The notes under the pieces: model-generated
What the model saw: only the letters and a program-made list of their open reading frames with translations
What the model was told of the DNA's origin: nothing
Database searches by the model: none
Origin: an uncultured Candidatus Saccharibacteria bacterium
GTDB taxonomy: Bacteria > Patescibacteriota > Minisyncoccia > Phycocordibacterales > UBA918
Length of the DNA stretch: 64,000 nucleotides
Direction of reading: 5' to 3'
NCBI GenBank assembly: GCA_964626635.1
Contig: CAZVFY010000004.1
Span: 530 to 64,529, forward strand
In this document: one piece after another, positions 1 through 64,000 of the stretch
Numbering within the stretch: the first letter of the stretch is position 1
Layout: every line of letters begins with the position of its first letter
Made by a program: the position numbers and the translations under genes

Positions 1-72
1 AAACACGTGTCCTTTCAGGGGAGCCCGAGCCACAATCGTAGAAACGAAAATGGCTCGGGTAGAGGGTGGGAA

Positions 73-348
73 CTATGTGCGTTGATACTGAGGAAGAGTG
101 TAGTCAATTGCCTCGGGGTCTTTCAGTCGACGACCCTGTTCGTCGAACCATCCGTCGGCGACCAAATGTGCAAACTCTTCTGGCGTCACCGCATTCGGCC
201 CAAAACACAAAGTAAGAGCCAAGTAGTTTTTGACTGGGTCACTGGGCTCTCCGGGATTCAAGCGATTACACTCTCGCAATAGCGCCTTGTTTCTTTCTTC
301 TTGCGATGCGTTGGCGGGAAGTCCTAGTTCATCATTGGACACAAACAT
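73..348 (-). CDS. hypothetical small protein (91 aa)
   Basis: ORF with GAGGAG Shine-Dalgarno 6-8 nt upstream of ATG (reverse complement of 349-365); more protein-like composition than overlapping + ORF 7..282. Confidence 0.35.
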   Translation of the reverse strand: MFVSNDELGLPANASQEERNKALLRECNRLNPGEPSDPVKNYLALTLCFGPNAVTPEEFAHLVADGWFDEQGRRLKDPEAIDYTLPQYQRT

Positions 349-370
349 GCATGCTCTCTCCTCAGTTCAA

Positions 371-395
371 GTTTAGTTAGATAGAAAAAGGTGGA
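371..395. repeat. left arm of 22-25 bp inverted repeat (gtttagttagatagaaaaaggtgga)
   Basis: Reverse complement matches 650-674 (tccacctttttctatctaacta...) over 22 consecutive nt; read directly from sequence. Confidence 0.8.
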
Positions 396-427
396 GCGGA
401 GTGTGGCAGCACTCCGCAGGTTACTGG

Positions 428-625
428 TCAGACTGGACGCGGCGAGTGTGGTTCGATCGAGTCCATCATCAGCTCGTTAAGTTCTTCTAGAGGAAGTTCC
501 TCTTCCTCTCTATTTTCAGGCGCTAGATCAAAGTTTGGCAGATTTCCTTCCCCTGCTTCGTATGCTTCGATCATTTGCGCCAATACATGATCCATGAAGT
601 CTCTCCCTGATAGCATGGTGGTCAC
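428..625 (-). CDS. hypothetical acidic small protein (65 aa) enclosed by inverted repeats
   Basis: ORF lies exactly between IR arms 371-395 and 650-674; each arm is followed inward by a short GC hairpin (397-418 gcggagtg..cactccgc; 628-645 cgcgg..ccgcg). Confidence 0.3.
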   Translation of the reverse strand: MTTMLSGRDFMDHVLAQMIEAYEAGEGNLPNFDLAPENREEEELPLEELNELMMDSIEPHSPRPV

Positions 626-649
626 CCGCGGCCTGTCCGCGAGTGTTCA

Positions 650-674
650 TCCACCTTTTTCTATCTAACTACAA
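650..674. repeat. right arm of inverted repeat
   Basis: Reverse complement of 371-392. Confidence 0.8.
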
Positions 675-682
675 ATATTTTT

Positions 683-1129
683 TTATATACCTTTCAACGT
701 TCGATCTATATCGCGTTTGACGGCTCGCTGCTTGAGCGTTTCGCGCTTATCCGCTTTCTTTTTACCACGTGCAAGAGCAACCGACAACTTAATTTTTCCA
801 TTTTTATTATAAAATGAAAGTGGCACTATTGTCAACCTATTAGCGTGTGTCTCACGTTCTAGGGTAGCGATTTCTTTTGCCTTTAGTAATAGTGTGCGGG
901 GGCGTTCTGGTTCATAGTTAGCAGGAGTATTGGCAACCTGGTATGGACTAACGCTTGCACCTAATAATGTGGGCACACTATCGTATATCCGTATGTATGC
1001 ACCCTCGAGCTTGCCTTTGCCGGCACGAATGGATTTGACCTCGCTACCGGACAATACGATGCCTGCTTCGAAGGTGTCGAGAATTTCATAATCAAACCTG
1101 GCTTTTCGATGGCGGATAAAAGTGGTCAT
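683..1129 (-). CDS. smpB: SsrA-binding protein SmpB
   Basis: Translation MTTFIRHRKARFDYEILDTFEAGIVLSGSEVKSIRAGKG... matches the conserved SmpB N-terminus and length (~149 aa). Start trimmed from ORF-track 1228 to internal Met at 1129. Confidence 0.85.
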   Translation of the reverse strand: MTTFIRHRKARFDYEILDTFEAGIVLSGSEVKSIRAGKGKLEGAYIRIYDSVPTLLGASVSPYQVANTPANYEPERPRTLLLKAKEIATLERETHANRLTIVPLSFYNKNGKIKLSVALARGKKKADKRETLKQRAVKRDIDRTLKGI

Positions 1130-1175
1130 GCGTGCGACCCAGCATACCAGACCAGGCTGGTTCGGGGAATAGATT

Positions 1176-3377
1176 TTGGCTAGCGTCAAGACGCTTTTTC
1201 TGTATAATGCGACAATGACAAAATCCAATCACACCCCGTCTACACCTGACCAGTTGAACGAGCAGACAGCTGACCCAGTTGTGAAGAATGAAACGACTGA
1301 GCCGATTCTTGCCACTGATAACAAACCTACCAGCGAAACTGATAATAAAGAAGAACCTAAGGTTGCTCCAAAACCAAAACCCAAAACGCGCATCCCCAAG
1401 CCAGCTGACGGCCTGCGCCGCGTGCGGCAGCAGATGCCGCTAGGGCCGGGCAATTTCTGGAACAATATGCTGTCGCTCGTGCTGCTGCTGGTGTTTGTAA
1501 TGCTGGCATTGTCGTTCTTCAGTGATAGTCAACAGACACCAGAAGAGCTGACCCTCTCGCAAGTGGTCGAACAAATCCAGGCCGGTGAGGTCAGCAACAT
1601 TATTGTGCGCGGCTCAAACCTCGAGGTAAATTACAACGAGGAAGGTCGTAATCCCGGCGAAGCCCGTCGCGAGATCGATGCGTCTGTGACCGAATCGCTC
1701 AGCAATTTGGGTGTGACGCCGGAACAATTAGTGGCAGTGCAGATTGATGTCCAGCGCGAAACTGGTCTCGGGTACTGGCTGGGCGTATTTGCGCCGTTCT
1801 TATTCCCGTTACTATTTTTAGGAATTATCATCTGGTTTTTCCTACGGACGGCCAAGGGGGCGGGCATGCAAGCGCTTAATTTTGGCAACAGCAAAGCGCG
1901 CATGATCGACCCAGAGGACAACAAAAACAAAGTCACCTTTAAGGATGTCGCTGGCGCCAAAGAAGCCAAGCGCGAACTTGAGGAGATCGTTGATTTTCTT
2001 AAGAACCCGAAAAAGTTCCTCGACATCGGCGCCGAGATCCCCAAGGGTGTCATGATGATGGGTTCACCAGGAACCGGTAAGACCTTGCTGGCGCGCGCGG
2101 TGGCGGGTGAAGCGGGCGTGCCGTTTTTCTCGATCAGTGGATCGGAATTCGTCGAGATGTTCGTCGGCGTTGGTGCCTCACGCGTACGAGACCTATTTAA
2201 TATGGCCAAAAAGAGCGCGCCAGCAATCATCTTCATCGACGAGATTGATGCTGTCGGCCGTATGCGTGGTTCAGGTATGGGCGGTGGTAACGATGAGCGC
2301 GAGCAAACGCTCAACCAGATTTTAGTCGAGATGGATGGCTTTGAACCAAATGCTAAAGTCATCGTGATGGCGGCGACGAACCGGCCAGACGTGCTCGACT
2401 CGGCGTTATTGCGACCGGGGCGATTTGACCGCCGGGTCACTATCGACCTACCAGACCGGGGTGACCGCGTCGAGATTCTCAAGGTTCACGCTAAAAAGAA
2501 GCCGTTACAGGACGATGTGAATCTAGAAGTCGTCGCGCAGCGGACGCCGGGTTTCTCGGGTGCGGATCTGTACTCGCTTATGAACGAAGCTGCCATCTTG
2601 GCCGCGCGCGAAAAACGCCAAAAAGTCGGACAGTTCGACATTATTCGCTCGATCGAAAAAGTCATGCTCGGCCCCGAGCGCAAGTCCCACGTACTCAGCA
2701 AGCACGAAAAGTTAGTCACCGCGTACCACGAAGTCGGCCACGCGCTAGTGGCGTCAGTCTTGCCGTACGCCGACCCAGTCCAAAAGATCAGTATCATCAG
2801 TCGTGGCCGTGCAGCTGGCTACACGCTCAAGCTGCCTGATCAAGACCGCCGCATGCACACCAAAAAAGAGTTCATGGATGATATCGCCATGACGCTCGGG
2901 GGGTACGTAACCGAAAAGCTTGTGTTCGGCGATCTCTCGACTGGACCGAGTAACGATTTGCAGGTCGTTGCAAACCTCGCCCGTGACATGGTCACAAAAT
3001 ACGGTATGAGCGACTCGCTCGGGCCGATCGCCCTCGAGGGTACAGGCGGCCGGATGCTCGGTGGCGGTGAAAGTGTTGATCGGGGCTACAGTCCGCAGGT
3101 GGCCAAGGCGATTGATGACGAAGTGACTGCCATCATCGAGTTAGGTAAGCAAGAAGCGTCAGCCGTACTGACTAAATACCGCGTTGCTCTCGACAAGATC
3201 TCTGAACGATTGGTCGAAGTTGAGACCATGGAGCGGGAGGAGTACGAAGGCCTGCTCAAGCAACACGGCGTGCCGATCAACGATGCCTTTGAGGCCATCT
3301 ACGGTGAACCACGAACTAGCGAAGACCCGACTCGTGGCCTCGAAGTCCGCCCTGGCGAAGGCGCGAGCGCCAAGTAG
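1176..3377 (+). CDS. ftsH: ATP-dependent zinc metalloprotease FtsH
   Basis: Two TM segments, AAA+ Walker A GSPGTGKT, second region of homology, HEVGHA zinc motif. N-terminal Pro/Lys-rich low-complexity extension. Alternative start at 1215 is preceded by TATAAT at 1203-1208. Confidence 0.9.
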
Positions 3378-3414
3378 TGGCATTGCTATTACAGCAAACG
3401 ACAAAATAGCGCAG

Positions 3415-4104
3415 TTACTGCGCTGTTTTGATATCCGTAATTACCCCGTCAGACATCTCGATGATGCGGTCACACCCCCGAGCGTATTCGGCTTCGTGGG
3501 TGACCATCACGACGGTTTGGCCTTGGTCGTGCAAATCTTTGAGAAGACTCACAACCTGAGTTCCGGATACCGAGTCCAGGTTTGCGGTTGGCTCGTCAGC
3601 AAACAGGATGCTCGGCGTCCCCGCAATGGCACGCGCGATCGATACGCGCTGCTGTTGACCGCCGGACAACTCGGCCGGAAGGTTGCGGTATCGGTCAGAC
3701 AGGTCGACACCATTGAGGGCAGTTCGGGCCAGGTCACGCGCCTCTCCTCGTGTGTGGCCACGCATCAGGAGGGGGAGCATGACGTTCTCTTCGGCTGACA
3801 GGTCTGGCACAAGCGCATAATTTTGGAACACGTACCCCAGTGTCTTGAGACGAAAGGATGTTTGCTCCGACTCGCTCAGTTCGAGGACATTGGTGCCTTG
3901 TACCGTCAAAGTGCCAGTATTGGGTGTATCCAGGAGTGAGACTTGGTACATCAAAGTAGACTTACCCGCGCCGGACTTACCCATAATCGCGACGAATTCG
4001 CCTTGCTTGATGGTGATATCGATGCCCTTGAGGACCTCGGTCACAACGGGGCCATCGTAGAACGTGCGCGTGATATTGTGTGCTTCAATTACGTTCATAG
4101 ACAA
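3415..4104 (-). CDS. ABC transporter ATP-binding protein (MacB/LolD/FtsE-like)
   Basis: Walker A GKSGAGKST, ABC signature LSGGQQQRVSIARA, Walker B ILFADEPT. Confidence 0.85.
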   Translation of the reverse strand: MSMNVIEAHNITRTFYDGPVVTEVLKGIDITIKQGEFVAIMGKSGAGKSTLMYQVSLLDTPNTGTLTVQGTNVLELSESEQTSFRLKTLGYVFQNYALVPDLSAEENVMLPLLMRGHTRGEARDLARTALNGVDLSDRYRNLPAELSGGQQQRVSIARAIAGTPSILFADEPTANLDSVSGTQVVSLLKDLHDQGQTVVMVTHEAEYARGCDRIIEMSDGVITDIKTAQ

Positions 4105-4107
4105 ATG

Positions 4108-5355
4108 TTATTTACGGCCAAGAATGGCGTCAAGGGTATTTTGGCGCACGATAATCCATGCCGGCAAGAAGCCAGCCGCCAGCGTAATCACAAACAGAGC
4201 TATGAACCGATACAGTGTGCCAATCGGTTCGGCCACGAGGATGCCGTCACTAAAGGGGAAGTCAATTGGGTTAAGATCAAAATATCCGACCAGAAAACCG
4301 TACGTGATTAACACACCCAGCGCCGATCCGGCCAATGCATAGAACGCCGCTTGGATCACGTAGGCAATCTGGATGGCTTGTTGTTTGATGCCGATGCCTT
4401 TGAGGATCCCGATCTGCTGGCGGCGCGAGATTGCGTTGATAAAAATAATAATAAAGATCGTGATTGATGCCACTACCAGTCCGATCGAGCCGATCAGAGT
4501 CCCGAGGACATTAAAGGTATTGCGCAAGTCTTGGATGAACTTTGGCTTGGCTTCGTCGTAGGTTTGGATTTTAGCTTGCTCGTCTAACGCAAGCGCAACC
4601 AGCTCGGCTTTGACCTCGTCCGCACTGAATGCAGGGTCAACGCGCATGACAATCTCGTCAGCATCAACCGTAGTCCGACCAAATAGTCGCCTAAATTCTC
4701 GTTCGGGGAGGTAGGTGTTCAGCGATACTTCGTCGACCTTGGATTGGATAATGCCTTTGACAATTAGCTCTTTGGATATGTCACCCGCGGTCAGGCGCAC
4801 GGTGTCGCCCGGACCCACGCCCGAAAGGGAATCGAACACATCACCAAACTGTTCGGCGTACTCTTCGATGTAGTACGATCCGACTAAAATATATCCAGAT
4901 TCTTGATCATCTAGATAGTCACCGTCAAGCAATTTTTCTGATAAGCCCGTCATCGCCTCTTCGTCGGTGGGATTGATGCCAGTCACTCTGACGTTCGCGA
5001 TATCGCGTTCACCGGTCAGGTCGCGACGGGATTTATAGTTCGCTTCAAGTGTGCCGGCCGCTTCGTAGCGGACCGACTGCGCGGTTATTTCTGGAAATTG
5101 TTCAAGGTTATTGACAATGGTGGCGGTATCCAAAATTCGAGTTTCTCCGTCCAGTGGCGTAATAATTAGGTCTCCAATCGATTCGGCCCGTACTGCATTT
5201 TCTGCACCCGCGATCAAACCGACCAGAATACCCGAGACAGCGATCAAATTAAGGAACGTCAACGTCATCACGAACACGATTAAGGTAGTCGTCCAAATAC
5301 TCGCACGTTGAATCTGTCGAAAGCCCAGCAAAAAACCAATGCGGAGAGAACGCAT
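4108..5355 (-). CDS. ABC transporter permease (FtsX/MacB-type)
   Basis: N-terminal TM, large periplasmic domain, C-terminal 3 TM; 4-nt spacing to ATPase gene. Confidence 0.75.
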   Translation of the reverse strand: MRSLRIGFLLGFRQIQRASIWTTTLIVFVMTLTFLNLIAVSGILVGLIAGAENAVRAESIGDLIITPLDGETRILDTATIVNNLEQFPEITAQSVRYEAAGTLEANYKSRRDLTGERDIANVRVTGINPTDEEAMTGLSEKLLDGDYLDDQESGYILVGSYYIEEYAEQFGDVFDSLSGVGPGDTVRLTAGDISKELIVKGIIQSKVDEVSLNTYLPEREFRRLFGRTTVDADEIVMRVDPAFSADEVKAELVALALDEQAKIQTYDEAKPKFIQDLRNTFNVLGTLIGSIGLVVASITIFIIIFINAISRRQQIGILKGIGIKQQAIQIAYVIQAAFYALAGSALGVLITYGFLVGYFDLNPIDFPFSDGILVAEPIGTLYRFIALFVITLAAGFLPAWIIVRQNTLDAILGRK

Positions 5356-5358
5356 ACA

Positions 5359-6852
5359 CTATGGTGCTACCACCGACGTACGTACCGGGATTCCCGTAAT
5401 GGCGGTGTACCCGTCGGTACCACGGAGGATAGTAGTAACGCTAGTCGAACCAAGGGTGTTATCGGGCAGAACGGTAATAACGGTATCGTCAATCACAAAC
5501 CGGCTTGGCAGTCGCAGGGCATCTTGCACTTCCTTAATAATTAATTCTACGTCAGCGTTCAGACCACTGCGTAGCCAGTCAGGTCGCTCATTCATCGTAA
5601 TCGTTGCTTCATAATAGGCGACCCCATCGATCACCGTGGGTGAGAGAGAAATAAAGTCCACCCGGCCCAGCAGCACTTCCTCGTCATTGGTATCAAACAC
5701 CATGCGGGCTTGCTGCCCAGTGCGGATGCGACTCACGTCTAATTCTGGGACCCGAATGGACATGGTAAAAGTGCCGGTGCCGACCAAGGTTAGGATAGGC
5801 GCCGTGGTGACAGCCTCGCCCACACTGGTGTTTATATCACTGATCGTGCCAGCAAAGGGAGCAAATAACTGACGATCTATATTGAGGGCGTCAGTCCGCG
5901 CTACTCGCGCGCGAGCACTGGCAACATCAGCGTTGGCGCGTGCGATCGTTTCGGGCCGGGCGGTGATAGTTTCTGCCGTGGCCTGGCTGTTGGCAAGTGC
6001 CAAGGCCTGCTCGGCATTGCTGACGGCAGTGTCAGCGGCAGTGATCGCAATTTCAAGCGCGTTACGGTTTTGGATATAGCGTGCACCTTCTTGGTTTGGC
6101 ACGGCGATCAACCAGTCAGAGTTGCCGTACCTCCCGCCGGCAGTAAACTGTGCGCGCAAGCCACACGACCCAAATGACACCGGCTGCGTGAACGACACCA
6201 CGAATGTACCCGACTCTAATCCACTGTACCGCACAGAGTAACCAGTGTCTGAACCAGATCGATAGACTTCTAGATTATACGATCCCTCGGCCTGGCAGCG
6301 ATAGGTGCCGGTGATCATTGGGGCAGGGACGGTTTCTTCTGGGTCGACGGTCACCGCGACCAAATCCGTCGATAATAATGTCCGCCGCGCTGCTGCGATC
6401 GCTTCGGCTTGGGTGCGTCTGGTGTTCGTGAGGTTCAGTTCGCTTTGCGCGACTGTGTCAGTAATGGACTGGCGGGTGCTGTCGGTGGGTCCGGCCAGTA
6501 GCTCGTCACGTGCGGCCTCGGCCCGTGCGAGGCCGGCGACCGCTTCGGCCCGGTCGGCGGCGTAACTATTATTGGTAAGACTCGCGAGTAGCTGCCCCTC
6601 GGCGACCTCGTCACCAGCTTGTACCGCCACTTGGGCAATAATACCGGGGTTATTAAATCCTAACAGTACTTCGTTCTGCGCCTCTAACACACCCGACACC
6701 AAAATACTGTCACGCACTGTCCCGGTATCGACGGTGGCTATAATTCGTTCTTCTGGAGTATTCCGAGCCAGCAATACGTTTAGCGCCACCACTGTCACAA
6801 TAATCCCGCCCGCTAGGGCAATATATGTGCGAGGCGAAGTGAGTAATTTCAT
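5359..6852 (-). CDS. HlyD-family periplasmic adaptor (membrane fusion protein)
   Basis: N-terminal TM then long Ala/Glu-rich coiled-coil and beta-barrel-like C-terminal region; operon with ABC permease/ATPase. ORF-track start (6996) overlaps a tRNA; trimmed to Met at 6852. Confidence 0.7.
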   Translation of the reverse strand: MKLLTSPRTYIALAGGIIVTVVALNVLLARNTPEERIIATVDTGTVRDSILVSGVLEAQNEVLLGFNNPGIIAQVAVQAGDEVAEGQLLASLTNNSYAADRAEAVAGLARAEAARDELLAGPTDSTRQSITDTVAQSELNLTNTRRTQAEAIAAARRTLLSTDLVAVTVDPEETVPAPMITGTYRCQAEGSYNLEVYRSGSDTGYSVRYSGLESGTFVVSFTQPVSFGSCGLRAQFTAGGRYGNSDWLIAVPNQEGARYIQNRNALEIAITAADTAVSNAEQALALANSQATAETITARPETIARANADVASARARVARTDALNIDRQLFAPFAGTISDINTSVGEAVTTAPILTLVGTGTFTMSIRVPELDVSRIRTGQQARMVFDTNDEEVLLGRVDFISLSPTVIDGVAYYEATITMNERPDWLRSGLNADVELIIKEVQDALRLPSRFVIDDTVITVLPDNTLGSTSVTTILRGTDGYTAITGIPVRTSVVAP

Positions 6853-6934
6853 ACTAGAATTATACCGCCCGCGAGGAATCAAAATAGAACTTATCAGCGT
6901 TATAGAACGTGACAGTTTCAAACTGCTGGTTGTG

Positions 6935-7011
6935 TGGTCCGCCAGCCAGGATTCGAACCTGGGACCACGGAGGTATAAGCTCCGCGCTCTAACCAACTGA
7001 GCTACTGGCGG
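6935..7011 (-). tRNA. tRNA with anticodon UAU (predicted tRNA-Ile reading AUA), CCA encoded
   Basis: Reverse complement CCGCCAG-TA-GCTC-AGTTGGTTA-GAGC-G-CGGAG-CTTATAC-CTCCG-TGGTC-CCAGG-TTCGAAT-CCTGG-CTGGCGG-A-CCA folds as a canonical cloverleaf with 7-bp acceptor, TAT anticodon and A37. Confidence 0.7.
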
Positions 7012-7131
7012 ATACGAACATAAAGCACAACGTTCATTTTATTCTGCTACGTTATGCGCAATCAAAGAATTTATTTTCTCAGATAGGTTCGCGAAACACT
7101 ATACCGTAATTTGTACTGTTTTGCTTGCTCG

Positions 7132-7431
7132 CTAGTTTTTTTGCTCATTTTCATCTAAATCGAGCGCTGCATCAGTCGCTCGACTAGTACGCAACAGAAC
7201 GAATATCAATACGATCACTAGCACGGTAATCGCGCTCGACACGATCAGTTCTGACCAAATATCATTCGCCTCGTCGGGCAACACTTCTTTCATCAAACTG
7301 ACTAGTGTGTCACGCCAGGTCAGCGCAGCCGCAAAGGTAAACGCGCTGATCAATGCTTCGAACATCCGATCTTTTATTTCTTTTGTAATAACCATGTACA
7401 GATAGTAACATTTGTACATCATTGCATGCAA
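7132..7431 (-). CDS. hypothetical small membrane protein
   Basis: ORF with one C-terminal hydrophobic helix; start uncertain. Confidence 0.3.
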   Translation of the reverse strand: MHAMMYKCYYLYMVITKEIKDRMFEALISAFTFAAALTWRDTLVSLMKEVLPDEANDIWSELIVSSAITVLVIVLIFVLLRTSRATDAALDLDENEQKN

Positions 7432-7437
7432 CCGGAG

Positions 7438-9618
7438 TTATTCCATGTGCAGTGCTTCGCCAATGTTGGCGACTCGTTCAACGATGAACGGAAATTGTTT
7501 CTGTAAGTCTGGATGGGTTCGCACCAGATGCTGCGCCTCATTGCGTGCGGCTTCGACCAGACGTAAATTGCGGATGGCTTCCATGCCTAGGTCAGACAGG
7601 CCCGACTGCTTGCCGCCGTACAACTCACCCGAGCCACGGAACTCGAGGTCGTGCTCGGCCAGCTCGAAACCGTTGGCGGCAGTCGCTAGTGCCTTGAGGC
7701 GGTCGCTGGTTTTCTCGGACTTGCTCTCGGTAACGGCAAAACAATACGGCTGGTGCGTCCCGCGGATGACACGCCCGCGCAGTTGGTGTAACTGTGACAG
7801 TCCAAAACGTTCGGCACCCTCGATGATGATGTTGGTGGCATTAGGTACGTTGACGCCGACCTCGACCACGCTAGTGGCGACCAGCACGTCGATCTGGTGG
7901 TCATTAAATGCTTGCATGACAGCGTCTTTTTCGGCTGGTGTCATGCGGCCGTGGAGGACACCGATACGGTACTCGCTGAACTCGGACTCACCAAGGCGTT
8001 TGGCTTCGGCGGTCACTGATTTCATATTCAGGGCGGTAAGTTTGTCAGGGTCAGGTTCGTCAATGCGCGGACAAATGATATACGCCTGGCGACCCGCGGC
8101 TAGTTCGCTGCGGACGTGTGCGTACATGTCGGCCTGCTGCCCGGGGCCGATGACTTTGGTAATAACGGGCTTGCGCCCGGCGGGCATTTCGTCGAGCAGG
8201 GTAATGTCGAGGTCACCATAGATAGTGAGTGCGAGGGTGCGGGGAATTGGTGTCGCGGTCATGCTGAGGAGGTGCGGTATGCGGGCGTCTTTTTTTGCCA
8301 ACTGTTTGCGTTGATTGGTGCCGAACCGGTGTTGCTCGTCAATGATGACATAGGCAAGGTGCTTAAATTCAACTGATTTATAAATAAGCGCGTGCGTACC
8401 GATCAGGATCGGCACCTCACCATTTTTGACCCATTTCAGTAACTGCGCGCGCGAGATCTTGGTCGGTTTAGTTGGGTCGGTTTTGCTCGGGAACTTGTAA
8501 CAGCCGCTACCAGTGATCAGGCCGAGCTGGATCGGGAGGTGGTGAAAGTATTCGATGAATGATTCGAAGTGCTGCTTGGCGAGGATTTCGGTTGGGGCCA
8601 TGTAGGCGACTTGGAGGTTGCCATATTCAATTTTCTTGCCCGTTCCTTCTGGCGGCCGCGATGTTGCGACGGCGTAGGCGGTGGTCGCTGCAACGGCCGT
8701 TTTACCCGAGCCTACGTCACCTTCAAGTAGGCGGGACATGGCGTGGTTACCCCCAAAATCATCCAAGATCGCCTTGATAGATTTCTGCTGACTACCGGTT
8801 AGCGAGAAGGGGAAGCGGTCAGTGAACGCCGCCAAGTGATCATCGTCAGTCTGAAACGAGTACGTAGTCGCTGCGTTGGCGGCAGCGCGGTTCTGGGCGT
8901 TTTGGATTTGAATATAAAATACTTCCTCAAACGCGAATCGCTTGCGAGCGACCTCGGCGTCTTTGGCTTTTTTTGGGGCGTGGATCATCGGGAAGGCGCG
9001 ATCGAGCGTCGGCAGGTGGTACTTATCGAGGATCGCGGCCGGTATCGGGTCGACCAGAGTGGTGTGCACGTTTTTTTCAAAACACTTTAGGATGGTGTGA
9101 TAAATCCACTTGCTCGTGATGCCTTTGGTTTCGCGATAGACGGGATAGAACGTGTCGTCCATTTGTTCTGATCCAGCAAATATGTTGTCGTGACGGTCGA
9201 TTGGCAAGCTGTCGAGTTTTTCAACCTCGGGGTTCGATAGGTACAGCTTGCCGTCGCTGCCAGCGACTTTCCCGGCCAGTTTGACGTACATGCCGTCGAC
9301 ATACATTTTGGCCATGTACGGCTGGTTGAACCACATGATCTTAATTTTGGCCGAGCCGTCCTCGACATAGCCTTCGGCGATGGGGCGCTTACTTTTCCAC
9401 GCTTTGCGAGTCTTGAGGCCAGATAGCTGCCCGTACACCACGGCCTGTTGGTCTTTGACTAGTCCGTCGACTGACTGGATATCGGCAATGTTTTCGTAGC
9501 GGGCGGGCAGGTGATACAAGAGATCCGCGACGGTCACGATCCGCAATCGCTTTAGCGCTTTTTGGTGGGCTGCGCCTACACGGACGTGGGAGGCGAGGGG
9601 GTCGGAGAGTTGCATCAC
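7438..9618 (-). CDS. recG: ATP-dependent DNA helicase RecG
   Basis: N-terminal wedge domain, helicase motif I GDVGSGKT, motif II DEQHRFG, C-terminal helicase motifs; ~726 aa. Confidence 0.9.
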   Translation of the reverse strand: MMQLSDPLASHVRVGAAHQKALKRLRIVTVADLLYHLPARYENIADIQSVDGLVKDQQAVVYGQLSGLKTRKAWKSKRPIAEGYVEDGSAKIKIMWFNQPYMAKMYVDGMYVKLAGKVAGSDGKLYLSNPEVEKLDSLPIDRHDNIFAGSEQMDDTFYPVYRETKGITSKWIYHTILKCFEKNVHTTLVDPIPAAILDKYHLPTLDRAFPMIHAPKKAKDAEVARKRFAFEEVFYIQIQNAQNRAAANAATTYSFQTDDDHLAAFTDRFPFSLTGSQQKSIKAILDDFGGNHAMSRLLEGDVGSGKTAVAATTAYAVATSRPPEGTGKKIEYGNLQVAYMAPTEILAKQHFESFIEYFHHLPIQLGLITGSGCYKFPSKTDPTKPTKISRAQLLKWVKNGEVPILIGTHALIYKSVEFKHLAYVIIDEQHRFGTNQRKQLAKKDARIPHLLSMTATPIPRTLALTIYGDLDITLLDEMPAGRKPVITKVIGPGQQADMYAHVRSELAAGRQAYIICPRIDEPDPDKLTALNMKSVTAEAKRLGESEFSEYRIGVLHGRMTPAEKDAVMQAFNDHQIDVLVATSVVEVGVNVPNATNIIIEGAERFGLSQLHQLRGRVIRGTHQPYCFAVTESKSEKTSDRLKALATAANGFELAEHDLEFRGSGELYGGKQSGLSDLGMEAIRNLRLVEAARNEAQHLVRTHPDLQKQFPFIVERVANIGEALHME

Positions 9619-9685
9619 TCTTGATCATACCGCAAACACGGCTAGTTGCGACGTGCTTCATTTCTATAGTTGTCCCCGCCAGCGC

Positions 9686-9714
9686 TTGCATCTCTACAAA
9701 TGTTCGGGTATAAA
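9686..9714 (+). promoter_or_regulatory. near-consensus sigma70-like promoter (TTGCAT-N17-TATAAA)
   Basis: Read directly: -35 at 9686-9691, -10 at 9709-9714. Confidence 0.4.
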
Positions 9715-9761
9715 GAAAGGACCGGAGGCAATCACGCCAATGGACAACCAAGGAGTTCGCT

Positions 9762-9941
9762 ATGCGACATCCCAGCACCTTCACATCGTCCGGGTCGACC
9801 TTTTCGCACGCCGCCGTGACCCACGCGCCCGCCGACTCGCATCGCGGCAGCCCCGGCCACAGCGCGACGCACCTGCGCGGCGTCAAGACGGCCAAGATCG
9901 ACGGCGCCGACGCGACCAGCCTGCAGGACATGACCTGCTGA
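9762..9941 (+). CDS. small His-rich ORF (59 aa) with strong SD
   Basis: AAGGAG 7 nt upstream of ATG; GC-rich; followed by GC hairpin (10007-10030) and rho-independent terminator (10071-10094). Below the ORF-track length cutoff. Confidence 0.3.
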   Translation: MRHPSTFTSSGSTFSHAAVTHAPADSHRGSPGHSATHLRGVKTAKIDGADATSLQDMTC

Positions 9942-10070
9942 ACGGTGACCGCCGGCGGGCTGGACATCCCGCCAATTACCGCGACGAGGAGTCGCACTTG
10001 TCCTGAGGGGAGTCGCTTCGGCGACTCCCCAACACACCACCGCTCACCCGAGCAACAGTACATCCGATTT

Positions 10071-10094
10071 CCAGCGAACGCTGGTTTTTTATTT
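10071..10094 (+). terminator. rho-independent terminator (CCAGCG-aa-CGCTGG + T-run)
   Basis: Perfect 6-bp stem followed by TTTTTTATTT. Confidence 0.5.
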
Positions 10095-10361
10095 ATACGA
10101 AAAATTGCCAGTTGTTTCCACGTAACGATGGGGAGGTGGTACGAGGTTTTGCAGACAACCGTGTGAGGCGCTTTTTTATCACTGTGTTTACAACATACGT
10201 ACAGTTTGATACATTGTCCCTTTCATCGAATGGATGGCGTACATTTTGGAGGAATACATGCCGTTGGATACCCCGCCCGCATGGTGGCAAGAAGCCTATG
10301 GTTCGCGTCGACCGCCGCGCGGATCGAGTCAATCGCCGTTCACGGCATAAGCTGCTTGAGC

Positions 10362-10400
10362 GGCCCGGCGCGCATCAAATGATGTGCGCCGGCCTTTTCA
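10362..10400 (+). terminator. rho-independent terminator (GC-rich ~12-bp stem + TTTTCATT)
   Basis: ccggcgcgcatc / gatgtgcgccgg stem with one G:U, then T-run; immediately follows a 30-codon ORF (10258-10350) that has a GGAGG SD. Confidence 0.5.
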
Positions 10401-10422
10401 TTAGAGCTTTGCACCACAGCTA

Positions 10423-10450
10423 TTTACAAATACTAAAATTAATGTATATT
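10423..10450 (+). promoter_or_regulatory. putative promoter (TTTACA-N16-TATATT) for the VPLPA-CTERM gene
   Basis: AT-rich promoter-like hexamers 40-70 nt upstream of the ATG at 10493. Confidence 0.35.
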
Positions 10451-10492
10451 TAGGTGTCGCCAATCCGGCGATATAGCACCAAGGAGGTCTTT

Positions 10493-11209
10493 ATGACCAA
10501 ACTAGCTCTTTTCATTAGCAAGCCGGTTGGCTTGCTGCTGGCAGCGCTTTTGACGCTACCACTGGCCACGCAGGCCGCGACCATCAGCATCACCCCGTTC
10601 GACCCAGGCGCCTACACGGCCGCCGTCCAAGGCGGCGTGGTCGAGGATTTCGAGTCGTCGCCAACCGGCGTCTGGGATCCCAACATTGGGACCAGCGTCG
10701 GCACTTTCTCGCCGGTGGGCGGGGTTGGCACCGGCGCGGTCTGCCGCAAGTAGTCCGGCCGACCATGTACCGATCTCTTCCTCAGCGATACGCTGCGGCG
10801 AGGGCAAGGCAACGTCGTCCCCGACGGCGGCGCCAAGTCGCTATCGTCGAACGATACCCTGGGTATCGTCTGGGACGCCAGTCTGCTGAGCGGACAACGC
10901 TTCCGCGGTGTCGCGGTGGCGCTCAGTGATCCGGCCGATCAGGGTGCGCTCTTCACGGTCGCAACTGGCGGCTCGAGTGCAACGCTCGTGGGTCAGGCCA
11001 GCGGCAACCAGCATTTGGTGCTGGTGGACTTCGGACGACCGACGAGGAGTGCGACGATCATGTTCTCCAACAACGAGGTCAATGATGGCTTCACGCTCGA
11101 TGGTGCGACGCTGGTCGACGTGACGCCAGTGCCATTGCCGGCCAGTGCCGCGCTGCTGCTCGGCGCCATTGCCGGGCTGGGCGTCATGCGGAGCCGGAAG
11201 ACGGCGTAA
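10493..11209 (+). pseudogene. VPLPA-CTERM (PEP-CTERM variant) sorting-domain surface protein interrupted by a single in-frame TAG at 10751-10753
   Basis: AAGGAGG SD; N-terminal signal peptide MTKLALFISKPVGLLLAALLTLPLATQA. ORF-track pieces 10454..10753 and 10916..11209 are in the same frame with no other stop between them. C-terminus VTPVPLPASAALLLGAIAGLGVMRSRKTA is the VPLPA motif + TM + basic tail. Confidence 0.55.
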
Positions 11210-11313
11210 GTACCAATACCTGTGCTCGCCAATATGCGAACACTACCTGCCGGGATCCTTTATTGGCTCCCGGTTTTCTTTTTATAAATTACCAGTACGG
11301 TATACTGGTTCAT

Positions 11314-12510
11314 ATGAAAAAACAGCGAGCTTCAACGGCTAAAAAAACCAATAGTAGTGCCGCCACCAAACATCCAGATTACAACCACCTTGCGCTCGAG
11401 CTGCATCGCAGCTTACGTGGCAAGATTGAGGTCAAAGCTAAAGGTAAGCTAAAAACCAAAACCGACTGGAGCACTATGTACTCGCCAGGGGTCGGCGCAG
11501 TATCAAGGCATCTGGCCGACAAACCAGCCGACGCCGCTCGGTACACCGCACGCGGCAACACAGTCGCGGTCGTGTCCGACGGATCGGCGATTCTCGGCCT
11601 CGGGAATCTGGGGCCCACAGCCGCCTTACCCGTAATGGAGGGAAAGTGCGCGATTTTCAAGGCAATGGCAGACATCGACGCTTGGCCAATCGTGCTGGAT
11701 ACTCAGGAACCTGAAGAGATCATCGCCGCGGTCAAGGCGATCGCACCGAGCTTTGGTGGTATCAACCTAGAGGATATCGCGGCGCCCAAGTGCTTTGAGA
11801 TCGAGGAACGCCTCAAGGCCGAGCTAGGTATCCCGGTCATGCATGACGACCAGCATGGGACGGCGATCGTGGTGCTGGCTGGGCTAATCAATGCCGCCAA
11901 GGTCACCGGGCGTAAGCTCAAGCAAATGAAAGTAGTCATTGTTGGCGCGGGTGCGGCCGGGCGCGCGGTGGCGCTGATTCTTGAGACAGCCGGCTTGACG
12001 CAGGTCGTTGTGGTCGATAGCCAGGGCGCGATCGCTCGTGGGAGAGTGGGTATGAACGCCTACAAGCAACACCTCGCCGAGCACACGAACCCAGACGCCG
12101 TCACTGGCGACCTCGCGAGCGTACTGACCGGGGCCGACGCGGTGATCGGCGTCTCCGGGCCAGGCACCATTACTCCGGCACACGTTGCGTCCATGTGCCC
12201 AGACTCGATCGTCTTTGCTCTCGCCAATCCAGTACCCGAGATTATGCCCGTGGACGCGCAGGCCGCTGGCGCCGCCGTGGTCGGTACTGGCCGCAGTGAC
12301 TTGCCAAACCAGGTCAATAACTCGCTCGCGTTCCCGGGGGTGTTCCGCGGCGCGCTCGATCGCGGAGTAGGTGCAATCACCGATGATATGAAGGTAAAAG
12401 CCGCCAAGAAAATCGCCGCGCTTATTCCGAACCCAACCGCGCGTAACGTGATCCCGAGCAACAATGCGCCGGGCTTGGTCGAGGCAGTTGCGAGCGCGAT
12501 TCGCTTTTAG
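11314..12510 (+). CDS. NAD(P)-dependent malic enzyme (short form)
   Basis: Malic enzyme N-terminal and NAD-binding domains (…VYSPGVGAVS…, VVIVGAGAAGRAVA); start set at MKKQ. Confidence 0.85.
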   Translation: MKKQRASTAKKTNSSAATKHPDYNHLALELHRSLRGKIEVKAKGKLKTKTDWSTMYSPGVGAVSRHLADKPADAARYTARGNTVAVVSDGSAILGLGNLGPTAALPVMEGKCAIFKAMADIDAWPIVLDTQEPEEIIAAVKAIAPSFGGINLEDIAAPKCFEIEERLKAELGIPVMHDDQHGTAIVVLAGLINAAKVTGRKLKQMKVVIVGAGAAGRAVALILETAGLTQVVVVDSQGAIARGRVGMNAYKQHLAEHTNPDAVTGDLASVLTGADAVIGVSGPGTITPAHVASMCPDSIVFALANPVPEIMPVDAQAAGAAVVGTGRSDLPNQVNNSLAFPGVFRGALDRGVGAITDDMKVKAAKKIAALIPNPTARNVIPSNNAPGLVEAVASAIRF

Positions 12511-12539
12511 CTTAGTAAGTAACTTTTACTACAAATTCC

Positions 12540-13118
12540 ATGATCATCATCTACGCCAACTATCACAAAGACGGGCACACTGGCGCGGCACTGGCCGCGA
12601 TCGAGCGCAGTCTGACCGAACGACAGCAGTCTTACGAAGTCTGGGACTTATTTGAGGCGGACTTTGACGTGCGGTACAACCCACATACGACTGACCAAAC
12701 TGATGACACGCATCGCGCCATTGATCCGCAGATCCGCTACTGGCAAGATCGCTTGGCCGAAGAAACTGACATTATCATCATCTACCCGACCTGGTGGATC
12801 AACGTACCGGCGGTTCTGAAGGGTTGGTACGACCGCGTACTGACGGCAAAGTTCGCGTTCCAATATAATTATAAGGGAATCCCCGAAGGACTGCTGACAG
12901 GCAAGCGCGCGTTCGTGGTGTCGACCGGCGGCGCACCGACCTGGTTGCACCGGTTTGGAAAAGGCTTTCGGTCACTGAAAGTCACCACGAGCGACACGCT
13001 TAATTTTTGTGGGATCAAAACCAAGACGTGCTTTATTGGATCGTGTACTCAAATTACCGATGAGAAGCGAAGTGTGATTGATGCGACTGTCAATCACGCA
13101 TTTAGGAAATGGTTGTAG
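12540..13118 (+). CDS. flavodoxin-like NAD(P)H dehydrogenase (quinone) family protein
   Basis: Motifs IIYANYH…, IIIIYPTWWINVPAVLKGWYDRV typical of the Flavodoxin_2/NQO-type family. Confidence 0.7.
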   Translation: MIIIYANYHKDGHTGAALAAIERSLTERQQSYEVWDLFEADFDVRYNPHTTDQTDDTHRAIDPQIRYWQDRLAEETDIIIIYPTWWINVPAVLKGWYDRVLTAKFAFQYNYKGIPEGLLTGKRAFVVSTGGAPTWLHRFGKGFRSLKVTTSDTLNFCGIKTKTCFIGSCTQITDEKRSVIDATVNHAFRKWL

Positions 13119-13625
13119 CGGTTGGCTGTTCTCTTGGTGTACGCCACACTCGCGGGAACAAAATGTAACCCCCACGCATACCGTATGGGTAGGTGTGGGG
13201 GTCGGGCTACGTCGCTGACGTAGTATGCGCGTGATGATCCAGGTTGGCCTGCCATCGTCCGGCCGTGCGCCGGAACCATTCTTGATGCCTCTCATCAGCG
13301 CAGGTATATCCGGTCGCACGTGGTCGATCGCAGCCTGGCTTAACGCAGGCTTCTCGCTGTTGTGGATCATTGCCGTAGTAGCACATTGGCTGACTGCTCC
13401 TCTCACTGTCCGTCACTAGCATAAAACGCTGGCGTAAGTTTTGGCAAGGGGGATACAGTGTGTTACTCTTGCAAGCACAAATTTGCAGGGGCAGAGTCCG
13501 CCCTGTCCTTGTAATTTGGAGAGTTGCTACGCTCAAAAAGCTGCCGCAATGCTCCCAGCGCGGGCTCGGTTTGAGTCTGCAGGATGTTTGGGTATACTGC
13601 GAGCGTTGGAATGATATAGAATATT

Positions 13626-13712
13626 GGAGAGTTGGCTGAGCGGTCGAAAGCGCATCCCTGCTAAGGATGTAGGGGAGCAATCCCCTCGAGGGTTCGAATC
13701 CCTCACTCTCCG
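13626..13712 (+). tRNA. tRNA-Ser (anticodon GCU)
   Basis: Cloverleaf with 7-bp acceptor GGAGAGT/ACTCTCC, anticodon loop CTGCTAA, long variable arm, T-loop TTCGAAT, discriminator G. Confidence 0.85.
13695..13712 (+). repeat. attL-like 18-bp direct repeat (cgaatccctcactctccg) = 3' end of tRNA-Ser
   Basis: Identical 18-mer recurs at 38863-38880. Confidence 0.8.
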
Positions 13713-13772
13713 CACCGAATACTGGTTATCGGCAGACCCGTAGGCTCTTATTTAGAGCCATATAAAATTGCC

Positions 13773-13813
13773 GTTCGAATCCCTTAGAGGTGTCACCTCT
13801 AAGGGATTCGAAC
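13773..13813. repeat. perfect 20-bp-arm palindrome derived from tRNA T-arm (gttcgaatcccttagaggtg|tcacctctaagggattcgaac)
   Basis: Read directly; adjacent to the att region. Confidence 0.75.
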
Positions 13814-13819
13814 TTTTAT

Positions 13820-13852
13820 ACAAAAACAGCTCCTGCAAGGAGCTGTTTTTGT
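13820..13852. terminator. bidirectional terminator hairpin (15-bp perfect stem, A/T runs on both sides)
   Basis: acaaaaacagctcct-gca-aggagctgtttttgt, between tRNA-Ser (+) and convergent oxidase gene (-). Confidence 0.6.
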
Positions 13853-13864
13853 ATTTCTATAATG

Positions 13865-15520
13865 TTACTTCACTTCAAAGTTGAACATCATGCCTGCGTC
13901 TAAATGCTCAGCTATATGACAATGTGCCATCCATGTACCAGGGTTACTCATCTCGATCAAGATGTCGTACGTTGCACCTTCAGGAATCAAGACGGAATCC
14001 TTCCACTGCATGTTCTCATTTAGTTCTCCATCCTTGGCCAAAACAACAAACTTTTGTCCATGGAAATGGATCGGGTGTTGCATAGGGTGCGTTCCTTCAT
14101 CGTCATTGAAGATGCGTACTTTTACCAAGTCTCCTTGATTGAATGACCATCGAATATTTCGATTTCGTTTTTCAGAATCGGTATCCCAAATCTCCCAACG
14201 AATAGTCTCGTCGGTACTCATCCGATTCATCATACCCATATCATCTTCCCACTCAATGCCGTCTTCGCCATGTTCTGCTTCCTCGTCTCCTTCATCAAGA
14301 TACGGTTCACAGCCAGCCATCTCAGGCATCATCTTGCAGTGTTCACGCATCATGTCATCGTCGTTATTTTCTCCCATCATCCCCATGCCTGAACCACCGC
14401 TATTCATGTCATTCATCATTTCACCCATCATGCCCTCCATCTCAATATCCAAACGAAGGTTTTTATCAGGTGCTTTAGCTAGCAGTGTTGCCGCTTGATT
14501 ACGGACGTCAGCGTAATCGGAAGCGTTGCTACGTAAGACCTCAAACTCAACTAGACGATTTGCGTCAGATGGCTCAACGGTCACTGAACCAATCTCCTGG
14601 CCTCGGTGCATGATTGGATACGTGCCTGGTGTATCGTAATACAGTTCGATAACGTATCGCTCTGAAGTACCAATAATTTGATGGTCAATCATTTCTTCTT
14701 TTTCAATCCGTCCTGTATCACCTCCAACTAACTTCATCTGTGCTCCTTCAAACTCTAGTTTGAATGTCCGCGTGCTTGCTACATTCGTGATAAACGTTCG
14801 TGTAATTTCTCCTTGATTAACGGTCAGGTTGTAGTTCTCAGTGTCGTTGATCAGGAGTCGGTCACCAAAGCGTCCCATGAGCGCGTGTGTGACCACCTCA
14901 CGACTGTATTCACCATCTTCGAGGATATCATCGACAATAATATACTCCTCTTGATCTACTTCATTCCAGTAGCCATCTTCGGTAACGATAAAGTTTCCAT
15001 AGAGACCCATATCTTGTTGGTAGTCTTCCCGGACGTGTGGGTGGTACCAGAAGACACCTGTATCAGGGAATTCAAGCTGGTAGCTAAAGGTCTCACCAAC
15101 TTCGACTGCCGGAGTAATCGGTACGGCACCATCCATCTTCCAGTCACCACGCAAGCCGTGAGAATGGAGTGCTGTTTCCATGTCGATGTTGTTAGTAAAG
15201 TTCACCGTTACCTCAGAACCTTTTTCTACCTTAAGAATCGGACCAGGAATCTGACCATTGTATGCCAGTCGCTTCACTGTTCTGTTGCCAACTTCCTGAG
15301 TGACAATAGTCGCTTCCATATCGAATACGTCGCCATCTTTGAGTTCAATAACTTCAGTTGGTTTAACTGACTCCAGTTCGTGCTCTGGAAGCTTTGAAAG
15401 ATCATCCGATCCAAAGTTTGTTAGTGCGTTTTGAAACGCTGGTATTTGGTTGTTACTTTGGAAAAACCAAATACCTCCGATAATGAGCGCTAATGCTCCA
15501 ATTGAAAATATGTATTTCAT
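13865..15520 (-). CDS. multicopper oxidase (CueO/laccase-like) with methionine-rich insert
   Basis: Cupredoxin motifs WYHPH… and C-terminal HCHIAEHLDAGMM; Met-rich segment MEGMMGEMMNDMN…GMGMMGE; N-terminal signal/TM. Confidence 0.85.
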   Translation of the reverse strand: MKYIFSIGALALIIGGIWFFQSNNQIPAFQNALTNFGSDDLSKLPEHELESVKPTEVIELKDGDVFDMEATIVTQEVGNRTVKRLAYNGQIPGPILKVEKGSEVTVNFTNNIDMETALHSHGLRGDWKMDGAVPITPAVEVGETFSYQLEFPDTGVFWYHPHVREDYQQDMGLYGNFIVTEDGYWNEVDQEEYIIVDDILEDGEYSREVVTHALMGRFGDRLLINDTENYNLTVNQGEITRTFITNVASTRTFKLEFEGAQMKLVGGDTGRIEKEEMIDHQIIGTSERYVIELYYDTPGTYPIMHRGQEIGSVTVEPSDANRLVEFEVLRSNASDYADVRNQAATLLAKAPDKNLRLDIEMEGMMGEMMNDMNSGGSGMGMMGENNDDDMMREHCKMMPEMAGCEPYLDEGDEEAEHGEDGIEWEDDMGMMNRMSTDETIRWEIWDTDSEKRNRNIRWSFNQGDLVKVRIFNDDEGTHPMQHPIHFHGQKFVVLAKDGELNENMQWKDSVLIPEGATYDILIEMSNPGTWMAHCHIAEHLDAGMMFNFEVK

Positions 15521-15556
15521 GTGTTTTATAGTTTGCTAGTAATAGGTAAGCGTGAA

Positions 15557-15946
15557 CTAAAATAGTTTGGGATGAAGTATGCCTTTTGAAAACAGTTCTT
15601 GTAGCGGTCTGTAAGAAAAGGTATACGTTCTTTCAGGCGGATAACAATATTGTTTACAAAGAATGCGTTTAGATATACGGAGTACATTGGGAGCAACGGT
15701 CACCGCTGTGGCCAGTAGCCCCGCAGCTGCCAGGAATAAAGTTATCGTTGGTGCCACAGCAAGAAATACTGATTTCCATGCTCCAATATGATCTGCCAAG
15801 TTCATCGGGCAGATGACTTCATCGTGAGACATGAAAGGACAGTCAGTCATGCCCATCGACATATCCATATTTGCTGACATATGGAACAAGCTCACAAACA
15901 TCGTTCCGAGAATAAACAGTAAAATTGTGGCTGACAATATTTTCAT
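15557..15946 (-). CDS. Met/His/Cys-rich small membrane protein, putative copper-handling partner of the oxidase
   Basis: Two TM helices flanking HMSANMDMSMGMTDCPFMSHDEVICPMNLADH; immediately upstream of and co-oriented with the oxidase. Confidence 0.4.
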   Translation of the reverse strand: MKILSATILLFILGTMFVSLFHMSANMDMSMGMTDCPFMSHDEVICPMNLADHIGAWKSVFLAVAPTITLFLAAAGLLATAVTVAPNVLRISKRILCKQYCYPPERTYTFSYRPLQELFSKGILHPKLF

Positions 15947-16011
15947 GTGATGTTGAGTATACCAAAATATCCTTGACCCCTCAGCTCACAGTATCGGGTG
16001 ACCCGGAGCGG

Positions 16012-16085
16012 TGAGAATCCCTTAGCACCCGCAGCGAATATCCGTTATCGGATAGACCCATACACCTTTATTTTAGGCCATATTT
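16012..16085. repeat. degenerate second copy of tRNA-Ser 3' end + downstream flank (tandem att remnant)
   Basis: gagaatccct…gaatatccgttatcggatagacccatacacctttattttaggccatat parallels 13697-13765. Inverted T-arm fragment taagggattcgaac at 16121-16134 mirrors 13800-13813. Confidence 0.6.
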
Positions 16086-16172
16086 TCTCTGTAGCAGTTT
16101 TCGCCTAGTCTGGACCCCAGTAAGGGATTCGAACCGCACACGGCTCAATGTAGCCGTTTGATCAGTTTTGGC

Positions 16173-16649
16173 TTATTTAGCTATAAATTCATTCAGTAGC
16201 TCTAGATACTGAATCTGTGTTTTAGCGGGTATCTTTGGATGTTTAAAAGATCTTATCTCACCCTTGCTCGCAATCACATCTTCCACGGTATCAAAATAGA
16301 AACCTTCTGGTGAAGCAATAAATAAGGCCGCTCGTTTCCATGATTTTTGTATCGCCTTGGCTGCCTGCAGAACACGACTCTTAGTCACTTTGTTCATATA
16401 TTTCACCTCAATTAGATGTACTTCTTTAGACTTGTGATTGATGATAGTAAAGTCTGGTGCTCGCTTAATGATCTCCATCGTTTCAGCTGTAGCAGGACTT
16501 TTTGGGTGCATCTGTGCCAATGATGGCAAGGTCTTCTCGTAGCCAAATTCTAAGATGGTGTACGCATCAGTACTGCGAATCATCTGAGCAAAGATAAGCT
16601 CGGCAATTTTGCCTTTAATCAGTTCGTGGGTGAAGTGGATGTTATTCAT
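16173..16649 (-). CDS. PD-(D/E)XK restriction-endonuclease-like protein
   Basis: Mrr-cat-like N-terminus (GKIAELIFAQMIR…GYE) and PDFTII…EVHLIEVKY (D…E-x-K) motif; motif-level only. Confidence 0.45.
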   Translation of the reverse strand: MNNIHFTHELIKGKIAELIFAQMIRSTDAYTILEFGYEKTLPSLAQMHPKSPATAETMEIIKRAPDFTIINHKSKEVHLIEVKYMNKVTKSRVLQAAKAIQKSWKRAALFIASPEGFYFDTVEDVIASKGEIRSFKHPKIPAKTQIQYLELLNEFIAK

Positions 16650-16722
16650 GGGTTTTATTATAAACCAGTTTGTATAGGCTAAATAAGCAACGTGAGCGTT
16701 TATTTAACTAATTCTATACAAC

Positions 16723-17772
16723 ATGAACGTAACAACACTAATGGTTGGCTATGAACCGTCAGCTTTAGAGACTCTCAAGGGTGCACAACTAACACGGCAT
16801 CAATACTTTCAAGATACCCTCGCTCGATATAATTTTGGCGAGGTTTTGTTTTTGTCTGAAAACGAGAGTAAAGAACAGATTACTTCAATCAACCCACTGC
16901 TCGTATTTGTCACCCATGATACGATCGCTCGGGAACTAAAAGAAATCAAATCTGATTACTTACTCTACGTTATTCCTAACTACAATCAGATCTTTGCTCG
17001 AAAAGCTGAAGTCAAAGAAAAGAAAGAGAAATTGAACAAGATATTCACTGAAGCAGAGGGTGTTATCGCAGAAGTCTTAAGTGGCGAAAAGGAAGATAAA
17101 GACCTGCGTCACTTTGCTTCACTTAGTTACAAAGATATGTACGACATGATTACCAAAGCCTTGATCAGTGATGATGAAGATTTAAAGAAAAATGCTTGGG
17201 ACTTGCTCTGGGATAATAGTCCTAAACACAGTAATCTCATATGGATGCGAGTGCAGATGATGGCTGATTGTTGGCAACACTCTAAAGGAGAATCTTTAGA
17301 GCAACTGATGTTAATGTCCATGGAGTGTCACCTTGAAATGGATCTTGTGAGACAAATGGATGATTTCATTGATGCCGATGGAAATCAGTATCACCAGTAC
17401 ATGTTTCTTGATCCCTATGGTCGTGACGTGAATCACATCAGACGTCTACCCTATGCCCATAAAAACGAAGACAGATATGCCTATGAAGCCAGACTAGAGA
17501 AGAGTGAAATACCCACTAATTTTTTACGGGTACAGTTGGAAGCTAATCAGTATCGACAACAGTGTGACGAATATTTGGAAGCTGAGTGTGAAAAAATTCA
17601 AGTGATACTTGATAGCTACGAAAAGAACCCAAAATCGAGCAAGTCTGAACTTGGCATTACGACACATAATGATGACCAAGATAAAAAGCCTTTAAGTAAA
17701 AAAGAAGTTACAATGTTAAAACAAATGCAAAAAGAGAATAAAAACCTAATGTATAAAAATGAGCACGTTTAG
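16723..17772 (+). CDS. hypothetical protein (349 aa), first gene of + strand island operon
   Basis: Long ORF, AT-rich codon usage consistent with island; no recognisable motif. Confidence 0.5.
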   Translation: MNVTTLMVGYEPSALETLKGAQLTRHQYFQDTLARYNFGEVLFLSENESKEQITSINPLLVFVTHDTIARELKEIKSDYLLYVIPNYNQIFARKAEVKEKKEKLNKIFTEAEGVIAEVLSGEKEDKDLRHFASLSYKDMYDMITKALISDDEDLKKNAWDLLWDNSPKHSNLIWMRVQMMADCWQHSKGESLEQLMLMSMECHLEMDLVRQMDDFIDADGNQYHQYMFLDPYGRDVNHIRRLPYAHKNEDRYAYEARLEKSEIPTNFLRVQLEANQYRQQCDEYLEAECEKIQVILDSYEKNPKSSKSELGITTHNDDQDKKPLSKKEVTMLKQMQKENKNLMYKNEHV

Positions 17773-18301
17773 TATCCCGTTTCCTGAGTATGATATTGCT
17801 GACATACTTCAGAAAAAGTTTCCCAAAAAAGAGAACTTTTCAGTTGCGATACCAATGAGCCGACAACAGAAGTTTTATGACTTGCTGTTGGTTAAAGGTG
17901 AAAATAAACGATCTGTGACAATTCAAGTTAAGAGCTCAAGAACATGGCTGGCAAATGATAAAGATGATTTTCAGTTTGCTTCATGGCTGAATCACTTTGA
18001 TATCAAGAATAACTATAGTGATTTCTATTTCATCTACATGACACATCCAGTGTTTGATGAAAACTTTAAACCGAAGGCAAAGTGGGATCGAAAAATTCTT
18101 GTCTTTAATCAAAAAGAAATGATCAAGATTTTAGACAGTGTAAAAACTAAATCTGGTAAACCGGAAAAGTTTTTCTCTTTTGGGTTTAATGCTGACGGCA
18201 AAATGATTACTGGCGAAAGAGGTTTTTCACACTTACCGAAGAAAAACTTCGCAAAGAACTTATTGGAAAACAAGCTTGATGAAATTCAGAAGAAGTTTTA
18301 A
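17759..18301 (+). CDS. hypothetical protein (180 aa)
   Basis: ORF overlapping upstream gene by 14 nt (translational coupling). Confidence 0.45.
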   Translation: MSTFSIPFPEYDIADILQKKFPKKENFSVAIPMSRQQKFYDLLLVKGENKRSVTIQVKSSRTWLANDKDDFQFASWLNHFDIKNNYSDFYFIYMTHPVFDENFKPKAKWDRKILVFNQKEMIKILDSVKTKSGKPEKFFSFGFNADGKMITGERGFSHLPKKNFAKNLLENKLDEIQKKF

Positions 18302-18328
18302 GTATCAGTAAGTGGTAAAATTTAAGTT

Positions 18329-18730
18329 ATGAAATGGCTAAAAAATAATAGTGTAGAGATTGTACTGTTCCTTGGACTCACACCTTTCCTCATAAATTTT
18401 TTCGGATATCAAGGAGAGGATGAATATGTGATGTCGATCCCAATTCTTGTCCTCGGTCTGATCATGCTTTACAAACGTCATTTTCGTTCGCGTCAAAGAT
18501 ATTCTGACGCCAGCCTCTTTGCTTCAGATTTTGACGATGATGACGACATGTATGAAGATGCAAAGGATGCTGTTATTGAAGCTGGGAAAGCTTCTACGTC
18601 GTTTCTACAACGAAAACTACGCATCGGTTACTCTCGTTCAGCACGTTTGATGGACTTGCTTGAAGAAAATGAAGTGATTGGTCCTGCAAATGGTTCAGAA
18701 CCACGAGAAATACTCCAGAAAGAACATTGA
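18329..18730 (+). CDS. membrane protein with C-terminal FtsK-gamma (winged-helix, KOPS-binding-like) domain
   Basis: Two N-terminal TM helices; C-terminus [56 protein letters not shown] closely matches the FtsK/SpoIIIE gamma domain consensus. Confidence 0.6.
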   Translation: [133 protein letters not shown]

Positions 18731-18797
18731 TCTGCTAGATAAGATTATTACAAAACAGTCACTGATTAATCAGTGACTGTTTTGTATACTAATAGTT

Positions 18798-19109
18798 ATG
18801 AATGATATAAAAACTGCTCGATCTGAGCTCACTAAACTCATCAGTGAACGCTACTCAATTAAAGCGACCATCGACTTGTATCAAGTGGAAAATTTAACCA
18901 AGCGAGAAAAAGAGATTCTTCAATATGGTTTTGAAGAAGGGGCGAAGTGCGAGCTATTAGTGTTACTTTATAGCTTACTTGAAGGAGGAAAAGATGGTAC
19001 AAAGTTTATTGCCGATCGTGTTGTGCACAAAGTTGACGAGCTCAAGGTTTTAATTGAAGACCCAGACTATATTGAATTAGCCGAGTATCTCCGATCACTT
19101 CGTAAATAA
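18798..19109 (+). CDS. hypothetical protein (103 aa)
   Basis: ORF in operon context. Confidence 0.4.
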   Translation: MNDIKTARSELTKLISERYSIKATIDLYQVENLTKREKEILQYGFEEGAKCELLVLLYSLLEGGKDGTKFIADRVVHKVDELKVLIEDPDYIELAEYLRSLRK

Positions 19110-19129
19110 TATTACTCCTAAGAAGTAAT

Positions 19130-19795
19130 TTGAATATTAAGTGTTACTATTTATCAGTAATGTTTAGAAAACAACATAAAGGAGGTCACGTAATAGAATT
19201 TGAGATCTCATTCAACCTAACAGCAATCGGCGACTGGATTAAAGCTGGCGCGAATATCGAACAGCTCGGTCAAAAAGCACCAAATTGGTATCGTTCAGAC
19301 GATGGGGATACTCTGTACCCTGAGCTTAACTCGTATCGTATTGATGTTGTACCTTATGCAGAAGGTTTTGATGCGTACTATCACCGCAGAGCTAATCAGC
19401 TATCTAACAATATCAGTGGAACAGACTATCTCAGAAATGCAGACAATGAAATTGCTAGATATTGTGAACGACACGGTATTAAAAGCTTTCGCTGGGAAAC
19501 TTGGAACCAGTACATCACTGCCACAGTAAACGAAGAGTTTTTTGTGATGATGGTACCGATATACAAGTTTATTGAGTTACAAACCAATGGAAAGCTAAGT
19601 AATGATAGTTTTGTTGGAACTCGCATTGATACTGAGCAAATTAAGGTGGATGTTCCACTTGCACTCAATGATGATGGTACCGCTAAAAAGACCATGCCAG
19701 TCTGGCATGGTACTGCATCACCGAAATCTATCGGATATATGAACGAGCTAGTCTCAATCTCTGGACATACGTTAAATTTTGAGGTTGAGTACTAG
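19130..19795 (+). CDS. hypothetical protein, first gene of 4-gene tightly coupled module (start ambiguous: TTG 19130 or ATG 19160)
   Basis: Stop lies 2 nt before the MotB-like gene start. Confidence 0.45.
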   Translation: MNIKCYYLSVMFRKQHKGGHVIEFEISFNLTAIGDWIKAGANIEQLGQKAPNWYRSDDGDTLYPELNSYRIDVVPYAEGFDAYYHRRANQLSNNISGTDYLRNADNEIARYCERHGIKSFRWETWNQYITATVNEEFFVMMVPIYKFIELQTNGKLSNDSFVGTRIDTEQIKVDVPLALNDDGTAKKTMPVWHGTASPKSIGYMNELVSISGHTLNFEVEY

Positions 19796-19797
19796 TT

Positions 19798-20508
19798 ATG
19801 GCGACGCAACAAACATCAAATTGGATATCTCTCTCAGACATGATGACTGGTCTCATGCTCATCTTTTTGTTGATTGCTGTATTAGTTACCATGCAGATTA
19901 CTCAAGAACAAAAACAAAGACAACAGTCAGTTGCGGAGTACCAAGAAATTAAAGATGATATTTACGCTGATCTAAATGAAGCATTTGCTTCTAAGGAAGA
20001 TGAGTGGGGTATCGCTATTACCCGTGATCTTGTGATCAAGTTTGAGAACCCTGATCTTCTATTTGGAGTTGATGAATCAAACCTTAAAGAAGAATATGAA
20101 GTTATTTTAGATGAATTTGTTCCACTGTATATTGGCATCATAAATAAAGAAGAGTATAAAGATCGAATTAAAGAAGTGCGAATCGAAGGTCATACAGCTG
20201 ACGTGTCGGATGCTCATCCGACATATATGAGCACCATTTCTCTGTCTCAAAATAGATCCAATGCTGTTTTAGAGTATATTCTTGAGAGTAACTTTTTCAA
20301 TTCTTTAGACAACGACCAGCAGAGCAAGCTAAGATTTTGGTTTAGTGCGAATGGTCTAGGTAACGGACGAACTTTAGACGAAAATAGCCAGTTTACATAC
20401 ACAACCAATGCTCCGATCAGTCCAAATTCAAGAAGAGTAGAGTTTAGGATTCTCACAGATAGTGAGAGTTTGATAGACGAAATTTTTAGCCAAGATATTA
20501 ATATATAA
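19798..20508 (+). CDS. MotB/ZorB-like protein (TM plug + OmpA-like peptidoglycan-binding domain)
   Basis: N-terminal LSDMMTGLMLIFLLIAV resembles the MotB plug/TM with a conserved Asp; C-terminal OmpA-like SLSQNRSNAVLEYI…RRVEFRI. Confidence 0.65.
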   Translation: MATQQTSNWISLSDMMTGLMLIFLLIAVLVTMQITQEQKQRQQSVAEYQEIKDDIYADLNEAFASKEDEWGIAITRDLVIKFENPDLLFGVDESNLKEEYEVILDEFVPLYIGIINKEEYKDRIKEVRIEGHTADVSDAHPTYMSTISLSQNRSNAVLEYILESNFFNSLDNDQQSKLRFWFSANGLGNGRTLDENSQFTYTTNAPISPNSRRVEFRILTDSESLIDEIFSQDINI

Positions 20509-20512
20509 ATTT

Positions 20513-21550
20513 ATGAATGAAACAACGTCAATTATTCTCGTAATCTCCGTAGTAGTTTCCATTTGTATATTTGTGAGTCCGTGGTTCTTGCGTTTTTGGA
20601 AAAATTCTTCTGAAATTCAGACCACTGTTACTACCATGGGTATTGTTGGTACTTTCACAGGTATCTTAATTAGTCTTTCAAACTTTGACGTTGCAAATAT
20701 CAGCACCACAATCCCGCAGCTAATTAATGGTTTGCAATTAGCATTCCTCACTTCCATTGCTGGAATCGGAACGTCGTTAATTGTAAATCTATTTCCAAGA
20801 TTTTATTTAATAAAGGTTGGAACAGAAGAAGAGACTTTATCTGATACGGAGTTATTAAGTGCGATGCATGCTGAATTGATAAAGCTTAACAATAATATTT
20901 CTGGAGATAGTGACTCTACTCTTATTACACAAATCCAAAAACTGCGTACCAGTGTCACTGACAAACAAGATGAACTGAAGAAATCATTTGATCAGTTTGC
21001 TGAGGGAATGGTCAACAGCAATATTGATGCGCTTGCAGAAGCAATTGACAAAGTAATGGGTGAATTTAATACCACTGTTAATGAAAAACTTGGAAAAACT
21101 TTTGAGGACTTCAGAGCAGCTGTCGACAATCTTAATCAGTGGCAAGCCGAGTATAAAGGCCAGATTGATTCTCAAACTGAAAACATGAAGTCTGTCCACG
21201 AATCACTAGGTGCGGTGACTGACAGCATGAATGCAGTGGCTGAATCAATGAACGAAATCACTGTTATTAAACAGAAGTTTGATGAGCTGCTAGAACAACT
21301 AAATGCGCAACTCCAGGGCAGTCTTGATTTCTCAACTTCTATGAAAGACCTTTCTTCTGAGTTGGAAGGTTCTGGCAAGATGATTCGAGACGAGCTTAAT
21401 GAAATTACTCGCGGTGCAGCTGATGAAATGGAAAAAGTGATAAACAAAACACTGGCTGACTTTGGTAGCAATCTTGCATCCATTTCAGGTAAATTAGCTG
21501 AAGACTTTGAGCGTGTACAGCAGATGCTAGAAAATTCATCAAACCGTTAG
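20513..21550 (+). CDS. MotA/ExbB/ZorA-like proton-channel protein with long C-terminal coiled-coil
   Basis: TM1 then MGIVGTFTGIL…GLQLAFLTSIAGIGTSLIVNLF (MotA/TolQ/ExbB signature) followed by ~200 aa heptad-rich tail. Confidence 0.55.
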   Translation: MNETTSIILVISVVVSICIFVSPWFLRFWKNSSEIQTTVTTMGIVGTFTGILISLSNFDVANISTTIPQLINGLQLAFLTSIAGIGTSLIVNLFPRFYLIKVGTEEETLSDTELLSAMHAELIKLNNNISGDSDSTLITQIQKLRTSVTDKQDELKKSFDQFAEGMVNSNIDALAEAIDKVMGEFNTTVNEKLGKTFEDFRAAVDNLNQWQAEYKGQIDSQTENMKSVHESLGAVTDSMNAVAESMNEITVIKQKFDELLEQLNAQLQGSLDFSTSMKDLSSELEGSGKMIRDELNEITRGAADEMEKVINKTLADFGSNLASISGKLAEDFERVQQMLENSSNR

Positions 21551-21553
21551 CTT

Positions 21554-22372
21554 ATGGATAAGCGGGAGCTTAATCAGAAACTGGCAGACATCGCAAGCAC
21601 TTTTTCGGTTGCCAAGAGCAAAATAAAAGCTCAGGATGTTGGTTTCAAAATCACACCTCGTGAACTCAAGGATCCAATGGATAAATTCAATGCTGGTAAA
21701 CCAATTACTGGTGTTGAACTGCAAAAGATTTCTGAAAATTGGCAATCAAAAGCTCCACTCGTTGATGAGGATGGTAACGCGTTTGTGCTTTATATTCCTG
21801 ATTGGCAATTCAATTTCAATAGAGGGAGAAATAACCCTGCTGATTTGCATAAATACCATGTTTCATGGTGCGGTGTACTTGAATATATGCAAGGCGCAGG
21901 TCGTTTCAAGCGGTACATCAAGAAAACTAATATTGAATCAAATATCTTTCTAGGTAAGCAAGCTGATGACAGAAACGCAGAAAGTGTCTTATACGCTTGT
22001 AAGACCTGCAGAAAGAAGATGGCGGAAGTGGCAGGTCATAGTCTCTATTTCAACGTTGAAAATATGGACATACTCAAGTTTTTTGCGAAGTACGGCAAAC
22101 AAGATATGCTCGACCCTAAGACTAATCGCTTATATTCTGTGGTCTATCCCAAGCACTGGCAAGAAATTTCTAAAAAATACCGTGAACAAGCTAATTGGAC
22201 TTGTGCAGAGTGTCATAAATCGTTTGAGCATAATCGAGCCATGTTAGATGTTCATCATATTGATGGTGTTAGGAGTAACGTAAAAAATACTAACTTAAGG
22301 GTTTTGTGTAAGGATTGTCATGCAAAACAACCGATGCATGGACATTATAAACAACTTATAAAAAATACTTAA
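21554..22372 (+). CDS. HNH endonuclease (ZorE-like effector candidate)
   Basis: C-terminal CAECHKSF…LDVHHIDG…N…NLRVLCKDCHA HNH motif with two CxxC pairs; 3-nt gap after the MotA-like gene. Confidence 0.65.
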   Translation: MDKRELNQKLADIASTFSVAKSKIKAQDVGFKITPRELKDPMDKFNAGKPITGVELQKISENWQSKAPLVDEDGNAFVLYIPDWQFNFNRGRNNPADLHKYHVSWCGVLEYMQGAGRFKRYIKKTNIESNIFLGKQADDRNAESVLYACKTCRKKMAEVAGHSLYFNVENMDILKFFAKYGKQDMLDPKTNRLYSVVYPKHWQEISKKYREQANWTCAECHKSFEHNRAMLDVHHIDGVRSNVKNTNLRVLCKDCHAKQPMHGHYKQLIKNT

Positions 22373-22384
22373 AATTATCTTGAA

Positions 22385-23737
22385 TTAGGCGCTGTTTAGC
22401 AATTCCACCACTTTATCCTCAACCAGCACCTGACTCTTAAAGCATCCCATCAATTCACGCTTTTCTTCATTCGAGCCTTCTTTGAGCAGATACTTGGTGT
22501 ACGTTTTTAGTTCGACATCTTTGTGTTTCTCCCTATTTCCTGCAACACCCAGTACACCTTTGTGGAATTTATTAAAACGTTTAAGTTCTTCCTCGAATTT
22601 TATTTGCACGCCAGTTCTGTTTAGGTCAATTTTATCCATCAGTTTTATAAGCTGTTCTACCAAGTCTTCCTCTCGTAAATATGGATTTTTGCAGTGTCGA
22701 TCTTTTGATCGACCGCATCCGTAGTATATATACTTGGCAGACGTACCGTCCTTCAGCTGTTTGTATTTCTCTTCCGCAGAAATTCCCGAGCCACACAGTC
22801 CACAGGTCATGAGCTTTGTGAAAGCAAACTCTCTAGATTGACGAACAATATTGTCTCGTTTGAGTTGCTCTTGCACTTTATCAAAAAGCTCTTTGTCGAT
22901 AATTGGTTCATGTTTGCCGTCGTACCAATTACCACTCCCACGGGGGTATTCAAACTTGCCGTAGTAGAAGGTGTTTTGCAGTGTGCGGTATACGTTACTC
23001 AACGCTAATGGCTTGTTGCCTCTAGTATGAAAATTAAGCTCAAAGCGTAGCCAGTGATATATCTTTCGACCAGACCATTTATCATTTCCCATCTTCTCAA
23101 AGATTTGTCGTACTACATGAGCTCTTTCTGTATCAATAATTACCTGACACTTCTTATCAATATGTTTTTGGTTCAGGTATCCAACTGGCGCTACACCCGG
23201 CCACAATCCCATCTCACACCGTGTCCGCAGTCCGCGCTTCACGTTTATGCCTCGGTTATCGTTTTCAAGTTTTGCTTGACTACCAAGAATCATCAAGAGA
23301 AACTTCTCGTTTGGGTTGTTAGTGAATGTTTGGCTAAAGGTACGTATCTCATGCAACTTTCCAGCATCCATAAGGTCGACAATCTTTCCCAAGTCCCCAG
23401 CATTTCGTGAGATTCGATCCGGTGCCCACGTCAGTATGCTATTGTATTTACCATCGTATATCTCACTGACAATTTCATTAAAGACTGGCCTACAACCAGT
23501 CTCCTTGGCTGAGTGACTTTCTCGCTTCATGGAGACTATCTCCAATCCGTCACGTTCGGCTAGCTGAAGCATTTCCTTAATTTGTGAGTCAATTGACATC
23601 ACTTGTCGCTCTTCACTTTCAGTACTTTTTCTTGCGTATAGGCAATACTTCAGTTTTGTTGTTTCTTCCATACAACCACATTGATGACGCAACAGCCTTG
23701 ATGAGTCCAGAGCGTCCTCGCTCCCTATAGTTGACAT
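22385..23737 (-). CDS. large serine recombinase
   Basis: Resolvase catalytic domain (YARKSTE…SIDSQ), recombinase domain, zinc-ribbon (CGLCGS…CGRS…HC) and coiled-coil; likely true start at internal Met near 23671. Confidence 0.85.
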   Translation of the reverse strand: MSTIGSEDALDSSRLLRHQCGCMEETTKLKYCLYARKSTESEERQVMSIDSQIKEMLQLAERDGLEIVSMKRESHSAKETGCRPVFNEIVSEIYDGKYNSILTWAPDRISRNAGDLGKIVDLMDAGKLHEIRTFSQTFTNNPNEKFLLMILGSQAKLENDNRGINVKRGLRTRCEMGLWPGVAPVGYLNQKHIDKKCQVIIDTERAHVVRQIFEKMGNDKWSGRKIYHWLRFELNFHTRGNKPLALSNVYRTLQNTFYYGKFEYPRGSGNWYDGKHEPIIDKELFDKVQEQLKRDNIVRQSREFAFTKLMTCGLCGSGISAEEKYKQLKDGTSAKYIYYGCGRSKDRHCKNPYLREEDLVEQLIKLMDKIDLNRTGVQIKFEEELKRFNKFHKGVLGVAGNREKHKDVELKTYTKYLLKEGSNEEKRELMGCFKSQVLVEDKVVELLNSA

Positions 23738-23756
23738 CTTCTGCTACCATATCTAG

Positions 23757-25226
23757 ATGCATCGCCTGACCAAGACCGATTTCATCCAGTTTCTCAACTG
23801 CCCAAATTCATTGTGGCTCTTGAAAAATAAGCCTGACCTATACAACACGTATAAGGGCGAGTTTTCGCTGTTTCTTGAGAAATTAATTCGTGAAGGATAT
23901 GAAGTGGAAGAATACGTAGCTAGACTATACCCACAAGCAGTTGATTTAGAACACTGCACATCCGAGGAAGTCGTTAATCACCTCAAAATACCTGGCTGGT
24001 ATACCCAAGCCACACTCGCAACTGACAGTGGTCTCTATGCTCGTATGGACATGATTGAAGTGACATCGTCAAATACACTCACTATTTACGAGATCAAGTC
24101 ATCAACGTCAGTCAAAACGGATAAGAAACACAACCACCTGAAAGACATTTGTTTCCAACAATTTGTTGCTGAAGAAAACGGCTACGTAGTGTCGGCCGTA
24201 CAACATGTACATCTAAACAAGGAGTTTGTGAAAGCTGGTGACATTAACCCAGCCGAACTACTGCAAATTGAAGATGTTACTGAAGCAGTTTCTGCCATCT
24301 ATGCTCAAACTAAGGAAGAAATTAAAGCAGCTTTAGAACACATCAACCGCTCTGAAATTAACGAATCATTGTGCACTTGTATTGATACTACACGAGCTAA
24401 CCACTGTGATACTTTTTTATATTTCAACCAGTCGATACCGGAACATCCTATCTATGAACTAAACAATATTCGTGACGCTAAGATTCAGGTGTTACGAGGC
24501 GGAAATGTTGTGAGTATTGGCGAGATTTCAGCTGACTTTAAGCTCTCGCCATATCAGACACTACAAAAGCAATCAGTTGATCGTGGTGCAGCAATTATCG
24601 ATCATCAAGCTATTGCAGAAGCACTCAGTGACCTTGCGTTCCCACTCTATTTCTTCGACTACGAAACTTTACCGTTTGCGGTACCACGAGTCTCTGGGTA
24701 TAAGCCACACCAACACACACCAGTGCAGTACTCGCTCCATATACTTCATGAAGACGATTCGCTTGTGCATCATGAGTATTTAGCAGACAATCTAGAGCCA
24801 CCAGAGAAACTCATCCAGTCCATGCAAGAGCATATCGGTACTACTGGCACACTAGTATCTTGGTATGCCTCATTTGAGAAGACAAGAAATCGTGAAATGG
24901 CTGAACTATATCCAGCATACGAGCCATTTCTAACCAATCTGAACGACCGCACCTACGATCTGATGGACATTTTCAAGAAAGACTACGTAGATGCAAGGTT
25001 TGAAGGTTCTCAGTCAATCAAGAAGGTGCAACCAGTGTTGGTTCCTGATCTGTCATACAAAGCACTAGAAGTACAAAGTGGCACGATGGCAGTCGACGCG
25101 GCCGAGCGACTGTATGAGATGACAGATGAGTCCGAGATTGCAGAGTTACGAGAAGCCATGTTGCAATACTGCAAGTTGGATACTCTGGCAATGGTGAAGA
25201 TTTATCAAAATCTTAGAGACTTGTAG
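23757..25226 (+). CDS. DUF2779 domain protein (Cas4-like PD-(D/E)XK N-terminus + DnaQ-like exonuclease C-terminus)
   Basis: N-terminus LTKTDFIQFLNCPNSLWL and FFDYETLPFAVP…HTPVQYSLH match DUF2779 hallmarks. Confidence 0.6.
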   Translation: MHRLTKTDFIQFLNCPNSLWLLKNKPDLYNTYKGEFSLFLEKLIREGYEVEEYVARLYPQAVDLEHCTSEEVVNHLKIPGWYTQATLATDSGLYARMDMIEVTSSNTLTIYEIKSSTSVKTDKKHNHLKDICFQQFVAEENGYVVSAVQHVHLNKEFVKAGDINPAELLQIEDVTEAVSAIYAQTKEEIKAALEHINRSEINESLCTCIDTTRANHCDTFLYFNQSIPEHPIYELNNIRDAKIQVLRGGNVVSIGEISADFKLSPYQTLQKQSVDRGAAIIDHQAIAEALSDLAFPLYFFDYETLPFAVPRVSGYKPHQHTPVQYSLHILHEDDSLVHHEYLADNLEPPEKLIQSMQEHIGTTGTLVSWYASFEKTRNREMAELYPAYEPFLTNLNDRTYDLMDIFKKDYVDARFEGSQSIKKVQPVLVPDLSYKALEVQSGTMAVDAAERLYEMTDESEIAELREAMLQYCKLDTLAMVKIYQNLRDL

Positions 25227-25440
25227 CCTCCAAACATGAAGCAAGGTGGTCTGGAGTCAAGAACGCAAAAATAATGTTGCGTGCTATAATGCTTTCATCA
25301 CGAGAGTGATTTTGATCTTTTTACAATAGTAAAAGGGCCCAACCGCCGCATATCTTTATGCGATGAGTGGTTCTAAAATCCGACAAAAGTAAAGAGCTCC
25401 TTATGAGTTCACTTTTGTCGGTCCCCAGCAGGAATGTTGG

Positions 25441-27222
25441 GTGGGTTCTTCGGAACCGGCTCGTAGGGAGTTTTTTGCTACCCGAACTGTCCCAACCATC
25501 AATGATGAGTGGATAGAAAAACCGACAAACATGACAAATACAAATACTCAGGATGAACTTCAAGATCGTATTACCGAACTTGAAGCAGAAATTTCAATAT
25601 TAAGACAACAAAAGAAATATGGTCTTGTCTGGGAAGACAAACCTGAAGATGTGGTGATGCAATGTGAGACTCATGTACCAGTTTTGTCAGAGGTCAAGTC
25701 AAAGAAGATATCTGATCAAACAAAGCTTGAAGAGAATATTTTAATTGAAGGTGATAACTACCATGCATTGTCTGTTCTGAATTACACTCATCGTAAGTCA
25801 CTTGATCTTATTTACATAGATCCTCCATATAACACTGGGGCTAGAGACTGGAAATATAATAATGACTACGTTGATAGTGATGATGCATTTCGTCACAGTA
25901 AGTGGCTTTCATTGATGAATCGGAGATTGCTGCTTGCAAGAAACTTGCTGAAAGATAGTGGCTCGCTAATTGTTGCAATTGACGACTATGAGTTAGCTAC
26001 GCTGGGTCTTTTGCTCAAGCAGGTATTACCACACTACGTACAAGACTTAATTATCATTGAACATCACCCACAAGGTGCTGGTTCAAATACTGTTTCGCGT
26101 ACTCACGAATACGCATATTTAATGACCCCACCAGGGCAAGGAATTCCAAATAGACCTCGGCGAGAAGAAAGGCAAATATGGTCACTTCGAAGATCGGGGC
26201 AAGGTGAAAATAACTGGCGAGCATACCGACCTAATCAGTTTTTTGCAATACTTGTAGATGAGAAAACAAGACAAGTCATCGGTGTAGATAAGAAATTATC
26301 TAAGAATGACAAGTACGACCTAGGTGATACGAAAGAGGGTTACAAACGTATCTATCCAATTGATGGGTCAGGCGGTGAGCGTGCGTGGAGATATAGTTTT
26401 GAATCCATGCAACGACTTATTGATCAAGGCAAAGTTGAGTATACCGATCGTGGGGCGCTGGCTGTCGTGAAAGACGTGGTATCAGCAGTGCCAGTATCGA
26501 GTATTTGGACCGGATCAAAATATAACGCCGGATCTCATGGTAGCCAGCTACTGACTAAAATCTTCGGCAAAAGCGCTGCCTTTCCGTATCCAAAGTCTTT
26601 TCATAACACTTATGACTTAGTTGATTTATTTGTTGGTAATAAGCCAAATGCTAAGGTCCTTGACTTCTTTGCTGGCTCAGGCACAACCGGTCACGCTGTT
26701 CTTGAACTCAACAAAGAAGATGGGGGCAATCGGCAGTTTATCCTCTGTACTAATAACGAGAATAAGATCGCCGAAGAAGTCACGTATCCTCGGGTGAAGA
26801 AAGTGATTAAAGGCTATGGCGATGTTGAAGGTCTTGGTGGCTCACTCCGCTACTACAAAACCAAACTAGTCGACGTTGAAAAACTCCAAAAAGTACCTGA
26901 CGAAAAACGGTTGTCGCTCACATATCAAGCTGGTGAGATGATCGCTTTACGTGAGAATACGTTTGAGGAAACTGAGAAGAATGACTGGTGGCAGATTTTC
27001 TCCAGTCAAACTAAAACCGTTGCTATCTACTTCCAAGAAGACAAGCAGAAACTACGTGAGTTAGTAAAGAAACTGAGTACCAAGCAAGAAGTGGTGTTGT
27101 ATGTATTTTCATGGAGCAAGAACGAATACACTAATGAATTTGCCGAGTACGACAACATTCGGGTGGAGGATATTCCTGAGCCAATCATTGAAGTTTACAA
27201 AGAAATTAACCGCCTGAAATAA
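25441..27222 (+). CDS. mod: Type III restriction-modification methyltransferase (Mod)
   Basis: Motif IV DLIYIDPPYNTG precedes motif I DFFAGSGTTGHAV (beta-class permutation); GTG start, alternative ATG at 25531. Confidence 0.8.
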   Translation: MGSSEPARREFFATRTVPTINDEWIEKPTNMTNTNTQDELQDRITELEAEISILRQQKKYGLVWEDKPEDVVMQCETHVPVLSEVKSKKISDQTKLEENILIEGDNYHALSVLNYTHRKSLDLIYIDPPYNTGARDWKYNNDYVDSDDAFRHSKWLSLMNRRLLLARNLLKDSGSLIVAIDDYELATLGLLLKQVLPHYVQDLIIIEHHPQGAGSNTVSRTHEYAYLMTPPGQGIPNRPRREERQIWSLRRSGQGENNWRAYRPNQFFAILVDEKTRQVIGVDKKLSKNDKYDLGDTKEGYKRIYPIDGSGGERAWRYSFESMQRLIDQGKVEYTDRGALAVVKDVVSAVPVSSIWTGSKYNAGSHGSQLLTKIFGKSAAFPYPKSFHNTYDLVDLFVGNKPNAKVLDFFAGSGTTGHAVLELNKEDGGNRQFILCTNNENKIAEEVTYPRVKKVIKGYGDVEGLGGSLRYYKTKLVDVEKLQKVPDEKRLSLTYQAGEMIALRENTFEETEKNDWWQIFSSQTKTVAIYFQEDKQKLRELVKKLSTKQEVVLYVFSWSKNEYTNEFAEYDNIRVEDIPEPIIEVYKEINRLK

Positions 27223-27223
27223 C

Positions 27224-29521
27224 ATGTTTGCCCTCAAACCATTCCAAGAAAAAGCTCTCACTGACCTTCGTTCCGTCTTCCTCAATTTATGGAAGCGCGA
27301 AGAGTCTCAGTTACCGTTGGTATTTCAGTCACCGACTGGTTCAGGGAAGACCATCATGACAGCTCAGTTCCTGAAAGACCTCACCGGCGACCCACAGTTC
27401 CAAGCAGACAAAGCGTTCTTGTGGATTTCATTTAGCCCCGACTCATACCAACAAAGTAAAGATAAACTATATAAATATTATGGTGGTGCAGGCGAACTCA
27501 ACTTGCTCGACATGAACGATCTCTCGCAAGGCAAGTTATATAACAATGACGTCTTTTTTATCAACTGGCAGAAGGTCGTATCAAAAGCCAAAGAGAACCG
27601 TAAGCTTCGTAGTGAGAACGAACAAGGTGTTTGGTTTGATCGATTTATTGAAGCTACTAAGTCAGCTGGTCGTGAGTTAGTGCTATTGGTAGACGAAGCT
27701 CATACGCACTCTAGTACAGCACTAGCACAAGAAATCATCGACCTCATTGACCCACGTATCATCATCAAAATCACTGCCACTCCGCAAGATACTGATGTAG
27801 TGCAAGCCGCTAAACTGGGATCGTATGTACAAGTAGATCGTGAGGCGGTTGTTGAGCAAGGTCTAATTAAAGAAAAACTTATTTTCCAGACCGAAGATGA
27901 GGTGAAGAAGCTTACTTCTAAACACATCTCCAAAGATGAAGTATTGCTCAAGCTGGCTGTACAGAAACGAGCTGAACTTGAAGTGGGTTACCAAGAAGCG
28001 CAAACATCTGTTAAACCACTCGTTCTGATTCAGCTCCCAAACGACTACAAAGAAACTAAAGTAGTTGAAGTAGACTCGAAAGAAGCCTTGGTGCGACAGT
28101 TTCTCTCAGAACAAGGTGTGCTCGATCACCAAATCGCTACCTGGCTATCTGGTCGGCAAGAAAATCTAGATGGTATCGAACGTCACGACTCACCAATTGA
28201 GTATCTCATATTTAAACAAGCAGCCGCGACTGGTTGGGATTGTCCACGAGCTAGTATCTTGGTAATGTTTCGAGAAATTAAAAACCCAACATTTCAGATA
28301 CAAACCATCGGTCGTATTCTGCGTATGCCTGAAGCCAAGCACTACAGTTTGCCACTATTAAACAGCGCCTATATCTACACTGACTACGAGCGAAATACTA
28401 TTATTGATGGTTATGATCGTGACGCTAACGCGAGTTCATTGCCATCGTGGAATCGTATCGAACGAAAGTCAGATATTGAGCCAATAACACTTACGTCTCA
28501 CGACTTATCCCGTACTGACTACAACGACCTTGGCGATAGTTTTCAGCACACTTTTTTGGAACAAGCACACAGTTTCTTTGGTACTACTGATAAAACTAAA
28601 CCAGCAACTGTCTTGAAGCAACTTAAAGAACAAGGTCTAGCGGTCGATGGTGTCCATCAAGATATCATTGTAAACCTTGAAATCGAAGACTATGATAACT
28701 ACCTAGAAAATCTCCAAGCTCATGGAGTGACCGCGTCGACTGAACTAACAGAGACAGATGTTGAGCGTATCTATAATCTTCTGTGCTACGACATCGTTGC
28801 CAAGCAAGACGAAGAAAAAGCTAAGTACGCACCAGCTCGGTCATGGGGCAAGCTCAAAACTGCACTTAATGTGTGGCTTGGAACTGCCACTAAGCTCTCA
28901 CGTTCAGAAATCTACGCTATGGTGGTAAATGATCTCAGTCGTCCAGCTAGCGTACTGCGGCCACTTGTCACGAAATCGTTTATAGCATACCGCCCCGTGC
29001 GTGACGGTGAAGTGATTAAGAAACAAGAACGCCAGCAAACAGTCCGTACGCTTGAACTTCCACCGCAGACACTATTTGTATCAGATGGTATCAAGAAGAA
29101 ATACCAGAAATCCGCCATGGAACCAGTGCTCACACCTGACCATATGCCAGACAATGAGAAGAAATTCATCGACTTTCTCGAAGATCACGCAAAAGTACAG
29201 TGGTGGTACAAAAATGGTGACAAAGGTACGGAACACTTTGCGTTGCCTTACACGCACAATGGCAAACAAAATCTCTTTTACCTTGACTGGATTATCAAAA
29301 CTAAATCATCTCTCTGGATTATCGACACTAAGAGCGGTATGACCGCCAAAGACGCAGAGACAAAAGCGAAAGCTGAGTCACTGCAACAGTGGCTCAAAAC
29401 ACAGACTGGTATTGAAGGCGGTATTGTCCGCCCAGCTGACGGTTGGTTTATCCATCGAGGCAAGAAATATGCCTATGAACTGGAGAATGGCTGGGAGGAC
29501 TTGAACAAAGTGCTGGTTTAG
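27224..29521 (+). CDS. res: Type III restriction enzyme Res subunit (SF2 helicase + C-terminal PD-ExK nuclease)
   Basis: Motif I SPTGSGKT, DEAH, motif VI QTIGRILR; C-terminal YLDWII…LWIIDTKSG nuclease motif; 1-nt gap after mod. Confidence 0.85.
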   Translation: MFALKPFQEKALTDLRSVFLNLWKREESQLPLVFQSPTGSGKTIMTAQFLKDLTGDPQFQADKAFLWISFSPDSYQQSKDKLYKYYGGAGELNLLDMNDLSQGKLYNNDVFFINWQKVVSKAKENRKLRSENEQGVWFDRFIEATKSAGRELVLLVDEAHTHSSTALAQEIIDLIDPRIIIKITATPQDTDVVQAAKLGSYVQVDREAVVEQGLIKEKLIFQTEDEVKKLTSKHISKDEVLLKLAVQKRAELEVGYQEAQTSVKPLVLIQLPNDYKETKVVEVDSKEALVRQFLSEQGVLDHQIATWLSGRQENLDGIERHDSPIEYLIFKQAAATGWDCPRASILVMFREIKNPTFQIQTIGRILRMPEAKHYSLPLLNSAYIYTDYERNTIIDGYDRDANASSLPSWNRIERKSDIEPITLTSHDLSRTDYNDLGDSFQHTFLEQAHSFFGTTDKTKPATVLKQLKEQGLAVDGVHQDIIVNLEIEDYDNYLENLQAHGVTASTELTETDVERIYNLLCYDIVAKQDEEKAKYAPARSWGKLKTALNVWLGTATKLSRSEIYAMVVNDLSRPASVLRPLVTKSFIAYRPVRDGEVIKKQERQQTVRTLELPPQTLFVSDGIKKKYQKSAMEPVLTPDHMPDNEKKFIDFLEDHAKVQWWYKNGDKGTEHFALPYTHNGKQNLFYLDWIIKTKSSLWIIDTKSGMTAKDAETKAKAESLQQWLKTQTGIEGGIVRPADGWFIHRGKKYAYELENGWEDLNKVLV

Positions 29522-30558
29522 TCGGTAGTGACAATCAAGTTTCGTAGTTGTTGTTCAACATCATACGCATCAGCGTGAGACAAGACACCAAGAAATGATT
29601 GCAGTGAAGCATTAAGTTTATCCTCTTCAATCTCACCAGCTTTGTATTCTCGCACTTTTTCAGCAAACTTACGTTGCATCCGTCTTTTAGTTTTAGTCCT
29701 CACCGATCGGTGATGTGGTCGTATGACATAACCAAGAAAATCGATACCTGATTTCAGCGTTCGGATTGATACTTTCTCAGGGTGTAGTTCCAGCTCCAGT
29801 CGCACACGCAAAAATGCTGTGATTGAGGGTAACAGTGATTGTAGATAGTCGTGAGAATCAGAAACTATCACAAAGTCGTCTGTGTACCGAGCATAGTGCT
29901 TCACTTTCAATTCGTGCTTCATGAATTGATCAAACTCGTTCATGTACACATTCGCAAACAGCTGTGACGTCAGGTTACCAATCGGCAGGCCTCGTTGCTC
30001 GAACAATGATTCAGACGTGGAAAAGCTACTCACTATTTCTTGCAGTATCCACTGCACATCTGGGTCAGTAATTTTACGAAACAACAACTCCAACAAAATC
30101 TCATGATCAACACTATCAAAAAACTTCTTAATATCACACTTCAACACAAAACAAGGATGCGTATAGTTTTTGCTCACCTTTCTCGTTATGGTTTCCAGTC
30201 GCTTCATGCCAACATGATTACCTTTACCAATTCGACACGAGAACGAATCGTTAATAAAGGTGGGCTCAAACAATGGGTTCAGGAGCTTAAACAAAGCATG
30301 ATGCACCACCCGATCGCGAACGGTTGCTTTGTGGATGTGTCGCACTTTTGGATCAGAAATGTAGAAACCAAAGTATGGTTGGTGACGGTATGTTTTATCT
30401 CGCAAATCTTCATGCAACGACAACAAGTTTTGCTCCAATCGATACTCAAACAACGCTACGTCTTTCTTCTTGCGTTTACCTTTCTTAAACCGATCCCACG
30501 ACAACAGCAAGTTAGCTGGTGAAATTATTAGTCTGTATAGATTATTAAACGTTTTCAT
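29518..30558 (-). CDS. diversity-generating retroelement reverse transcriptase
   Basis: RT motifs 1-7, including ATVRDRVVHHAL and the DGR-typical GLPIGNLTSQLFANVY; YTDDFVIV (YxDD); strong resemblance to Bordetella phage bRT. Start set at MKTFNN. Confidence 0.9.
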   Translation of the reverse strand: MKTFNNLYRLIISPANLLLSWDRFKKGKRKKKDVALFEYRLEQNLLSLHEDLRDKTYRHQPYFGFYISDPKVRHIHKATVRDRVVHHALFKLLNPLFEPTFINDSFSCRIGKGNHVGMKRLETITRKVSKNYTHPCFVLKCDIKKFFDSVDHEILLELLFRKITDPDVQWILQEIVSSFSTSESLFEQRGLPIGNLTSQLFANVYMNEFDQFMKHELKVKHYARYTDDFVIVSDSHDYLQSLLPSITAFLRVRLELELHPEKVSIRTLKSGIDFLGYVIRPHHRSVRTKTKRRMQRKFAEKVREYKAGEIEEDKLNASLQSFLGVLSHADAYDVEQQLRNLIVTTD

Positions 30559-30906
30559 ATGAATGAATTTGATGTTCCGATTTTTCAAAAGTCATACGAT
30601 TTGTATAAACAAATGCATGAGTATCAAAAACTGATTCCTAAGCACGATAGATACACGGTATATAGTCGCGCCGAAGATTGTTTATTGGCAGTGTTGTCAA
30701 GCTTGTTCAAAGCTAGTGCTGCCAACAAAAGTAACAAACTTATCTTGCTCGAAGAGGCTAGCACCGAACTCAACCTGCTCCGCGTGTTTTTACGACTTCT
30801 CAAAGACATCAAGTCACTCGATAACAACAAATACCTGTCGTTGCAGTCTGAAATAGATGAGATTGGTCGTATGCTGGGTGGCTGGATAAAGTCGGTCAAG
30901 AGATGA
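30559..30906 (+). CDS. avd: DGR accessory variability determinant (Avd, four-helix-bundle protein)
   Basis: …AANKSNKLILLEEASTELNLLRVFLRLL…DEIGRMLGGWIKSVKR aligns with bAvd (…AGKSNQVSKLYAADAGLAMLRFWLRFL…AEVGRILGSWIARVNR); 115 aa. Confidence 0.8.
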   Translation: MNEFDVPIFQKSYDLYKQMHEYQKLIPKHDRYTVYSRAEDCLLAVLSSLFKASAANKSNKLILLEEASTELNLLRVFLRLLKDIKSLDNNKYLSLQSEIDEIGRMLGGWIKSVKR

Positions 30907-30951
30907 CAAAACGCATCCATTATGGATGCGTTTTGTGTCAGCGAGACATTT

Positions 30952-31077
30952 CGGAAGAACACCCGAAGCCGACCCATAGTTGTCGTTGGCATTGTCGGTC
31001 CAGTTCGTGTCGAACTTGACCTTGCCGTCGTTGAACTTGAAGTTCGGGGCGTGGTCAAAGCGATCATCGGCATCCGG
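30952..31077 (-). repeat. DGR template repeat (TR)
   Basis: ~126-bp copy of 31465-31590. Every one of ~20 mismatches sits where this copy has A (minus strand) and the other copy has a different base. Confidence 0.85.
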
Positions 31078-31347
31078 CTACTGTCTGTATCCATCCGTAC
31101 CACCAACAATTGAGTATGATTCTTGTTGGCAACAAGATATGCTCTCGTGTTTGTATTTTATGTGAAAGCAGAGGCTGTAATAACCCCATCTTTACCAGAC
31201 ACAGACAAGCAATGTCTTTGTGACGATAGTGCGCTCACTATATCCATAGACACAGTGATTCTGACTATTTCTTTGTCGAACAAAGAGAGTACGGTGGCAG
31301 AAATCCGTAAACGCCTGCTCAATACGGTAACTCATAGGTAGTATAAC

Positions 31348-31382
31348 AAAAAAGATGCCCCTGACCGTTTCCAGTCAGGGGC
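31348..31382 (-). terminator. rho-independent terminator for DGR target gene (9-bp GC stem + T-run on minus strand)
   Basis: gcccctgac-cgtttcca-gtcaggggc preceded on + strand by AAAAAAG. Confidence 0.5.
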
Positions 31383-31458
31383 AAAATTTGCATCGAGTTG
31401 CTTCGCAACAAGTCAAAAATCAAAGACTCAAAAGGTTCAAGCCTTCAATTTTCAAAGA

Positions 31459-32370
31459 TCACTGCGGAAGAACACCCGAAGCCGACCCATAGCGGTCGTC
31501 GGCATAGTCGGCCCAGAACGCGCCGAACTTGACCCCGCCGTCGTTGAACCCGAAGACCGGGGCGCGGCCAAAGCGACCATCGGCAACCGGATCATCGAAC
31601 TCGTCGCCAGCGCAGTCAATCCAGAGATCGTCATAGCGCTGGAGACGTTCGGGATGGGTGAGCAACATGACACCGACAGCAAACGAACCGAGACCGTACT
31701 GACCCTGGTCGACCATGACCTCGCGAGCACGGCGAACCGAACGACCGCGATGAGTGAGACCGAACTGGGCAGCGATCACGAGGATATCGGGATGACCCTG
31801 TTCCTCGGAAAGCTTCCGCATCGTTGCTTCGGTACGAGCCGATTGGCGGAGATGCTTCGGGCCGAGCTGACCGTCACGGTAGTTGTAGAACGCACCGTCA
31901 CGATCCTGCTTGATCAGGTCGAGGACGCGAACAACATTGTCGTTGTAGGTGCCGGGCACGGGCGAATTGTCCTTCCAGATGTTGGGGATAGCGAACCATC
32001 CTTCGGCACCCTTGGGCAGTTCGCCCGGGTCGGCAACTTCGGCCCCTTCTAGCTGCGGATACAGCTCCTTGAGACGCGTGACCTGATCGGCGAGCTGCTT
32101 GGGCTCGTAGCCCGACAGGTAGCCATAGGTCGATTCGACCTCTTCATCTTTGTATTTGTCGTTGGTCGACAGCTCAGTGAGAGCGAGGACGGTCGCTGCA
32201 TGAATGCGGGCAGAAAAGTCTGCACTGCCTTTCACACGTTCAGCACCTTGCTTGCTGAGATAGTTGGCGTCGGCATAAGCCTTCACCGCCTTCTCGACAG
32301 CATCGGTAGCCATGCGGTTGAGTTGCTTGACTTGACCGTCAGTGGCCAGTTCATGAGTAAGCGTTGTCAT
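31459..32370 (-). CDS. DGR target (variable) protein; VR occupies last ~42 codons
   Basis: C-terminus …DDRYGSASGVLPQ encoded by the VR; the conserved 3' end is shared with the TR. Confidence 0.8.
   Translation of the reverse strand: MTTLTHELATDGQVKQLNRMATDAVEKAVKAYADANYLSKQGAERVKGSADFSARIHAATVLALTELSTNDKYKDEEVESTYGYLSGYEPKQLADQVTRLKELYPQLEGAEVADPGELPKGAEGWFAIPNIWKDNSPVPGTYNDNVVRVLDLIKQDRDGAFYNYRDGQLGPKHLRQSARTEATMRKLSEEQGHPDILVIAAQFGLTHRGRSVRRAREVMVDQGQYGLGSFAVGVMLLTHPERLQRYDDLWIDCAGDEFDDPVADGRFGRAPVFGFNDGGVKFGAFWADYADDRYGSASGVLPQ
31465..31590 (-). repeat. DGR variable repeat (VR)
   Basis: Homologous to TR, with substitutions exclusively at TR adenine positions. Confidence 0.85.
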
Positions 32371-32423
32371 AACGTTAGCTCCAATTGCCAGATTCGCTCT
32401 GGTCGTTGCGGTTTATCTTCCAG

Positions 32424-32480
32424 AAATGAGACAAACACACTATTTCCCAACGAGTGGGAGACAGTGTGTTTGTCTCATTT
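32424..32480. other. perfect 18-bp-stem hairpin with a nested 5-bp hairpin in its loop
   Basis: aaatgagacaaacacact-[atttcccaacgagtgggagac]-agtgtgtttgtctcattt; between the DGR target start and the upstream gene stop. Confidence 0.7.
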
Positions 32481-32537
32481 GTAGTGATTTTTATGTAAAG
32501 AACAAGTGACCTACGATAACACGAATTCAATTAAAAG

Positions 32538-34031
32538 TCAATCTGACGCTGTCGCCTTCCATTCTGTTAGCTTACTGGCTTCTTCTTCAAATCGCTCTAA
32601 ACTTTTAAACTGTTTTGGTTCTAAGTTATGTAGCTCAATACCAGGATCAGGCAGGAATATCTGCAAGGGGTATTTATCCTTGTTGTCATACACCATCTGA
32701 TTTATGTGGTCATCAAGATGACGAAAGCAAAAGTTGAGTAACTCCACCGACTTCGCAATTTCATCTAGCTGAGCGTTGATTTTGTGCGTCACATTAACAC
32801 CAATCATCTCAGACATCCGTTCCGCTACTTCCTTGAAAGCGAGAAGATATTGGTAGTTCTCATAGACATGAGATTGATGAAGTAGGTAGTTAGGGAAAGC
32901 GAATAGTATAAGGTCGTCTACCTGCTTTTCGTATTCAGTCACAAATGCTGACTGTGACTTAGACTTCACCAAGCTTTTACCTGAGATGTATGTTTTGTTA
33001 AGACTCACTTCAAAGAACCGAGTTGGACACTGCTCGATCTCTATCTTTCCGTTCTTGATCAATGTCTTTAGTTTTCGTTCACTTTTATCTTTGGCTTTGA
33101 GCCACAACTGCATCAGTTCGTTATGTGGTAACTTGGTCTCTCCTTCGTAGGTAGTGTGACCAGTGCAGTTACACAGTGGTATGTACTCACTAAAGAATAA
33201 GCCATCACGCACAGTGTCACTTACCACCTGTTCTAGCTTGTATCGGAGATCACTTAGCTGACCGAGCTTGGTGCGCAGTTCGTCCTCGTCTTCATATGCA
33301 ATGTTATGTCTTGATGCCAGTCGTTTGCCGAACTCAAGCATTGAGTAGCCAGCAAAGTGGGTATTAAAGAGCACTTGCTTTATATTGATCTTTTTATCGA
33401 GAAAAGACAGCTCATGTCCCCACGGAATCGTATCGATAATGATTTTGGTTAATGTCTCTACGTCTCCATCATTTAATGACTCTTTGCCGTGTACTATGCG
33501 AGCTAGTTGTTCCTCAGTTAAAAAGTAGCTGTGATTAGTATCTGCAATGGAGTCTAAGAGTAAGATGTCTGACTGAATATCTTTTGGTAATGAGTGTAGT
33601 GTGACGAGGTGTGCCAGTCGGTCGTATTCATACCCAGAGTATTGCAGAAAAAATTGACGCAGCTCTTCTCGTTGATCATCGGGAATAATCCGATCAAGAT
33701 AATATTTCCGTTGTCCTTCATCGTTCTTTTTAATATCAAACAGTGTTGCGGTATGCTCGAGGCGAGATAGTGCCAGCATAGTCGTGAGGTAATTAGTCTG
33801 CATATCAAACTCCAGTCGCCCGAACATATCCCAGAGATTGATGTACTGATTGTATTTTTCGGCTTCACGATAGTCTTGAGGTTTCCAGTTTATGGTCAGT
33901 GCCACCATATCTGCCTCACTAATCAGCTCCTTGCCAGTCTTTTGGAAATGAGCATCATTTCGGATCACTAAAAGTACCCGCTCTTTCGGCGTTAGGTTTC
34001 CTTTGCGTAGCATTTTAGTGATGTCTTTCAT
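32538..34031 (-). CDS. hypothetical protein (497 aa)
   Basis: Long ORF, no recognisable motif. Confidence 0.5.
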   Translation of the reverse strand: MKDITKMLRKGNLTPKERVLLVIRNDAHFQKTGKELISEADMVALTINWKPQDYREAEKYNQYINLWDMFGRLEFDMQTNYLTTMLALSRLEHTATLFDIKKNDEGQRKYYLDRIIPDDQREELRQFFLQYSGYEYDRLAHLVTLHSLPKDIQSDILLLDSIADTNHSYFLTEEQLARIVHGKESLNDGDVETLTKIIIDTIPWGHELSFLDKKINIKQVLFNTHFAGYSMLEFGKRLASRHNIAYEDEDELRTKLGQLSDLRYKLEQVVSDTVRDGLFFSEYIPLCNCTGHTTYEGETKLPHNELMQLWLKAKDKSERKLKTLIKNGKIEIEQCPTRFFEVSLNKTYISGKSLVKSKSQSAFVTEYEKQVDDLILFAFPNYLLHQSHVYENYQYLLAFKEVAERMSEMIGVNVTHKINAQLDEIAKSVELLNFCFRHLDDHINQMVYDNKDKYPLQIFLPDPGIELHNLEPKQFKSLERFEEEASKLTEWKATASD

Positions 34032-34033
34032 AC

Positions 34034-34240
34034 TTACCTTCGTTCACTTAAGAGTTGTTCTAATACATCGATACGTTGTTTGAGTTCAAGGTTAGAGATA
34101 TTCTTCGATAGAGCTAGTGCTAGTCGAGAGATGGTTTGTGCTCGCTTCGGTGAAATTTTGCGAGTAGCGACTTGTAGCAAGGCTTCAGAGAGAATTACGT
34201 TCACTTCTTCTAAGGTGAGTAATTTTTGTGTTTCGTTCAT
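34034..34240 (-). CDS. hypothetical small coiled-coil protein (68 aa)
   Basis: ORF 2 nt downstream of the next gene. Confidence 0.35.
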   Translation of the reverse strand: MNETQKLLTLEEVNVILSEALLQVATRKISPKRAQTISRLALALSKNISNLELKQRIDVLEQLLSERR

Positions 34241-34242
34241 AT

Positions 34243-34635
34243 TTAATAATTTTCGATTAATTCAAACCACGTCTTTACTTCCTTCGACTTACCGTGCTTC
34301 GTGACGTTCTTATACAAAGCCAGCACCACGTTTGGGGTTAGCTTTCGTGCCCACGCACAAGTGTGTTCGACCAACCCTTCTTCTTCGATAATCTTGTTCC
34401 AGTCAGTGAGCGTACCAAGGTCTTTGATATCGTATTCCGCTGCAAAATCTTTTTGAGTTTTGATACGAAGCAAATCAATCACTACTTCGTCCTCAATACC
34501 CATCTTGCGTATCACCGCTTCTGGCTGACCACGAAGAAACGTTGGTAGTGACTTCCATGTTACGTAGGTGGTAAAATCTTGTTTGCGGTACACACCATCA
34601 CTTTTCTTTGGTTGTTCATTGTGGGGTGTGTTCAT
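34243..34635 (-). CDS. hypothetical protein (130 aa)
   Basis: ORF overlapping the methyltransferase gene by 20 nt. Confidence 0.4.
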   Translation of the reverse strand: MNTPHNEQPKKSDGVYRKQDFTTYVTWKSLPTFLRGQPEAVIRKMGIEDEVVIDLLRIKTQKDFAAEYDIKDLGTLTDWNKIIEEEGLVEHTCAWARKLTPNVVLALYKNVTKHGKSKEVKTWFELIENY

Positions 34636-35392
34636 AATTCCTTACCAATTTTCGTTTCTGACCCGTTAGTTTCTCCAGTCGCTTAAGTGCAATCTCCACA
34701 TACTCGGCATCTTGCTCAATCCCAACGCACTGCCGACCCAACTGTTCGCAAGCGAGTGCTGTACTGCCACTTCCTAAGAAGCCATCAAATACCACGTCCT
34801 CAATCTTGGTGACATTACGAATCAGTTTACGAAGTAGCCCAATCGGCTTTTGGGTTGGGTGGAGTTTCGATTTCTGTGGTCGTGGATGATAGATCGCACT
34901 CCGCATTTGTGACGCTAGCTTCTTATGCTTACCAAACCAGCCATAAGCGATAAGTTCTTGTTGGGGCAAGTAGTCCATCCGACCCATGACAGGTTGATTC
35001 TTTAGCCACACTAACATCTGGCTGAAATGAAATTCAGCTGTGTATACGCCGGTGCGTAGTGCCAAGAACATCGTGTCACAGTTAAAGATATGAAAGGTGT
35101 TGTATGTATCGAGGTGTGGTTTGATGGAATCAAGCCACGACTCGGTAAAGCGAGCGTATTCGTACTCACTCTGGAGATGATCACCCTTGATAGCTTTGGC
35201 GTTAGACACACCGAGCTCAGCCACTCCTTCTTTATTTTGAACGTACGCCACTCCATACGGTGGATCGGTCACAATCGCTCGTACTTTCTGACCCTGCAAT
35301 ACTTCAGACACAAACGAAGCGTTGCAGCTATCACCACAACCAATGAGATGTGTACCTACTAGGTAGATGTCTCCGTGTCGTATCTTTTTCAT
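34616..35392 (-). CDS. DNA methyltransferase (beta-class N6A/N4C, pfam01555-like)
   Basis: IVTDPPYGVAY (motif IV) then HPTQKP and VVFDGFLGSGSTALAC (motif I). Confidence 0.8.
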   Translation of the reverse strand: MKKIRHGDIYLVGTHLIGCGDSCNASFVSEVLQGQKVRAIVTDPPYGVAYVQNKEGVAELGVSNAKAIKGDHLQSEYEYARFTESWLDSIKPHLDTYNTFHIFNCDTMFLALRTGVYTAEFHFSQMLVWLKNQPVMGRMDYLPQQELIAYGWFGKHKKLASQMRSAIYHPRPQKSKLHPTQKPIGLLRKLIRNVTKIEDVVFDGFLGSGSTALACEQLGRQCVGIEQDAEYVEIALKRLEKLTGQKRKLVRNYEHTPQ

Positions 35393-36672
35393 ACGCGCTT
35401 AGCAGTTTGCTTTGTAAACTTCTCGAAGCGGTCAATGATGACACTCGCAAATACAGGATCAAGCTCGACTCCATACCACTTACGATGCAATTGTTCGCAG
35501 GCAATTAGGTCACTGCCACTGCCTCCAAAGCCAGAAAACACAACGTGACCGGGAGCAGTACAACGCTTCAGGGGTTTTTCACTCAAACCAACAGGCTTCT
35601 GTGTCGGGTGCAAATAATCTTGGGTGTTGTCTCGCTTCACAATCCACAAATCGATCATGTCTAGCAATTCTTCATGGAGCTGATTACCACTTGATACTTC
35701 TTGGTTCAATATCTCGTGAGCGTTCTTGAGATTCTGATTCAGATGTGGTTTGCCAGTAGTACCGTAAATACAGGGCTCATGGACTCGATTGAAAGCCGTC
35801 TGCGGGGTCGGGTTCATGTTGTTTTTTGCCCACAAACAGAGTCGCTTGAAGTGTATCTTTTGCTCTGCAAATATTGTCTGAAGTGCACCGATGTACTTGG
35901 AATCATTCCAGACAAAGTAGTGTGCATTTGGTAGTGCAATTGTTCGGGCAGTTGCAAGACTCTGGGCTAGAAACTCTATATATGCTTTGTCAGTTTTTGA
36001 ATCATCTTTAGATGAATAACCGCCTCCATATTTTTTGCCGTTTCCAATACCTTTGTCATATGAAAGCCCAATATTATAAGGCGGATCAAAATAAATTAGA
36101 TGCGCTTTAGTGTCACCCATGAATTTAGATACCAGCTTTTGGTCAGTTGAATCGCCCACGAGCAGGAAATGTTCACCTAATTGCCACACTTCACCAGTCT
36201 TGGCTCTTGGCTTATCCATTTCTTCAATCGCTTTCTCAACATCATAGTCGTCCTCAGCCAATTCAACGTCATCAAAAAAGTCTTGCAGTTCTTCGTCCGC
36301 AAACCCAACGTCAAGCAGGACATCGAGGTCAAATGCCTTCAGAAGCTCTTCATCCCAAGACCCGGTGTTGTGATTTAAGCGAAGATTCAGCTCACGTTCT
36401 TCTTCGAGTGTGAGTTCCCGAGAGGGAATCATACACTCGACTTCTTTGTATCCAAGGTCAGCGTATATCTTTACTCGTTGCTCACCCCCGATCAGAACAT
36501 CAGCTCGTGAGCCGATGTTTAGCACTACTGGTACCACCGCACCAAATTCCTCGATTGATTTTTGAAGATTGTGCCGTTCTTCTCCCTCCATCTTGCGTGG
36601 GTTATACCCATTGGGTGTGAGGTCTTTCACCTTACGCTTCGTGGATGACCACGTTATCTTTTTCGATTTCAT
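35389..36672 (-). CDS. ParB-like nuclease domain / DNA methyltransferase fusion
   Basis: N-terminal ParB/Srx fold (…NPRKMEGEERHNLQKSIEEFG…); LIYFDPPYNIG; HPTQKP; VVFSGFGGSGSDLIACEQL. Confidence 0.8.
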   Translation of the reverse strand: MKSKKITWSSTKRKVKDLTPNGYNPRKMEGEERHNLQKSIEEFGAVVPVVLNIGSRADVLIGGEQRVKIYADLGYKEVECMIPSRELTLEEERELNLRLNHNTGSWDEELLKAFDLDVLLDVGFADEELQDFFDDVELAEDDYDVEKAIEEMDKPRAKTGEVWQLGEHFLLVGDSTDQKLVSKFMGDTKAHLIYFDPPYNIGLSYDKGIGNGKKYGGGYSSKDDSKTDKAYIEFLAQSLATARTIALPNAHYFVWNDSKYIGALQTIFAEQKIHFKRLCLWAKNNMNPTPQTAFNRVHEPCIYGTTGKPHLNQNLKNAHEILNQEVSSGNQLHEELLDMIDLWIVKRDNTQDYLHPTQKPVGLSEKPLKRCTAPGHVVFSGFGGSGSDLIACEQLHRKWYGVELDPVFASVIIDRFEKFTKQTAKRV

Positions 36673-36825
36673 AATACTGTTTTCTTAGGCACGCTATGTG
36701 CGTGTTAGTATCAGCATCACATTTTTAAAGCCTCTTGAATAAGGTGAGCAAATTAGAGTAAATCAAAAATAAGCCTTGTAAAATACAAGACTTTTATAAC
36801 TATCCCCAGGCAAGTTTACTCCTTC

Positions 36826-37932
36826 TTACTCTTTCGAGACTAAATTATTAAATCTAATAGTTGTGTTTGTTACCTTGATGATGGGCTCACCATCTTCAGG
36901 ATGAACATTTTTGATATTTTGCTTGTGTAGCAGATTCATGAAAGAGCCGTTACTTTTCATTAGCTGTGTGCGGTACGTTTCACCGCTATTTGTTTCTTTA
37001 GGCCCTAATTTTTTATTAAACTCATCCACTCGAATTTCAATTTGTTCCTTGGGCATGTATTCCAGTATGGTCTTAAACAGCGTGATGAACCTTGGATCTT
37101 TGCCATTAGTACGTTTAGAATATTTAAGTTTTCCAGCGCGGTAGTGATATATGTCATCACCTTGTATAGAAAATATCTGTTTTTTCTGATGCTGTTGTTC
37201 TTGGTTATGTATAACAACAGAAGTGTGAATACGCTCTAGATCTGGCTTATATAACTCAACCGAAATAGGATCGGCTTTTTTATGTTTGAGTTTGCCATAT
37301 GTACGTACGAGCCGATCAAAGGCACCAGCTAAAGTCATACGATCTGCTTTTTGAAACTCAGCCGTTACTTCTTTGCAAGCTTTCAGAGCTTGGTGCAATT
37401 TTATGTCAAAAAAGCTGAATTCTTTTTTAGTATGTGATGGTTCTGCAATGAACTGACGGATCTCCTCGTCGTGTCCTAACTGTTCTAACTTGCGTAACAC
37501 GTCGCTGTATTCAGAGATGATTGAGTCATATCGATTACCGCCAGAGAGTTGAGTGTAGTCGAGGAGGGAGTGATAATCACTCATACGGTCTTTGATTGTA
37601 TGATCCTCTTGGAGCTTGAGTCTGCTTACAAGTTTATCGAGTTTTTTGTATGTTTGGTAAAAATCTTTATCAAGCTCAGTCCATTGATGTTCCAGCTCTT
37701 CCTCTTGTTTAGTACGCTCTGACACATCTTTATTCAAGTGGGTCAGGAGTGAGATTCCTTCCTCAGATATAAAGTTAAAATAGTCTACGAGTGCAGCGCT
37801 GAAATCCCAATCGGTAGTCTGATTTGAGGCTGTTTCAAATAGGAGAGCTTCTTTTTGGAGTAGTGTTTGCATAGTATTATCATTATAGTACTGATTTACC
37901 TGCATTACACTAAAATTGGCATTGTTTGGCAT
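36826..37932 (-). CDS. hypothetical protein (368 aa)
   Basis: Long ORF; no motif recognised. Confidence 0.45.
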   Translation of the reverse strand: MPNNANFSVMQVNQYYNDNTMQTLLQKEALLFETASNQTTDWDFSAALVDYFNFISEEGISLLTHLNKDVSERTKQEEELEHQWTELDKDFYQTYKKLDKLVSRLKLQEDHTIKDRMSDYHSLLDYTQLSGGNRYDSIISEYSDVLRKLEQLGHDEEIRQFIAEPSHTKKEFSFFDIKLHQALKACKEVTAEFQKADRMTLAGAFDRLVRTYGKLKHKKADPISVELYKPDLERIHTSVVIHNQEQQHQKKQIFSIQGDDIYHYRAGKLKYSKRTNGKDPRFITLFKTILEYMPKEQIEIRVDEFNKKLGPKETNSGETYRTQLMKSNGSFMNLLHKQNIKNVHPEDGEPIIKVTNTTIRFNNLVSKE

Positions 37933-37972
37933 TTAGAGACCCCCGACCCGGACACATCAGAAAATCGACGGA

Positions 37973-38272
37973 TTGATCATCAATATACCCTTGTGGTGTC
38001 TACAGCGTGGGGTACTTAACCCGAGTGGCCCGCATCCTCGAGCTAGCTCGAGACAACATATGACGTTAGAAAATGTAGCAGACATAGCTTCAATCTTCAG
38101 TGCAGTATTTGCCTTAATAGGCTTGTTTGGTTTGGGAGCGATAGTCTATAAGTTCGTCTTTAAGCAAAAGAACGACACAGTTTTTAATGTGCATGGTGAT
38201 ATCAATGGTGATGTCGTTACTGGGGGTATAGCTGGAAAAAATAAGTCTGATATTCCAAAACAGTATGAATAA
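37973..38272 (+). CDS. hypothetical small membrane protein
   Basis: One TM helix (IASIFSAVFALIGLFGLGAIVY). Confidence 0.3.
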   Translation: MIINIPLWCLQRGVLNPSGPHPRASSRQHMTLENVADIASIFSAVFALIGLFGLGAIVYKFVFKQKNDTVFNVHGDINGDVVTGGIAGKNKSDIPKQYE

Positions 38273-38591
38273 TAATCAACTTAAAATTGAACAAGGTACG
38301 ATTAGCTTTTGGATTAAAGAAAACGCTATAGATTTTGACGATGGGAAAGTTACGCGTATTTTCCAGTTAGATCCTGATGGGGGTAGTATTCTTTGTGTTA
38401 AAGATGACGACAATATGTTGAAGTTACTGTTTGTTGTTTTAGGAAAAGGGAGAGTTGATATAGAGCACGATGTTTCTGTATTAGAAAAGGACAAAAGACA
38501 CATGATAGCTTTTACCTGGAGTTTAGAAAATAAAGAAATTGTATTATTTTTAGATGGAAAAAAAGTAGCGACAAAAGAAATTACTTTTTAG
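38265..38591 (+). CDS. hypothetical protein (108 aa)
   Basis: ORF overlapping the previous gene by 8 nt. Confidence 0.3.
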   Translation: MNNNQLKIEQGTISFWIKENAIDFDDGKVTRIFQLDPDGGSILCVKDDDNMLKLLFVVLGKGRVDIEHDVSVLEKDKRHMIAFTWSLENKEIVLFLDGKKVATKEITF

Positions 38592-38730
38592 AGCCCGAGA
38601 CACTATCAAATCAAAATCTAAAAATAACTAAATCCGTCAAGCCTGCCTTGACTGTCCACGGTTCTAACTCGAGGAAGCCCGCGAGCACCGAAATAAGTCC
38701 GTTAGGACTTATTTCGTTTTGTGCGAGCGC

Positions 38731-38746
38731 GAGAGTGAGGGATTCG
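38731..38746. repeat. inverted copy of tRNA-Ser 3' end (gagagtgagggattcg)
   Basis: Reverse complement of cgaatccctcactctc; ~115 bp left of the direct copy. Confidence 0.7.
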
Positions 38747-38862
38747 AAAGACGCAGACTCATGTGAATTTTGTAGCGAAGCGGAGGAAGAGAGAGTCGAG
38801 TCAGGGTCGTGAGCAACATATTTTCCATGACCGGAGGGAATAAGAAAATAGTTGACTCCTGA

Positions 38863-38880
38863 CCGAATCCCTCACTCTCC
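38863..38880 (+). repeat. attR-like 18-bp direct repeat (cgaatccctcactctccg)
   Basis: Identical to tRNA-Ser 3' end 13695-13712. Confidence 0.8.
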
Positions 38881-38944
38881 GTATCCTCAAGCTAGCCCGA
38901 CCGCCTCTAGTTCATAGAGCAGCCGAGACACGTTCGAACTTAAC

Positions 38945-38973
38945 AAAAGCACCCATGTAGCATGGGTGCTTTT
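38945..38973. terminator. bidirectional terminator hairpin (13-bp stem, flanking A/T runs)
   Basis: aaaagcacccatg-tag-catgggtgctttt. Confidence 0.5.
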
Positions 38974-38991
38974 GTTTCAGGTAACGATTCT

Positions 38992-39426
38992 TTACGTAAC
39001 TGGCAACTCACCCTCACCACCAAACCGCGTGGTCAGATAGCCGATCAGTCCACCAAGGAAAATTCCGTCCAAAATTGCCCAGTATGGTGACGTCAGGCCA
39101 GTCCAAGCAATAATATCGAGCGACATGAACGGTTGCAATTGGTCGCCCGCAAGCAACACCAGCAGCAGCATGTACGACGCACCAACCAGCGGCCCGCGCA
39201 CCCACCACGCCAAGCGCCATGACGCAAATAATGGGTGCGTAGTAAACACCCCAAACAGCCCGATCGTCACGCCCATGAGAATCATCAATAAGAGGAAGCC
39301 GAGCTTAAACTCAAGCGTTGTTGCGACTTGCACAAACGGCAAGATCAGAATGGTTACCAGTCCGATCAAGAAGCTAATGGTTTTGCTAATAACTAATCTG
39401 CCAGCAATAGAATGTGTATTGAACAT
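38992..39426 (-). CDS. hypothetical integral membrane protein (144 aa)
   Basis: 4 predicted TM helices. Confidence 0.4.
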   Translation of the reverse strand: MFNTHSIAGRLVISKTISFLIGLVTILILPFVQVATTLEFKLGFLLLMILMGVTIGLFGVFTTHPLFASWRLAWWVRGPLVGASYMLLLVLLAGDQLQPFMSLDIIAWTGLTSPYWAILDGIFLGGLIGYLTTRFGGEGELPVT

Positions 39427-39476
39427 ACGTATGCAAGGTACATTAATTTTAACGATTTACACAACTCTACCACGAG

Positions 39477-40664
39477 GTGTCTGCTACACTACCTCTAATG
39501 GAAGCCTTCTATCCTTTCTTCTTGATCGTCTTTTCGGGAGTGTTCTTTTCGATGTTGTCGATCCGGACGCACATCCCGTGGGCGGTGATGTTGATCATCG
39601 GCGGGATCGTGTTCGGGCCGAGTGCCTTTGATCTAATTGAGGTAAACGAAACAATCGATTTTTTAGGGCAGATTGGTTTGATCTTCCTCATGTTCATGGC
39701 CGGACTCGAGACCAAACTGACCCAATTCAAAGAATTTCAAGGCAGTTTGTTTGTGCTGGCGCTCATCAATGGCTTGGTGCCATTCTTGGCTGGGTTTGGC
39801 CTGGTGTGGCTCTTGGGGTACGAGCTGATCACAGCGCTAATTGTAGGAATTATCTTTGTGTCGTCGTCGGTGGCGGTGGTGATCCCGTCGCTCGGTGTAT
39901 CTGGCTTGTTGCACACCAAACTTGGGCAGTCCGTGATCATTACGACCGTGCTGCAGGATATATCTAGCCTCGTCTTGTTGTCGCTGCTACTGCAGTCCGT
40001 CAGTCCAGTGACCGAGGTACCGCTGTATGTGTTTTACCCCGTGTTGTTGGGGGTGCTGGTGGCGCTGCGATTGTTTATCCCTAAATTACGCGCCTGGCTC
40101 ACCAGTGTCGCGAGTGACGCACCAGGGCTATTTCAACTGGAGTTCCGTACGACCTTTCTACTGCTGATCGGGACGGTGATCGCGTTTGAATTACTCGGCC
40201 TACACCCGATTGTGGCTGGGTTCTTCTCCGGTCTGGTGCTGGCCGATTCAATCAAAAGCAAAGTCCTCAAAGAAAAGATCCAAACCATCAGCTATGGCGT
40301 GTTTATCCCGACATTCTTTGTGGTGGTTGGGTTGCAGACTGACCTCAGCGGATTGGCGGGGGATATTAGCTCGCTGTTACTCGTACTGCTCGCCGTGGTA
40401 GGTACATTGGTGGTATCTAAGTTCGCGAGCGGATTTATCGCAGCTCGGCTCGTTGGGTTTGACACGCTACAGTCCAAGTTCTTTGCCGCAACGTCACTAC
40501 CGCAGCTATCGACAACGCTCGCGACCGCGTTCGTCGCGTTTAGCCTAGGGCTGCTCGACCAAGTACTACTGACTTCGCTGGTGCTGCTCAGTATTGTGAC
40601 GGTGCTGCTGAGTCCGCTGTTGATCAGCCGCTACGCCAAGCAAATCAGCGCGGAGAAGGGGTAG
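39477..40664 (+). CDS. cation:proton antiporter (CPA family Na+/H+ exchanger)
   Basis: ~11-12 TM helices; Na_H_exchanger-like motifs (…FLMFMAGLE…). Confidence 0.75.
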   Translation: MSATLPLMEAFYPFFLIVFSGVFFSMLSIRTHIPWAVMLIIGGIVFGPSAFDLIEVNETIDFLGQIGLIFLMFMAGLETKLTQFKEFQGSLFVLALINGLVPFLAGFGLVWLLGYELITALIVGIIFVSSSVAVVIPSLGVSGLLHTKLGQSVIITTVLQDISSLVLLSLLLQSVSPVTEVPLYVFYPVLLGVLVALRLFIPKLRAWLTSVASDAPGLFQLEFRTTFLLLIGTVIAFELLGLHPIVAGFFSGLVLADSIKSKVLKEKIQTISYGVFIPTFFVVVGLQTDLSGLAGDISSLLLVLLAVVGTLVVSKFASGFIAARLVGFDTLQSKFFAATSLPQLSTTLATAFVAFSLGLLDQVLLTSLVLLSIVTVLLSPLLISRYAKQISAEKG

Positions 40665-41280
40665 GAGCAGTGAGAATGTGCACATAATAATCCCACAACA
40701 ACCGCGCGGCCGCCCCACGGTGCGGCGACCATCGTTCCGAAAATGCGCGCAGTTCGCGTTCACTGGGGCGAGTGGAGAGACCATAAATTTCTTGCGTGGC
40801 GATCTGTAATGCCAGATCACCAGGCGCAAAGGCATCTGCATGCCCGAGCGAGAATAAGCAATAAATCTCGGCAGTCCATGGGCCGATACCGGTGACCTGG
40901 GTCAGAGTAGTGACCACCTCGTCGGTTGACTGGCGGCCAAGTGCGCGCCAGGGAACATAAGCCTCGGCGAGCGCGTAGGCGTATCGAGCCTTTTGCTGAC
41001 TGAGGCCGGCGGCGCGTAACTCGGCCGGTGAGGCGGCGAGGATGCGTTTGGGCGTTGTCAGTCCCGCCTTCCGCATTTTATTCATACTAGCAGTGGCTGC
41101 TGCAGTGCTGACTTGCTGGGATACGATGGCGGTCAGCACCGCACCAAACCCAGTTGGTCGCTTGCGCAAACTAGGTACGCCGATCGCGTTGTACACTGTG
41201 CGTAATGTAGGATCGAGCGCCAGGAGGGCGGCTACTTCGCGCGCGAGCTGTGCTTTGGAGGTAATACGAGGTGGGTTCAT
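40645..41280 (-). CDS. HhH-GPD DNA glycosylase (AlkA/3-methyladenine glycosylase II-like)
   Basis: Helix-hairpin-helix IPGIGPWTAEIY followed by catalytic Asp region LGHADAFAPGDLAL. Confidence 0.7.
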   Translation of the reverse strand: MNPPRITSKAQLAREVAALLALDPTLRTVYNAIGVPSLRKRPTGFGAVLTAIVSQQVSTAAATASMNKMRKAGLTTPKRILAASPAELRAAGLSQQKARYAYALAEAYVPWRALGRQSTDEVVTTLTQVTGIGPWTAEIYCLFSLGHADAFAPGDLALQIATQEIYGLSTRPSERELRAFSERWSPHRGAAARLLWDYYVHILTAPTPSPR

Positions 41281-41368
41281 GTGTTGCAGTATGCAACCTG
41301 CGACAAATTGTGTACACCAGCTGCCATCGCTACAGGTATACTAGAAGAACGTTTAACACGAAAATAGT

Positions 41369-42703
41369 ATGACCACGGAGCAATTCATCGCACCATTCAA
41401 TGCCCAATTCAGCTGGCAGACCCAGTATCTGGCGACAGTCGCAGAAATTGCGCATGACGTGGTGCCGTACCTGCGCAGCATCAACGCTAGTGAGGCTGAC
41501 TATCGACTGGTTGAGCGTATGTTTCATCCCGAGCGGACCATTTCGTTCCGCGTTGATTGGCAAGACGACGCCGGGCAGATCCAGACCAACACTGGCTACC
41601 GTGTCCAGATGAACTCTGCCCGCGGACCGTATAAGGGCGGGTTGCGGTTTGATGCGACGGTGAACCTCGACGTCCTCAAATTCCTCGCGCTCGAACAAGC
41701 CTTCAAAAACGCGCTGACCGGCTTGCCGCTTGGCGCCAGCAAGGGTGGTGCAAATTTCGATCCACGCGGTAAGTCGCCAGGCGAGATCAAGCGGTTTTGC
41801 CAAGCCTTCATTACTGAACTGTACCGACACATCGGGGCGCAGACTGATGTGCCCGCCGGTGACATCGGGGTGGGTGCAGCCGAGATCGGCTGGATGTACG
41901 GCCAGTATAAACGCATCGCCAACGAACACACCGGCATCCTGACCGGCAAAGGCACCGAGTTCGGCGGCTCGCTCGGTCGGACCGAGGCGACTGGCTACGG
42001 CGTGGTGTATTTGTTGCGGCACGTTCTAGGCAGTATTGATGCACAGGTAGAGGGGAAGCGCATCGCCGTCTCTGGCTCTGGTAACGTAGCGCTGCACGCG
42101 GCTGAAAAGCTGCTGCACGAAGGAGCAGTCGTCCTGACGCTGTCCGAGCGGGGCGGATATTTGTATGCGGCAGATGGCTTTACCCAAGAAGCGCTGGCAT
42201 TAATCAAAAATACGAAGGCTCGTAAACAGTCTCTTCGCGCAATCGCTGCTGAGGTTAAGGCTGAGTACGTCACTAACGGTAGTCTGTGGGCAGCGGTGCC
42301 GGCTGATGTGTACTTGCCAGCAGCAACCCAAAACGAAATTGACGTGGCGGACGCGCGAGCGATCATTGCGCACAATCCACTGGTTGTGATCGAAGGTGCC
42401 AACATGCCAGTGGCGCGGGAGGCGGTCGAATTAGTACAAAGTACCGATATATTGTTTGTACCAGGCAAGGCCGCCAACGCCGGCGGCGTGGCGGTGTCCG
42501 GTCTCGAGATGTCGCAAAACGCCGGGCACCAAACGTGGACCACTGCCAAGGTTGACCAGTACCTCGAGTTAATCATGAAAGATATTTTCCATACCATGCA
42601 GCACCACGGCACACAGCCAGACGGACGGATAGACTACCTGCGTGGCGCGAACATTGGTGGATTTATTAAATTATTTGCAGCCATGAAAGGGTTGGGGTGG
42701 TAG
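41369..42703 (+). CDS. gdhA: NADP-specific glutamate dehydrogenase
   Basis: GDH signature …KGGLRF…GLPLGASKGGANFDPRGKS…; NAD(P)-binding GSGNVA. Confidence 0.9.
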   Translation: MTTEQFIAPFNAQFSWQTQYLATVAEIAHDVVPYLRSINASEADYRLVERMFHPERTISFRVDWQDDAGQIQTNTGYRVQMNSARGPYKGGLRFDATVNLDVLKFLALEQAFKNALTGLPLGASKGGANFDPRGKSPGEIKRFCQAFITELYRHIGAQTDVPAGDIGVGAAEIGWMYGQYKRIANEHTGILTGKGTEFGGSLGRTEATGYGVVYLLRHVLGSIDAQVEGKRIAVSGSGNVALHAAEKLLHEGAVVLTLSERGGYLYAADGFTQEALALIKNTKARKQSLRAIAAEVKAEYVTNGSLWAAVPADVYLPAATQNEIDVADARAIIAHNPLVVIEGANMPVAREAVELVQSTDILFVPGKAANAGGVAVSGLEMSQNAGHQTWTTAKVDQYLELIMKDIFHTMQHHGTQPDGRIDYLRGANIGGFIKLFAAMKGLGW

Positions 42704-42727
42704 TGTGCTAGCATCGAGTATTGGCGT

Positions 42728-43039
42728 ATGGAATTATTTGGACAACCTCTCTGGCTGCTGCTCATCGGGTTACTTATCACACTTAATGTCGTAGCGTGCA
42801 TTGTCATGGGTCGCGATAAACGCCGCGCTATTCATGGTCGGAATGCCGAACGAGCGGCTGAAGGCTTTTTATTTTTCTTGGCGGCAATGGGTGGTGCGAT
42901 TGGTATTTATTTGGGTATGTTACTGTTCCGGCACAAAACGCGCCGCTGGTACTTTCAGATCGGGATCCCGGTGCTAATTACGCAACAGATAGTGTTGGCG
43001 TATGGCGCGCTCATCTGGGCAGGAATTGGTTTATTATAG
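42728..43039 (+). CDS. DUF1294 family membrane protein
   Basis: Two TM helices around GRDKRRAIHG…R; typical DUF1294 architecture. Confidence 0.6.
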   Translation: MELFGQPLWLLLIGLLITLNVVACIVMGRDKRRAIHGRNAERAAEGFLFFLAAMGGAIGIYLGMLLFRHKTRRWYFQIGIPVLITQQIVLAYGALIWAGIGLL

Positions 43040-43094
43040 CGCAGTAAAGCATGAAGACTTTGTACAAATAGTATTATTTGTTACAATTAGAAAC

Positions 43095-43826
43095 ATGCAG
43101 TTATTATTCGCCGTAGGCATACTTGTATTGGTACTATGCCTGCTTCTAATCACCACTCCAATGCTTACCTACCTCAAAACTGGCTACCTCATTGCCACGG
43201 TCACTCCTTACGAACAGCCTGGCACCACACCACCGGCTGGTAATATCAAGATCATTGGTGACAGTACTGGCTACGGCACTGGCGCAGGCAACGCAATGGA
43301 ATCGGTAGCGGGACGGATCGGCGCGGCGTACCCGTGCTACCGCATCACCAATGACAGCGTGAACGGCCGTACGATTACTGATCTACTGCAAGCTGACAGC
43401 AGCGCAGACCAGTCGTACGATCTTATCTTGCTACAAATCGGCGCGAATGATTTGCTGCAGCACCGCAGCGTCGACGAGGTGTTGAACGATATGAATACAC
43501 TGATCGAGCGCCTACAGCCGCAGGCTGCGCACCTGGCCATCCTGACCTCGGGTAATATTGGCGGGACAGAGCGACTGGCTGAGGGTGAGCGCCAGGCTCT
43601 CACCGACGCTTCGCGTGAGTACGACAGGCGGATGCAGGATTTTGCCGCTAAACAACCGAACGTGCAGTTTGTCTCGTTGTTTTCAGAACTGGACGACGAT
43701 CCGTTCGTGCAGGACCCAGATCGCTACCAATCTTGGGACGGATTGCATCCCTCAAGTGAAGGCTATCGACTATGGTTCGAGGCGGCCGAGGAACAGGTGC
43801 TAACGAGTGTCCTGGCACCATGTTAA
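43095..43826 (+). CDS. SGNH/GDSL hydrolase
   Basis: Block I IIGDSTGYG, block V DGLHPS; N-terminal TM/signal. Confidence 0.65.
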   Translation: MQLLFAVGILVLVLCLLLITTPMLTYLKTGYLIATVTPYEQPGTTPPAGNIKIIGDSTGYGTGAGNAMESVAGRIGAAYPCYRITNDSVNGRTITDLLQADSSADQSYDLILLQIGANDLLQHRSVDEVLNDMNTLIERLQPQAAHLAILTSGNIGGTERLAEGERQALTDASREYDRRMQDFAAKQPNVQFVSLFSELDDDPFVQDPDRYQSWDGLHPSSEGYRLWFEAAEEQVLTSVLAPC

Positions 43827-44465
43827 TTGACTCATACACAATGCTCTATGCGTAAAGTAATGTATGCCGTACTGGTTGCAATTGCGCTCGTCGTATTATG
43901 GCAATTTTTACCTTCAGACCCTGTGACAGTGACACCCCCTGAAAACGCCCGCGCCAGCGGACCGATTGTGGCAGTGGGAGAGAGTCTGGCTGCCGGAGTG
44001 GGTGCGCCCGAGGGACAGGGATTCGTGGCAATTCTTAGTCGCGTAATCGATGAAGAGATCATCAATCTCGGGGTCAGTGGCCAGACTACCGCCGAAGCTC
44101 GAGCGGTGCTCGGTGACGTGCTGGCGTTAGAGCCTCGGTTGGTGTTGCTGCAGCTCGGTGGTAATGATGCCATCCAGGACGTACCGAGCGCCGAGACGTT
44201 CGCTAATTTACGATACATGATAGACACGTTGCAGGCCGATGGCGCCCAAGTCATCTTGCTCGGTGTGCGGGGTGGTATATTTCGTGACACCGCGCGCAAC
44301 CAGTTTGATCAGCTAGCGGCTGATACGAACGTCGCATACGTACCCGACATCCTGGACGGGCTGTTTGGCAATGATGATCTGATGAGTGACCCAATTCATC
44401 CTAATGCCGCTGGGTACCAACAGATTGCGGATCGCGTATTGCCAGTATTAGAGCGCGCCCAGTAG
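43827..44465 (+). CDS. SGNH/GDSL hydrolase (second paralogue)
   Basis: VAVGESLAAG (GxSL), LGGND, DPIHPN. Confidence 0.65.
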   Translation: MTHTQCSMRKVMYAVLVAIALVVLWQFLPSDPVTVTPPENARASGPIVAVGESLAAGVGAPEGQGFVAILSRVIDEEIINLGVSGQTTAEARAVLGDVLALEPRLVLLQLGGNDAIQDVPSAETFANLRYMIDTLQADGAQVILLGVRGGIFRDTARNQFDQLAADTNVAYVPDILDGLFGNDDLMSDPIHPNAAGYQQIADRVLPVLERAQ

Positions 44466-44522
44466 TGCCCCAGATGCTGTATACTGCATACGAGTATTGG
44501 AACAATAACGACATCATATATT

Positions 44523-44849
44523 ATGGCAACTAAAGAAGAAATGATAGGCACGTACCTTAGCCAATTGACCAACCTTAATGAAGAGGTAGACATGAACCTC
44601 CTTGATTGGGCGGTGGATCGGGTCGGTCCGGCCAATTACAATGCTGATGGGCAGCTCGTCGCCATGTCTGACGAGACTGAGGTCAAAACCGTCTACAACA
44701 ACTTTGTAGCTGACGAGCTAGCTGAGACTGACGAAGAAAAGGGTATGCAAGCGATTCAGGCAGTTGGTGATCAGATGAAAGGCGAGTCGCGAAAGTACCG
44801 GGCAGTGGTGTACTATATGCTCGCTAAGCACTATGGTAAGTCAGTGTAA
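44523..44849 (+). CDS. hypothetical acidic protein (108 aa)
   Basis: ORF with upstream AT-rich region. Confidence 0.4.
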   Translation: MATKEEMIGTYLSQLTNLNEEVDMNLLDWAVDRVGPANYNADGQLVAMSDETEVKTVYNNFVADELAETDEEKGMQAIQAVGDQMKGESRKYRAVVYYMLAKHYGKSV

Positions 44850-44891
44850 GCCAGCAGCATTGCAGGCGAGGCGCTGACCTCGCCACGAACA

Positions 44892-45491
44892 TTAATGTGC
44901 CAGCGCAACACAATGCACACGCATATCTGCCGGTAGCGCACGCTTAAGGGCGCTTTCTGCTGCCCGCATCGTGGCGCCAGTAGTCAACACATCATCTAGT
45001 AAGACTACGGTATTGGGTAGAGCAGCGACTCGATTGCTACGCACTCCGAACGTACCCTGCTGCTGCTCGATACGCGTAGCGCGCGGCACTTGAGCTTGGC
45101 GCGCGGTGTGCGTGCGTTTATAAAGCAGATCGGAAGCGTACTGCTGATGGTAGGCGCTCTGCCGCATCACATGGGCCAGGTGATCGTACCCGCGCTCGCG
45201 CCAACGGCGATATGACTGCGGTACCGTGATCACCGTAAAGGCAACAGATCCGAATTTCGCTGTTAAAAATTGATCGAGCACCGTTGCGAGTGCAAGTGCC
45301 GCTGGGCGTTGATAGTGATATTTGTTCGCTTTGATGCACGTACTTACTGGTAATTCTTGATACGGTAAGAGACAAGCGACGTGATCAACGTATGTGACTG
45401 AATAATGAGGGTCGAGCGATACCACTGATTCAGTGTCAGGGAACAACACCGACTGTAGCTTCCCAACAACTCTGCGTATTTGATGCAACAT
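44892..45491 (-). CDS. comF: ComF family protein (phosphoribosyltransferase-like competence protein)
   Basis: PRTase motif VVLLDDVLTTGATM. Confidence 0.65.
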   Translation of the reverse strand: MLHQIRRVVGKLQSVLFPDTESVVSLDPHYSVTYVDHVACLLPYQELPVSTCIKANKYHYQRPAALALATVLDQFLTAKFGSVAFTVITVPQSYRRWRERGYDHLAHVMRQSAYHQQYASDLLYKRTHTARQAQVPRATRIEQQQGTFGVRSNRVAALPNTVVLLDDVLTTGATMRAAESALKRALPADMRVHCVALAH

Positions 45492-45534
45492 AACGTGATA
45501 TTATTTACAACAGTATCATCGCACGCGTCAAGCC

Positions 45535-46590
45535 ATGGGATTCCTAAGTAATTTATTTTCTAGCAATACACTCTCACGCTCTAATAGCGCCATTGGCGTA
45601 GACATCGGCAGCTCTTCGCTCAAGGTGGTCGAGTTAGAAGAGCGCAGCGGCGTGTTGACGCTCGTCACATACGGTGAAGTGCAGCTAGGCCCTTACGCGG
45701 GCAAGCCAATTGGTGGCGTTGTGCAACTGACCGCCAAGCAGGAGCAAGAAGCGTTAGTTGATGCCATCCGCGAATCAGCAGTCAAAGCTAATGACGCGGT
45801 ATTTGCGATGCCGCTCTCAGCAAGTTTTATTAGTACCGCAACGCTGGGGTCTAGTGGTGGCGCCGATATTGGCGCGATGGTGCGGGTCGAGGCGCGTAAA
45901 TTGATCCCGGCTTCATTGAACGAGGTTACTTTAGACTGGGCAGAGCTATCACAAACAGACACACACCAGCGCGTACTATTGGCGGCTATTCAAAACTCGG
46001 CAATTGATCGGTTTAATATTTTAGAGCAATTTGCTGGCTTTGCTGATGCTCAAACAGAAATCGAGTGTTTTAGTACCAACCGTGCTGTCAGTACAACAGA
46101 AAATTGCGCGGTCTTTGATTTTGGTGCTCAAACCACCAAGATGTATCTGTTATCTGGCGGTATTCTGAACCGTATGCATCGCGTTAATGTCGGCGGGGAA
46201 GCTGTTACAAAGGCGCTAATGAAAAAGCTGAACCTCACTTTTGAAGAAGCAGAAATGCACAAGCAACAGCCTGATTCTGAAGGTAAATATTACACCGCAG
46301 TACACGATACATACCAGCAAGTGTACGGGCGCGCCATGCGAGAGTTCTCCCAAGTAATTCAGCGCCATACGAGTGAGACCGACGAAGCGTTCCAGGCGGC
46401 AGAAATTTGTGGGGGTGCCAGTCGATTCGCTGCAGCGCCTGGCTTAGTCAAGGAACTGTTCTCAGCAAATGTAGAATATATTCGTCCTTTCCGGCACGTG
46501 GCCTATCCAACTTTTATGGGTGATGTAATAGAAGAAATTGGACCATATTTTACTGCTAGTCTAGGAGCAGCGTTACGACCGTTTGAATAA
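45535..46590 (+). CDS. pilM: type IV pilus assembly protein PilM (actin-like ATPase)
   Basis: IGVDIGSSSLKVVEL… ASKHA fold motifs. Confidence 0.75.
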   Translation: MGFLSNLFSSNTLSRSNSAIGVDIGSSSLKVVELEERSGVLTLVTYGEVQLGPYAGKPIGGVVQLTAKQEQEALVDAIRESAVKANDAVFAMPLSASFISTATLGSSGGADIGAMVRVEARKLIPASLNEVTLDWAELSQTDTHQRVLLAAIQNSAIDRFNILEQFAGFADAQTEIECFSTNRAVSTTENCAVFDFGAQTTKMYLLSGGILNRMHRVNVGGEAVTKALMKKLNLTFEEAEMHKQQPDSEGKYYTAVHDTYQQVYGRAMREFSQVIQRHTSETDEAFQAAEICGGASRFAAAPGLVKELFSANVEYIRPFRHVAYPTFMGDVIEEIGPYFTASLGAALRPFE

Positions 46591-46653
46591 CATACATCCT
46601 GTCCACAGTGGCCAGGCAATCCTGAGTACAGATCACAGTATACTTACATCAAC

Positions 46654-47391
46654 ATGGCAAGCAGTTCTTCACACATGGGCCCATCGCTTATCCCAAAACG
46701 GGACAAAAAGCGTCGCCCCAGGTCAAACCGACAAAAACAGTTTTATTTGTTATCACTTGTTGCGTACTCCTGTTTGTTTGGTTCTTTGGCCATTGCTATT
46801 GGAGTCTACGGTTATAATCAGTATCTGACCAACCAGCTAGCTGATAAAACAGCAACGCTCAACCAGTCGAGGGAAAATTTCGACGTCGATACCTTACTGC
46901 AAGTGTACGAACTTGATCAAGCATTAAAATTGACTGAAGGGCGTCTGCGATCAAACGTAGCTTTGGTGCGCATGTTTGATGAGTTAGATCGTGTCACCAC
47001 TGAACCAGTGCAGATCACTTCATTATCATTGGACCGAGATAGTGGCGGTGCTTATACGATGAGCGGCACCATAATCACCAGCTCTTTTGACGCCGCCATT
47101 CAACAACGCGATGTTTACGCACTTCCCGATAACGCCTTTCAAGACACCGGTATCAGCGAAGTCACACTGAATCCATCGGCGCAAGAGTCGGAAAACGCTA
47201 GTACCGTCGAGTTAGCATTTACAATCACGACTCCAATTGAAGATATACGCTATCAGGCCGATGCGCCGTTGCCTGATAGCTTGTCTGGCAACGCTGATCT
47301 TTCAATACTGAACAGTAATGATACAAGGTTCAATGAAGAGTTCGGTGAAGAAGATGATATTTCCACTAGCCTTAATAATCCTGACATATGA
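46654..47391 (+). CDS. PilN-like type IV pilus assembly protein
   Basis: Basic N-terminus, single TM, periplasmic coiled-coil; position after pilM. Confidence 0.55.
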   Translation: MASSSSHMGPSLIPKRDKKRRPRSNRQKQFYLLSLVAYSCLFGSLAIAIGVYGYNQYLTNQLADKTATLNQSRENFDVDTLLQVYELDQALKLTEGRLRSNVALVRMFDELDRVTTEPVQITSLSLDRDSGGAYTMSGTIITSSFDAAIQQRDVYALPDNAFQDTGISEVTLNPSAQESENASTVELAFTITTPIEDIRYQADAPLPDSLSGNADLSILNSNDTRFNEEFGEEDDISTSLNNPDI

Positions 47392-47981
47392 AATCGCTTG
47401 GCCTAGTAGCACAAATCTGTATGGTTGTAATCGCAGTTTTGATTGCGTTTATGTACGTTGAACCAACCTTTGGCGAAATAGTTGCTACTCAGCAACAGAT
47501 TGATGATTATGATAAACGCATTGTCCAAGTTGAGGGCGTCAACACTACGTTGAGCTCATTGCAAAGACGACAAAGCAGTATCGCTAGCGAGGATATTATT
47601 AAACTCCAAACCTATCTGCCGTACGATCGCCCCCGTGATACCGTCTCGGTGTTGCGTGACATCCAGCTGATCGCTGAGCTGGCCGGTTTCCAGACGGGAG
47701 GACTCAGTTACACACCCGCTGACAACGCTACAGACAGCGAAGAATCAACAGCTGAGCACCTAGTGCGGCACACTTTCACCGGTGAGTTCACTGGTACGTA
47801 TAGTCATCTTAAAGAATTGCTGAGACTCCTACCGATAAACGAGTACCCTCTCGAGGTTCGTACCTTAGAGGTCCAACCGCTCGACGGCGGATTTCTGAAT
47901 GTCAGCATAGTGCTCGATACGTTTGCGGCTGATATCAACCCGCAATCAATTGGCATTTCATTACCAGCTGAGGATCAATAG
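47388..47981 (+). CDS. PilO-like type IV pilus assembly protein
   Basis: Single N-terminal TM + coiled coil; 4-nt overlap with previous gene. Confidence 0.5.
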   Translation: MKSLGLVAQICMVVIAVLIAFMYVEPTFGEIVATQQQIDDYDKRIVQVEGVNTTLSSLQRRQSSIASEDIIKLQTYLPYDRPRDTVSVLRDIQLIAELAGFQTGGLSYTPADNATDSEESTAEHLVRHTFTGEFTGTYSHLKELLRLLPINEYPLEVRTLEVQPLDGGFLNVSIVLDTFAADINPQSIGISLPAEDQ

Positions 47982-47984
47982 TGT

Positions 47985-48320
47985 ATGAGCAAAACCTTCA
48001 AAAATCTATTAATAATACTTAGCATCCTGACCGTTGCAGCTGGAGCCTACTACCTTTTCTCTAGTGGGTCAGCACTAACCGCATCAGTTACGCAAAGCCC
48101 CGCGAATCTCAATGCTCAACTGCTATTGGCAGAAGAATTTGTCAACTGGCAACGGGTGTTGGAGCAAATCGATATCGATAGCACGGTCTTGACCGGTGAT
48201 GAATTCCGCAGCTTGCAGGCACTAGTGTCAGATCCAGAACTATTTTCTGTCGGTCGGCCCGATCCCTTTCTGCCGACTGAGTTTGAGCAGGCCAATCCTG
48301 TAACACAGAACGAGCGGTAG
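47985..48320 (+). CDS. small membrane protein (PilP-like position)
   Basis: Single TM, synteny only. Confidence 0.35.
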   Translation: MSKTFKNLLIILSILTVAAGAYYLFSSGSALTASVTQSPANLNAQLLLAEEFVNWQRVLEQIDIDSTVLTGDEFRSLQALVSDPELFSVGRPDPFLPTEFEQANPVTQNER

Positions 48321-48323
48321 TGT

Positions 48324-50156
48324 ATGGATGTATTTAGTGCCCTGAGGGAGGCAAATCTAGTGTCTGCCGATCAGCTGACTGAACTTGAACGTGAGCACGC
48401 TGAAACTGGTAGCAGTCTTGAGTCCCTTTTATCTAGCCGCTCAATTGATGCTGCTACCCTCAGAACCTTTTTTGCCACTTACTATGAGGTCGAATCATAT
48501 GTCCCCGAGTCTGGTATGCGCGTCCCACAAACGTTGTTAGACCTCGTGCCCGAAGAATCAGCCAGACATTACCTCATTGCGCCGATCCGGATGGAGCACG
48601 ATGTACTCATTGTTGGGGTAAATAATCCAGACGATTTACGTATGCGCGAGGCTTTGAATTTTATCAGTTCAAAGCACAACATGCCGTACCACATGGTGTT
48701 TATGCTAGCAGAGGATATTGCCACCCTACATAAACAGTACGAAAACCTTGAAGGTGACGTTGGGGACGCACTACAAACACTAGAAACTGAATTAGATGCC
48801 GAAATTGCTGCCAGCATTGAGGGCGTACCACAGGACGAACGCGATGAAGTGGATCATATTGAAGAGGATGCGCCGGTCACAAAAATTGTGGCAACTATCT
48901 TACGATATGCGGTTGATGGTACTGCGTCTGATATACATATCGAACCAACTGAAAAAAAAATTGGCGTCAGGTTTCGGGTCGACGGCACCCTCGCTACTAG
49001 TTTAGAGCTCCCTAAGAACGTGCACCTAGCAGTAGTGGCACGTGTTAAAATTCTTTCCTCTATGCGCCTTGATGAGCGACGCAAGCCTCAGGACGGTCGG
49101 TTCTCGGCCAAGTTTGATGGTCGGCGAATCGATTTTCGTGTATCTATGTTACCAACGAATCACGGTGAAAAGGTGGTAATGCGTATTTTGGATACCGGTA
49201 AGGGAATCTTGACTCTGGCAGAAAGTGGTATTTCGCCACACAATCTTGATGCCATCAAACGGGTGGTACGAGAACCCTTCGGCATTATTTTGATATCTGG
49301 TCCGACTGGTTCAGGTAAATCAACCACGCTACGGGGAATGGTTGGTGAGGTTGATACGCTCAAAGATAACGTCATGTCGCTTGAAGATCCAATCGAATAC
49401 AATCTTGATGGAGTGAGTCAATCCCAGGTCCGGCCTGAAATTGGCTATACGTTTGCGACTGGATTGCGCGCTGCCTTACGGCAAGACCCAGACATTATCA
49501 TGGTGGGAGAGATTCGTGATAAAGAAACCGCTCAGTTGGCAATCCAAGCAGCGCTCACCGGTCACTTGGTTCTCTCAACCATTCACACCAATAACGCGAT
49601 TGGGGTCATTCCGCGATTAATTGATATGGGGATTGACCCGTATCTTATTGCTCCAACCTTGAAAATGGCAATTGCGCAAAGGCTTTCGCGTACACTGTGT
49701 GCAGATACGGGTCGCGAGGAACCACTTAATGGGTCTACTATAAAAATGTTAGCGAACGTACGGGAAACGCTGCCGGAACAGTACCACCACCGCATTCCCT
49801 CAGGTGATACCATGTTGCATCCAGATCCGACGCCAACCTGTGCCACTGGGTATCGAGGCCGAACCGCTGTAACTGAGGTGTTGGAAATTACAGATGAGAT
49901 CCAGGATCTGATCCTCAAGAATGCGTCAGAAGACAAAATCTACGCTGCCGCACGCAAGAACGGCTTTATCACAGTTCATGAAGACGCGTTAATAAAAGGT
50001 TTGCAACACACTATCCCGTACGAGGAAGTGATGAGCTTTAGTTCACAAATTGGGATTGATGAAGCACCGCCCGAGACAACCGAGAATGTCGATAACCAAA
50101 TCGAGCCTGGTCTGGAGCAGGCTATAATAGAAACTAATGAAAGTTCTATTAGTTGA
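48324..50156 (+). CDS. pilB: type IV pilus assembly ATPase PilB (GspE family)
   Basis: T2SSE N-domain, Walker A GPTGSGKSTT, Asp/His boxes, tetracysteine-like motif region. Confidence 0.85.
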   Translation: MDVFSALREANLVSADQLTELEREHAETGSSLESLLSSRSIDAATLRTFFATYYEVESYVPESGMRVPQTLLDLVPEESARHYLIAPIRMEHDVLIVGVNNPDDLRMREALNFISSKHNMPYHMVFMLAEDIATLHKQYENLEGDVGDALQTLETELDAEIAASIEGVPQDERDEVDHIEEDAPVTKIVATILRYAVDGTASDIHIEPTEKKIGVRFRVDGTLATSLELPKNVHLAVVARVKILSSMRLDERRKPQDGRFSAKFDGRRIDFRVSMLPTNHGEKVVMRILDTGKGILTLAESGISPHNLDAIKRVVREPFGIILISGPTGSGKSTTLRGMVGEVDTLKDNVMSLEDPIEYNLDGVSQSQVRPEIGYTFATGLRAALRQDPDIIMVGEIRDKETAQLAIQAALTGHLVLSTIHTNNAIGVIPRLIDMGIDPYLIAPTLKMAIAQRLSRTLCADTGREEPLNGSTIKMLANVRETLPEQYHHRIPSGDTMLHPDPTPTCATGYRGRTAVTEVLEITDEIQDLILKNASEDKIYAAARKNGFITVHEDALIKGLQHTIPYEEVMSFSSQIGIDEAPPETTENVDNQIEPGLEQAIIETNESSIS

Positions 50157-50511
50157 TGATGACGCGTTACTAAGCGATATGTACGCTACTAAATTGGGTG
50201 CGTCTGGTCACGAGGTGACCGTTGCTCTGACCGCAGAGCAGGCTGTGCAACAGCTACAGCAATCGGGCTCGGATTTTGCTGTTGCGCTACTTGATATGGT
50301 TATGCCTGGTACTAGTGGCGTAGCATTAATCGAATTGATTACGGCTCTGCCCGACCCACCAGCAGTTGTGATTCTTACTAATCAATCTGAATCAAACGAG
50401 AAAACTGCCGCGCTCTCGGCTGGAGCAGTCGACTATATTATTAAAGCCGAGACTACGCCTGCCGAAGTTGTCTCGGCGGTCGAGGCGGTGGTAAACACAC
50501 CAGCTAGTTAA
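50137..50511 (+). CDS. single-domain response regulator (CheY/PilH-like receiver)
   Basis: MKVLLVDDD…LLDMVMPGTSG…; receiver Asp pocket; no output domain; overlaps pilB by 20 nt. Confidence 0.7.
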   Translation: MKVLLVDDDALLSDMYATKLGASGHEVTVALTAEQAVQQLQQSGSDFAVALLDMVMPGTSGVALIELITALPDPPAVVILTNQSESNEKTAALSAGAVDYIIKAETTPAEVVSAVEAVVNTPAS

Positions 50512-50520
50512 CTTTTTATT

Positions 50521-51591
50521 ATGGCCACCGCAAACTACCAAAAAGAACTTGACCTCATTATTGACCAAATTATTGCTGAGAAAGCGTCTGATCTGCACCT
50601 ATCAATTGGGGTACATCCGTTAATTCGCATGTCCGGCAGTTTGATTCCATTATTAAAAAAACCAGTGCTGAACGCCACAGACCTTAATGCGTTTGTGCGT
50701 ATTCTCTTACGACCCGATCAATTAGAGCGCTATCTACAATTTGAGGAGGTAGACTTTTCATACCAAACTGTTGAAGGCGTACGCTTTCGAGGCAATGCCT
50801 TCCATCAGCGTGGCAGCATGGGGGTAGTGTTGCGAATAATTCCCAACGAGATTCCCGTTCTTAGTTCCTTGCGCTTACCACCAATTCTTGAGACTTTTGC
50901 TGATCGAAACCAAGGTTTCTTTTTATGTGTGGGGCCGGTAGGTCAAGGGAAGTCAACTACGCTGGCATCCATGATCAGTCACATCAACCGAACTCGACCA
51001 AACCACATTGTTACAATTGAAGATCCGATAGAATACGTGTACGACGACGAGCGATCTTTGATTGATCAAAGAGAGGTGGGGATAGACACCAAGGACTTTC
51101 ACACGGCTCTGAATGCAGCCTTCCGGCAGGATGTTGATGTCATTCTAGTCGGTGAGATGCGTAACCGTGAGACGATCGAGGCGGCGGTGACCGCCGCCGA
51201 AACTGGTCACCTCGTGTTCTCGACGCTCCATACCAACACCGCCGCGCAGACCATCAGTCGTATCGTAGACTCGTTCCCAGGCAATCAGCAAGATCAGATT
51301 CGAGTGCAGCTCGCAGGATCACTAATCGGTATATTCTCTCAACGCTTAGTGCCTAGCATTGATGGAGGGCTCGTACCGGCGTACGAGCTCTTGGTCAACA
51401 ATACTGCCGTCAGCAACCTCATTCGCGAGAACCGCATTCACGAGATTCCTTCAGTGATCGAGACTGGCCTCGAACAGGGTATGATTGACATGAATCGATC
51501 CTTGGCGCGACTCGTGCAAGAGGGGGTGATTACGGTTGAAAGTGCCTTTACTTATTCACAAAATCCTAAGGGCTTAGAGCGCCTGATGTAG
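50521..51591 (+). CDS. pilT: twitching motility ATPase PilT
   Basis: Walker A GPVGQGKSTT, Walker B, His box; ~356 aa. Confidence 0.85.
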   Translation: MATANYQKELDLIIDQIIAEKASDLHLSIGVHPLIRMSGSLIPLLKKPVLNATDLNAFVRILLRPDQLERYLQFEEVDFSYQTVEGVRFRGNAFHQRGSMGVVLRIIPNEIPVLSSLRLPPILETFADRNQGFFLCVGPVGQGKSTTLASMISHINRTRPNHIVTIEDPIEYVYDDERSLIDQREVGIDTKDFHTALNAAFRQDVDVILVGEMRNRETIEAAVTAAETGHLVFSTLHTNTAAQTISRIVDSFPGNQQDQIRVQLAGSLIGIFSQRLVPSIDGGLVPAYELLVNNTAVSNLIRENRIHEIPSVIETGLEQGMIDMNRSLARLVQEGVITVESAFTYSQNPKGLERLM

Positions 51592-51594
51592 CTT

Positions 51595-52803
51595 ATGTTA
51601 TTTGAATACAAAGCAATTGATCAAGCTAATGTGCAGCGCGAAGGCACCGTTGAGGCGGCGTCCGTTGACGCAGCTATCTCTGCCGTCCAAAAGCGCGGCT
51701 ATACGTTGTTATCAATTGACGAAGTTATTGCAGGCCAAAACCTCTTGAACATAGAGATTGGGTTTCTTAACCGGGTGTCCTACAAGGATGTTGTGATTCT
51801 GTCCCGCCAGATTTCTACTTTGTTCCAGGCCCAGGTGTCGCCGTTGCGAATTTTTAGGCTGCTGTCAGCTGAGATTGAGAACACAAAACTCAAGCTCACC
51901 ATGAACGAAATTGTTGAAGACCTCCAGGGCGGTAGCCCAATCTCGCGCGCGCTCGCCAACCACCCTAGTATCTTTTCATCATTTTATGTGAACCTCGTAC
52001 GTGCTGGTGAGGAATCTGGCTCGCTCGATAAATCATTTGATTACCTGGCGGACTATCTCGACCGCCAGTACGAAATCCAATCAAAGGCACGTAGCGCGCT
52101 GATTTATCCAGCGTTCGTGATCTTTATTTTTGTGGTGGTGATGGTATTGATGATGACGACCGTCATCCCTAATATTGCCGCTATCCTGACAGACTCAGGT
52201 CAAGAACTACCAATCTACACCAAGGTCGTCATCGGCATTTCTGATTTCCTGGTGGCGTATCTGTGGCTGATCATCATTGCGCTCGCGGGGGCAACAATCG
52301 GTGTATGGAAATTTTCACAAACAGCAGCTGGTAAACACTTCCTCGATGAGTTGTGGCTGTCGACACCAGTCCTCGGCAATTTGATCAGCAAAATCATGCT
52401 GACGCGTATTTGTGACAACCTCTCGACCATGCTCAGCAGCGGGATCACCATCGTGCAAGCCCTAGAAGTAACCGCTGACGTGGTCGACAACGCCGTGTTC
52501 CGCGACATCCTCGAGACATCGCTGGTCGAGGTTAAGGGCGGGCGATCGTTTGCTGACGCTTTGTCAGTGCATCCAGAGATCCCCGGCGTATTGGCGCAGA
52601 TGGTCAAGGTCGGGGAAGAAACGGGTAGCATGTCCAATATTCTGGAAACCCTGTCGCATTTCTATCGTCGCGAGGTCAACAATGCGGTCGATACGATGAT
52701 CGGGCTGATCGAGCCGGCTATGATCGTGATGCTCGGCCTCGGCGTCGGGGTACTCCTCGCGTCGGTGCTGATGCCAATCTACAATTTGACGTCTGGGTTC
52801 TAA
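51595..52803 (+). CDS. pilC: type IV pilus platform protein PilC (GspF family)
   Basis: Duplicated T2SSF domains with 3 TM helices. Confidence 0.85.
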   Translation: MLFEYKAIDQANVQREGTVEAASVDAAISAVQKRGYTLLSIDEVIAGQNLLNIEIGFLNRVSYKDVVILSRQISTLFQAQVSPLRIFRLLSAEIENTKLKLTMNEIVEDLQGGSPISRALANHPSIFSSFYVNLVRAGEESGSLDKSFDYLADYLDRQYEIQSKARSALIYPAFVIFIFVVVMVLMMTTVIPNIAAILTDSGQELPIYTKVVIGISDFLVAYLWLIIIALAGATIGVWKFSQTAAGKHFLDELWLSTPVLGNLISKIMLTRICDNLSTMLSSGITIVQALEVTADVVDNAVFRDILETSLVEVKGGRSFADALSVHPEIPGVLAQMVKVGEETGSMSNILETLSHFYRREVNNAVDTMIGLIEPAMIVMLGLGVGVLLASVLMPIYNLTSGF

Positions 52804-52977
52804 ACGATCTTGTCCACACACCCTCACCCAAATCACAATTGCGCTCCCTCAGCGTTTTATAATGAAAGCACGTTCCTTTAGTAGTAGCTCGATACGGTAC
52901 AACGTAGCGCGACACTCCGGAACCGTTTGCGGTGTGCAGCTGACACCGGAAGCTAATTACACACATAATAATTTATT

Positions 52978-53457
52978 ATGAAAAAACTTATGACACGAGG
53001 TTTTACGCTCATCGAGCTCCTCGTTGTAATCGCGATTATTGGTATCCTCGCAGCCGTTGTCCTTGGGTCACTCAGTGACGCCCGTCAAGGTGGGCAAGAT
53101 GCCTCAATTAAGCAGACTATGGCTAGTCTACGGTCACAAGCTGAAATATTCTACAATGGTACAGGTGGATTTAGTTACTCTGGTGTATGTGCAGATGCAG
53201 ACATTGCATCTTCAATCACTGGTGCTCTCAATGTCGTTAATGGCGACCCTTATGTTGCGGCTAATGACACTAACACTTTGGCAACAAATAGCGCAACGAC
53301 TGACACTGATAAAAAGGCAATGTGTAACGCTAACTCAACCGCGTACCAAATTACTGTGCCGCTTGCAGATGGTTCAGCATTTTGGTGTGTAGACTCAAAT
53401 GGTCGAGCGCTTGAGGTTGCGACCTCACCAGCAGTCGGCGATGTCGCGTGTAGTTAA
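52978..53457 (+). CDS. pilA: type IV major pilin
   Basis: Prepilin leader MKKLMTRG|FTLIELLVVIAIIGILAA; C-terminal Cys pair. Confidence 0.8.
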   Translation: MKKLMTRGFTLIELLVVIAIIGILAAVVLGSLSDARQGGQDASIKQTMASLRSQAEIFYNGTGGFSYSGVCADADIASSITGALNVVNGDPYVAANDTNTLATNSATTDTDKKAMCNANSTAYQITVPLADGSAFWCVDSNGRALEVATSPAVGDVACS

Positions 53458-53499
53458 AATTAACAACGCTATAGAAAAACCGCCTCGGCGGTTTTTTGT

Positions 53500-54438
53500 T
53501 TGTTATACTTTCTGTACTGCATGCCGGACTCTTTCCTCGCCATCCTTACTGCCACCACGCTCATCTCGGGCTGGGTGTGGATCATTGTACTGGCAATTTT
53601 TGGGGCGATTATTGGCAGTTTCCTTAATGTGGTCATCTACCGCTTTCATACCGGACGGTCATTGTCCGGCCGGTCGCACTGTATGTCGTGCGGACGGGGG
53701 CTGGTGTGGTACGAGCTATTTCCAGTCGCGTCATACGTAGTGCTGCGTGGGCGCTGTCGGACGTGTTCGTCGTACGTACCTAGTCGCTACGCGCTGGTCG
53801 AGGGACTGACAGCGGGGCTGTTTGTGCTGGCGGGGCTGACGGCTGACAGTGCTGTCGAGCTGCTGTGGCTGGTCGCGCTACTATCAGTACTGGTAGTGCT
53901 ATCGGTGTACGACTACTACCACTTGATCATTCCAGATAGATTGACGGTCTATGTGTCGGTGCTGATCGGCGGCTGGTGGGTGTACCTGGTGTATGTGGGC
54001 GAGCGGACGGCAGTTGATGCACTCACGGCGCTTGCGCTCGCGTTTGCGGCAGCCATTTTCTTTTTCTTATTGTGGCTCGGGACGCGCGGGCGAGCGCTCG
54101 GGTTCGGGGATGTCAAATTAGCTCTACCGCTAGGGTTGTTGGCGACGGCTGGCACCGCCTCTGTCGCCGGTGCGACTAGTGCAGGCGTGGGCGCAGGCAG
54201 CATGGCGGCCGCGGCGTTTTCGTTCGTCGCGTTATCGTTCTGGGTGGGGGCGATCATCAGTCTGTCATATCTGGCGATCAGCGCGCTCAGGGCGCATAAA
54301 CGGGGACAACCTCACCTGCCTGGGCAGCCACGGCTTACAATGAAAAGTGCCGTACCCTTTGGGCCATTTATGGTGATCGGGGCGCTTCTGGTGTATGTCT
54401 TTCATGTTAATGTGTTACAGCTATTTAGTTTTATGTAA
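53500..54438 (+). CDS. pilD: prepilin peptidase PilD (A24 family)
   Basis: Zinc-binding CMSC…CRTC pair, multiple TM helices, GDVKL. Confidence 0.8.
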   Translation: MLYFLYCMPDSFLAILTATTLISGWVWIIVLAIFGAIIGSFLNVVIYRFHTGRSLSGRSHCMSCGRGLVWYELFPVASYVVLRGRCRTCSSYVPSRYALVEGLTAGLFVLAGLTADSAVELLWLVALLSVLVVLSVYDYYHLIIPDRLTVYVSVLIGGWWVYLVYVGERTAVDALTALALAFAAAIFFFLLWLGTRGRALGFGDVKLALPLGLLATAGTASVAGATSAGVGAGSMAAAAFSFVALSFWVGAIISLSYLAISALRAHKRGQPHLPGQPRLTMKSAVPFGPFMVIGALLVYVFHVNVLQLFSFM

Positions 54439-55099
54439 TCGTACAAACGAGGCGCATGATGGCGTGGAGCGTCGGTCCGGCTGGTCTCGAGTCTCAAGTC
54501 AACGTGGGTTTTCGTTGGTTGAATTGATTGTTAGCATTGGAATCGTAGTGTTAGTCCTGTCGATTGTGGTGGTGCAGCAGCAGTCGTTTAATAGCGCCGT
54601 GATTCTGCGTAGCCAAGCCTACGAAATCGCCCTCGATATTAGGCAGACCCAATTAGCAGCAATTAGTGCGCTCAATACTGATACCGGCGGCACGGCGTCA
54701 TTCCGGACTAATCTCGGCATTGAATTCAGTGATATTGCAGGTGGGAATGCGAATCAGCAGTACACTATTTTTGTGGATGAGAATGACGACGGGATGCGTA
54801 GCTTGGCTGATACTATCCTCACGCGTGGACTGATTGATACACGCTTCGCAGTGCTTAATTTTGTTCAGTCCGACGGTACTGCCGTGTCTGGCTCTCCAAA
54901 TAATAACCTGGCAATTTCATTTGAACGACCCAATTATGATGCAATTTTCACCCTTGACGGCACGACCCTTACGCCAAGTTCCGGGGGGGTCAAAATCAGG
55001 GTTGGTCCCATCGGAGCCGCTGCTAGCGATCCTTGTCCCACCGTACGCGAAATAGAAATTACCACCACTGGCCAGATTGGGGTGGTAGAATGTCCTTAG
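54395..55099 (+). CDS. minor pilin / pseudopilin (true start probably internal GTG ~54465)
   Basis: …QRG|FSLVELIVSIGIVVLVL prepilin N-terminus. Confidence 0.6.
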   Translation: MSFMLMCYSYLVLCNRTNEAHDGVERRSGWSRVSSQRGFSLVELIVSIGIVVLVLSIVVVQQQSFNSAVILRSQAYEIALDIRQTQLAAISALNTDTGGTASFRTNLGIEFSDIAGGNANQQYTIFVDENDDGMRSLADTILTRGLIDTRFAVLNFVQSDGTAVSGSPNNNLAISFERPNYDAIFTLDGTTLTPSSGGVKIRVGPIGAAASDPCPTVREIEITTTGQIGVVECP

Positions 55100-55100
55100 T

Positions 55101-55811
55101 ATGCAGCAATTTCAACACAAATCGTCAGTTACAGACCAGCCCAATGAACCGGGTGGGTTCACGTTGATCGAGATCATTGTGTCATTGACACTGTTTACTG
55201 TAGTAATCACTATTTCAGTTGGATCACTCCTCATGCTCATTAGTGCCAATAAACAAATCCAAGGTGAACAAGTAATTCTCGATAATATTGCTTTTGCGAT
55301 GGACACAATGACACGCGAGATCAGAACGGGAACAAACTACTACTGCGCGAAAGATCAAAATAGTATTGCAGAAACTTCATTGCCAGACAGAATGTTTGAT
55401 GGAGCAGGCAACGATGATCATGAATCTATTGGTATGAACACTGAAGATTGTGAGGCTGGTCGTAACGGATTTAATTACACCGGTATAAGTTTTATTGAAG
55501 GTGGAAATAGTATTACCGGTACCGCCAGTAACCGTATTGCATACTATTTTAAAATTGACAGCTTAAATCCTGAGAACCAAACTATTTATCGTAGAGTCGG
55601 CAATGGTCCAGAACAAAAGTTAATCTCGACGAGCGACGTATTAGTGCAAAGCGCTTCTTTCTTTGTAACGGGGACAGACACAGTTGCGAGCGCGAACGAA
55701 ACCACTCAGCCAACTGTTACAATTCAAATTGAGGCCGTAGACGCCAATGCGGTCAATCCTAAAACTCACTTTCTCTCTACTACTGTCACCCAGCGCACTC
55801 TCGATATATGA
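55101..55811 (+). CDS. minor pilin
   Basis: …GG|FTLIEIIVSLTLFTVVITI. Confidence 0.65.
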   Translation: MQQFQHKSSVTDQPNEPGGFTLIEIIVSLTLFTVVITISVGSLLMLISANKQIQGEQVILDNIAFAMDTMTREIRTGTNYYCAKDQNSIAETSLPDRMFDGAGNDDHESIGMNTEDCEAGRNGFNYTGISFIEGGNSITGTASNRIAYYFKIDSLNPENQTIYRRVGNGPEQKLISTSDVLVQSASFFVTGTDTVASANETTQPTVTIQIEAVDANAVNPKTHFLSTTVTQRTLDI

Positions 55812-56407
55812 TTCATTACAAACAACTATTTGGTTTTAGTTTGGTCGAGACGCTGGTGGCAATTTCGCTCTTGTTGATCGTGATTACAGGACCCCTATCA
55901 ATCGCGTCGCAATCTGCACAAAGTACCAATTATGCTAATGAAGAGATTGTGGCGTACTTTCTTGCTCAGGAGGGGGCCGAACTGGCACAAAAGGCGCGAG
56001 ATGATTTATTGTTGCCGTATTTTACCGGGTCGTCGGTTGGGACTGAGTGGACGCAATTCCTGGACGGTGGTACATATGATATTTGCTATAATTCTGCTGG
56101 CTGTGGCTTAGAAATTGAACCAAGTGTTGCTGGCAACGCCGAATTAGTTATTACCGACTGCAGTGTAACAGGCGCTTGCCGACTGTATATTAATGCCACT
56201 GCCGAAGATCGAGCTCGCTATACGCACACCACTGGCTCGTCTACACCCTATACCCGCACTATTACGCTTGCTGGTCAGGATGAGGATGGTGATGGTGATG
56301 ATGACTCGGTTCGAGTCCAGTCGTCCGTTACGTGGCGCACCGGCGAACAGATCCGTGAGCAGTCGACTACTGTTACTACCTATTTATTCAATACTTATGT
56401 TCGCTAA
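55808..56407 (+). CDS. minor pilin
   Basis: …FG|FSLVETLVAISLLLIVITG. Confidence 0.6.
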   Translation: MIHYKQLFGFSLVETLVAISLLLIVITGPLSIASQSAQSTNYANEEIVAYFLAQEGAELAQKARDDLLLPYFTGSSVGTEWTQFLDGGTYDICYNSAGCGLEIEPSVAGNAELVITDCSVTGACRLYINATAEDRARYTHTTGSSTPYTRTITLAGQDEDGDGDDDSVRVQSSVTWRTGEQIREQSTTVTTYLFNTYVR

Positions 56408-56984
56408 GTACGCACCACAATCTGGTTTTGCATTGCTCGTGTCTTTAGTAGTTGTGGGGGTGGTGTTGTCGGTCGGTATGGTATTGCTCGACCTCACTAT
56501 CAAACAAGTCGAGCTAGCAACCACTACTCGTAACTCTGAAATCGCTTTTCATGCAGCGAACGCTGGGATGGAATGCGCGCAGTATGTACGCCGCGCAAAC
56601 CCAACATTAAATTCGACAATACCCGGTTCAATCACACCAGAATGTTTCGGTGCATCAGCCCTCGCAAACACCCGAACAGAGAATGCGGCGCTTGATATCT
56701 ACGAGTACGATTACCAGTTTACGTGGGGTTCATCTGGTAGCGAACGTTGCTCTTTGATACGAATGGTGGTAGCGAATCCTGAGGTTTCTGATATTGATGT
56801 GAATGACATCTTGATTAGCAACGCATCATTTCAAACTGTGATCCCTGGGTATCCTGACGGGCAAGCGTTTGAATGTAGTGAAGGTTCACAGTGCACCACT
56901 ATTTCAGTTAAGGGGTACAATCGACCGTGCCCCCAAATAAATAATTTTGGTGTCGTAGAACGAGAGGTTCTGCTAGAATTCTAG
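56397..56984 (+). CDS. pilin-like protein
   Basis: …SG|FALLVSLVVVGVVLSV; start trimmed from ORF-track 56193 to Met at 56397. Confidence 0.5.
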   Translation: MFAKYAPQSGFALLVSLVVVGVVLSVGMVLLDLTIKQVELATTTRNSEIAFHAANAGMECAQYVRRANPTLNSTIPGSITPECFGASALANTRTENAALDIYEYDYQFTWGSSGSERCSLIRMVVANPEVSDIDVNDILISNASFQTVIPGYPDGQAFECSEGSQCTTISVKGYNRPCPQINNFGVVEREVLLEF

Positions 56985-59024
<2,040 letters not shown>

Positions 59025-59088
59025 GGCACCATCTGTAATATTGTGTGGGTAATGGTGAGCTAACTAAAATCGTGCTACGCTAGACGGC

Positions 59089-59400
59089 ATGAATAAAGAA
59101 GAGTTAGTACACCTCGGCGAACTAGCGCGCATCCGCCTAGACGACCGTGAACTAAGCGCCCTTGAACAAGAACTGTCCGCCATTGTAGATTATGTGGGCC
59201 AAGTGAACGCAGTGGTGAGCACCGCCGACACGACTGCGCCAAGCGAACCAACTGTCGGTGCGCTATACAACGTACTTCGCCCCGACGTTGTCACCAACGA
59301 ACCAGGTGAATACACTGAGACGTTATTGCGGGAAATGCCGCGGACTGATGGCCAGTTTATGAAAGTTCCCAAAATTATTGATACCAATAAAGACAGTTAA
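59089..59400 (+). CDS. gatC: Asp/Glu-tRNA amidotransferase subunit C
   Basis: MNKEELVHLGELARIRLDDRELSALEQELSAIVDYV… typical GatC. Confidence 0.8.
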   Translation: MNKEELVHLGELARIRLDDRELSALEQELSAIVDYVGQVNAVVSTADTTAPSEPTVGALYNVLRPDVVTNEPGEYTETLLREMPRTDGQFMKVPKIIDTNKDS

Positions 59401-59409
59401 CGTACCCGT

Positions 59410-60831
59410 ATGCGAACTATCACTGACATCCAAGCTGAATACACTACCGGTACCAAACCAATAGACGTTATGACGCAGTACCTCGACGTCATTAAAGACA
59501 AGAATGATGACATCAACGCGCTGCTTGATGTCTATCAAAACGAGGCTATGGCGGCCGCTGCAAACGCAAGCGGGCAACTCGCCGCTGAGCAGCCCGTCCC
59601 GCTGGCAGGCGTACCGATCGTAATCAAGAACAACATCATGTACGCCGACCATCGTGTCACCGCGGCATCGAAAATGCTCGAGCATTACACCGCGACCTAC
59701 AGCGCCACGATCGTCGATCGATTAAAAGCCGCTGGAGCGATCATCATCGGCGCAGCGAACCTCGATGAGTTTGCGATGGGTAGTTCGACTGAGAACTCAG
59801 CCTTTGGCGTCACCAAAAATCCGCATGATACTACCCGTGTCCCAGGTGGTACTTCCGGTGGGTCTGCCGCGGCGGTCGCAGCAGGAATGGTGCCAGCCGC
59901 TATTGGTACTGATACGGGCGGGTCGGTGCGGCAGCCCGCTAGTTACTGTGGCCTCGTCGGGTACAAGCCGACGTATGGCGCAGTGTCACGATACGGCTTA
60001 CTGGCCATGGGGTCGAGTCTCGATCAGGCTGGTCCACTGACACACACGGTTGCTGACGCCGAGTTATTACACAACATCATGAGCGGGCATGATCCACTCG
60101 ACGGCACCACCATCCAGCTTGACACGTATCCCGAGGTCTCTGCCAAAGACTCCTACACCATCGGTGTACCTCGCTCATTCCTGACCAACGGGGTCGATCC
60201 AGATGTGCTGACCGCGTTTGAGGCGCAGCTGGAGTCGCTACGCTCGGCGGGGCACAGCGTCGTCGACATCGACTTGCCGCTCTTTGAGAACGGACTAGCG
60301 GCGTACTACATTGTCATGCCGGCCGAGGTGTCGTCGAACTTAGCTCGATATGACGGTATGCGCTACGGCCTATCGGTTGATTCAGACGTCATTGCTGATA
60401 TCTATAAAGACACCCGGGCCGCCGGCTTTGGGGCTGAGGTCAAGCGGCGGATCTTGCTCGGGACATACGTCTTGTCATCTGGTTACTATGACGCTTACTA
60501 CACCAAAGCCGAACAATTACGGACGCTCATGCGACAAGAATTAGACCGGACCTTCCAATCGGTTGATATCATCGCGACGCCAACCGCGCCGACACCAGCC
60601 TTTCGGATCGGCGAACAGTCTGACCCACTCTCAATGTACCGCCAAGACATCTTTACTGTACCGGTCAACCTGACGGGTGTGCCAGCGCTCTCGGTGCCAA
60701 TGGGAACCGTTGACAGGTCCGGTGTCTCGCTGCCAGTTGGCGTACAATATATAGGACCGCACGCCGGTGACGCGCGTTTGTTTGCGTTCGGCAAGGCAAC
60801 CTATGATTCTCAAATTCATCCAGGACAATAA
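59410..60831 (+). CDS. gatA: Asp/Glu-tRNA amidotransferase subunit A
   Basis: Amidase signature GGSSGGSAAAVAAG; Ser-cisSer-Lys triad context. Confidence 0.9.
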   Translation: MRTITDIQAEYTTGTKPIDVMTQYLDVIKDKNDDINALLDVYQNEAMAAAANASGQLAAEQPVPLAGVPIVIKNNIMYADHRVTAASKMLEHYTATYSATIVDRLKAAGAIIIGAANLDEFAMGSSTENSAFGVTKNPHDTTRVPGGTSGGSAAAVAAGMVPAAIGTDTGGSVRQPASYCGLVGYKPTYGAVSRYGLLAMGSSLDQAGPLTHTVADAELLHNIMSGHDPLDGTTIQLDTYPEVSAKDSYTIGVPRSFLTNGVDPDVLTAFEAQLESLRSAGHSVVDIDLPLFENGLAAYYIVMPAEVSSNLARYDGMRYGLSVDSDVIADIYKDTRAAGFGAEVKRRILLGTYVLSSGYYDAYYTKAEQLRTLMRQELDRTFQSVDIIATPTAPTPAFRIGEQSDPLSMYRQDIFTVPVNLTGVPALSVPMGTVDRSGVSLPVGVQYIGPHAGDARLFAFGKATYDSQIHPGQ

Positions 60832-61471
60832 TCCCGTCGACCCGCGTCAACGATTTATTCCGAACGCAGAGATCGACGTCGATACCAACGCGCCCAGCAC
60901 TCCCGAACCGTTTTTAAATGATGCCAACTGGTTTTCTTGGCTCGATGGGGGGGCATTGTGGGGATTCTTGGGAACACTCGGCGCGATCATTAGTTTCTTG
61001 TGGTCAATCTATGCGTTCCTCGCGTATCTACTGTGCATCATATTCATCGTGCTCTACATTTATGCGACTATCCGCAAGCAAGAGTACGACGCTCTTACGG
61101 CCGAGGTAATTCGTAACGAAGAAAAGCGCTGGGACGAACTGTACGGTGCCCGTGGGCAAACAAGTGTGTTAGGCGACGTCAATGCCTACGTCAGTTCAGA
61201 GAATCCCAACGATTGGAAACTGGCGATTATTGAGGCTGACATACTGTTGGCCGACTCGCTACGCGACCGGGGGTACGTCGGCGATACGCTCGGCGAGCGC
61301 TTGCGCCACATCACTCCCAACCAGCTCAGTAGCATTGACGACGCCTGGGAAGCGCACAAGGTTCGCAACAAAATTGCTCATGAAGGCGCAGACTTTGTCC
61401 TCACCAAACGCATTGCCGAGGAAACTATCAATCGCTATCGTCGCGTCCTAAACGAACTCGGAGTACAATAG
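60803..61471 (+). CDS. hypothetical membrane protein
   Basis: Two TM helices then soluble domain; overlaps gatA 3' end. Confidence 0.4.
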   Translation: MILKFIQDNNPVDPRQRFIPNAEIDVDTNAPSTPEPFLNDANWFSWLDGGALWGFLGTLGAIISFLWSIYAFLAYLLCIIFIVLYIYATIRKQEYDALTAEVIRNEEKRWDELYGARGQTSVLGDVNAYVSSENPNDWKLAIIEADILLADSLRDRGYVGDTLGERLRHITPNQLSSIDDAWEAHKVRNKIAHEGADFVLTKRIAEETINRYRRVLNELGVQ

Positions 61472-61503
61472 TTAGCTGGGTAAAAATAGAGTGCAGGATG
61501 TCT

Positions 61504-61531
61504 TGCGTCTACTCAAATTTCTGTTATACTA
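61504..61531 (+). promoter_or_regulatory. putative promoter of tRNA-Met (TTGCGT-N16-TATACT)
   Basis: -10 ends 9 nt before tRNA 5' end. Confidence 0.4.
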
Positions 61532-61540
61532 CTAACTCAT

Positions 61541-61612
61541 CGCGGGATGGAGGAGGGGTTACCTCGGGAGGCTCATAACCTCCAGGGTCGGGTTCGAGTC
61601 CCGATCCCGCAA
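61541..61612 (+). tRNA. tRNA-Met (anticodon CAU), initiator-like (C1:A72 mismatch)
   Basis: CGCGGGA-TG-GAGG-AGGGGTTA-CCTC-G-GGAGG-CTCATAA-CCTCC-AGGG-TCGGG-TTCGAGT-CCCGA-TCCCGCA-A; the 29:41 pair is A:U rather than G:C. Confidence 0.75.
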
Positions 61613-61735
61613 CAATAAAACTAACACTGGGCTCGCTATGTGAGACCGGTGTTAGTTTTTGGCAAAAGTTGGCGTGTCAAACTACATGATCAAAAAGTGG
61701 GTCGCGCAAGATAGCGCGACCCACAGGGTCAGGGT

Positions 61736-62506
61736 CTAGAAAGGTATGTCATCGACGCGTGGTATGGGTCGAGGCGGAAACGCGATCGGTGGCGGCAGTT
61801 CGGCGCCGCCTACACCCCGACAGGCAGCGGGATGTATTGTGCGGTGCATCCTCTCGTACCACCGCCCCGTCCGCTCGGCACAAGTGAACCGGGTGCGCGA
61901 GCGGATCTCCTTTCCATTGCCGGCACGAATACGACCCCGAAAGGTAACCGCTTTACCGTTACGTCGATGGGTTACTTGTACGCCGGTAGGCAAATCGGCG
62001 TTGGTTGCTCTTACCCTACGGGCAATGTTACCCATATTACTCGTTTGCGTTGTTGTCCTGAGGTTACAATCTCGGTTGTCGAGCGTGTGTCCGTTTTGGT
62101 GGTCAACAACTGTACGCTTGCCTGACCGTATGACGCCGCATACGTAGCGGTGCAACAAGATCTGTGACGGCGCGCCATGGCCTCTCTCGCGGTTCGTGGC
62201 GCGCCGTTTGGCGTATACGCTGATGATTGCTCCTGTTCTGGTGTCGTGACTGACGGATGCACACCAGTTAAATTTACATAAAATGGAGTAATCTGCAGGC
62301 GAGACAATTGTGAAGAAGCCTTTGGTCAGTGGGATGATACCGTACTTTTGATAGTAGTCGACCGGTAGTCCGTATGTTTCAAAACAAAACGCCTCATACT
62401 CTGGCTCTAGGTTGAGTGGCGTAATATCATCAGCCGCCCGTTCTGGATCTGGTAGTCTGGCGGCTGCCTCAAAGGCAGCCGTTTCGTCAAATGGGTCATA
62501 CGTCAT
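61736..62506 (-). CDS. HNH endonuclease domain protein
   Basis: LHRYVCG…VVDHQNGHTLDNRDCNLR motif. Confidence 0.55.
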   Translation of the reverse strand: MTYDPFDETAAFEAAARLPDPERAADDITPLNLEPEYEAFCFETYGLPVDYYQKYGIIPLTKGFFTIVSPADYSILCKFNWCASVSHDTRTGAIISVYAKRRATNRERGHGAPSQILLHRYVCGVIRSGKRTVVDHQNGHTLDNRDCNLRTTTQTSNMGNIARRVRATNADLPTGVQVTHRRNGKAVTFRGRIRAGNGKEIRSRTRFTCAERTGRWYERMHRTIHPAACRGVGGAELPPPIAFPPRPIPRVDDIPF

Positions 62507-62647
62507 CGCACCACCTCTCTAGGTTTGAATTGTGAAGGAACTGATCGTCATTATTGCATACCCTTCGCGCTCACTCACTTTACTTTTCACAATACCTTGG
62601 TCCAGATACAAAAACCGGGGGCAGCGACGCTGCCCCCGGCGAGGATC

Positions 62648-63820
62648 CTATAACAGAATCACTTGTTCGGGTGATTTGGATTTTGTGACTGACACGGGCG
62701 GTCTGTCCAACACCACTTGAGGGACGTGCTCCTCAAACCTAAATCGCGGATTCAGGTACAAGTGGCCGCCGTACGCTTCAGGCCGTTCACCTCTGCGCTG
62801 ATAGTACGGACCGGCTGGTATGGCCAGTTCGCAGGTAGCGCGGATCGGACACTGCCCACAGGTATTGAGGATGCGCATAAGGTGTCGTCGCTGCAACAGT
62901 CTCGTGTGCGGGTCACGGAGGCCGCCATCCAAATCAAGTCCGCCAGCACTTGCCGCCGTATGGTCGGGTGACCGGCGGGTCGTGATGGGTGAATTGCCAC
63001 ACGCTTCGAGCGAAAACAACCAGATCGCGTCAGCCAACGCAACCGGGTCTGCCTCACGACCCTCTAGATATTTCATCGTGAGATCGCGCCATGGAGCTGA
63101 AATCAGCTCATGGTTTCTGAGACTGATCGGCTCTGGTACTAGTCGCAGCACCCGCTGTCCGAGTCCGATTCGAAAGTTGTGAAAGTCTGCTGGAGTCGGA
63201 TACACGAAGCGCGTTTCCAGTAACCCTTCCCAGTCGAGGAAGTACACCAACATCGCGACCATCTTGGGGCGAAATCCGACGAAGCCCTGGTGTTTGCCTC
63301 TGGTAGAAGCTTTCCCAAACACGTTGCGTTTAGGCCAATGGTCTCCATTCCAGATTCGCCGTTGCGCCTCATCCCAGCTGGTAAGGTCTTTACATATGTT
63401 TGAAACCTTACCATCCCAGTTCCGCACCAGACGCTTTGAATTCAAGATCCAAAACTTCGCTACGTTGGCCGCATCCCAGCCGATGTATTCTTTCAGTATT
63501 GGTCTGAGTTCTGCGACGGTTAGCTGCTGGGCGTGGTGTGGGTCAAACAGGTCCTGATGGTCTGTGTAAAGATTGATGAGTGCCCGGAACGCTTGTGCGC
63601 TTTCGATTCCTCCGCGCATGTACAAACACGCGTAGAAGTAAAAGCAATAAATTGTTTCCGGATTCTCGTGGTGACGAATACTATCTGGGATCAGCGTCTG
63701 TGGAATGAGGGCGCCGGGTCGGTTGTATGGGAATGATTTGGCTGCCCATAACGAGAGTAGCTGGTCGAACAACGCAAAGCCGCGCTGCTCATCAACGATG
63801 ACGCGAGGCGAGTTGCTCAT
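62648..63820 (-). CDS. hypothetical protein with C-terminal CxxC…C motif (390 aa)
   Basis: Long ORF; CGQCPIRATCE near C-terminus. Confidence 0.45.
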   Translation of the reverse strand: MSNSPRVIVDEQRGFALFDQLLSLWAAKSFPYNRPGALIPQTLIPDSIRHHENPETIYCFYFYACLYMRGGIESAQAFRALINLYTDHQDLFDPHHAQQLTVAELRPILKEYIGWDAANVAKFWILNSKRLVRNWDGKVSNICKDLTSWDEAQRRIWNGDHWPKRNVFGKASTRGKHQGFVGFRPKMVAMLVYFLDWEGLLETRFVYPTPADFHNFRIGLGQRVLRLVPEPISLRNHELISAPWRDLTMKYLEGREADPVALADAIWLFSLEACGNSPITTRRSPDHTAASAGGLDLDGGLRDPHTRLLQRRHLMRILNTCGQCPIRATCELAIPAGPYYQRRGERPEAYGGHLYLNPRFRFEEHVPQVVLDRPPVSVTKSKSPEQVILL

Positions 63821-63933
63821 GAGTCGCTCCTATGGTGTTGCGAGACGTCCTTTGTAAAAGAACTTTGTGATCAGGTATAGCATTTTGGGAAAAGTTTGTA
63901 TATGGTTTGCGAAACGATATATAGTGATGGGAT

Positions 63934-64000
63934 ATGCAAGCCATCATCCTCGCGGCGGGTAAGGGCACTCGCCTGCGCCCACTCACAGAAAATACTCCCA
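63934..64000 (+). CDS. sugar-phosphate nucleotidyltransferase (5' fragment, runs off window)
   Basis: MQAIILAAGKGTRLRPLTE… G-x-G-T-R-L NTP-transferase motif. Confidence 0.5.
   Translation, partial: MQAIILAAGKGTRLRPLTENTP

Follow-up and report, generated by a model that had tools for sequence, protein, structure and literature searches.

The DGR in the window (the whole 64,000-nt stretch of DNA analysed here) raises the question of how a cassette is expressed when its avd gene runs against the RT, the template repeat and the target. A first-pass annotation had called this arrangement non-canonical and posed a dilemma: either a cotranscript of TR and RT runs antisense through avd, or RT needs a promoter inside avd. 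Our analysis bears out the anatomy behind this claim, since all the elements described are present and only small coordinate corrections were required. The locus belongs to the chromosome of a candidate-phyla-radiation (CPR, Patescibacteria) bacterium and is an intact DGR with the following parts.

29518–30558, minus strand: DGR reverse transcriptase (RT), 346 aa, Pfam RVT_1 (E 2e-26)
30559–30906, plus strand, opposite to TR, RT and target: avd, 115 aa, Pfam bAvd PF22296 (E 8e-20)
30906–30936, minus strand: stem-loop of 14 bp with a 3-nt loop, a GC-rich core between an A-tract and a T-tract
30947–31077, minus strand: template repeat (TR), 131 nt with 33 minus-strand adenines, located by its repeat match to VR
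31346–31383, minus strand: intrinsic terminator that ends the target gene, with a GC-rich stem of 12 bp and then TCTTTTTTGT
31413–31456, minus strand: array of five YTTGR motifs directly after VR and the stop codon, absent beside TR
31460–31590, minus strand: variable repeat (VR), the last 131 nt of the target ORF, ending at the stop codon
31459–32370, minus strand: DGR target gene, 303 aa, an intact ORF

An intact cassette with an inverted avd

The RT translation shows the DGR motif IGNLTSQ and the catalytic YTDD, in keeping with the [I/L/V]GxxxSQ and YxDD patterns. Its closest solved relative is bRT of the Bordetella phage (8ub7_A, E 5e-44), followed by group II intron RTs (8e-23). RT residues 4–332 align to bRT residues 5–313, and because this alignment begins at residue 4–5, the start codon was assigned to the ATG at 30558. 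The N-terminus is kept in relatives, and no better-supported start was found far downstream; a TTG at 30588 was rejected, as it adds 10 residues absent from relatives. The start codons of RT and avd thus abut back to back as CATATG (30556–30561), just as annotated, and leave no intergenic promoter region between the two genes. The bAvd match begins at residue 8 of avd, whose product matches the Bordetella phage Avd weakly (4dwl and 8ub7_B). At its other end, the RT stop codon overlaps the stop of a convergent type III restriction res gene.

Comparison of the repeats revealed that TR matches VR at a 513-nt offset with 84% identity over 131 nt. All 21 of the 21 mismatches fall at plus-strand T, that is, at minus-strand A of TR, and TR is therefore read in the direction of RT and target, which agrees with the earlier placement of its adenines on the minus strand. 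A GC-rich, IMH-like stretch of 28 nt (31465–31492, CTATGGGTCGGCTTCGGGTGTTCTTCCG) is the same in VR and TR and lies just before the two diverge; its 27-nt core occurs in the window in two copies only, against 0 expected by chance. The YTTGR motifs that follow VR were counted in 58 loci, giving a mean of 3.5 per 80 nt after VR versus 0.5 after TR, with a dominant spacing of 8 nt and spacings of 7–9 and 17 nt also common. A hairpin and T-run equivalent to the target terminator are visible after the target gene in aligned relatives. The target gene has a GC content of 0.58–0.62 compared with about 0.41 in its neighbours, and its protein gave no Pfam match and no PDB sequence match at E up to 1.

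CPR DGRs were reportedly first surveyed by Paul et al. in 2017. The RT belongs to the CPR clade and is 50–66% identical to RTs in Patescibacteria genome bins. In order and orientation, TR (31077–30947, minus), avd (30559–30906, plus) and RT (30558–29518, minus), with target and VR upstream on the RT strand and no other accessory gene, the locus shows no difference from Architecture B3, TR-(avd)-RT, which accounts for 90% of a CPR DGR set (Wu et al. 2018, NAR 46:11, PMC5758913). As with the present target, CPR targets were reported without known domain. Among the related loci that we fetched, avd is inverted and directly upstream of RT in 78/78 holding both genes, so that the arrangement is not due to chance. 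The order does depart from the target-avd-TR-RT of the Bordetella phage, as had been annotated; "non-canonical", however, overstates the case, since the layout is catalogued as B3 and is seen in every relative fetched. The spacing of the RT and avd start codons could be assigned in 62 loci and is −2 to 13 nt in 43 of them, the range also found in the closest clade. In about 60 loci, TR lies on the RT strand beside the avd stop and has mismatches specific to adenines, and the layout and the RNA elements described below are conserved across relatives with RTs 50–88% identical.

Gene order alone adds little, having been in DGR catalogues since 2017–2018. Wu et al. 2018 (PMC5758913) mention neither start-codon spacing nor promoters nor RNA structure, and the searchable literature yielded no description of the 5′ RNA domain, the start-codon abutment or the YTTGR array, nor of how B3 DGRs are transcribed.

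A predicted template RNA and its 5′ domain

The spacer between VR and TR is constrained in length (264–472 nt in 58 loci). A small conserved ORF was considered here and rejected, as the length free of stops is not conserved and ranges between 46 and 120 codons. The region displays base-pair covariation rather than codon periodicity, and it contains, together with TR and its 3′ flank, the following elements of a predicted TR RNA, given in 5′ to 3′ order.

31340–31348, minus strand: predicted extended −10 promoter TGTTATACT, conserved as TGnTAnnnT, with a predicted transcription start near 31333
31078–31333, minus strand: 5′ structured domain of about 250 nt, from RNAalifold covariation and a covariance model
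31318–31309 paired with 31306–31297, minus strand: helix P1 of the 5′ domain
31268–31226, minus strand: first stem-loop of the 5′ domain
31211–31224, minus strand: strand alpha (GTCA...AGACAUU), candidate primer strand, pairing with alpha′ in the TR 3′ flank
31210–31208, minus strand: linker GCU, 3 nt, after alpha
31197–31207, minus strand: 5′ strand of helix H2, UGUCUGUGUCU, pairing with 31092–31082
31193–31165, minus strand: second stem-loop of the 5′ domain
31162–31152, minus strand: conserved single strand CAUAAAAUACA
31151–31105, minus strand: third stem-loop of the 5′ domain
31082–31092, minus strand: 3′ strand of H2, ending 4 nt before the start of TR
30937–30950, minus strand: strand alpha′ (AAUGUCU...UGAC), at and just past the end of the TR/VR homology, pairing with alpha

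RNAalifold analysis of alignment A1 revealed compensatory changes in 32 of the 39 pairs of the 5′ domain. The covariance model R1 matched at least 69 loci, with a single match in each and on the RT strand in all of them, and its match lies directly 5′ of TR in every locus with a mapped TR; in the window it covers 31069–31313. No match was obtained in nine non-CPR DGR loci. Cells of the domain were paired in 95% of cases, a figure inflated by the fitting of alignment A2 to the model, whereas shuffles gave 63% and slid partners no more than 50%. The predicted promoter is likewise conserved: TGnTAnnnT ends 21–30 nt before the start of the covariance-model match in about 33 of 64 loci, and most of the remaining loci appear, by inspection, to have TAnnnT at the same position.

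Rfam searches of the whole window at the gathering threshold and of 30500–31500 at E up to 10 returned only tRNAs, LOOT and chance microRNA matches; between 30500 and 31500, at E up to 10, there was no RT-1 to RT-19 motif and no other Rfam 15 family. The RT-1 to RT-19 motifs are structured RNAs beside bacterial RT genes, RT-10 being the region between TR and brt of the phage BPP-1 (Weinberg et al. 2017, PMC5737381). The 5′ domain is thus without an Rfam family, and no published account of it was found.

Two long-range duplexes bracket TR. Helix H2 comprises 11 pairs, nearly all of them with compensatory changes. The pairing of alpha with alpha′ rests on a test of RNAduplex energies for matched versus permuted loci, in which matched loci gave −12.1 kcal/mol and mismatched ones −7.4 kcal/mol (0 of 2000 permutations). 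When duplicates were removed, leaving 26 loci, the values were −12.1 versus −6.9 kcal/mol, and 0 of 5000 permutations reached the observed energy; in control blocks, the gap between matched and mismatched values was no more than 0.6 and 1.5 kcal/mol. Alpha:alpha′ also shows independent compensations. RNAalifold on the full-length RNAs recovered neither alpha:alpha′ nor the 3′ hairpin, because the 3′ flank aligns poorly. H2 and the alpha pairing across TR physically tie the 5′ domain to TR.

The stem-loop after TR and the expression of the cassette

The first-pass annotation had noted a perfect 12-bp hairpin at 30908–30934 separating the avd stop from TR. A hairpin is indeed present, but it is longer, with 14 bp at 30906–30936; its arms (30906–30920 and 30922–30936, 15 nt each) are 100% complementary. 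It begins 11 nt past the end of TR and is touched on its other side by the avd stop codon, and its fold as RNA, taken with 71 nt, has an energy of −22.7 kcal/mol (z = −4.9). After the core stem CGCAUCCA/UGGAUGCG comes UUUUGU, for whose U residues the upstream A-tract is a further possible pairing partner; the consensus terminator scan did not flag the site. A stem-loop follows TR in 51 of 62 relatives, with unrelated stem sequences and a T-rich 3′ arm, and distant relatives carry a clear one-directional hairpin and T-run on the TR strand. A simple comparison of hairpin energies between the strands was uninformative, 19 loci favouring one strand and 18 the other. Internal wobble pairs, in contrast, number 29 G·U on the TR strand versus 5 on the avd strand (p = 4e-5), and the stem-loop is therefore selected on the TR strand. 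We read it as a predicted terminator of the TR RNA, bidirectional and also ending avd. As the T-tract forms part of the extended stem in the window's clade, termination may be incomplete, with a share of transcripts possibly continuing into antisense avd and RT.

From these data we consider it probable that the cassette is expressed as separate units. The target gene would end at its own terminator (31346–31383), and TR would have a non-coding transcript to itself, about 430 nt long, starting near 31333 from the extended −10 promoter (31348–31340) and ending at the U-rich 3′ side of the stem-loop 30906–30936; the structured 5′ domain (about 250 nt) would come first, then TR, a short 3′ flank and the stem-loop. 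A single uninterrupted strand of the 5′ domain would form two adjacent duplexes in this RNA with TR looped out between them, alpha pairing with the TR 3′ flank (31217–31211 with 30950–30944) and, 3 nt on, H2 pairing with the 11 nt just upstream of TR; priming may occur near the alpha/H2 junction, in the GCU linker or at the base beside it, and cDNA synthesis would stop just before 31082. Finally, avd and RT would be transcribed divergently from starts at or next to the abutting ATGs, probably as leaderless or near-leaderless messages, with each promoter sitting in the first codons of the other gene. A TR RNA of this kind would be self-contained and need nothing downstream of its stem-loop; avd could therefore be inverted, and TR need not be cotranscribed with RT.

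The dilemma of a cotranscript running antisense through avd presupposed that TR and RT share a transcript. This assumption is unsupported, as TR has a conserved predicted promoter of its own, a structured 5′ domain and a terminator-like stem-loop selected on the TR strand, and the cotranscription puzzle most likely dissolves. Of the two options that had been offered, an RT promoter inside avd is the more likely.

Evidence for such a promoter was sought around the junction. A consensus sigma-70 promoter and terminator scan of 29400–32600 found the target terminator and no promoter near the avd/RT junction, with a total of sites no higher than in shuffles. In a synonymous-codon control (300 resamplings per locus), −10-like hexamers 5–9 nt before each ATG showed no consistent excess: for RT, 16 were found versus 10.8 expected at 4/6 matches, the difference not being significant at 3/6 or 5/6, and for avd there was no excess. 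A −35-like TTGAAA inside avd was dismissed as a promoter element, as it is the antisense of conserved Ile-Phe-Lys/Gln codons, alternates with TTTAAA in about half of the loci and has the wrong spacing to any −10. In the sister clade, a G-run and then TAnnnT precede the RT start codon, which follows exactly 7 nt later in six loci. Throughout the window, Shine-Dalgarno sequences precede only 5 of 39 genes, the target gene (GGAG) being among these few, and a −10-like hexamer lies 5–10 nt before the ATG in 14 of 37 genes versus 2–6 at control offsets, with a peak at 8 nt. Leaderless expression in this genome is plausible from these sequence features.

The promoter scan, negative near the junction, and the want of intergenic space or a demonstrable promoter for RT also suit another explanation, which keeps the Bordetella-like logic despite the inversion: a TR-RT cotranscript reads through the stem-loop, runs antisense through avd, which would supply a downstream Sp-like region, and enters RT, to be translated from the long RNA. 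It would have avd expressed against a fully overlapping antisense RNA, and Avd binding to the stem-loop might tune the read-through. In the Bordetella phage DGR, avd-TR-brt is expressed as a single operon; genes of this genome normally initiate without a Shine-Dalgarno sequence, which would make an internal ATG usable; and the T-tract of the window's clade is embedded in the stem. We nevertheless regard this explanation as unlikely. In 51 of 62 loci the TR strand retains a stem-loop whose 3′ side is T-rich, and the more distant clade has it as a one-directional hairpin with a T-run; the partner strands for the two ends of TR sit upstream of it, so a downstream Sp is unneeded; and the TAnnnT shortly before the RT start in the sister clade implies a promoter of RT's own.

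It is very improbable that the hairpin is a terminator of avd only and that the conserved region upstream of TR is an unrelated leader, sRNA or small gene. The hairpin abuts the avd stop, is symmetric with its A-tract and T-tract and could terminate avd, and the spacer does contain stop-free stretches of 46–120 codons. Yet the wobble pairs favour the TR strand by 29 to 5, the stop-free length is unconserved in a region of covariation rather than codon periodicity, H2 ends 4 nt from TR and alpha pairs across TR with its 3′ flank, and the domain is directly 5′ of TR wherever TR was mapped. Least probable of all is a decayed or inactive DGR remnant whose odd layout lacks functional meaning, for although the target protein has no recognisable domain, all ORFs are intact, every TR/VR difference is at a TR adenine, VR keeps its reading frame to the stop codon, and relatives with RTs 50–88% identical share the same layout and RNA elements.

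Comparison with the Bordetella phage RNA and with retrons

The separate TR RNA proposed above can be compared with the template RNA of the Bordetella phage BPP-1, with which the locus shares an RT homologous over its full length (E 5e-44), a homologous Avd and adenine-specific transfer from TR to VR. In the BPP-1 RNP, Sp47-56 pairs with TR117-129 to form the template:primer duplex (Handa et al. 2018, PMC6182149; Handa et al. 2024, bioRxiv 10.1101/2023.10.23.563531; PDB 8ub7), and Sp59-70 pairs with an avd segment upstream of TR, the cPRT Stop (Handa et al. 2018, PMC6182149; Handa et al. 2024, bioRxiv 10.1101/2023.10.23.563531). In both RNAs, one strand pairs with the 3′ end of TR and then, 2–3 nt later, with a segment just upstream of TR. 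What comes after this strand is broadly alike as well: first a stem-loop, next a conserved single strand, then another stem-loop. The 3′ strand of H2 lies at the position of the phage cPRT Stop duplex. Directly after TR, the phage has the Avd-binding stem-loop Sp3-33, and a stem-loop is found at the same place here; we read the hairpin at 30906–30936 as its positional counterpart, Avd binding being suggested here by position only.

The two systems differ in where these elements stand. The phage Sp strand lies downstream of TR, between TR and brt, whereas the equivalent strand of the CPR locus lies upstream; the BPP-1 layout, with Sp downstream and the Rfam motif RT-10, is thus not that of this locus, in which the strands pairing with both TR ends are upstream and RT-10 gives no match. 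In the phage, avd-TR-brt form one operon; here avd is inverted, and TR apparently has its own promoter and terminator. On the target side, a GC-rich hairpin directly follows the IMH in BPP-1, in contrast to the YTTGR array and then a terminator here. The RNAs have no sequence or Rfam similarity, and the equivalence of their elements is positional only. Handa et al. predicted stop duplexes of CPR DGRs from 40 nt upstream and 100 nt downstream of TR, and their pairing differs from the one proposed here.

We tentatively propose, as an idea of somewhat less than even standing, that the B3 template RNA of CPR bacteria might be a circularly permuted form of the phage DGR RNA. A conserved structured domain of about 250 nt 5′ of TR would then contain the strands for priming and for the stop duplex, together with the elements presumed to bind RT. 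The RNA would be made from an extended −10 promoter of its own and would end at an Avd-binding stem-loop, doubling as terminator.

Retron msr-msd RNAs offer a second likeness. They are, like the TR RNA proposed for the CPR locus, independent non-coding RNAs with a structured RT-binding part 5′ of the template, and their long-range a1/a2 duplex holds the ends of the template region together, with the priming nucleotide adjacent, which resembles alpha:alpha′ and the conserved junction before H2. Retrons differ in belonging to another RT clade, without Avd or adenine mutagenesis; their cDNA remains attached as msDNA, with no homing to a target gene, and their non-coding RNA is upstream of, and cotranscribed with, its RT.

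The value of these findings lies in the explanation of the layout and not in the layout itself. The mechanism of DGRs is known almost entirely from one phage element, and the RNA requirements of the phage, with one operon and Sp downstream of TR, cannot hold for CPR DGRs in which avd is inverted, of which there are hundreds. The 5′ domain, the promoter and the two duplexes bracketing TR give predicted RNA boundaries, from about 31333 to 30900, and specific base pairs to mutate, making it directly feasible to reconstitute a CPR DGR and to test whether priming and stopping work as in the phage, in permuted form. A template RNA that is compact and self-contained would also be of interest for engineering DGRs for targeted mutagenesis. 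A permuted template RNA, if true, would explain why avd can be inverted and TR is uncoupled from the RT gene in this lineage.

Genes, repeats and chromosomal setting of the DGR

Analysis of the diversity-generating retroelement (DGR) revealed a reverse transcriptase (RT) gene, an accessory gene (avd) and two copies of a repeat, the template repeat (TR) and the variable repeat (VR).

DGR genes and repeats
29518-30558, minus: RT ORF (Pfam RVT_1, E 2e-26; DGR-type motifs IGNLTSQ and YTDD in its translation)
30559-30906, plus: avd ORF (Pfam bAvd, E 8e-20, match beginning at residue 8)
30947-31077, minus (RT and target direction): TR, a 131-nt repeat with its other copy at 31460-31590
31460-31590, minus: VR, the second repeat copy, closing a 303-codon ORF at its 3' end

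Among solved structures, the Bordetella phage DGR enzyme bRT (8ub7_A, E 5e-44) comes closest to RT, with RT residues 4-332 matching its residues 5-313. Because of this alignment, and because the relatives align from residue 1, the RT start was assigned to ATG 30558; TTG 30588, which opens the longest ORF, was ruled out by the bRT alignment and the N-termini of the relatives. The phage Avd displays weak similarity to the window Avd. The start codons of RT and avd stand back to back on opposite strands in CATATG (30556-30561), confirming the inverted avd and abutting starts described in the first-pass annotation, and with the start codons abutting there is indeed no intergenic promoter region between the two genes. 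All 21 mismatches between the repeats fall at plus-strand T, that is minus-strand A, of the 30947-31077 copy, which identifies this copy as the TR and 31460-31590 as the VR, with the TR adenines on the minus strand as had been claimed.

The target gene (31459-32370) has a GC content of 0.59 versus 0.41 for the RT gene, an excess that persists outside the VR; of 47 related loci, 42 have a target whose non-VR part lies more than 8 GC points above the RT gene, and the excess averages 15 points. Between the target start (32370) and a minus-strand gene (32538-34031) lies an inverted repeat (32424-32480; 26 nt, 92% complementary, 5-nt loop), probably the terminator of that upstream gene, and if it is, only about 50 nt remain for the target-gene promoter. 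The RT stop codon (29518-29520, minus) shares bases with the stop (29519-29521) of the type III restriction gene res (27224-29521), which converges on RT, and no terminator is present between these two genes (overlap 29518-29521).

The window is cellular chromosome: it codes for FtsH, RecG, NAD-dependent DNA ligase, GatA, glutamate dehydrogenase and a type IV pilus-type ATPase, and type III restriction-modification genes adjoin the DGR. A match to the Rfam LOOT RNA was found at 25336-25457 (plus; 55 bits against a gathering score of 46.4), the 3' end of which overlaps the GTG start (25441) of a type III methyltransferase-like ORF (25441-27222). [quoted passage not shown] For comparison, 80 loci with 48-66% identity were retained from at least 549 matches in species-representative genomes.

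A lineage-typical gene order

In every one of the 78 fetched loci with both genes identifiable, avd is the immediate upstream neighbour of RT and runs on the opposite strand. The start codons of the two genes are separated by -2 to 13 nt in 43 of the 62 loci where both could be assigned; in six of these the codons overlap as CATG and in five they abut as CATATG. Repeats with mismatches specific to adenines show, for about 60 loci, that the TR shares the strand of RT and adjoins the stop of the inverted avd. This order, 'TR-(avd)-RT', was defined as Architecture B3 by Wu et al. 2018 (PMC5758913). The layout, annotated at first as non-canonical, is so relative to Bordetella phage only; within this lineage it is the usual arrangement, and the window locus is a member of a catalogued architecture that was already known. 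The text of Wu et al. 2018 mentions neither promoters nor spacers nor RNA structure, and no discussion of the transcription of B3-type cassettes was found in the literature searched. Four loci (L002, L084, L088 and L104) carry the TR-matching VR downstream of RT on the opposite strand, not upstream on the RT strand, and retain the TR-(avd)-RT core together with the 5' RNA domain described below.

A predicted structured RNA containing the TR

The spacer from the target stop codon to the TR measures 382 nt in the window and, across 58 loci, is constrained to 264-472 nt and strongly conserved despite containing no conserved ORF.

Elements of the VR-TR spacer and the TR RNA
31456-31413, minus: array of YTTGR motifs (consensus CTTGA), beginning directly past the VR and the stop codon of the target
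31383-31346, minus: target-gene terminator (12-bp stem and T-run)
31348-31340, minus: extended -10 element TGTTATACT, immediately after the target terminator
31318-31309 with 31306-31297, minus: helix P1 (full-length alignment)
31268-31226, minus: stem-loop of the 5' domain
31207-31197 with 31092-31082, minus: long-range helix H2 of the 5' domain
31193-31165, minus: stem-loop inside H2
31162-31152, minus: single strand CAUAAAAUACA inside H2
31151-31105, minus: second stem-loop inside H2
30906-30920 with 30922-30936: inverted-repeat arms of a stem-loop (14 bp, 3-nt loop) between TR and avd

YTTGR motifs average 3.5 per 80 nt after the VR versus 0.5 after the TR; in the first ~80 nt past the VR of the 58 related loci their spacing is mostly 8 nt, with 7-9 and 17 nt also frequent. 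As a mark of the VR side only, the array may serve in recognising the target or in binding protein; Bordetella phage instead has a GC-rich hairpin at this place. In about 33 of 64 loci, TGnTAnnnT is present with its end 21-30 nt ahead of where the conserved RNA block begins, and most of the remainder have TAnnnT at the same position, as judged by inspection. Transcription of the TR RNA is predicted to start near 31333, and the content of the spacer argues against the assumption that TR and RT are cotranscribed.

RNAalifold analysis of 30 sequences predicted 39 pairs, 32 of them with compensatory double changes. The covariance model built from this alignment matched 69 loci, once per locus and always on the RT strand, directly 5' of the TR wherever a TR was mapped; the window match spans 31313-31069 (183.9 bits), and nine non-CPR DGR loci, all more distant, gave no match. 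In the resulting 69-sequence alignment, which was fitted to the model and so favours the structure, 95% of cells form standard pairs versus 63% with shuffled partners and at most 50% with partners slid by 1-3 columns, and 36 of the 39 pairs show double changes. The full-length alignment contributed the extra 5' helix P1. A gap of 4 nt separates the 3' strand of H2 from the TR. No Rfam 15 family matched even at E up to 10, including RT-1 to RT-19, among which RT-10 is the Bordetella phage spacer RNA.

Just 5' of H2, a strand termed alpha (31224-31211) is complementary to the 3' flank of the TR (alpha', 30950-30937), pairing AGACAUU with AAUGUCU and GUCA with UGAC in the window. The complementarity is kept across loci though the sequences differ (alpha/alpha' GAGAUGGAA/UUCCAUCUC, UUUGAGAGA/UCUCUCAAA, GGAUAGAG/CUCUAUCC, GAUUUUAGA/UCUAAAAUC and GGGAGGCGA/UCGCCUCCC). 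The mean duplex energy of alpha with its own flank was -12.1 kcal/mol versus -7.4 with flanks of other loci (0 of 2000 permutations reached the observed mean), and -12.1 versus -6.9 kcal/mol for 26 mutually distinct loci (0 of 5000), whereas two control blocks of the same RNA differed by just 0.6 and 1.5 kcal/mol.

The hairpin annotated between the avd stop and the TR is present and slightly larger than the 12 bp claimed; as RNA it folds with -22.7 kcal/mol (z = -4.9). Stem-loops with at least 6 Watson-Crick pairs occupy this position in 51 of 62 loci, with mutually unrelated stem sequences and an always T-rich 3' arm. Their internal wobble-type pairs comprise 29 G.U on the TR/RT strand versus 5 on the opposite, avd strand (p = 4e-5 in a binomial test on loci that are not fully independent), indicating that the stem-loop is selected in the TR transcript. 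A more distant clade has a plain hairpin and T-run on the TR strand; the clade of the window has a GC core flanked by an A-tract and a T-tract, as in bidirectional terminators. In our reading, the TR RNA would end at this stem-loop, which would also terminate avd and corresponds in position to the Avd-binding stem-loop. Stem-loops of this kind just past the TR are reported by Handa et al. in 207 of 278 DGRs, CPR included.

Likeness to the phage RNA and expression of the cassette

In Bordetella phage (Handa et al. 2024, 10.1101/2023.10.23.563531), the Avd-binding stem-loop is formed by Sp3-33 of the RNA segment Sp directly after the TR; Sp47-56 pairs with TR117-129 as the template:primer duplex, with priming from Sp A56, and 2 nt on Sp59-70 pairs with an avd segment just upstream of the TR as the cPRT Stop duplex, followed by a short stem-loop, unpaired adenosines, the single-stranded 'Thumb Ring' and a long bRT-binding stem-loop. 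Likewise, in the CPR RNA alpha pairs with the TR 3' end and, 3 nt on, H2 engages the stretch immediately 5' of the TR; next come one stem-loop, a single strand that is conserved and another stem-loop, and a stem-loop directly follows the TR. Unlike in the phage, the Sp-like strand lies upstream of the TR and the RNA is predicted to end past the stem-loop. By position, and with no sequence similarity between the two RNAs supporting the equivalence, the CPR TR RNA can be read as a circularly permuted form of the phage DGR RNA, and phage-like protein binding and priming site are putative.

Shine-Dalgarno sequences occur in 5 of 39 window genes, the target gene included, and in 14 of 37 genes the ATG is preceded at 5-10 nt by a -10-like hexamer (often TGnTAnnnT), versus 2-6 at control offsets, with a peak at 8 nt. 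Leaderless mRNAs therefore appear common, and the pattern suggests them as a main expression mode in this organism. The RT ATG of the window has CAAATT 7 nt upstream. In a sister clade, the ~30-nt avd-RT spacer carries a run of 7-11 G, then TAnnnT, with the RT start exactly 7 nt on in six loci; the run adjoins the hexamer in most of the ten loci (L100, L102, L105, L112, L113, L116, L119, L121, L125 and L126; in L102 it lies just upstream of the junction). From its placement, this TAnnnT is a predicted leaderless promoter of RT's own, and a G-run touching the -10 could make RT and avd expression phase-variable via slippage. The clade of the window lacks such a run at this junction.

We prefer, with roughly even confidence, a reading in which RT and avd would be transcribed divergently and near-leaderlessly, each promoter lying within the first codons of the other gene; against a control of resampled synonymous codons, -10-like hexamers near the avd and RT ATGs proved about as frequent as expected from the protein sequences alone. 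Its main rival, read-through from the TR RNA into RT, we consider unlikely. Alongside divergent RT and avd transcription, the TR would be made as a self-contained structured RNA ending at the stem-loop after the TR, so the dilemma posed earlier, of a TR-RT cotranscript running antisense through avd, is most likely moot. The part apparently left undescribed is the RNA logic of the whole B3 class, which is directly testable with the coordinates reported here.
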